A DNA stretch of 64,000 nucleotides from Mytilus californianus (taxonomy: Eukaryota), in contig NW_026262701.1 in assembly GCF_021869535.1 (NCBI RefSeq), forward strand, positions 101,122,001-101,186,000, given 5' to 3'. Position numbers and translations under genes: made by a program. Below the pieces are notes generated by a model. The model was not told where the DNA came from, did no database searches, and saw only the letters and a program-made list of their open reading frames with translations. Shown here piece by piece: positions 1 to 64,000 of the stretch (its first letter is position 1; each line of letters opens with the position of its first letter).

Positions 1-186
1 AGAATGGGATAAAATCATCATTGCATAGATTTATGAACTGCATAAAAAGTAAGTGTTTGATACATCTTAAGTTCAATAGCAAAAATTGAAGATTCTTTTG
101 ATTAAAATTTCAATAAAGAATATAATTTATTGATAACATTTGAATAAACTTTGGATCCAATTTTTTTGGAGGAGAGAGCATCATAC

Positions 187-3100
187 CTTATCATCAATTG
201 TCCTGGCTACATCTAGGAACATATCTCCAAGATTTGGTCTGATGCTGCCTGCAACAACGTGCTCATTGTAAACATAAACCTAAAAAAAAATCAGTAATTT
301 TGTTCCTATACATATTCAATGGATGCTAAAACAAAGTCACTAGTCATAAACATGTACTTCTATTTTTGTAAAAATATGTTTGTCTAATAAAATACTTATT
401 AGGTAGTTAATCACTTTAAACTTGAAATATCACATTAGAATACCACTTCTGTGACAGTAGTTTGACACTAGCATCAGTTATTTATACAAATGACATCTTG
501 CTTTCGATTTACTAGAACTTGTTAAACTTTGCAATTTACTCACTGAAGAACGGTGGTTTACTTGATGTATTCTGGTTCCTCAAATGATAAAACCACCAAG
601 TACAGCAAATCACTTACCTGTCTGGCATATGCCATTTCTATGTTGTCAAGGTTACTGCGACCTTGTATACTGACAGGCTCGGCTAAAAAGCTCTGTAAAA
701 TAATAAACATGGTTTATTTCTTGTTTTGAAAAAAATATGTTTTTTTTAAATATACATGCTCATGTCAGCATTTTCATAAAATCAACTGTGACTTATTTCT
801 TTTATAAACCAGGAATATTCTAAACTTATATGAATTATAAATAATATATCAAGCTGGTCTGATCTGTTCAATGAGTTACGTTTCTGACGACATAATTATC
901 CACTCATAGGTTTTTCCCTATAACATTTGAATAGTATAACTAATATAACTTATATAACTATGATATTAGAACTCTCAATAAGTTAAAAACCTCAGATTCT
1001 GGTTGGAAATCTACTGTATCTTGTCCAAGGCCTCTCAAGGAATTTAAAATCTTTTGTTTCTCTCTTTCCCATTCATTCTCCATACATTCCCAATGTCGTC
1101 GTTCCACTTCATCAAATGTCTTTAAAAAGAGAACAAATTACATGATTTAAATTCACTATTTGCCTCTACATGAGTAATTGTGTATTTCACTTTCAATCAT
1201 AGTTATTACTGCTAATCCTTTTTATTAAAATAATAAACACAATAAAAGTGAATTTATTTTTGAATTTTTCATGTAAAACAAAGATATGGAAGTTGCATCA
1301 CCGAAAATATGCCTGTCAAATCAAGAGCTATTCATTTTTACTTGTGTTGACACCTGACAGTAGAAAATATAGATAAAGTACAAACAATTTACAGTATTAT
1401 TAACTTTTAAGCAAATGCTATTGATAATTCAGATTTTCAAAATAAAACTTTTTATTTAATTAGGTAAATAAAAGAACTTTTCACAAACAAACATACTCCC
1501 AATTACCACACATTATGCATGCATGAAAGTTTCCCCTCTCTTTTTAACAAGACTGGATTAGATGATTAATCTTTATTTGCACATCAATTTCATGCCAGAT
1601 TAAATGATATTCATTCATATTAAAAATACTTTTAACAGTGTGATGTTCAAAAACATTGATTTACTGCCATTTAATAGTCAGAAGAAAATTCATTTGTAAT
1701 TTATAATCAACTTGAAACTTTCCGTTCATTTATTTTCTAAAAAATTGAAAGTAAAATATTATTCTTTAAAAAAAAAACAGGTACGAAATTTCATAGTCCA
1801 TGCAGAAAAACTGATGAAATAGGTTCATTTATGTGAAATTATGTCATGACATCCTGTATGCATTTGGCAGTTTAAAAAAATAATTATCCTGACGTACAAT
1901 TCCTCAACAAATTACCAAAATTGGGTGAAAATAATTCTGGATCCTTGAACACAAGTACTTACATTTTTTCTAGTCTGTTCTATTACAGCTAATAATGCAT
2001 TCTCTCTTTCATTTTTCAGAAAACTCTGAATAAAAACACAAAAATTTACTATTATTAAAATTTCTTGCATAAAATTATGTAACCTGACTTTCCTCATCCA
2101 AGTTAATATCAAGAGTAAATATGGAACTTGCTGTGAAGCGTCAGAATTTCTTCATTATTTAGTTTGTGAACATTGAGACTACATATTATTTTGTATTGCA
2201 GTCATTATTCATAAGAAAGTAGTCATCCTGAACATGCATGAAATATTCCAACTGGACCTTAAGCAACCAACAATCAATAATGAGAAAGCAAAAAAAAGTT
2301 TATAGTCTACTGTGGATTCATATTTTTTTGTTGATACCATTTTTTCGTGGATTTCATTGGTACACGGGAACTATAAATCTAAATGTTCAATGAATTACAA
2401 ATTTTCTATAGGAATGCATGCACTAGACAAAACAAGGAAATCAAATATGTGAGAATGCAAGTTTTCCTCAATTCATGAAAATTGGTAACCACGAAAAAAT
2501 AAATAGCCTGTCTCATTGAAATTAATGAAAATTAAAATACCTCTTCTCAGACTGACGATACATATATCTTCCATTTTAAAACTGGATAAAGTGATTAAAA
2601 ATGTGCTCCGCCTAGAGCAGCTGGATACGACCACAGAGGTCGAGCTCTGAACAGTTGGGGCAAGTATGGACACAATATTCCAGCTTGATACAGCTCTGAA
2701 TTTGGATAGTGATTAAATATTTGACACATTATAGATTTTCCACCCAGAATAAATGTGGTCAGATAACTTAAAAATTTGAAATGGGACATTTATTCTACTT
2801 AATAGTCTAATTTTAGACCCTTTGGACCTCAATGTAGACCTATCTAAAAATATCCAATTATCAATATAGTAAAACATGATAAAAACCTCAAACAATTCAA
2901 GACTTTAAATCAATCCTCATTGAAATTGGTTAAAAGATTTGTATTTATTTTCAATTGAAGATTTCTTGCTGTTGTGCAATACTTTGCTGTTGTTCAATAC
3001 TTAGTAAATTTGTTTACAAACTAAATATAATAATTTACACACCCTGTTTGGTGTGTATCTCCTGCCATATCAGTATTATAGATCAGAAATAATTTATGTT

Positions 3101-4455
3101 AGAACCAGCTTAGCCAGTATTAGAAAAGTCTTGTTTTTTGGCCCCTATTTGGCCTCTAGTTTCAACGATTAAAGCCACAACCCACAAACCGACCCGAACC
3201 TTCTGTGTGTGGTATGGAACCTTGTGGTACAATTTCATAGAGATATATTGACTAATACTGAAGTATTAGTCTGGAAACCAGAAAAACCTTGTTCTCCCCC
3301 CCCCCCCCCCCCCCTTTTTGCCCCTTATTCCTGAACAGTTTGAGCCATATCCCCCAAAGTCAAACCCAATCTTCCCTATGTGGTATGGAACCTTGTGTTT
3401 CAATTTCATAGAGATCCATAAACTAATACTTAAGTAATTGTCCATTAACCAGAAAAACCTTGTTTTCCCCCCTTTTTTTGCCACTAATTCCTGAACGGTT
3501 TGAGCCATAACCCCCAAAGTCAATCCCAACCTTCACTTTGTGGTATGGAACCTTGCGGTACAATTTCATAGAGATCCATACACTTATACACAAGTTATTA
3601 TACTGAAACTAGAAAAATGCCTTTTTTGGCTCCTTTTTCACCCCTTATTCCTAAAGTTGGGACCATAACCCACAAAATCAATCCCAACCTTCCTTTTGTG
3701 CTATTGAACCTTGTGGTTAAATTCTAAATTTTTTGCGGTCGTATAAAATATTAGTGTCTTTCTTCACCTGTATATCAGTATCTCTGACAGGTTCCAAAGG
3801 TTCAAATGTCTTAGCAGCACTCAATCCCTCTAATTTCTGGGATATCTTTGGGACATCAAAGCCTTTAGTTCCAAGTAGTATTGATCTGAAAAATGAATGC
3901 ACAAAAAATCAAATTCATTTTATTCATTATTTCAAATGGTTTGAGGTTGGAATTTTTTGTTTTGATTAGTTCTGTATAAATATCATAGCATCAAGTATAA
4001 TACCAATCTATCAACCATAATTTTTATCCTACTACAATAAATAAGACATATATATTAGTATGATTTGTGTTTTTTTTCGTTATCTAACTAACCCACTTAT
4101 TTTAATTCTGCTTGAATTTTTTTTAATCACTAATGTCATGATCAACTAAATTTTCAAGTTCTTCACCAAAAACAATAAATATTTTTTGACCTGTTTGAAA
4201 TGTAAGCATCACTATCATAACTATTAGTTCTTGATTAATATAGATATAATGTATATATGAATATTACGCTTTCACATCAGACGAGTCTTGACTGATAGGA
4301 GCAACTTTTGACAACAATCTTTCCCCAGCTTCTAAGATCTGAGCTAAGTTACGTGTGACTCTAGGTAAATCTGTGCCACTTTCCATCTCTGCTGTCAACT
4401 GTTCCGCCTGCTGTTGCAGGTCACTGAAATTATCTGATTCAATGTCCATGTTCAT
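187..4455 (-). CDS. NUP93: Nuclear pore complex protein Nup93, 5' part (continues beyond the left edge). Coding exons: 4455-4268, 3885-3768, 2025-1963, 1119-991, 692-618, 279-187
   Basis: Six GT-AG-bounded exons join in frame to give [37 protein letters not shown]...[92 protein letters not shown]...[56 protein letters not shown]. This is collinear with the recalled human NUP93 N-terminus. An acceptor at 4472-4471 implies an upstream non-coding exon. Confidence 0.96.
2597..3748 (-). mobile_element. Helentron/HINE-like non-autonomous element (copy A) in a NUP93 intron
   Basis: Same termini as the 10281-12205 copy in reverse orientation (TTTTATACGACCGCA 5' end; 3' subterminal repeat plus GC hairpin), with internal ~155-bp repeats. 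Its 5' end lies about 19 nt from the donor of the 3885-3768 exon. Confidence 0.8.
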
Positions 4456-5559
4456 CTTTATCTATTTGCCCTAAAATTACAAAAACAAAAAACAACTTGA
4501 AAACTTCATGCCAATAAGGGACCCAGTTGTACATTTTTGTGTAAAGCACAAAAACAAATACTTAATACTGATCCAAACAAAATAATAGTTATATATGAAC
4601 TCATCATAGATACAAGGATTGAAATTTTTTACGTCAGATATGTGTTTCATTCTACAAAAGACTCATCAGTGACGCTCGAATAAAAAAGTTATAAAGTACA
4701 AATTTACTAATTTGATTTTTAATAAAAAAAAAAATGTTTTCTTGACATGTACGTATTTCAAATACACATTTACATTGTAACTTAAATATCAAAGTATAAC
4801 ATATCATCAATAAATTACATGACATTGACTGGATAGGATCTAAATAATGACCACTTCACTGAACTATTTTGTTTGAACTATCAAAGGTAGTGATCAACCT
4901 TGGAAGAAAAAGATATCTAGTCAGTCCTACAGGGTTTTGATTGCATTTAGTGCAATCTTTACCCAAAAACTAATCTTATTCTAAATTTGATGTCATTTCT
5001 TTTTTACAAATTGAAAATATGTTTGAAAGGGCTGTGCTGTACCAAAACTATGTTGCTGGTAAAATTGCCAGACAGGTTTTTGCTGCCACTCTTTTAATTT
5101 CGGAGCTAAACTTGCAAATTCCATCAGGAGATTTTGTAGATAGTATTTGATAATGAATGATTGCTGCCATTTTGCTGGAGCTCATTCTTCAAGTCAAGGT
5201 ACTTTGTACAATTACAATAATGTAACAAAATACTCTTTTAAATACTTTTATTTATGAAAAATCTTCATCCTGGATTCATTTAGTCAATTATAAATCAAGG
5301 TGCAAGGTCACGCTTTTGATAAATTTTTTGTATAAAGATCATTTTCAAGATGCTGAACATTGAACACAACCTAGAAAATTACAAAACATATCTTTATCCT
5401 ATAACTTTTTTAAATGATTTCATGAAAAGTTGCCTACAAAATTATTACTCAATGAAGAAGCTATTTGTATGCAATTTACTAACAAAAAGTCCTTCAATAT
5501 CCAATTGACAATCACATGGAGTAGTCTGTCTTCACAAATCACGCTTTTTCATGCATACA

Positions 5560-5740
5560 ATAGATGGATGGATTGCTGTTTATCGTCCAGTGGCAAATAT
5601 TACATGGATATCATGATCAGGACAAGACGAGAACATGGTAATCTAATATGAAAATGAACCTATCTTTGAACTAGACAGACATGTACACAATAAGCTAGAT
5701 TTTTAACATGCTAGTTCACTAGCTAACAGCCTGCATAAAA
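5560..5740 (-). mobile_element. Truncated 3' portion of the tRNA-derived SINE family seen at 7470-7822
   Basis: Shares CCAGTGGCAAAT...CAGGAC...GAGAACATG and TTTTTAACATGCTAGTTCAC with the 7470-7822 copy. Confidence 0.55.
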
Positions 5741-6779
5741 ACAGCTACAACAGTCAGGGGAATTACTTAAATGACTGATTCAAGTAACATTTTGTGAAGA
5801 AATGTTACAAGAAAGAGTTGTCTTTCTTTAATAATCATCTTTTTAAGTACATTGTAGTACAAATAAATCACTAGACTAAGTGATTTAATTTTATTGTAGC
5901 TTTAAATATATAATATTAATGATCCTGGATTGCATCAAAGGTATAAACATCGCTACTTAAAAGAAGCAAAAGATCCATTTTTTAAAATTTTTACTATTAA
6001 TTATTTATAATCTAAACCTGTATATGTAAAATTTTAGTAAAGCTATAAAATAACTTATTCCAGTAATTCTCCCGACTGTACAAGGACACATTATTCAGAC
6101 ACTGAGATAACAGCCTTTGCTCAGACTCCAAAATCCTGCATACCTGATCTAACTCTTAAATGCTGCATTATAAGATAGGATATTTTTATTCCAATTAAAG
6201 GGCCAATGAAGAGCAAAGTAATTTAATACAATGACTTTTTGTAATTGACAGAAATAATTTTTACAATCATATAAAATATGAATATAATCAACTAAATTTT
6301 AAGATCTGTGGGCACAGCCAGGTCAGAGCCCTAAGCATATGTGTAAAAAACGAAGTAATAAAACAGATTATATATAATATTAACAGGCAAATATTCATAA
6401 TGGGTTACACATAAACCAAGAACTGACTTCATCCTCTTTCACAGGTACATTTTGTAACACCTGCCTCATGAGTCATATCTAAGATAATTCAGTAATCACC
6501 AGGTTGATGGAGTTTTCAAAGACGATGTTAAATTATTTTTAGTGATTGAGCCTTAACTATCTAAAAAAATTCACAAGAAAACAATTCTTCAAAAGATTTA
6601 CCATTGGAATCAATGGCTATTCATGCTATTGCAACTGATAAACTGTAAAACATTAAAAAGAAAGAGTGGAGGAATACATGTGCTTTCATTCAGTAACTAC
6701 ATTAAGGACAGAATTACATATATATGTTTAAGTGACTGAGTAACCTTTTCATGTGGCAAAGCCTATTCTGACAATCTGT

Positions 6780-6960
6780 GTTGATGTTCTTGAGCCGGTT
6801 CAAAACCGCCAAAGAAAAATAAGATTTTTTTAAATTGAATCATTAAAATGTTTTAATCAATGTAAGTGATCAAAGGAATTAGTCTCAAGCGTCTCATCTA
6901 CTTTGATTTTTCCAAAATGTCTGCGCCCATAATTTGTCAGGTGTTTCCCAGGATTGCTAT
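6780..6960. promoter_or_regulatory. Candidate shared (bidirectional) promoter / non-coding first exons for NUP93 and DUS2
   Basis: Both first coding exons are preceded by acceptors, so both TSSs must lie between 4472 and 9683. This is a locally CpG-containing patch (GAGCCGG, AACCGCC, AAGCGTCTC, CAAAATGTCTGCGCCC) followed by a possible donor CAG|GTGTTT near 6941. The position is inferred. Confidence 0.3.
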
Positions 6961-7469
6961 ATTTTCTGTTTTACTTTCAATTTAGAAAAATATTTTTTAA
7001 TATATAGTTAAATTAGTTTCTTGGTAAGTATCCACAAGGATTTGTATAGTGATCACTATACAAATCCTTGGTCTCTAGGGGTAAAGTTATGGTTACTAAG
7101 ATCTGGGAACAGTATGTCAATATGTATGTTCCTGCACAGGAGTTTGAAATCCTAGCAATAAAGGTCGCTTCTCTCTTCGAGAGAAGCTCTACTGTGATAG
7201 TCGAGTTTGGCATATTTATACACCTTTATTGCTAGGATTTCAAACTCCTGTGGTTCCTGCTAAGATGTCATGCCTTAGCAGTTCCTTTATAACATTAGTT
7301 CAAAATAGAAGAAATAATATGGCATATTGTTTCCTCTGAAAGAAATAATACAGTTTTTGTTCTCAACTGAATAAAGACATAGAATTTTTGTTACAATAGG
7401 AACATATATAATATTATAAAGACATTGTTTATTTGATAGAACTATTGTTAGGGGGGAAATAATGAGGAT

Positions 7470-7822
7470 AGATGACTGCTTAACTTCCAGTGGCAAATTA
7501 ATATGCATACTCAGGACGAGAACATGTTAATGTAATATGAGTATTTAACCTGCTTTGTAAATTGTACTAGACTGACAAGCTGAGCCAGATTTTTAACATG
7601 CTAGTTCACAAGGTAACAGTCTGCAGGAAGATATGTCACCAAACCCGGAATCATTATTCTGCCTTCGAGCCAACCAGTCTTTGCTCTTACTCTTTAATGC
7701 CGCGTGCATGGAAAAGAAGCAGCAAATACCAATTTTAAAGTCTTTGGTTTGACCTGGCCAGGGTTTGAACCCACGACCTCCTGCACTCGAGGCGAACACG
7801 TTACCACGAGACCACTGAGGCA
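7470..7822 (-). mobile_element. tRNA-derived SINE (Meta-core-like bivalve SINE)
   Basis: On the minus strand, A-box-like TGGTCTCGTGGTAA and B-box GGTTCAAACC are followed by AATTGGTATTTGCTGCTTC...AAGAGTAAGAGCAAAGACTGGTTGGCTCG. A related copy lies at 56590-56925. The family name is from recall. Confidence 0.8.
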
Positions 7823-9692
7823 GTTTTGTTAGGAGGAACAAATACATGAATATACATTGACAATATTGCAAAGATACCTCGCATTTCTTAAAACAAAGAA
7901 AGCATTAAGATGTTTAAAGCTATGTCATTTATATGACGGATCATTATAAAATGATTTTAAAATGTATTAATTTAAATATAAAGTTTATAAAACGTACAGA
8001 ATGATTTTTCTTTCCGTTAGAAATCTTAAAATGAGTTACCATGTTCCTGCTAAACATACAGTGGCAGATATTTCCAATTAACAATTTATACAAGAGTAAT
8101 TGAATGTTGCACTTTCCTGACATGGAGCATCAGATTTGATATCCCCATTCCATTCCAACCAGACATGGCTTTGTTTTTATACACCTCAAACAGCAAAACA
8201 GACAGCTCAAGCGGGAGAGCCATATCGATCTACCAGATAAAGATTTTTTAACCAAATACAATACCACTGTGTACGCTCCATTCTCCATAGATCGCAAGTG
8301 CTGATTGTTATGATATTATTTTTCCAGATAGATACCATTAAGCTTTACATCTGATCTCCAAATTGGAACCTAAAATTACCTTCACTGCTTAACATGATTA
8401 AATAATTAGACTGTAGTTTACAGTAAAGCCCACACAAAATGGTGGCATATTGAACAGCCTGGTCAGCTGTATCATTCTATTTTTATTAGATGATCTAGAT
8501 GATTAACAAATCTGTATGCTGTTCTCTATTAGTAGAACAGTACAACTTTCCTCTGCAGTAGTATTTTTTGGAGTTTATTTGAACCAAATTTTCAGCCTGC
8601 CTGGTCCTTTGATTTAGCTTTTAGCATTGTTATGCCATCATGACTTAAACATTTTTCAAGCCAGTTAAGATCTACAAATATTTAAAATCTTGCCAAAAAT
8701 TGTTAGTAGACTCTTTGTAAGAGTGACTGCTCTTAAATGATTGTTTTTTTTACCCTTTTTTGTGTTTTGGGCAAAAACAAAAGAAGATAGAGAGAAACTG
8801 TAAATTGGAAAAATGATCAGCAATACAAAATCAAATAAAAAGAAATTTTTTATCTGAATTCTATTCTAGTCTACATTGTTGAAGATACACATAGACCTAG
8901 GTGAGCCACACAGGCTCTTTAGAGCCTCTATTAATTATTATTATGATAAAATATTTTGAACCATAATACGCTCATATATTATTATATTACTAGTAAATTT
9001 ATGATTTGAAAGATGCAATTGTCTCAAAGCAATGAATGATGCCAGATAGTGATATGAACATTTTGAAATGTATCAAGGTTAACAGTTACTTAACTTTTTT
9101 TGTAGCATCTCAGGAAAAACATTAATTCAAGAAATATAATGTCAAAATGCCAACTAGACAATTTTTCCATTATGCAAAATGTTTATTAAATATTTTCCTC
9201 ACCTAAGTATTTATTCCAAATTATGTGATGAGCTAAACACATTGAATATACATGAATACATAATTGATTTTATTTTGGTTCATTTACAAAATGTATATGT
9301 TTCGGAGTTTTGTGTGACGTCCATTTTTTCTGAACTAGTATACATTATTGATAAGGGGCCTGCTGAAGCCCACCTCTGGGTACGTGATTTTTTCGCTGAG
9401 TTGAAGGCCCATTGGTGGCCTTGGGCTGTTTAACTTTTCTGATCTTTGGTCAGGTTGTTGTCTCTTTGACACATTCCCTGTTTCCATTCTCAATTTTATT
9501 GATTGATTGTTATATTTGTTTATACCTATTTAGCTTTAATTTGTCAGAGGACCTCAGGGAAGAATCTGTTGTGTGTTAAATATTTTACCCTCTATATAAC
9601 AAATCAGTACTAACCTACTAACTATTTCAGTCTATTGAATTCACTTTTTTAATTTAAAAATGAACCTATTGATTATTTTTCAGTATTGATAG

Positions 9693-34770
<25,078 letters not shown>

Positions 34771-36052
34771 TAATTTATTGTCAGGTTTTGTTTTGCATGT
34801 GAAAAAGGGACATGAGACAAGAATGTGTCATTATTTGAGGATTTATGAATACAAGATATTTTTGTGTGCCCAAACTTGTTAAAGCATTGTTACTTTTATT
34901 TCGTTGTCAAGGGTGACAAATTAAATTAATATTTTATTTTAAATCATACGTATAACATAATTTGTTTCATCATAAAATAACGAGCACTGTGCATAAAATA
35001 CTATTTTACGAGGTTGGAAGAGCCAATTACTGTGGATTCATTATTATTCGTTGGATTCTAATTTTTGTGGTTTGCGTGAGTAAAGGTAAACCACAAATTG
35101 ATGTTCAACGAATTACCAATTTTTCTTTAGGCTTGTATGCAGACTTTGGCAAAATCACAAAAAAAATGAATCCACAGTATTTATGCAATTTTACCAGTAA
35201 AAATCTGTGATATGTATTGTGTGAGAAATAAAGATATTTAAAAGTTAAATTCAATATGTTCAAACCTGTTTTGAATCATTGGTCTAGTGCAGTTGAAAGA
35301 GGAATACTCCTATGATATTTGCTTTTATCATAATAGAAAGCATGACAATTTCTATAAACAAGAACACTTTAAATACAAAATCAGAGAATATTTGGAGATT
35401 GTTTGACATCTTTAGTTTGAATCCTCAAATTGTATGAATGACATTCTCACTGCTTTTCCTTCGTTGTTGAAAATTAGAATGTAAGTACCAGTATTAATTT
35501 AGTTCCTGGGAAGTTTGGAACATATTGCTATTTAACAGTAAAAGTCACTATGATTTGTAAACATTCTATGTTTTACATTTACAAGAACTGATTTATAACC
35601 AACCTGTTAATGTTTTTAGCAGTGAGATATTGATGTTTCCATTTCTCGTAAAAACCATCTGTTATCTATAGGTAATTCAGATTTCTCAAAAAGATATTAA
35701 GAACATAAGATAATATATTTACATTTTTCAGGTAACAAAAAGGCAAAACTGTATATGTATATAATCATTCTGCAAATAAAAAATATTAAAAAATTAAAAC
35801 TGAGAGATTAGGGAAAAATATGAACTTCAGGAGTCGGGACCACATGAATGACAAAGCCTGAGGATTAACCCCATTATCCCATGAAAAGTAAGTCACCCGG
35901 AACAAACAGGATCTCAATCTGTAACACACAATTATACACAAATAAACAACAAAAGTGCTCACACTGAAATTTCATGCCAGCTTTTCTGATATTGATTGAA
36001 ATGTATATTGAGAGTCATTAAGATCAATATCTTCCCACAGGAGTCACTTAAT

Positions 36053-38785
36053 CACTTAGGTTTCTGACACAAAATAAATGTGGTCAAAGATCTTAAAATT
36101 TTGAAATGGGACATTTAATTTACCAAGAATTGTCTGATATCCAAAATCTAACAACATGGTTAGATTCAGCATATAAAAAAACCACCAAAAATTTAATTTT
36201 AGTTGAAATCACACAAAGTTTAATTTTGGACCCTTCGAACCTGAATATGGACTAATTTGAAAACAGGGCCCAAAATAAAAAATCTAAATACACAATAAGA
36301 TTCAGCATATCATAGAGCCGCAATAATTCAGTTTTTGATGAAATCAAACAAAGTTTAATATTGGACCTTTTGGACCTCAATGTAGACCAATTTAAAAATT
36401 ACGCCCAATATCCAAAATAGTAATACAAGGTTAGAATCCCAAAAATTAAAAGACTTAATTTAATGCCATTGAAATTGGTTAAAAGACTTGTATTTATTTT
36501 CGATTGAAGATTTCTTGCTATTTCACAATACTGCGCTGTTGCACAATACTTAGTTTATCTGTTATATATAATAATTTACACACCCTGTATCTCCTGCCAT
36601 ATCAGTATTTGTTGCTTTTATATATAAATCAGAAATAATCAATGTAAAAATGGAAAATTTTGGGAAAAAAATCCCCCTAAAAAATTTGTCACTGCCCCCC
36701 CCCCCCAAAAAAATTTCAAAAATTTTAAGAAAAAAAGTATGAAAAAATCCCCCCCCCCCCCCCCCCCCCAATTTTTTTTTGAAATTTTGAATGTTATTTT
36801 CTTTTCAGGAAAAATGTACAATTTCAGAGAGTTCCATAAACTTTTAACAGCCTTCCCCCTTGTGATATGGAACCTTGTGGATACAATTTCAGAGAGATCC
36901 ATATACTAACACACAAGTTATTGTCCGGAAACTACAAAAATGCTTGTTTTTGGCCCCTAATTCCTAAATTGTTGGTACCATAACCCCCAAAATCAATCCC
37001 AACCTACCTTTTGTGGTAATGAACTTTCTGGTAAAATTTCATAGAGTTTTCGGACAACGACTCCGACATGATAGCCATATACGAACGCAAATTTTTTGCG
37101 GTCGTATAAAAATTAATGCAAGAGTGCACATGCTGAAATGTCTCGCCTGCTTTTCTTATCATGATTGAACTTGTGTTGAAGGCTGCAATATGAAGGATTA
37201 AAATTATGTTCAAGGTCTGTAATATGAAGGTTTTACTACATGTTGCACATAAACTTAACATTATAAATGATCCATGTGAATAAGGACAAGGTCCCGGAAC
37301 CCTGGCAGACAGACATGTACATCTTATAATTATATCATTCACCAAATATAAATGACCTTTCCATTATAGTATCTGAGAAACGGATATAACCATGAAAACT
37401 TAACATTGACCAATGATCCATGAAAATGAGGTAAAGGTCGGATAAGCCCTACCAGACAGACATGTACACCTAACAATCAATACATTCACCAAATAAAGTA
37501 GCCCTTGTTGCTTAAAGTATCTTAGAAATAAACCAAACCATAAGTACAGTAAACCATGAAAAAGGTCAAGATCAGATGAAACTGTACACCTAACAATCAT
37601 TACATACACCAAATATAGTGGACCTATTGTTCATAGCCCATGAAAAATTAACCTTGATCACTTATCCATGAAATAAGGTAAAGGTCAGGTAAACCCTATC
37701 TGATAGACATGTCAACCTTGCAAGCATCCCATATAACAAATATTGTTATCCTATTACTCATAATAAGTGAGTATTTCATATGACAAAATAAACTGCTTTG
37801 CCAAGCGCAGCTGGATACGACCGCAGAGGTCCAACCCTGAACAGTTGGGGCAAAAATGGACACAATATTCAAGCTTGATACAGGTCTGAATTGGATTGTA
37901 ATTAAATATTTGGCACATTATAGGTTTCTGACACAGAATAAATGTAGTCAAAGAACTTGAAATTGGTTATATGATTTGAATTTATATCAATACTTAGTAA
38001 ATCTGTTTTCAGACTAAATACAAAGAATTAGCAAAATAAATTGTGACCCCCAATTTTTCTTTGGAAAATTGACAATTTCTTAAATCTTGAGGGGAAAAAA
38101 ATTGACCCCCCCCAAAAAAAATTTTTTTTATACCCCCCTCCCCTGCAAAAAAATAATATTTGAAGAGAATTTTCTTTTGAGGAAAAAAATGCTTGTTTTG
38201 GCCACTAATTCCTAAACGGTTGGGACCATCACCCCCAAAAACAATCCCAACCTTCCTTTTGTGGTATTGAACCTTTTTATTAAATTTCATAGAGATCCAT
38301 CCCCTTCAACTAAAGTTATTGTTCGGAAACCAAATGTCTTTGTACGGCACTGACGCTGCTGTCGAAAACGATGTGATACCAATATACTTTTGCGGTAGTA
38401 TAAAAATGCTTGTTTTAGACCCTTTTTGGCCCCAAATTCCGAAACGGTTTGGGCAACTACCCCCAATATGAATCCCAACCTTCTACTTGTGGTATTGAAC
38501 CTTGTGGTACAATTTCAGTGCAATCACAATACTTATACACAAGTTATTGTCCTGAAACTAAAAAAATGATTGTTTTGGGCCCTTATTCCTTAATGCTTGG
38601 GACCATCACCCCCAAAGACAATCCCAACCATCCTTTTGTGGTTTTGAACCTTTTGGTTAAATTTCATAGTGATCCATACACATAAACTAAAGTTATTGTC
38701 CGGAAACCAAATGTCTTTGGACGCCAAAGAAGACGACGTGATAGCATTATACGACCCAAAAATTTTTTTGCTGTCATATAAAAAA
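36053..38785 (-). mobile_element. Cluster of two HINE-like copies (E ~36053-37112, F ~37791-38785) interleaved with a second HINE-like family
   Basis: Reverse-oriented termini (TTTTTTGCGGTCGTATAAAA at ~37092-37112; GCGCAGCTGGATACGACCGCAGAG at ~37805-37828) and the same internal units. Copy F carries a duplicated 5' block. Confidence 0.7.
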
Positions 38786-41700
38786 CTACACATTTTTTAC
38801 AAGCCCATGAAAATAATGTCAAGGACAATGGAAATATGACAGACAGAAACTTTGTAACATGAGGTATCTACATACAACGTATGAAGCATCCAAGTCACTT
38901 TCTGAATGATAAAGCTTTATAAAAATAGTTTATGATTTAGGCGCTGGATGTAATCAATGTGTCTCGCATTCTGCGACTTCCATCACAGGCAAGTCATTGA
39001 CTCCCTTATTGAAGTGTCCGAAAGGAATAATCTGAATGGACTTTAGGTAGAACTTGACATCCTGAACAGCCCTGCCTCTAGCAGATTTTCTCTATTAATG
39101 GTTTTCAAAATAGCCAATATATGCATTTTACCCCTTGGAGGCCATAATGGTGGGCAAGGGTGATCATCCAACACACTTTTTAAACTCTATTCCCCAAGGA
39201 TAATTGTGAAGTGCAATTGGCTCAGTAGTTTCAGAGATGATTTGTGTAAAATGTTTGAAGAAGTACACCAAGGATGAGAAAAGCTTTCTTGGCTCTGTGA
39301 GCTACATGTACAAACTAAAAATCAATAAAATATTACCATTAAGGGGAAATAACTCCCTATTGGGTTGTCAGTCTTTCTGTAACGGTAAATATTTCCTGTT
39401 GTGCTGATCATTTTTGTAGTTCACGCTTTTAAACCACATCCAATAGTTTTGGAGACATCAAAGAACTGCCAAAAAAAATAAATGGGGAATGTGTCCATGG
39501 GACACAGATGATGCCCCCGCTTGCATATAAAGTTATAAAGGGACATAACTTAAGAACAGTAAAAGTGACACTACCACATTTGTATTTGATCTGAGTTTTG
39601 TTGTAATAAGCATTGTGTATAAGTTTCATAACATTTGCTTGAGGCAAACTAAAGGTAGAGAATGCAAACGAAAAATTCAACTATTTTTCCATTTGTAAAG
39701 GGGCATCACTCTAGAATGGTAAAAGTGACGCTATCCAAAGTGAAACTTGATCTGTGTTTTGTGGTAATAAGCATTGTGCATAAGCTTCATAACATTTGGT
39801 TGAGGCAAACTAAAGTTAGAGAATGGAAACCAATTGTGGGACGGATATGGACAAGGGTAAAACTTAATGCCCCCTCCGCTACAGCAGGGGCATAAAAATC
39901 AACATCTCAAAAACGAGTCTACAGCAGGTTTTCTTAACTTTTTCAGGTAGATAGAGTTTGTGTAGACAATTTTTACTCTTGGTTTTATTGACCTGCATCA
40001 GTAACACTACATGTCCCTATGACCCAACTACTTCTCTACCTGTTAATAACTACTGTAAATTCAGAAATTATTGCATGCATTTATCATTGCGATATTGTCA
40101 TTTTAGACTAAAATGCGATTTTAATATTTGTGATATTGACAAAAGCCCTGTTTCATTCATATAAAAAATTTCAAAATGCAAGTTTAAATTATTGCGATTA
40201 TAACCCTGTCGCATTTTTCGCAATAATAAAAACATTGCAATAATTACTGAATTTACAGTAAATTAAATCAAATCCTGACAATATGCACATGTACATCATT
40301 ACTATATGTGTAGATACACTCTGAAAATAATAACTTAGTTTGAGCAGTTGAGGGGACAAACATGTATCCCTTTATCAGAAAGATGTAAATTGTTAATCTT
40401 AATAATATTAATGTTTTTTCTTCAACAAGGAATGATAGAATATGAACAAAGACTCCGCTACATGTAGTTTGGTTATTTTCTAGTATGTTAGTGTTCTCTC
40501 TTGGAAATTTCATATGGCATTCATGCATGGAATGAATTTTCTGCATCTTATTTTTTTTCTTTTTAGGAATGTATATATCATCTACATGCATGACATGTAG
40601 GGAAATAGATATTTGAATTCAATGTAATCATACCAAATACATTTTGTACATGTATCATTTATCTCTGACCTTAAAAAATATTTTTTTTATGAATCTCATT
40701 GCTCTCATTTTCAATTTCATTCCACAACTTGTATTAACAATTTCTGTATGTACATGAAGCCCTGAAGTTGTCAATCTTTTTAGTTTGTATTCATCATCAC
40801 AGTTCTATAAATGTTAATAAAGCTTAACCAGTTTTCCAACATTTATTAAAACTTCAGATTCATACATTTAATAATTTACATTACAAAATAACAACTATAT
40901 GGAGGTACATAGAGACCTAATTTATCAGTTCAATGTCATTCGTTTATATCCTCATTCATACCACTATCTCAGACTCACATTTCTCCAAGCTAAAGAAAAA
41001 AATTCTAGATTATCAGTAGATTCAGTAATCTACATGTATCTATTATGATAATTGAGCCCTATATAAAAGCCACACAAATAATATTCTGTTCATGAATGTT
41101 AACTTCAAAGTGTAATATGCCATGTGAACATTTTTAACTTCACTATAATACATGTACATGTATGAACAATATTAATTTATTCTTGTATGGAAAATTAAAT
41201 GGTGTTTGCTTCTCCTCTTCATCCAATGTATATAAAGAATAGTTTTTAGTGAATAAATGTCTAACACATTATCACAAAATATAGAAAAAAATGTAAGTGT
41301 GCCAACTTGTGTGTGTTTTACATTCAATAAAAATTTCATTATGTATTGTGCATGGATTTTGGTTGGTAGTAGAAAAATATATACGTGTGATCTGAAAATT
41401 ATAGATTTTACTTCAACCAAGTGATCTTTTCCTCATTATATTTCACCAATATCCTTCATCAATTTTGATAAAAAAAAATCTTTATACTTTATCTGAACTG
41501 TTTAGCAATACAAGTAATTTTGCTTTTAATGCTCCACTTGACAATTTGCCAAATGTGTACAATGTTGTCTTTCAGGAAATGCTTTACATGTAATTTATGG
41601 TGTTCTACTTGTACATGTACAAAAAAATGTACTTTCAAATAATTTATTCTATTTTTTTGTAATGTCAAGTCCAGAACAACTTATTTCCTTCCCTTTAGGG

Positions 41701-43085
41701 CAAATAGAATTCATTAAAACTTTTTCTGTTTCTTAAAATTTCTCCTTCTGGAACTTCCACACGACTGGTAGATCTTAAAAAAATTGATCAGTACTGATTT
41801 GGAACATCACTTTTCCTTTGTGATAAGAAAATCTTTTGCTTCCTAGCATAAATATGGAAAAAATACAAAATTTCTAATTTATATAAATACTTGTATAATT
41901 AGATACCCTCCCAAAGGAAAAACTTGACCTAGATAAATAATGGGAGGCAACTGTTGGAATTATAAAAATAAGGAATATAACAGAACACACACATGTATTA
42001 TAATACATGTACAGTACAATGTGTAAGCAAATGTACAGGTATTTTTGTCAAAGTAAACATGGTAAATATATGTAAATTAAAATATACCAAAATTCTTTAA
42101 AAAGAAAAAAAACACTACAAAGAAAAAATAACAAATGGGCTCCCAAGATGTCAACTGCAACTGCAAAAATGCATAATGCTGATTGTTCACAATGCAACTG
42201 TACAAAAAACCATGATGCAGATGTACCTTATATTCATGAACATAGATCATTGTTCAAATGTACAAAAATGATGATGCTGATATAAATAGCATTACTTTAC
42301 TGCACAAGTACATACACATGAAGTTGGTGTACAATGACCATTGTTAAAAAGCTATGTTATTTAGGTCTATTAAAAGAATAGGGATAAATTTTAAAAAAGC
42401 ATTTTGTTATGTTTATCATTGCGAGGAATTTCAATTTTCACACACATTCATATGAGCCAAAACATTATACATGAATATGTACACTAAATGTTTTATAATG
42501 TACATGTATATAGGATACAACAAAAAATTATAATCAGATATGAAGTACATTTGTTATTATATTTATATCGTAAAATTTTATAACTATGATTTCCTGTTTA
42601 AAAGTGTACAGTATTAAATTGAGACATAAAAAAAATTGCATGTACATTATTATATTACCTTATTTCAAAATGATTTTAACAGAAAACGTCAACAATTACA
42701 CATGTTACGTATACATATACATGTGTGGTGAGTACTTAATAGATATAATTAAGACCCTCCAATTAAAAAAATAAGTGTGCATGTACATGTTCATAGTATA
42801 CATGTATCAGATGTATCCATCTTAAGACTATTTAAATAGTTAACTTAAAAAGCTGTGTATAAACATGTTGAGTTCAAAAGACATTTATAACACAAGGTAG
42901 CACTACAGTTATTTTAAATTTATCAATATTTAGACTCATTAAAAACATATTTTGTTTTCAAATTATCTTGAACTGTCATTTGACCTGCATGTACATGTAC
43001 TTGCACAAATGTATGTTATACAATCTCACATATTTAAAAGTTTTGTCTTAACATTCTGTAAATTTTTAACATACATACATGTATC

Positions 43086-44106
43086 GAATTATAGTTATCT
43101 CGTACCATTGTAAACTCGTACCACTTAACAAAAACTCGTACCAATGCAAACTCGTACCACTGCTAACTCGTACCACGGTAAATTCATACCATTGTAAACT
43201 CGTACCAACTTATTTAAATGCATTAAAATGGTGTTTAATGATGAATATATACTTTAATTTCACTCAATACCTCTTAAGTCTGTAAAATGTATGTAATTTG
43301 AAATTACAATAACCAATTTGTAGCTAATTTTCCTTGTCTAATTGGATAGAGAAAACCGTGGCAGATTGGCTTTGTTGTATCCCTTGAATAGACTCTTTTT
43401 TAAACTTTTACTGACAACTATTTGATTTAATTTTTAATCATTCCAAATCAGTAACATTGAATAGATTTGGGTATTTTTCTATTGTTTCTAAAAGGAATTT
43501 TATTTAATGAAAGAATTTATTGATTGTGTTTTAAAGGTTTAAAATTGTTTATGACCAACAGTTAGAAAGTATGAAATTTATTTTAATACAATATTCAGCA
43601 CATTTCAGCAGAATATGACCATGCTTATATGATTATACAAGTTGATTAGTTAAAGATAAAAAAAAACAAGTTGATTAGTTAATAATCAACCAATAATCAC
43701 ACAATCAAAGGAATTTAATATATTTATTAGCATGGTAATTAAGAAATTACATTCATATTTTTGTCTAAGTTTTCATTAAAATCTGGTATAAATTTCAAAG
43801 ATATTTTAATTTTTTGTATAAAGCTTAAAAAAAAATAATCATAAAACATTCGTATTTTTGTCTAAGTTTTCATTAAAATCTAGTATAAAATTCAAGTAAT
43901 TCAACTTTTTTTATTTAGTTTACCAAAAAAAAAAATCATAAAACATTCGTATTTTTGAATATATTTTTAATGGTACGAGTTTGCAGTGGTACGAGTTCTG
44001 ATTGGTACGACTTCCCAGTGGTACGAGTTTACGTTGGTATGAGTTAACTTTTTTGGTACGAGTTTACGTGGTACGAGTTTACAATGGTACGAGTTAACTT
44101 GCTTCC
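43086..44106. mobile_element. 1021-bp non-autonomous DNA transposon with an 8-bp TSD and arrays of subterminal 11-mers
   Basis: CATGTATC at 43078-43085 and 44107-44114. Imperfect TIR. Multiple AACTCGTACCA units at the left end and TGGTACGAGTT at the right end. A left-end-only copy lies at 51218-~51635. Confidence 0.85.
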
Positions 44107-44914
44107 CATGTATCTGGCATGTTTAGTCCATTAAAATCAATGTTGAGAAAATCCCAATTTATCCATTAATTATCAGAGGAAAATACGGAACTACAAACAT
44201 ATGTAAACCATAAGGGAACATTGTAATGGTTATTGCAGTATGATGTAAATAAACAACACTTTCTAAATGAAAACATAATCAATCTCAAGTTTTGTACATC
44301 CACCCTCCAAAATTCAAAGAATTAAAAAAACAGTACTTCATAAATAAAAACACAAGTAAAATTGTTTTGTGAGATTTCATTAAGACCAGAAATATTTCAA
44401 CAAAATAAATTCATTAATTACACCATTAAATTATTTCCTTCGCACTTTCATGTCAAAAAAGTATACATTATTAGATAGGATTACTATTTACACTACACAT
44501 ACAGTAACATTTGTTGTAAATACATCTTTCATCAAAATATTAAAATAATTAGATACACACATGTAATGAAAAGATTAATCATCCCTACACTGATGCATTT
44601 TACAGTGTAATTAATTAAATTTGACTGCTGTTTAGCACTAACTGCTGAAATGCACCATGCCATAAATCATTCATTTAATCTTTTCTTCCAAATTTTATCA
44701 CAGTGAAATTGACAATTTGAGCCATATCTTGCAACAACTCAAGATGGAACTAAATTTCCAGTTTTATAGATTTAATAACAATACAGATAATTCTCAAATT
44801 CCTACACGTAAAAGTCAAATGAACTGATCTAACACTTTCCAACACTTCCTTCAAATTTAGTTTCATATACATTTTCATTTTCTGACAATAATGCAATATC
44901 AGACTTTGGCAAAT

Positions 44915-45889
44915 TTAGCGACCAGCGGTAGCAGCAGCTGTAGCTGTGGACTGAGCTACTTGTGCTGCCTTTTGTTTCAACATTGTCCAGTCAAAAGTGT
45001 AATCGTACTGATAGTTCAGGGTACGGAATAGAATGCGGAAAAGTTGTCGTAAGTACATATAATCTGGAGCCTCTTCAAATCTCAATCCTCTACAGTAGTT
45101 TAGGTACATAGCAAATTCAGCTGGAAAACCTTTGCAAAGAACTTCTACTGGCGTTGACATCTTTTTCTCACTAATTTTCTCATATTTTTGCTTTTTGGTA
45201 TTAGCTTTCAAACCTTGCCACGGTAGACTGCCTCTGTTGAAATACATCAAAACATAGCCAAGCGACTCCATATCATCACGACGACTCTGCTCTATGCCAA
45301 GATGTGCATTGATGCTGGCATACCTGGCAGTTCCAGTTAGATTCTTATCTTCCCTATATGCAATGTGGGTTCTTGTGCGACTATCTCGGTACTTTTTGGC
45401 TAGCCCAAAGTCGATCAAGAAAACTTTGTTGCAGTGACGACCGATTCCCATCAAGAAATTATCAGGTTTAATGTCTCTGTGAATGAAATTTTTATTGTGG
45501 ACATACTCTATACGTCCTATCATTTGATCTGCAAGCATTAAAACGGTTTTCATAGTGAATCTGCGTGAACAGAAGTTGAACAGATCTTCTAAACTTGGCC
45601 CTAACAAGTCCATAACAAGGATATTGTATTCTTTCTCTTGACCATACCAGCGTATATGAGGAATACCCACTCCACCTTGAAGAATTTTATAAAGTTTACT
45701 TTCATAAAGAAGTTGTGGGTGTCTAGCTTTAACAGATTCCAATTTAACTGCTACTTCTTCTCCATTTGTTATGTTGATTCCGAGATAAATATCACCAAAC
45801 GACCCACTGCCTATTTTTCTCACCAGACGGTATTTTGACCCCACGAGGAACTCACTTTTTTGGGTTGAGCGATCACCGGCACTCTCCAT
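44915..45889 (-). CDS. CSNK1A1: Casein kinase I isoform alpha, single coding exon, 324 aa
   Basis: Uninterrupted ORF with [39 protein letters not shown] and SRRDDMES. The alpha-specific GIGRHCNK and LRFEEAPDY are present, and the C-terminal tail is short. Confidence 0.98.
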
Positions 45890-45959
45890 TGTCTATATAT
45901 CTTAGAAAGAGCGACTTAAATAGGTGAAAATGTTTATATTTTTTGTTTCTTTGTCAGGT

Positions 45960-46050
45960 TTACTTTTAGATTTTGGTTGCCATCTTGGGTGGTTGCATCG
46001 CAATGAGGATTACCCAGGGATCCATTTAGTTTACACTGCGCATGATTGAA
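45960..46050 (-). promoter_or_regulatory. Likely CK1-alpha core promoter / leader with a YY1-like motif
   Basis: Minus-strand CAAGATGGCAAC (YY1-like, about 45987-45976) and an NRF1-like TGCGCATG (about 46037-46044) lie within 160 bp of the ATG. Confidence 0.45.
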
Positions 46051-46699
46051 AGGAAACAGTTGGAAATTTTGCAGTAAAGTTGTTATTAAAGACGTTTTGA
46101 GATAACCTATCAATTTATATAACTTAGCTTCTTCTTCTTTGTATAAGCTTCCTATGAACAGGAAAACCTCTAATGGTATTAGAATATAAGGATAGTTATG
46201 TAGGAAAAATGAATTTGTTTATTTTTTGTTGTATTATTTTTCAACAAACTATAATCAGCAACAAGTAGTGCTACGTAGACTTTTTTCCATGAATGTCACG
46301 TTAAAAGTTATATGTACAGTCTTAATTGGCTATTATTTTGTTTCCTTTACAAAATTATATCATTTTCATGTGTGGTTTCATGTATGCTTAAATCAATAGC
46401 TGGGGGGAAGAGACAATCAAAAGTTAATGGTTAACACAGGGAGATATTGTTTCTTTATGTAACCGTTGACTGATGTTTGTATACATGTGATATTGGCTTA
46501 AAAAGCGGCCAAGGTTCCAAAAAAAATGATTTGGTCTTGAATTCTAAAAATAGTATTCAATGATACTCAGCAAACTTTGAATTACTAATTGCTAAATTAT
46601 TCTACCCAATTACAGTTTGAATTCACCTCAACAAATCAACTGGCCTAGTAAAGTAATTCAGCTTTAGTGAAAGTTTGCTTTACACTGGCATACTTGATT

Positions 46700-47650
46700 G
46701 AAGACATTGAAATACCGAATTCGACAATCGATTGATACAAGAACTGTTCACTTTAAAAAATTGATCGGAACAACAGAATCGATTGTTAATCGTTGATTGA
46801 ACATTGACAACTCTATCTAAATTTTTAAATACTTTACTATTGCAACAATTGATTACATTGACGTTGATTGAACTACAAATTTCAATTCAGTCAACTCAAT
46901 AAAACGTTACAAGACATTTATTTGAACGATTGATACGACTGATCACAATTGATAACCAGCCGTCAACTAATTCAACTGATTTCAATTTCAATCCCTCGAT
47001 CGTTACGATAGATACGATTGATCACGGTTGATTATCATGCACAGATCAACCGGCTTAAATACAAATGCACACACTAGACCGTTATACATACGATTGATAA
47101 TGATTTATTACCAAATATAAACTCAATCAACTCAATAAAAATTGCAAACCCCTGATCAACTCAATAGAAAAATTGCAAACACTAGATCGTTACGATACGA
47201 GTGTTTACCAAATATCAACTCAGTCAGCTGCAAACAATAGATTGTTATACGATAGATACAATTGATTACGAGTACTAGTATCTATCGTTTAATGAGACAT
47301 TAATCAACCCTTAAACGATCATAACGATTGAATATAATCGGTACGATATTGACCCTTGAAAACATCATGAGACAGATGATTGAATTGATCAACTCAAATA
47401 AAACGCTCGTAACGACTGAATAAAATCGATAAGATTGTGAGTTTAGAACACAAGAATTAAGAGACAGTTGATTGCATTGATTAACTCTTTAATTATCGTA
47501 ACGATTGATTACGATGGATACGATCGTGACCCTTGAAAACTAGACGAGACAGTTCATGGGCCCGTTCATTGAATTGATCAACCCTAAAACGATCGTATCG
47601 ATTGATTAGTACGATCGATACGATCGTGACCTTTGAAAACGAGAAAAGAC
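46700..47650. repeat. Degenerate CpG-rich repeat tract (ACGAT/ATCGAT/TCAACTCAAT motifs)
   Basis: Recurrent CGATTGAT, TACGATCG and GACCCTTGAAAAC units. CpG is visibly denser than in the surrounding DNA. Confidence 0.6.
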
Positions 47651-48657
47651 AGCTGATTGAAAAAAGTATTTACAAAAATACCGAACTCCAAGGTAAATTC
47701 AAAAAGCCTAAAGTCCATGAAAACTGACAAAATTAAACGATAGACCATATTAACTATAAAGGAACGAATGGGAATCAACTGTAATTTTTTTCGCAGAATA
47801 AATCTAGTTTCAGTATAGCCATGTTAGCTGAACCTCCCACTTGTATGACAATTGTTTCAAAATAGTTCTGTTATAATGACAAAATTGGGTGAGCAACTCA
47901 AACCGACATGATGAAATATCTTACATACTTTAAAAAATATCGTATATATAAAATATGTAAAATATCTTTTTAGCTTAATTATATATCTTATATATAGTTT
48001 ATAAGATATCTTATATCTTTTTAAAGATATATTTTAATCAAATACTTTGCGATATAAATTGGATATCTTATTTAGTTTAAAAGATATCTCAATAAGTTTA
48101 TAAGATATCTGATTTAATAAGATATGAAGGGGTGGCACACTTTTGGATGTGGCATACTGGTAGCCTAGCTGGGATCCTGACTCACTGCTCGACGAAGTAT
48201 TAGATTGGGTCAGGATGCCAGACTAGCATATAAGGGGTTAAAAAAGTGGGGATGTGAGAAAAAATATTACAAAAAAGCCGGATTTGGGAAATGATTACCT
48301 CCTTGTTACCCCCTTAGATATCCTTACATTTAAACTGTTTGTAAAGATATCTTATTTAGATTATAAGATATCTTATTAACTTTACAAGATATCTAATTCT
48401 TATTAACTTTAAAGACATATTATCAACTTTATAAGACATCTTTTTATCTTTATAAGATATCTTGAATGTGGAATATATTTAAAAACGGCTTGCCATCTGT
48501 ATCTAATGCGTTTGCGTACTCAAACCGGTTTGATGTTGTCGCGGAAATATTAGAGTTGCACTTTACTTCAAAGAACACAAACAATGGCCACAAGCTGAAC
48601 CTTTCAAAAAATATACCCAATTAAGTGGTTAGAATAGACTTTGGAAACGACAACAAA

Positions 48658-51600
48658 ATGAAACGTCAGATAGCCATTCCGCGTCAAATGTCACTCATTA
48701 CACCAGAGATCTTAAACCCGTTTGTTCATAAAATTCATCTTAGTTTTATGCAAAAAATACAGGTAGGTAGATGTGAAAGACTTATAATGTACACTTCTCG
48801 ACACCATTAATAGTTCAATAGATATACTCACCATCAGTATACTCTCAGCATAGAAGAACAATATGTATATATATCCCCGGGGGGGGGGGGGGGGGGGGGG
48901 GGTTACTTCCTATATTTTTAGTAGAACGAGTGTGCCGCAAAACAGGGTCCCTTTTTCATGCCCTTGATCTTGATCTTGATAGGAATAAGGTGATACATCC
49001 ATGGATATTAATACACCGCGCGTGCGTCAAGTAATTTACTTAAGTGGGGCCCCCTTACAATTTCACTAAAGGTTTTAGCTGGTTCTTCTGCTGTCTGAAT
49101 TTTGATGAAGATATCCGGTGGTAGTTGGTTCCAGTCTTTAATGGTATTTGGAATGAAACTGTATTTTAATGTGTCTGTTTTTGTTTGAAGTCTAAGGAAA
49201 TGTTGGCTGTGCATGTTCTTGGTTGTCCTTGATGGTTTTTTCAGTTGGTCAGAAGGTAAGTTTGCTTGACCGTGTATACTTTTGCAGAAAAGGATCAGTC
49301 TGTTTTGTGTACGGCGGTCTTTTAGTGATGGTAATTGCAGTTGCTCTAAAATTGCTGTCATACTTCCTGGTTCGTAGTTGTAGTTTGATGTTATAAACCT
49401 AGCTGCTCTTTTCTGTACATTTTCCAGTTGGTCTTGTAGATATAGTTGATGTGGGTCCCAGGCAGTGCTTGCATAGTCTAGGACAGGTCGTATCAGTCCT
49501 TTATATGCCTGGAGTTTAATTTCAAGTGGACATGCTGATAGGTTTCTTTTTAGTAAGCCTAATGTCCTATAAGATTTATTGCATATCTCCTCTATGTGCT
49601 TTCCCCAGTGTAGATCATTTGTGATGTTTACTCCTAGATATTTAATAGATGTTAAAATTGGAGATCCGTATTTTTGAGAGTGTATTTAAATGATGTAATT
49701 TTCTTCTTGCGACTCAATGTCATCATGTTGCATTTAATTGGTTGAAATCTCATACCCCAATTAGTCGCCCAGTTACCAAGGGTATCTATATCTTTCTGTA
49801 GTTCTGCACAGTCATCCTCATTTTTAATTTCTCTGTAGCATATATACACAGTCGTCTGCGAACAGCCTTATTTCTGATGTTACATTTTCTGCTATGTCAT
49901 TGATATGGACCAGAAATAGGATGGGACCAAGAACCGTTCCTTGAGGTACACCTGATAGGACTGTCGATGTTTTGGACTTAGTCCCATTCACTATCACACA
50001 CTGAGATCTTGTAGATAGAAATGCATTAATCCAATTCAAGATGTTTTTCGGCACGCCATATTTGTGAAGTTTACTTTTTAATAGTTCGTGCGGTACGGTG
50101 TCAAATGCTTTTTCAAAATCCAAAATAAATATATCTGTTTGTTTCCTGTTGTCAATGGCAGTTGCCCAGTCATGTATTACGTTAATAAGTTGGGTTTCCC
50201 AGCTGTGTCTTCTTCTAAATGCATGTTGTCGGCTATTTAGGATGTTGTGATCTTCAAAGTGCTGCATTAGGTTCGAGCAAATGACATGTTCTAGTAGTTT
50301 GCAAGTGATACATGTTAGGGATACTGGTCTGTAATTACTTGGGATGGTTCTGTCGTTCTTCTTGAATAATGGGCATATATTAGCACTTTTCCATTCATCT
50401 GGGATGGTTCCTCTGTTGATGGATTGTTGGAAAAAGTGAGCCATTACCTCAGATATGTTAGGTGCCAATTCTTTAAGTACTCTGGGATGTATACCATCAG
50501 GGCCCATCGCTTTTGATGCATTTACATTTTTTAGTATCTTCTCCACTCCTTTGGTTGTTACTATGATGTTTCTCATTTTGTCTACATGAGGAGTTTGGTA
50601 TGGAATAGATTCATATACTGTCTCGGTATAAACGCTTGTAAACTGCGTATTCAATGCCTCTGCTTTCTGTTGGTCTGAATCAGCGGTCTTATTATCATGA
50701 GTCTTAAGTGGTGGTATTCCCTGTTTGTCTGCCTTCTGGTTGTTAATATATTTGCCCTGCTGGTTAGAACAGGGTCCCCTTTTCATGTCCTGCTGGTTAG
50801 AACAGGGTCGCTTTTTCATGCATTGCTGGTGAGAACAGGGTCTTTTTTAAACAAAGTATTTGTCTAGAACAGGATGGCTTATTTAACTGTTTAAGATACA
50901 GTCTAGAACCCCGGTCTAGAACAAGGTATACATTTTCTGAGCATTTCTAGAACAGGGTATACATTTTCTGAGCGTGTCCAGAACAGGGTATGTTTTTCAA
51001 TATTTCTGTTTAGATAAGGGTATGTTTTTATATGTTTTCTGGTTAGAACAGGGTATGATTTTCAATGTTTTCTGATTATAACAGGGTATGATTTGGCAAG
51101 TGCTGTTGCCAGTGTTGGCACAGTTATGCCCGAAAGGATAGTCAGTAACCCCCCTGGGATATATATATAGCTTCCTTTAGGGTGACAAGTTTTCTTGCAG
51201 ACTGGTACCTTATAACAGAATTATAGATATCTCGTACCATTGCAAACTACCAATCAACTCATACCACTAATAGTATTAGCAAACTCGTACCACGGTAAAT
51301 TTGTACCATTGCAAACTACCAATCAACTCATACCACTAATACATGTAGCAATAGCAAACTCGTACCACGGTAAATTTGTACCATTGCAAACTACCAATCA
51401 ACTCATACCACTAATAGTAATAGCAAACTCGTACCACGGTAAATTTGTACCATTGCAAACTCGTACCAACTTATGTAAATCTAATGCACTCAAATGGTGT
51501 TAATGTTGAAAATATATTTAAATTTAACTCATTAAATCAAAAGTCTGTAAAAAGTAATACATGTAGTATATAATTTGAAAGTCACGATGACCAGTTTGTA

Positions 51601-54600
51601 GCTGAGTGTTCCTAGGCTAATTGGATGAAAAAGAAGAAAGAGTAATTTTGTTTTTATATGTTTTTTGTGTTATGTCTAATTGTATCTTGACTAGCAGACA
51701 TGATAACGTAACATAGAATAGGTTTAATTTTGATGATTTATATGCCCCAATTTCATCAACATTCATGTATATATAATATCAACAAAATATCAAATATTAC
51801 TACATTTTTTTGTTATTCATGTTATTGTTAGACCAGTCAGGGGTACTACTCATACAAGTGATTTCAGAAATTCATGTTATTGTTAGACCAGTCAGGGGTA
51901 CTACTCATACAAGTGATTTCAGAATCACATCTTTAGGTGATTTTGGCTTTGAAAAATTGAAAATTTTCACAAAGTAGACACAGACTTTTTAAAATCACTG
52001 AAACAAGTAATTTGAGAAGTAAAAATGTAATCACTTCATTAAGTGTTTATAACATTTTCTTGATATTTTCCCCACAAGGCTCAAGCTTAATATTTTTTAT
52101 TGGTTTAAAGACAAGGATTGCATTTAAAAAACAAATACATACATGCAGAAATTATCTTTTGCTTGATGAGCCTGTCAGTTTTGACGGTTTATCTAAAATA
52201 TGCATAAACTGGAATAATTTGTAGATCAGGATATAACCTTGAAGTAGATCATTCTAACTCTAAAGAAGACAAATCAGGTTACTTAAAATTGTTGACCTTT
52301 GTTTGATTGTAAGAGTAGTTAATGAATATTTGATTACAGAAAAATTCCCAAGGGTACTTTTAAAAGCTTTAGCGCACTAACTTATTGCCCAAGTGCACTG
52401 GTGAAATTAATATACAAGAGAAAGGGATAACTGATCTATGTAGGAAAATTAAAGAAAAATTTGTCAAAATATGGAAAGTTAATGAATTAGCATTTGAAGA
52501 TCAGAGGAAACACCAAAATCACTTAAATCGGTGATAACTGAATTGATCAAATCACTGAAATAGGTGATCATGAAATCACTTATATAAGTAGTACCCCTGA
52601 CTGTAGACTGTGAATAGAAAGTAATGTAAAGATAACAAACAATTTAATTTTGTCTATGATCCCCTTATCACAGTCACTAAAACAGTCTAAAATTTAAACA
52701 AGCAGATAATTGTCTGCAGTTCCAATTGCCATTGCAATACAACAGACCTGATTGCTATTTGGGAATCGGTGACACTTGAGTTATTGATGACTTAACAACG
52801 AACACTTTACTTTTGTGGTATCAGACTATTTGTCTTGTGATGTCAAAATTTTACTGAAACTTCTGCGATGTCCATTAATGGCAGACAAATAGCGATAAGG
52901 TGTACATGTATGGATTTTGCCATCATGTACAGCAGATTTTGACCTGAGTCTCCTATACACTTTATTGCTATTTGTATAATAAAAATTTACAGATTAATGA
53001 TTTACATGTACTAGTCATGCTAGTAGTTGATTTCTTTAATTATATTGATTTTCTATTTTCTCTTTTAATGAGTACTTTGTCCACTAAACAACTGTGTTAG
53101 TTGTCTGGTGGTAGTGTGCTTGCCTTGATTGTATTTTGGAGGTTATATGTGTTTAATCTACCACAGTCATTGTCAAACCAAATATAAAAAAGAAGATGTG
53201 GTATGCTTGCCAATGAGACAACTCTCCACAAGAGAACAAATGACACAGAAATTAACAACTATAGGTCACCGTACGGCCTTCAACAATGAGCAAAGCCCAT
53301 ACCGCACAGTCAGCTATAAAAGGCACTTAAAGACTTAAAAATCAGTGGGAAAGGGCACATGGTGATTTTGATTTCCTCTGTATATTGTTTTACTATGATG
53401 CCCCACATTCAATAGTAGAGGTAATATGTTTTTCTGTCTGTGTTTCTGTTCCTTCATCTGTCCATCCTCTTATCAGGTTAAAGTTTTGATTAAAGCTAGT
53501 TTGCCATGAAGTTGTGGTCACCTCAACTTTGAATCTAAGTGCAATTGTTTACTAGGATGTGAATTAAAAAAAAGTATTTGTCCTTATTAGGGTTTTGACC
53601 CAGATTCTGTGGTTCACTGAACATGGAAATGTAATAGTGCCAGTTTGCATGATGTCCTTTGGACATATATTCTTCTTTTACTTTTGACGGGAATTATGCT
53701 TAGCAATTTTATAAGACTGATGTGTTTATTTTACAGATTGTCTTCATGTCTCTGTTTGTTGTACCAATTAGACTTTTAATGATCTTCACTTGTCTCATAT
53801 TCGCATGGATGTTAGCCAAAGCATCATTAGCATTCCGATCTAAGGAGGAGCAGGATAAACCAATGAAAGGATGGAGAAAGTATGTACAAATAGGAAAATT
53901 TCTTAGAAGTCCTCAGAAAGTAAAATTGTTGTACTGATTAATTAGTCTTAAAGACGATTAAAAGTGATGATAAATTTTGTAGAGCAATAAAAAAAATCTC
54001 TTGTTGGAAGTCATGCTTTAAAAGGTTGTAGTTTCAAAGAAATAAGGAAAAAATTAACTTAAGACCATTTAAAAAAACGGTACTTACCATTACTAAAGAA
54101 AATATAGTATAATTCACATTAACTAAGGGTATACATCACACATGGTTTGTAATAAAAGTTTATCCAATCAATAATGGGAGACTCCTCAATGATTAAATAA
54201 TTATTACATAATTATATTTGGCATTGACTTTTTATGAACAAATGCCTTTCTTTTTTGCAATTCAGTCTTCTGCTAAACAAGATATATTATCATTTGATTA
54301 TGAAATATATGACACACATGTGTACACTACATGTGCTTTCCATATGAAGGAAGGAACATGTGTTAAATCATGTGACCAAAGTATTGGAACAAATTTTTCA
54401 ACAAATGTTATGCAAGTGCAATTCAATGTTTTATATTTTTAGTAAAAAAAATTGTGTATAGCCACCAATGTTATTTAAGTCATCCACACATGATTCAAAT
54501 ATGATTTAAATTTGAGTTTTTCTATAAACACATATGGCCGTGTCACATATGGAGCACTTATTTGAGAAGTATGATATGCCAGTACAAATATAGCTGATAC

Positions 54601-57600
54601 TTAAGACAGAAGCACATATGGGTAATTTTACATTTGTGTAATGCTTAGTACTGACAGTAACATTAATGCTTCATGCATCAATAACATTAACTTCAAAGTT
54701 TTGTCATATAAAAGGTTCATTTGATTAGTTAAAATTTTACAAAAATGGAAGGACGTACAAAAAGGTAATTGATTTTAGTACCAGCATGCACACGAATGAA
54801 TTCAATTGAAATATTTGTGACAATAAGTCATTTTGTTCTGCACATACTTTTTACAACAGTGGTTTAAAAATAAGTTTGAAATAATGATTTTAGTTGTAAC
54901 TTTTTTCTTGTAATAATCAGTACAGCTTGTTATATCACTGTGTATTGGGAAATCTTAGCATGTGTCTAATTTTCGGAGTAGACATTTTACGGCGAATTTT
55001 CCCTATAAGAGCATTTGACCGTTCATTTAAATGCATTATACAAAGCCATGAAACTTGAATAATGACCACTGTGAAGATTTTACTGTCCAATCAAAGGCTC
55101 AAACTGCAAACAAAGCCTAATGGAAAAATAGCCTGATAAACAGTTTAGAAAAAGAATAAATGTACAAATTGTTTATAAACTGACTAATTCATAAGTTGTG
55201 GTAGGCCACACCAAATTAATGTCTTGTTCTTCGAATCGCTGCTTCAAATTTCCTGATTTCATTTTTTCTTTTTTTCTTTTGCTGGGAATTTTTTTTTCAG
55301 AATTCAGATTTCAGATTTTTAAGTTACTGCATATAAATTCTACTCCCAATACTGAGTTGTATCAACAATGTGGATTTTGTTGGTCAAAATGCGAAAGTGC
55401 AAAGGCCAAATGCTATACTTTGTCAGAGTAAGGATACAATATTGATGTCTGTTTTGTTGAAAAAAGTTAGGGGAAACTACAACACATTTTTGAATGTTGA
55501 GATTCAAAGTTCATTGTCAAACGGGAAATGGGGAAATGGAGTTTTCATAGGATGTCAAGTAATTGCCTGATTCAGTAAACAATATTGTTTTATTTTGAAC
55601 TGATTTGAAATCTTCCCTTTTTAATCATAGACTCAAAACACAAAAGCTGTGATATCAATAACATATAAATATTGACTACATTCACTGCAACACACAAATA
55701 AAAACTCTAAAATTTAAGTGATACTAGTATAAAGATACCTGCGAATTTTGTAATGCTACTTATATTGTAACTTTCACTTCAATGACAGACACATAAAAAT
55801 TGGTATCGCTTCATACATGTCATAAAAAAATCCCCCCCTATTTTCATCTGAAAAATCGGAAGAACAATTATGTTTTTTGGTGTGGCCTTATTGGATGTTT
55901 TAGAGTGATCAATTTGGATTTTTTGCACCTAATAGTTTGATGGAATGTTAATTTTAAATTGTATATTTCAATTGTAATTTAGCATGATGTTCTGAGTTTG
56001 TTTGCAGTACTGCTTCTGTTCACTGTAGTGTCATGAATGTACTTTATAAGAAAAAAAAAACAAATGCTCATATGCATATCTTGTATACGTAAATGTTTAA
56101 AATTCTTTTCCTGGATAATTTTCTATATGAAGGAAAACATAGGAATTAAACAAACTAGAAATAAATCTGTGAAAAAAATGCTCAAAAATGTTTAAACCTT
56201 CCACTCATTTGCCAAATGACAAAGTGCACTAGATTTATTGCTTTGAGATAAGAGTAAGTCAGTTACTTGTGTAAAGCAGATGCTTTACAATGATAAAAAA
56301 GAATAACAAAGAAAAGAAAAATAATGTATATTACTAGTTAGATAAAACTAACTCAATATATGCCCAAAGGCTTTTCGTAAATAAGCAGAAAAAAATACAC
56401 ACAAAAATATGAATATTACATGAGTGTACTGGAAGCTCACTGTGAAAACACAGTATTTTCAGGGTTGTTACACAGAAAAACCAAAAAAATAAAATCCCGC
56501 CCAACAAAATCCTAGAATTAATAGGGTAGAAACCCTGAATATAATTACATGTATTTCTTTTTTTTTCTTAACATAAATTCTATTAATATGATTACCACCT
56601 CGGTGGTCTTGTAGCGTGCTTGCCAGTTGCCTCCAGCGGGGAGATAGTGGGTTCAATATCTAGCTAGGTGAAAAACTTTAAAATTGATGTTTGCTGCTTC
56701 TCTGTTATAAAGCACATGGTATTAAGGAGTAACAGCAAGAAGACTGGTCTGTTCAAGTTAGAATAAAGTATCTGGGTAGGGTGACATGTCTTCCTATTGA
56801 CTGTTACCTTGTGAACTAGCGCACCTAGTCGACTTGTGCAAAGCAGGTTTCATATTCACATCACATTAACATGTTCTTGGTCTGAATATGCATTTTTGAA
56901 ATTTGCCACTGGACCTAATCAGTAACCCATCCATCATCAGGAATAACAAGATTTACAGGATTCATAGTTAATTTACTTGATTAGATTTTACACATCATAA
57001 CATGTTCTATCATTATCATAGTCATATTGTATATATAACATATTTAATGTCATCTAATTCTAGCATGCTACGACCAGTAATTGTTTTGTTTTGCCAAGGC
57101 GTGTTTTTGATGGGAGGATTTTGGATAACAGTGAAAGGAAAGCTGGCCAGCTGCAAGGAGGGACCAATAATTGCTTTAGCACCTCATTCATCGTATTTTG
57201 ATAGTCTTGTCATCGTATATCTAAACCTGTCAACTATTGTTGTTAAATCATCCACTGAATTCATTCCTATATTTGGAAGTAAGATAATTGTTTAGTTCCT
57301 ATATTTTGAAGTAAGATAATCGTTTAGAAACTTTTTTCTTAGGGAAATTAAAAGACTTATTTTCTCATCCTGTTGAACTTGAAATTGACCTGGCATGTTT
57401 GGTGCTCTTTTGTAGTAAATTTTCTATGGTTATTCAAAGGTCGAAATAGATACCTATATATATTTAATGTTGTGTAAGAAAAATATATTTATTAACAAAT
57501 TCTTTAATGAGCAATTTTGTTTTCTGGTTTGCTTAATATCATGGCTTTATTTCATTCAAGCCTTGTTTCTTTTATGATACAAATAGACCATGCTGCTGTT

Positions 57601-60600
57601 CAGCTTTGCCTCAGTCTGTTGCTTTTACTAAATATGACCAATATTTGGAATTTAATAATCAGTATTCATGCTATTAACAATCAAAATTTATTCATTGCCA
57701 TGATTAACTAATGTTTTGGAATATAAATTAGAATTGATATTAGTTTGATACTCTGTAGTAAACAATCCTTTATAGATACCTGCATGTAATGATCTTATAT
57801 AGCTTTTTGTATGTCTCTCCTTGCAGAATGCTGATTGGATAACTTTAAATGTTGTCATAATAATGGGGTATGGTCGTTCATGCTTTCATCATAGCATTTA
57901 TCATTTATCACGCATGTTTCATTTTTAATATGCTTGCAAAACAGCAGCTTTCACAAACGACTAGAATTAGATTGAAATATGTCACAATTTAAAGTATTTA
58001 TCTTCACATGTGATTACAGCTGTGATTTGAATCGTACTTTTTATAATGCATGTTTATTGTTATTTAAGGACGTTATTCCACAAAACTATCATGTATCTAG
58101 GAAGGGCCATTTGCTTTTTCTATGGATTCCAAAATGTAAAAGTTAAAGGCCAACCAGTAGGATCCGATGTAGCACCAATGTTGGTCTGTGCACCACATTC
58201 CACGTTCATGGATGCTTTTGTTATATTTTACTGTTCCACACTTCCTAGCAGTCTCTCTAGGAAAGAAAATTCAGCTTTACCAATTTTGGGATGTAGGTAT
58301 ATCGTGCATCACATCATATATGAATTGTTGGAATTCCCTTATGGTAATATTAACAGTGTAATGTCTGATTTTAACATATTCAGAAAGTTCGTACCAATTT
58401 TTATATATCTAATCTCTTAAACGTTTGTATTAATAAACATGTTTTTGAGTACCAGATTTAAAAGACATTATAAGGCATATGGCACCATTGTTTATCTATA
58501 AGTACATCAGATTTAGTTTTACTTCTTGTCTTGTTTTCCTGATTTGGTCTTAATCTTCTTCAGTGATTACCTAGCCAATTTTTACCTAATGAACTTGTTG
58601 ATTAAACTTTTACTGATGTCCTCTGGACCAGCCAACATGACCCCTTTGACTGAGAAGAATAATATAGTCAATAATCAAACAAAATTATTGTCAAGGAGAG
58701 AAATGTTTTTCCAGTCAATAGCTGATTGTACTGTTTTTTTGAAAGTGTATGATTAAATTTCATGTGAGGATTTCAGGCCCACATCTGTTTAGATACAATT
58801 ACTGAGTATAGTATCATGATGTTTTACTGATTATAGTATCAGTCATATATTTGCTGTTTTAATTCATTTGTGATGATAGGCTAATATATTTCATATAGTT
58901 AAAAAAGATGTGTTAAATAACAAATTATTTATTAAACTAACTCTTGGAAACTGTTAGTTTTAGATTTGACATACACTCTTTGAACAGAATGACATAGGGA
59001 AATGGAATCTAATGGTCTGACAGATTGATACTGTGAACATTTTGGATACCTTTTTTGTGTAAAAATTTTGAAATAATTTTACATTTTTTTAAGGCATTAA
59101 GGCCTTTTCCATTAGTGATTGTCAGTGTATACTACAGTGACTTAATACAGAATTTGATTTAAAGTCTTAAGTACCATTTTTCACTTTTTGTGTTATTAAT
59201 TCTAATGAGAGGATGCATGTTAACCAGGACTGCATCACATTTCACTGATTACAGTTCCCATGACCTATATGTTTTATGCATGTCACTGATTACAGTTCCC
59301 GTGATCTATATGTTTTATGCATGTCACTGATGAGTGAATGGATAAGTTTGTGTTTAGTTGAAATCAGTCAACACATGATTCTTGTGCAAACAGTAGACCA
59401 CAAGAAGCAATATTAGAATATTGGTTATGTTTGTTCTTGTCAGAACCTTTGTACTATATCTTATATTTTATTGGAAATAATTAGTTAACTTTTTAACTAG
59501 TGCGTTAAGATATCTCAGAGTATCCTTCCAATTTTGAACTGATATTATAAAGCAACTTCTGTTCGAAACTAGTTCTAACAACAGAAAGTTTATCATAAAG
59601 TACGCTTTTACAAATGAATGATCATTTGTTGGTCACAAATTCAAATTTCAACATTTATGTAAATGGTTGTGTGTTAGTCACAAATTCATATTTCCACATC
59701 CACTTTAATATCCATATGTAGGTCACAAATTCATATTTCCATGTCCACGTAAATAGCCATGTGTCAGTCACAAATTCATATTTCTATCTCCACGTAAATA
59801 GCCATGTGTCAGTCACAAATTTATAGTTTCACATCCACGTAAATAAATATCCATGTGTCAGTCGCAATTTATATTTTCACATCCACGTAAATATCCATGT
59901 GTCATCCAAAAATTCATATTTCCACATCCACATGAATATCCATGTGTTAGTCGTGAAATTCATATTTCCACATCCACATAAATTGCCGTGTCAGTCACAA
60001 ATTCATATTTCTACATCCACGTAAATAGCAGCTGTAAATAGCCATGGGTCAGTCACAAATTCATATTTCCACATCCATGTAAATAGCCATGTGTCAGTTA
60101 CAAATTCATAATTCCATGTCCACGTAAATAGCCATGTGTCAGTCACAAATTCATATTTCCACATCCACGGAAATTTCCATGTTAGTCACAAATTCATATT
60201 TCTACATCTACGCAAGTAGCCATGTGACAGTCACACATTCATATTTCCACATCCACTTAAATAGCCATGTGTCAGTCACAAATTCATATTTCCACATCCA
60301 CGGAAATTGCCATGTTAGTCACAAATTCATATTTCTACATCTACGCAAGTAGCCATGTGACAGTCACACATTCATATTTCCACATCCACTTAAATAGCCA
60401 TGTGTCAGTCACAAATTCATATTTCCACATATAGGTCATTAGCCATGTGTTAGTCACATATTCATATTTCCACATCCACGTAAACAGCCATGTGTCAATC
60501 ACTAATTCATATTCCCTGATTCATGTAAATAACCATGTGTCTTTGACAAATTCCTGTTAATATGCAGCAGTTTTCCTATATCCAATTTTTCCATTTTCAT

Positions 60601-63600
60601 CGTGTAATCATTATAAAGTGAAAGTCTTCAGAGAACACCAGAATTATCAATAAAAAGGAGCTTTTATTAAGTGCTAGTTGTATTATGATTTGAGTTTTAA
60701 ATGGCTTTCATGTGCTGTGGGTATTTTGTTGGTTTTAACAATGCATGTTTATGTTTAGTTTGGTTTACCTGTATGTGTAGTAACCTATTAAGTTTGATAA
60801 CTGGATGAATTGCCTGTTTCATAATTTCAGCATTTCTTACCTGTAAATAACTGCATTGATTTTACTTAATAATCAACAGTATTATTTGTAAATGTAAGCC
60901 TAACTTTACAAAATATTGAATTCTAATATTGACTTACTTTAAATTTCAATATCAACCTGAATATGTTAGATTATTTTCAAAGTGACAGTAGACAGCTATC
61001 AATCAATCAATCAATTTTCAATATTTGTAGTTTTAAAACATTTCACTAAAACAATATGATTATCAAATATGTTTGATCAGATCAATTTAAACAACAAATG
61101 TACTGTGGATTTATTTATTTTCATGGGTACCAATTTTCGTGATTGAAGAAATATTGTTTTTGTTGAATCTTGATTTTGTGGATTTGCCAAAGATTAATTC
61201 ATACTTCAAGTTACTTTGCATCTACCTACGAAATCCACAATAATTGGTATCCAAAGAATAATTATGAATCCACAGTAATTTGTATTTATTCTCAGGATTC
61301 TGTATTCAGAATGTTGTGCTTTTCAGCTCTTATAGAATATACTCAGCCATTATATGTGCAACGAGAAGATCCCAATTCCAGAAAAAATATAATGAAAGAA
61401 ATGACTAGAAGAGCCAAGACTATGGGAGAATGGCCTCAAATTATTATTTTTCCTGAAGGAACATGTACTAATAGATCATGTTTAATAGGCTTCAAACAAG
61501 GTAAACATCCTCATTAGGTCAAATGCAATAAAAAAATCTTTGCTTCAATATAAAAAAATGATGGTTTGTACTCTGTCCTCCATCTTAAGTTACGGTGTAA
61601 GGTGTCTTTTAGCATTGAACGACAGGAATCTAATTCTCCAAATTATAGATAAAACAAATATTCAGGGTAAACCTTCATGAAACAACATCAGACAAGGGTC
61701 AAACAAAGAAAATGTGATCATAATACTTAAGTGTCAAGTTTCAGTATAACACAATAACATTAATGATACCAATTTTTCTGCACCAGATGCACATTTCAAT
61801 AATAAATGTCTCTTCAATGATGCTTGAGGCCTTGTATTAGATTGGAATATAAAAATTATTCTTCATTCTTAACTGATGATAACAGTTAATAACAATAATA
61901 TTCTTTATTCAGAAAGCAATGCAGCTTCTAGATAACAAAAAATATCACAGTAAGCATCACATAGTACAATTTACTAATTGATTTATACAATTTATTACAA
62001 TTTCAGAGCTTTATAAATTAAACATATTCAAGAGTTTTCAAATATTTTAATAGCAGTGTATAGATACTATCCAATATTATTTTCAAAAGTTCTTTTATAT
62101 TTTGAACATATATATCAATTGTAAATATTTTAAATGCGGATAGATTCCTTGAGTTATAAGGTTTGAAATAAATCGTGCAAACATCTTTATATTTCTTCAT
62201 TCCAAAAATGAGAATGATATTCATTCTCTATAAAATTACAGTCACACATATTAAATAATCTACGCATGTCCGTTTATATTAAAATATATTTTGGTTTAAA
62301 TGTTCAAGTTATGTGCATGTAAACAATATTTTTAACCACAGATTATATATTTCAGTCAATTATGTCATTTTAAAAGTAGATGTAAATCAGTTAAATTTAG
62401 ATGTATTTAGAAGTTTATATTTCAGGAAGACTTAAAATACAAATATGAATACTATTAAGAAGGATTATTTTGTGATTCATCATAGAATTGAATGTTGCTT
62501 TTCCAAAACTCATATGAAAGGAAAGCAAATGATCATCAAGTTTTATTTTTGCAAAACCTATCCTGTCCCAATTTTCAAAATAACAAAAACATCACAAAAT
62601 ATTTTGAATTTAGATAATTATTGACCACTGTTATACTTTTTTGCAGGTGCTTTTTATCCTGGAGTGCCTGTTCAACCAGTTTGTATAAGATACCTTAATA
62701 GTTTGGTAAGTAGTAATTCTAGAACTATAGACCCATCAAGGATATGTTTATATTATTATACCCCCTCTTTCTAAAGTGGCAGTATTTAGTGATGGGGGGA
62801 GTCAGTCTATACATTCATTGATCAGTCTGTCAGTTTGTTCTTCTGTCCTCCTTTGTATCTACAACAGCTCCTGACTGGCTGGACAGAATGTATTGTTTCT
62901 TTATCTGAATGATATATGGGGTTTACTTTGGGATAATATGGACGTAGTGATATCTGCACCCTATTAGAAATAAGGAGATGTGGTATGATTGCCAATGAGA
63001 CAGCTATCCACCAAAGTTCAAATGAAGTGGATGTAAGCAATTATAGGCAACCAAACAGCCTTCAACAATGAGAAAAACCCATACCCTATAGTCAGCTATA
63101 AAAGGCCCCGACATGAAAAATATGAAACATTTCAATCGAGAAAACTAACGGCCTAATTTATAACAAAACAATTTAAGAAAACAAATATGACAGACATGAA
63201 TCAACAACGACCACTAAACTACAGGCTCCTGACTTGGGACAGGCACACAAAGAATACGGCGGGGTTAAACATGTTTGTGAGTGCTCAACCCTCCCCTAAC
63301 CTGGGACAGTGGTGTTACAGCACAACACAAGAACCAAACTATAAAAATCAGTTGAAAAGGGCTCAACTAATCAGAATGATACAAAGCAGAAAAACATTGT
63401 TCACATTTAGGATCCGCAACTTCTCCTTAAACCCTTATTACAATTTATTGAAACTAAGACATCTACTGATGAGCTTTGGTAAACTTTGAACAGGCTAAAA
63501 CATGTGATGGGGTTAATACTAGAATTTTAAGCACTCAACCCTTACTTTTTTAATATAATATTTTTTTTTATAATAGGATACATATACATGGACCTGGGAA

Positions 63601-63611
63601 GGACCAGGAGC
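48658..63611 (+). CDS. LPCAT1/2: Lysophosphatidylcholine acyltransferase (LPCAT1/2 family), 5' part (continues beyond the right edge). Exons: 48658-48762, 53737-53879, [57064-57278 OR 58069-58292], 61327-61500, 62647-62705, 63577-63611
   Basis: In-frame GT-AG exons encode NPFVHKIHLSFMQKIQ, a TM segment, the HxxxxD motif, QPLYVQRED, GEWPQIIIFPEGTCTNRSCL, GAFYPGVPVQPV and DTYTWTWEGPG, collinear with the recalled vertebrate LPCAT1/LPCAT2. Confidence 0.95.
48875..51158. mobile_element. CCCnGGGGGGTTACT-ended MITE in an (AT)n site, interrupted by a LINE
   Basis: Left end CCCCGG(G)nTTACT, right end AGTAACCCCCCTGGG, both flanked by ATATAT. Internal TAGAACAGGGT repeats occur on both sides of the LINE. 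Confidence 0.75.
48965..50752 (-). mobile_element. 5'-truncated CR1/L2-like non-LTR retrotransposon (reverse transcriptase with two frameshifts)
   Basis: RT motifs KAMGPDGI, NYRPVSLT, LDFEKAFDTV, GVPQGTVLGP, LFADD, YLGV and WDP. There is a 4-nt insertion just after FADD and a 1-nt loss near 49652. The 3' tail is (ATCAAG)n, and TGCCCT lies on both flanks. Confidence 0.92.
51218..51635. mobile_element. Left-end fragment of the 43086-44106 transposon family
   Basis: Starts GAATTATAGATATCTCGTACC with tandemly amplified AACTCGTACCA-containing units. Homology extends to about 51635 and no right end was found. Confidence 0.75.
51889..52603. mobile_element. 715-bp MITE with CAGTCAGGGGTACTACT termini and a 5-bp TSD; the left end is tandemly duplicated (55-bp period, from 51815)
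   Basis: TAGAC|CAGTCAGGGGTACTACTCATACAAGTGATTTC ... GAAATCACTTATATAAGTAGTACCCCTGACTG|TAGAC. Confidence 0.8.
55202..55890. mobile_element. AGGCCACACCAAA-ended MITE
   Basis: TAGGCCACACCAAA ... TTTGGTGTGGCCTTA terminal inverted repeat. Confidence 0.7.
56590..56925 (+). mobile_element. Degenerate copy of the tRNA-derived SINE, about 140 nt upstream of LPCAT exon 3a
   Basis: Head CCTCGGTGGTCTTGTAGCG...GGGTTCAAT and core AAAATTGATGTTTGCTGCTTC...AAGACTGG, homologous to 7470-7822. Confidence 0.7.
57064..57278 (+). CDS. LPCAT1/2: LPCAT alternative catalytic exon 3a (LPCAT1-like), 215 nt
   Basis: TTCTAG|C...GGA A|GTAAGA. Phase 2 in, phase 1 out. Encodes MLRPVIVLFCQGVFLMGGFWITVKGKLASCKEGPIIALAPHSSYFDSLVIVYLNLSTIVVKSSTEFIPIFG. 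Confidence 0.9.
58069..58292 (+). CDS. LPCAT1/2: LPCAT alternative catalytic exon 3b (LPCAT2-like), 224 nt
   Basis: TTTAAG|G...GGA T|GTAGGT. Phase 2 in, phase 1 out. Encodes TLFHKTIMYLGRAICFFYGFQNVKVKGQPVGSDVAPMLVCAPHSTFMDAFVIFYCSTLPSSLSRKENSALPILG. Confidence 0.9.
59625..60550. repeat. 45-bp minisatellite, about 19-20 degenerate copies
   Basis: Consensus GTCAGTCACAAATTCATATTTCCACATCCACGTAAATAGCCATGT, head-to-tail without spacers. Confidence 0.92.
62970..63375 (+). repeat. Abundant interspersed repeat family; other copies at ~32345-32630, ~53187-53330 and, reversed, ~9890-10126
   Basis: Shared GATGTGGTATGATTGCCAATGAGACA...GCCTTCAACAATGAG...CAGCTATAAAAGG block. Confidence 0.7.
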
Positions 63612-64000
63612 GTAAGTTTTACGATTATACGATTTTCAGCTTTCTTAGAATGATTTCTTATTGTGTTTTTCCCTAAATTGAAACTTGCACAACAATAAGA
63701 AATTTTACTTTACTGTACATAAACAACTGTTTTGCATTGCTAAACAGCTGAATTTTTTGTCAGTATAAAGTTAGCTTACCTCTATTTGAAATTCTAAGAG
63801 TCTTGATTTATCATTCTGTAAATGACTATACTCTCATGAAAAGGTTATACCTATGAACATTTGATATGTTTAAAAAAAAAAAAAATAGTATCAAGTGGCC
63901 ATGTTTTAGTCCAGCATGACAAATGATCTTTATTTTTTTGTTTGGCCTTCATTAACTGGACAATGGTGAGAATGGCTTCTAAACTCTACAATCTATTGTA

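What the first reader, a model, noticed from the sequence alone, without database searches (positions are those of the whole stretch)
57064..58292. Predicted mutually exclusive exons swap the catalytic HxxxxD exon of LPCAT
Seen in sequence: two homologous exons (3a 215 nt, 3b 224 nt) lie in tandem between exon 2 and exon 4. Both are stop-free, enter in phase 2, leave in phase 1, and carry a full acyltransferase motif I (APHSSYFD versus APHSTFMD). Both lengths are 2 mod 3, so including both or neither shifts the frame; either one alone gives a continuous ORF. The 790-nt spacer is too long for steric exclusion, so NMD or RNA-structure control is implied. Established: the HxxxxD motif is the catalytic centre of AGPAT-family acyltransferases. 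Inference: one gene makes two enzymes with different active-site and substrate-entry regions, possibly switched by tissue or temperature (membrane remodelling, PAF synthesis). The two exons are highly diverged yet both intact, which argues for old, selected duplication.
Basis: partly seen in the sequence, partly recalled or inferred. Interest (0 to 1): 0.93.

Follow-up and report, generated by a model that had tools for sequence, protein, structure and literature searches.

The report
Ancient alternative catalytic exons in LPCAT
A mussel phospholipid-remodelling enzyme gene (LPCAT) carries two tandem versions of the exon that holds its catalytic HxxxxD motif and uses one or the other; the pair is real and already in RefSeq isoform models, it dates back to early bilaterian animals, and its two versions resemble vertebrate LPCAT1 and LPCAT2/LPCAT4.

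Summary
Exons 3a (57064-57278, 215 nt) and 3b (58069-58292, 224 nt) are homologous, have the same phases, and each carries HxxxxD. Either one alone keeps the reading frame; both together or neither gives stop codons.

The gene is the Mytilus LPCAT1/2-type gene. The window's two splice products match the N-terminal 212 and 215 residues of M. californianus RefSeq isoforms X2 (3a) and X1 (3b), so the isoforms are already annotated, in five Mytilus species.

Both exons are under purifying selection (dN/dS about 0.1). In the oyster orthologue, RNA-derived contigs join exon 2 to A to exon 4, or exon 2 to B to exon 4.

The A/B pair, in that order, also occurs in gastropods, insects, a priapulid and a sea star. 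An acorn worm has three copies; a coral and amphioxus have one. An AU test rejects a duplication within molluscs (p = 0.001). The A clade (support 98/90) includes vertebrate LPCAT1, while LPCAT2 and LPCAT4 are B-like.

I found no paper describing this. The scan had noted this same stretch once before (s1-302497), not other DNA.

The parts
48658..48762 (+). LPCAT exon 1 coding part: ATG to donor CAG|gtaggt, 35 codons, includes the NPFVH motif
   Evidence: Identical to the N-terminus of P0337 and P0278.
53737..53879 (+). Exon 2, 143 nt. Encodes the hydrophobic N-terminal segment and ends after 2 nt of a codon.
   Evidence: 100% match to the Mytilus LPCAT proteins.
57064..57278 (+). Exon 3a, the A type (LPCAT1-like): 215 nt, motif I APHSSYFD, followed by ...STIVVKSS...IPIFG
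   Evidence: Present in RefSeq isoform X2, P0337. dN/dS 0.11. Lies in the A clade with 98/90 support. RNA runs hold about the exon-only share of words.
57296..57327 (+). Tandem duplication of about 31 nt covering the 3' end of exon 3a and its donor. It creates a second GTAAGA donor, between 57310 and 57311. It is absent from M. edulis and from L002. Using that donor would run into an in-frame stop.
   Evidence: three-way comparison; sequence.
57591..57694 (+). Intron block nearly identical between the window and M. edulis (1 mismatch in 104 nt), which is better conserved than synonymous sites of the exons. Candidate splicing-regulatory element.
57792..57859 (+). Intron block of 68 nt, identical between the window and M. 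edulis. Candidate regulatory element.
   Evidence: Its pairing with 54701-54821 is not above background.
58016..58068 (+). The 53 nt upstream of the 3b acceptor (branch point and polypyrimidine region), identical in M. edulis
58069..58292 (+). Exon 3b, the B type (LPCAT2/4-like, the form found in cnidarians): 224 nt, motif I APHSTFMD, followed by ...LPSSLSRKEN...PILG
   Evidence: Present in RefSeq isoform X1, P0278. dN/dS 0.09. Groups with the bivalve B exons at 99/88.
58099..58101 (+). Internal AG acceptor inside 3b (tatctag|G). One M. coruscus gene model uses it to join 3a to a 192-nt remainder of 3b in frame, giving a 564-aa protein with two HxxxxD motifs.
   Evidence: P0172 sequence, read against the sequence.
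61327..61500 (+). Exon 4, 174 nt: motif II region and motif III (FPEGTCTN). Constitutive.
   Evidence: Pfam PF01553 at 26.2 bits.

Best explanation
The window holds the 5' part (exons 1 to 4) of the single Mytilus LPCAT1/2-type lysophospholipid acyltransferase gene. Exons 3a and 3b are a tandemly duplicated, mutually exclusive pair. Each encodes the stretch from just after the N-terminal membrane segment, through catalytic motif I (HxxxxD), to the start of motif II.

Shown:
- Either exon alone gives an intact enzyme of 500 or 503 aa, with an acyltransferase domain and EF-hands.
- Including both exons or neither shifts the frame into early stop codons. Only single-exon mRNAs can therefore encode the enzyme.
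- The pair is at least as old as protostomes and probably as old as bilaterians, always in the order A then B. Each type keeps its own signature: A has HSSYFD...S(V/I)VAK.E; B has HS(S/T)F(F/M)D...LPS.VSR.EN.

Inferred:
- Double-inclusion and double-skip mRNAs are removed by nonsense-mediated decay.
- The choice between 3a and 3b is set by trans-acting splicing factors acting on the unusually conserved inter-exon intron, not by steric or U2/U12 incompatibility.
- The two isoforms differ in acyl-donor or lysolipid preference or in regulation, as LPCAT1 differs from LPCAT2 and LPCAT4. In vertebrates the two exon types were sorted into separate paralogues: A into LPCAT1, B into LPCAT2 and LPCAT4.
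For: - Frames and splice sites.
- Homology of the pair.
- Match to the first 212/215 residues of RefSeq isoforms X2 and X1 of M. californianus; the same isoform pair in five Mytilus species.
- Both full-length isoforms pass the Pfam PF01553 cut-off (63.5 and 53.2 bits against 23) and carry EF-hands.
- Purifying selection on both exons (dN/dS 0.11 and 0.09 at dS about 0.2), with splice sites kept in a related mussel.
- RNA runs hold the 3a +/-100 nt stretch at a word share of 0.32-0.44, which is the exon-only fraction. Comparing the two searches suggests that some runs hold mostly 3a and others mostly 3b.
- Oyster orthologue: Logan RNA contigs join exon 2 to A to exon 4 (L014, L015) or exon 2 to B to exon 4 (L011, L012). 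Both oyster exons are 218 nt.
- A/B isoform pairs in RefSeq for about ten other molluscs and for Lingula; gene models of insects, a tick and a barnacle contain A then B in tandem.
- Genomic tandem copies in Acanthaster, Saccoglossus (three copies) and Priapulus, with the same phases; a single copy in a coral and in amphioxus.
- Trees: A clade at 98/90, including vertebrate LPCAT1. A duplication within molluscs is rejected, p-AU 0.001. With exon 3 removed, the rest of the protein gives a separate protostome group (85/94, not starred) that excludes LPCAT1, and places LPCAT2 with LPCAT4.
- Type-specific consensus.
- Motif I is essential in LPCAT1 (H135A and the Asp mutant are inactive); LPCAT1, LPCAT2 and LPCAT4 have different preferences: review PMC4280512.
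Against:
- The RefSeq isoforms are automated models, and I could not see the evidence behind them.
- One M. coruscus model (P0172, 564 aa) joins 3a to most of 3b in frame through an internal acceptor. RefSeq also lists 413- and 417-aa isoforms that start inside 3b or 3a. These could come from double-inclusion or alternative-5' transcripts.
- An AU test does not reject a tree in which all vertebrate LPCAT1/2/4 segments form one clade (p = 0.17; only 73 columns). The LPCAT1 = A assignment rests on branch support and on the signature.
- The insect B exons sit next to the A clade with weak support.
- No functional difference between the isoforms has been measured anywhere that I could find.
Confidence: 0.87

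Rival explanations
1. One of the two exons is an unused or decaying duplicate (a pseudo-exon), and the gene makes only one enzyme.
For: No junction reads could be laid in this species. 3b alone does not reach any Pfam threshold, and 3a alone scores only 14.7 bits.
Against: Both exons have dN/dS of about 0.1 and intact splice sites in two mussel lineages. Both appear in RefSeq isoforms of five Mytilus species. Both forms exist as spliced RNA contigs in oyster. Each type is conserved across phyla. Both full-length isoforms pass PF01553.
Confidence: 0.03
2. The two exons are commonly included together through the internal acceptor at 58100/58101, giving a protein with two tandem HxxxxD segments. 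The 'exclusive' pattern would then be an annotation artefact.
For: The M. coruscus model P0172 (564 aa) has exactly this structure. Many ab initio models in insects, a tick and a barnacle also contain both segments.
Against: None of the RefSeq isoforms of Mytilus retrieved has it. Every oyster RNA contig examined carries one exon only. The tandem models are mostly unreviewed 'hypothetical protein' predictions. The internal acceptor follows a purine-rich tract, so it looks weak.
Confidence: 0.04
3. The A/B pairs arose independently in several lineages by repeated tandem exon duplication, and the resemblance of A to LPCAT1 is convergent.
For: Saccoglossus has three copies, so further duplication does occur. 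The tree has only 73 columns. The AU test cannot reject vertebrate monophyly (p = 0.17). The insect B exons are placed oddly.
Against: The A clade joins arthropod, priapulid, lophotrochozoan and LPCAT1 segments at 98/90. Forcing all mollusc A and B segments together costs 59 lnL units, p-AU 0.001. The order (A then B) and the intron phases are the same in all phyla examined. The multi-residue signatures are shared.
Confidence: 0.08
4. The exons are truly alternative, but the isoforms are functionally equivalent and the choice is noise.
For: No biochemical comparison exists. The catalytic His and Asp are present in both.
Against: Two distinct conserved signatures have been kept since before the protostome lineages split. 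The inter-exon intron is highly conserved. The vertebrate paralogues that carry the A or B type have different documented preferences (PMC4280512).
Confidence: 0.08

Closest known systems
[quoted passage not shown]
   Same: Adjacent homologous exons of nearly equal length and identical phase. One is used per mRNA. The event is ancient, both copies are under purifying selection, and the isoforms differ only in a homologous segment.
   Different: LPCAT does not appear in the main text of PMC4494069 or PMC4417111, the two surveys I searched for it, and no paper links LPCAT with mutually exclusive or homologous exons. Here the swapped segment carries the catalytic motif itself.
'Splice isoform separation' after gene duplication (CALU and MARVELD3 in Abascal et al. 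2015, PMC4494069)
   Same: An ancestral gene has two alternative homologous exons. After duplication, each paralogue keeps a different one. Here LPCAT1 carries the A signature and LPCAT2 and LPCAT4 the B signature.
   Different: The separation would date to the vertebrate stem and involve three paralogues. Support comes from a tree of a 73-column segment. I did not check whether the vertebrate genes retain relics of the other exon.
Vertebrate LPCAT1 (AGPAT9), LPCAT2 (AGPAT11) and LPCAT4 (AGPAT7/LPEAT2); Drosophila LPCAT CG32699
   Same: Same family. PF01553 domain with HxxxxD and PEGTCTN motifs, plus C-terminal EF-hands. The fly has one orthologue for LPCAT1 and LPCAT2 (PMC4293825), as the mussel appears to.
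   Different: Mammals supply the two catalytic-core types from separate genes. The mussel supplies them from one gene by exon choice.
Docking-site/selector RNA pairing that controls exon clusters (Dscam, 14-3-3xi, MRP1; from my own knowledge of that literature)
   Same: A cluster of alternative homologous exons with conserved intronic blocks between them.
   Different: I found no complementary intron pair above background. With two exons whose lengths are 2 mod 3, frame and NMD already suffice to enforce exclusivity.

Membership tests
Mutually exclusive homologous exon pair | Two adjacent exons in the same gene that are homologous to each other | tested here: met
   About 30% identity over 59 aa; tblastn E = 5e-6 in the window; z = 8.3 against shuffles.
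Mutually exclusive homologous exon pair | Same entry and exit phase, similar length, and usable splice sites on both | tested here: met
   215 and 224 nt. Both enter after 2 nt of a codon and leave 1 nt. Both have AG acceptors with pyrimidine tracts and GT donors.
Mutually exclusive homologous exon pair | Mature mRNAs contain exactly one of the two exons | tested here: inconclusive
   In this species there are only annotated isoforms (X1 with 3b, X2 with 3a) and word shares of RNA runs. In the oyster orthologue the feature is met by spliced RNA contigs.
Mutually exclusive homologous exon pair | Including both exons or neither is non-productive | tested here: met
   Both cases shift the frame and give early stops. 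Exception: the internal acceptor at 58100/58101 would restore the frame.
AGPAT/LPLAT acyltransferases, LPCAT1/2/4 subfamily | PF01553 acyltransferase domain with motif I (HxxxxD) and motif III (PEGT-C) | tested here: met
   HSSYFD in 3a, HSTFMD in 3b, FPEGTCTN in exon 4. PF01553 scores 63.5 bits (A isoform) and 53.2 bits (B isoform) against a cut-off of 23.
AGPAT/LPLAT acyltransferases, LPCAT1/2/4 subfamily | C-terminal EF-hand pair (LPCAT1 and LPCAT2) | tested here: met
   EF-hand_7 at 59 bits in P0337 and P0278. This region lies outside the window.
AGPAT/LPLAT acyltransferases, LPCAT1/2/4 subfamily | Lysophospholipid acyltransferase or lyso-PAF acetyltransferase activity | not testable with these tools
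   Activity is shown only for mammalian enzymes and for fly CG32699 (PMC4280512, PMC4293825).
RNA-structure-controlled exon cluster (docking/selector) | Conserved complementary intronic elements that pair one at a time | tested here: not met
   The best duplex, 57769-57858 with 54701-54821, is -48.7 kcal/mol. The best of 77 background intron windows is -48.1. There is no long exact complement. Only two mussel lineages were available, so covariation could not be tested.
Splice isoform separation into paralogues | The alternative exon pair predates the gene duplication, and each paralogue retains a different type | tested here: inconclusive
   The LPCAT1 segment lies inside the A clade (98/90), and LPCAT2 and LPCAT4 lie outside it with the B signature. 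The AU test does not reject vertebrate monophyly (p = 0.17). Vertebrate introns were not searched for relic exons.

The most novel reading that the evidence does not exclude
The bilaterian ancestor already had one LPCAT gene with two alternative catalytic-core exons: A, a derived copy lying upstream, and B, the form found in cnidarians. Most invertebrates still use the gene this way. In vertebrates the two types were sorted into separate genes, A into LPCAT1 and B into LPCAT2 and LPCAT4. If so, the roughly 72-residue segment around HxxxxD would be a naturally defined module likely to underlie the functional differences between LPCAT1 and LPCAT2/4.
Probability: 0.55. Interest if true: 0.65.

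Novelty: new member of a known kind. Interest (0 to 1): 0.52.

Why it matters
Lipid biochemists treat invertebrate LPCAT as a single orthologue of mammalian LPCAT1 and LPCAT2. The evidence here indicates that the single gene supplies two catalytic cores by exon choice, and that the two cores carry the signatures that separate LPCAT1 from LPCAT2 and LPCAT4.

This gives a naturally delimited swap of about 72 residues for asking what sets acyl-CoA and lysolipid preference in this family. It also gives a concrete candidate for regulated membrane remodelling in animals, such as mussels and oysters, that face large changes in temperature and oxygen. And it adds a clear, very old case to the small set of alternative homologous exons that later became separate paralogues.

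The basic event is already present in automated annotation, so what is new is the interpretation and the evolutionary depth, not the existence of the isoforms.

Tried and rejected
1. Junction counting with read laying.

2. A third homologous exon in the window. None found. The weak hit at 30713-30844 contains a stop and is noise.

3. Steric or U12-type exclusion. The spacer is 790 nt and all splice sites are ordinary GT-AG.

4. Docking/selector RNA pairing. The best duplex is no better than background introns, and there is no long exact complement (one search timed out).

5. Searching with the 3a peptide alone found only two genomic read-through fragments, P0001 and P0002. These were useful for conservation but not for splicing.

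6. Solved structures. Only the EF-hand region matches by sequence; there was no acyltransferase-domain template. I did not pursue structure prediction because coordinates cannot be inspected with these tools.

7. AU test of vertebrate monophyly. Not rejected, so the LPCAT1 = A claim is kept as probable rather than shown.

8. Literature. Searches for LPCAT or CG32699 with 'mutually exclusive' or 'homologous exons' returned nothing relevant. LPCAT is absent from the main text of the two surveys I searched for it, PMC4494069 and PMC4417111.

9. Genomic loci for Branchiostoma isoform X2 and for Lingula were not on record.


Full report
**Observation**

- Exon 3a runs 57064-57278 (215 nt), with acceptor ttctag|C and donor A|gtaaga.
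- Exon 3b runs 58069-58292 (224 nt), with acceptor tttaag|G and donor T|gtaggt. The spacer between them is 790 nt.
- I rebuilt the neighbouring exons: exon 1 coding part 48658-48762, exon 2 53737-53879, exon 4 61327-61500.
- Exon 2 ends after two bases of a codon. Both alternative exons are open in the matching frame and hand one base to exon 4.
- Joining e1-e2-3a-e4 or e1-e2-3b-e4 gives continuous ORFs. Joining both exons or neither gives early stops.
- 3a encodes APHSSYFD and 3b encodes APHSTFMD.
- The peptides are about 30% identical over 59 residues, 8.3 SD above shuffles, with tblastn E = 5e-6 within the window. No third copy exists in the 64 kb.

**What the gene is**

The window is AT-rich eukaryotic DNA, and the sequencing runs that hold the stretch are from molluscs.

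A search of protein representatives with exon 4, followed by two searches with full-length relatives, identified the gene as the mussel LPCAT1/2-type lysophosphatidylcholine acyltransferase.
- The 212 residues of the 3a product match the start of M. californianus isoform X2 (XP_052062195.1, 500 aa) and of M. coruscus CAC5357373.
- The 215 residues of the 3b product match the start of M. californianus isoform X1 (XP_052062194.1, 503 aa). M. coruscus differs there by one residue.
- The same X1/X2-type pair is annotated in M. edulis, M. galloprovincialis and M. trossulus.
- Both full-length isoforms pass the Pfam acyltransferase threshold (63.5 and 53.2 bits against a cut-off of 23) and carry EF-hands.

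So the event is not merely predicted. It is already in public automated annotation.

**Are both exons used, and one at a time?**

From then on I sent none of those letters to any search tool and masked them in scripts.

Indirect evidence in Mytilus:
- RNA runs hold the 415-nt stretch made of 3a plus 100 nt on each side at word shares of 0.32-0.44. That is about the exon-only fraction.
- Comparing this search with the first one suggests that some runs (X15-X17) hold mostly 3a, while others (X2-X4) are not among the listed 3a holders yet hold a quarter of the 1.5-kb stretch.

Direct evidence comes from the oyster orthologue. In the Magallana gigas locus the order is exon 2, A (4608-4825), B (5851-6068), exon 4, with both alternative exons 218 nt long.
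- Logan RNA contigs L014 and L015 join exon 2 to A to exon 4.
- Contigs L011 and L012 join exon 2 to B to exon 4.
- The B protein is on record on 34 contigs and the A protein on 13.

**Selection**

A related mussel's genomic contig (L002/L003) carries both exons with intact splice sites. dN/dS is 0.11 for 3a and 0.09 for 3b, at dS of about 0.2. The exons are 94% identical at the DNA level, against 76-83% for the flanking introns.

Against M. edulis (L009), the inter-exon intron stands out.
- 57591-57694 has one mismatch in 104 nt.
- 57792-57859 and the 53 nt before 3b are identical.
- Other introns of the gene are only 70-77% identical.

This points to regulatory elements in that intron.

**Age of the pair**

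RefSeq or other annotation carries an A isoform and a B isoform for Biomphalaria, Pomacea, Gigantopelta, Haliotis, Ruditapes, Dreissena, Mya, Mizuhopecten, Saccostrea, Crassostrea, Octopus and the brachiopod Lingula.

Uncurated gene models of cockroaches, a termite, an ant, a beetle, a butterfly, a thrips, an aphid, a tick and a barnacle contain an A segment followed by a B segment.

In genomic loci I found tandem homologous exons with the same phases in three more animals:
- the sea star Acanthaster (12073-12288 and 15178-15399 of L004);
- the priapulid Priapulus (11062-11274 is A-like, 12497-12715 is B-like);
- the acorn worm Saccoglossus, with three copies.

A coral and one amphioxus locus have a single copy, which is B-like.

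A maximum-likelihood tree of 83 exon-3 segments gives an A clade with 98/90 support. It unites the arthropod, priapulid, mollusc, brachiopod, annelid and nemertean A exons with vertebrate LPCAT1 from mouse, cat and hagfish. Cnidarian, amphioxus, mollusc B, LPCAT2 and LPCAT4 segments lie outside it.

Two constraint tests were run.
- Forcing all mollusc A and B segments into one clade is rejected (p-AU 0.001).
- Forcing all vertebrate segments into one clade is not rejected (p = 0.17).

With exon 3 removed, the rest of the protein gives a protostome group (85/94, not starred) that excludes LPCAT1, and places LPCAT2 with LPCAT4 at 89/92. That is the incongruence expected if an ancestral A/B pair was sorted into paralogues.

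The consensus signatures agree with this.
- A: HSSYFDALP...(S/T)SVVAK.E.
- B: HS(S/T)F(F/M)D...LPS.VSR.EN.
- Mouse LPCAT1 reads ...SSIVMKAES.
- LPCAT2 reads ...PSMVSRNEN and LPCAT4 reads ...PKVVSRAEN.

**How it most likely works**

Shown: the frame rule means that only single-exon mRNAs encode the enzyme.

Inferred: mRNAs with both exons or neither are NMD substrates. The choice between exons is made by trans-acting factors on the conserved intron.

Steric hindrance is excluded by the 790-nt spacer, and U12-type incompatibility by the ordinary GT-AG sites.

The best duplex among conserved blocks, 57769-57858 with 54701-54821, is -48.7 kcal/mol. That is no better than the best of 77 background intron windows (-48.1), and there is no long exact complement.

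The functional difference between the isoforms is an inference from three points:
- motif I is essential in LPCAT1;
- the paralogues that carry the A or B signatures have different preferences (LPCAT1: saturated acyl-CoA. LPCAT2: inducible PAF synthesis. LPCAT4/LPEAT2: LPE with oleoyl-CoA; review PMC4280512);
- the two signatures have been kept apart since before the protostome lineages split.

**Complications**

- One M. coruscus model (P0172, 564 aa) joins 3a to a 192-nt remainder of 3b through an internal AG at 58099-58100, in frame, giving two HxxxxD motifs.
- RefSeq also lists 413-aa isoforms that start at a Met inside 3b (four species) and a 417-aa isoform that starts at the first codon of 3a. 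These may reflect double-inclusion or alternative-5' transcripts. I could not see the underlying mRNAs.
- The window has a species-specific tandem duplication of about 31 nt covering the 3a donor (57296-57327). It is absent from M. edulis and creates a decoy donor that would run into a stop.

**Comparison with what is known, and novelty**

The kind of event is well known: mutually exclusive tandem-duplicated exons, and their separation into paralogues (PMC9741552, PMC4494069). I found no paper that mentions it for LPCAT. The fly literature treats CG32699 as one orthologue of LPCAT1 and LPCAT2 without mentioning isoforms.

I therefore rate it as a new member of a known kind. It is real, ordinary in mechanism and already annotated. 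Its evolutionary depth and its likely correspondence to the vertebrate paralogues appear undescribed and are directly testable.

Noticed in passing
window 44918-45892 (- strand); L010 1-703: A protein kinase exon of 325 codons (Pkinase, 96.7 bits) lies head-to-head upstream of LPCAT. A Pkinase gene sits in the same position and orientation next to the oyster LPCAT, so the neighbourhood looks conserved among bivalves.
   Followed up: partly
window 49011-50846 (- strand): Long open frames of a retroelement lie inside LPCAT intron 1. The 49827-50846 frame matches reverse transcriptase RVT_1 at 98.8 bits.
   Followed up: partly
window 9693-9890 and 23042-23203 (+ strand): Two exon-like open frames match dihydrouridine synthase (Pfam Dus; 17.2 bits, below the cut-off, and 40.8 bits). 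A Dus-type gene probably occupies the first half of the window.
   Followed up: partly
window 57296-57327: A tandem duplication of about 31 nt covers the end of exon 3a and its 5' splice site. It is present in the window but absent from M. edulis and from the L002 mussel. It creates a second GTAAGA donor 32 nt downstream that would lead into a stop codon.
   Followed up: partly
window 59300-60870: The intron between 3b and exon 4 contains a long internally repetitive, satellite-like stretch. It aligns to the M. edulis intron at many offsets and gives repeated short open frames on both strands.
   Followed up: no
L007 8323-8526, 9098-9319, 11458-11676: The acorn worm Saccoglossus has three tandem homologous copies of this exon, all with matching phases and GT donors. 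Only the middle one is in the annotated protein.
   Followed up: partly
P0274, P0004 and P0275 (Amphibalanus amphitrite): Barnacle models contain two to four exon-3-like segments, and a second 'uncharacterized LOC122390822' gene has 3a-like and 3b-like parts. This suggests additional tandem gene or exon copies in barnacles.
   Followed up: no
They lie in intron 2, outside every feature described here, and I left them out of all later searches.
   Followed up: no
L001 799-1011: A 1.2-kb contig from JGI metagenome 3300045951 carries an A-type exon that is nearly identical in protein sequence to the oyster A exon. It is probably oyster-relative DNA in an environmental sample.
   Followed up: partly
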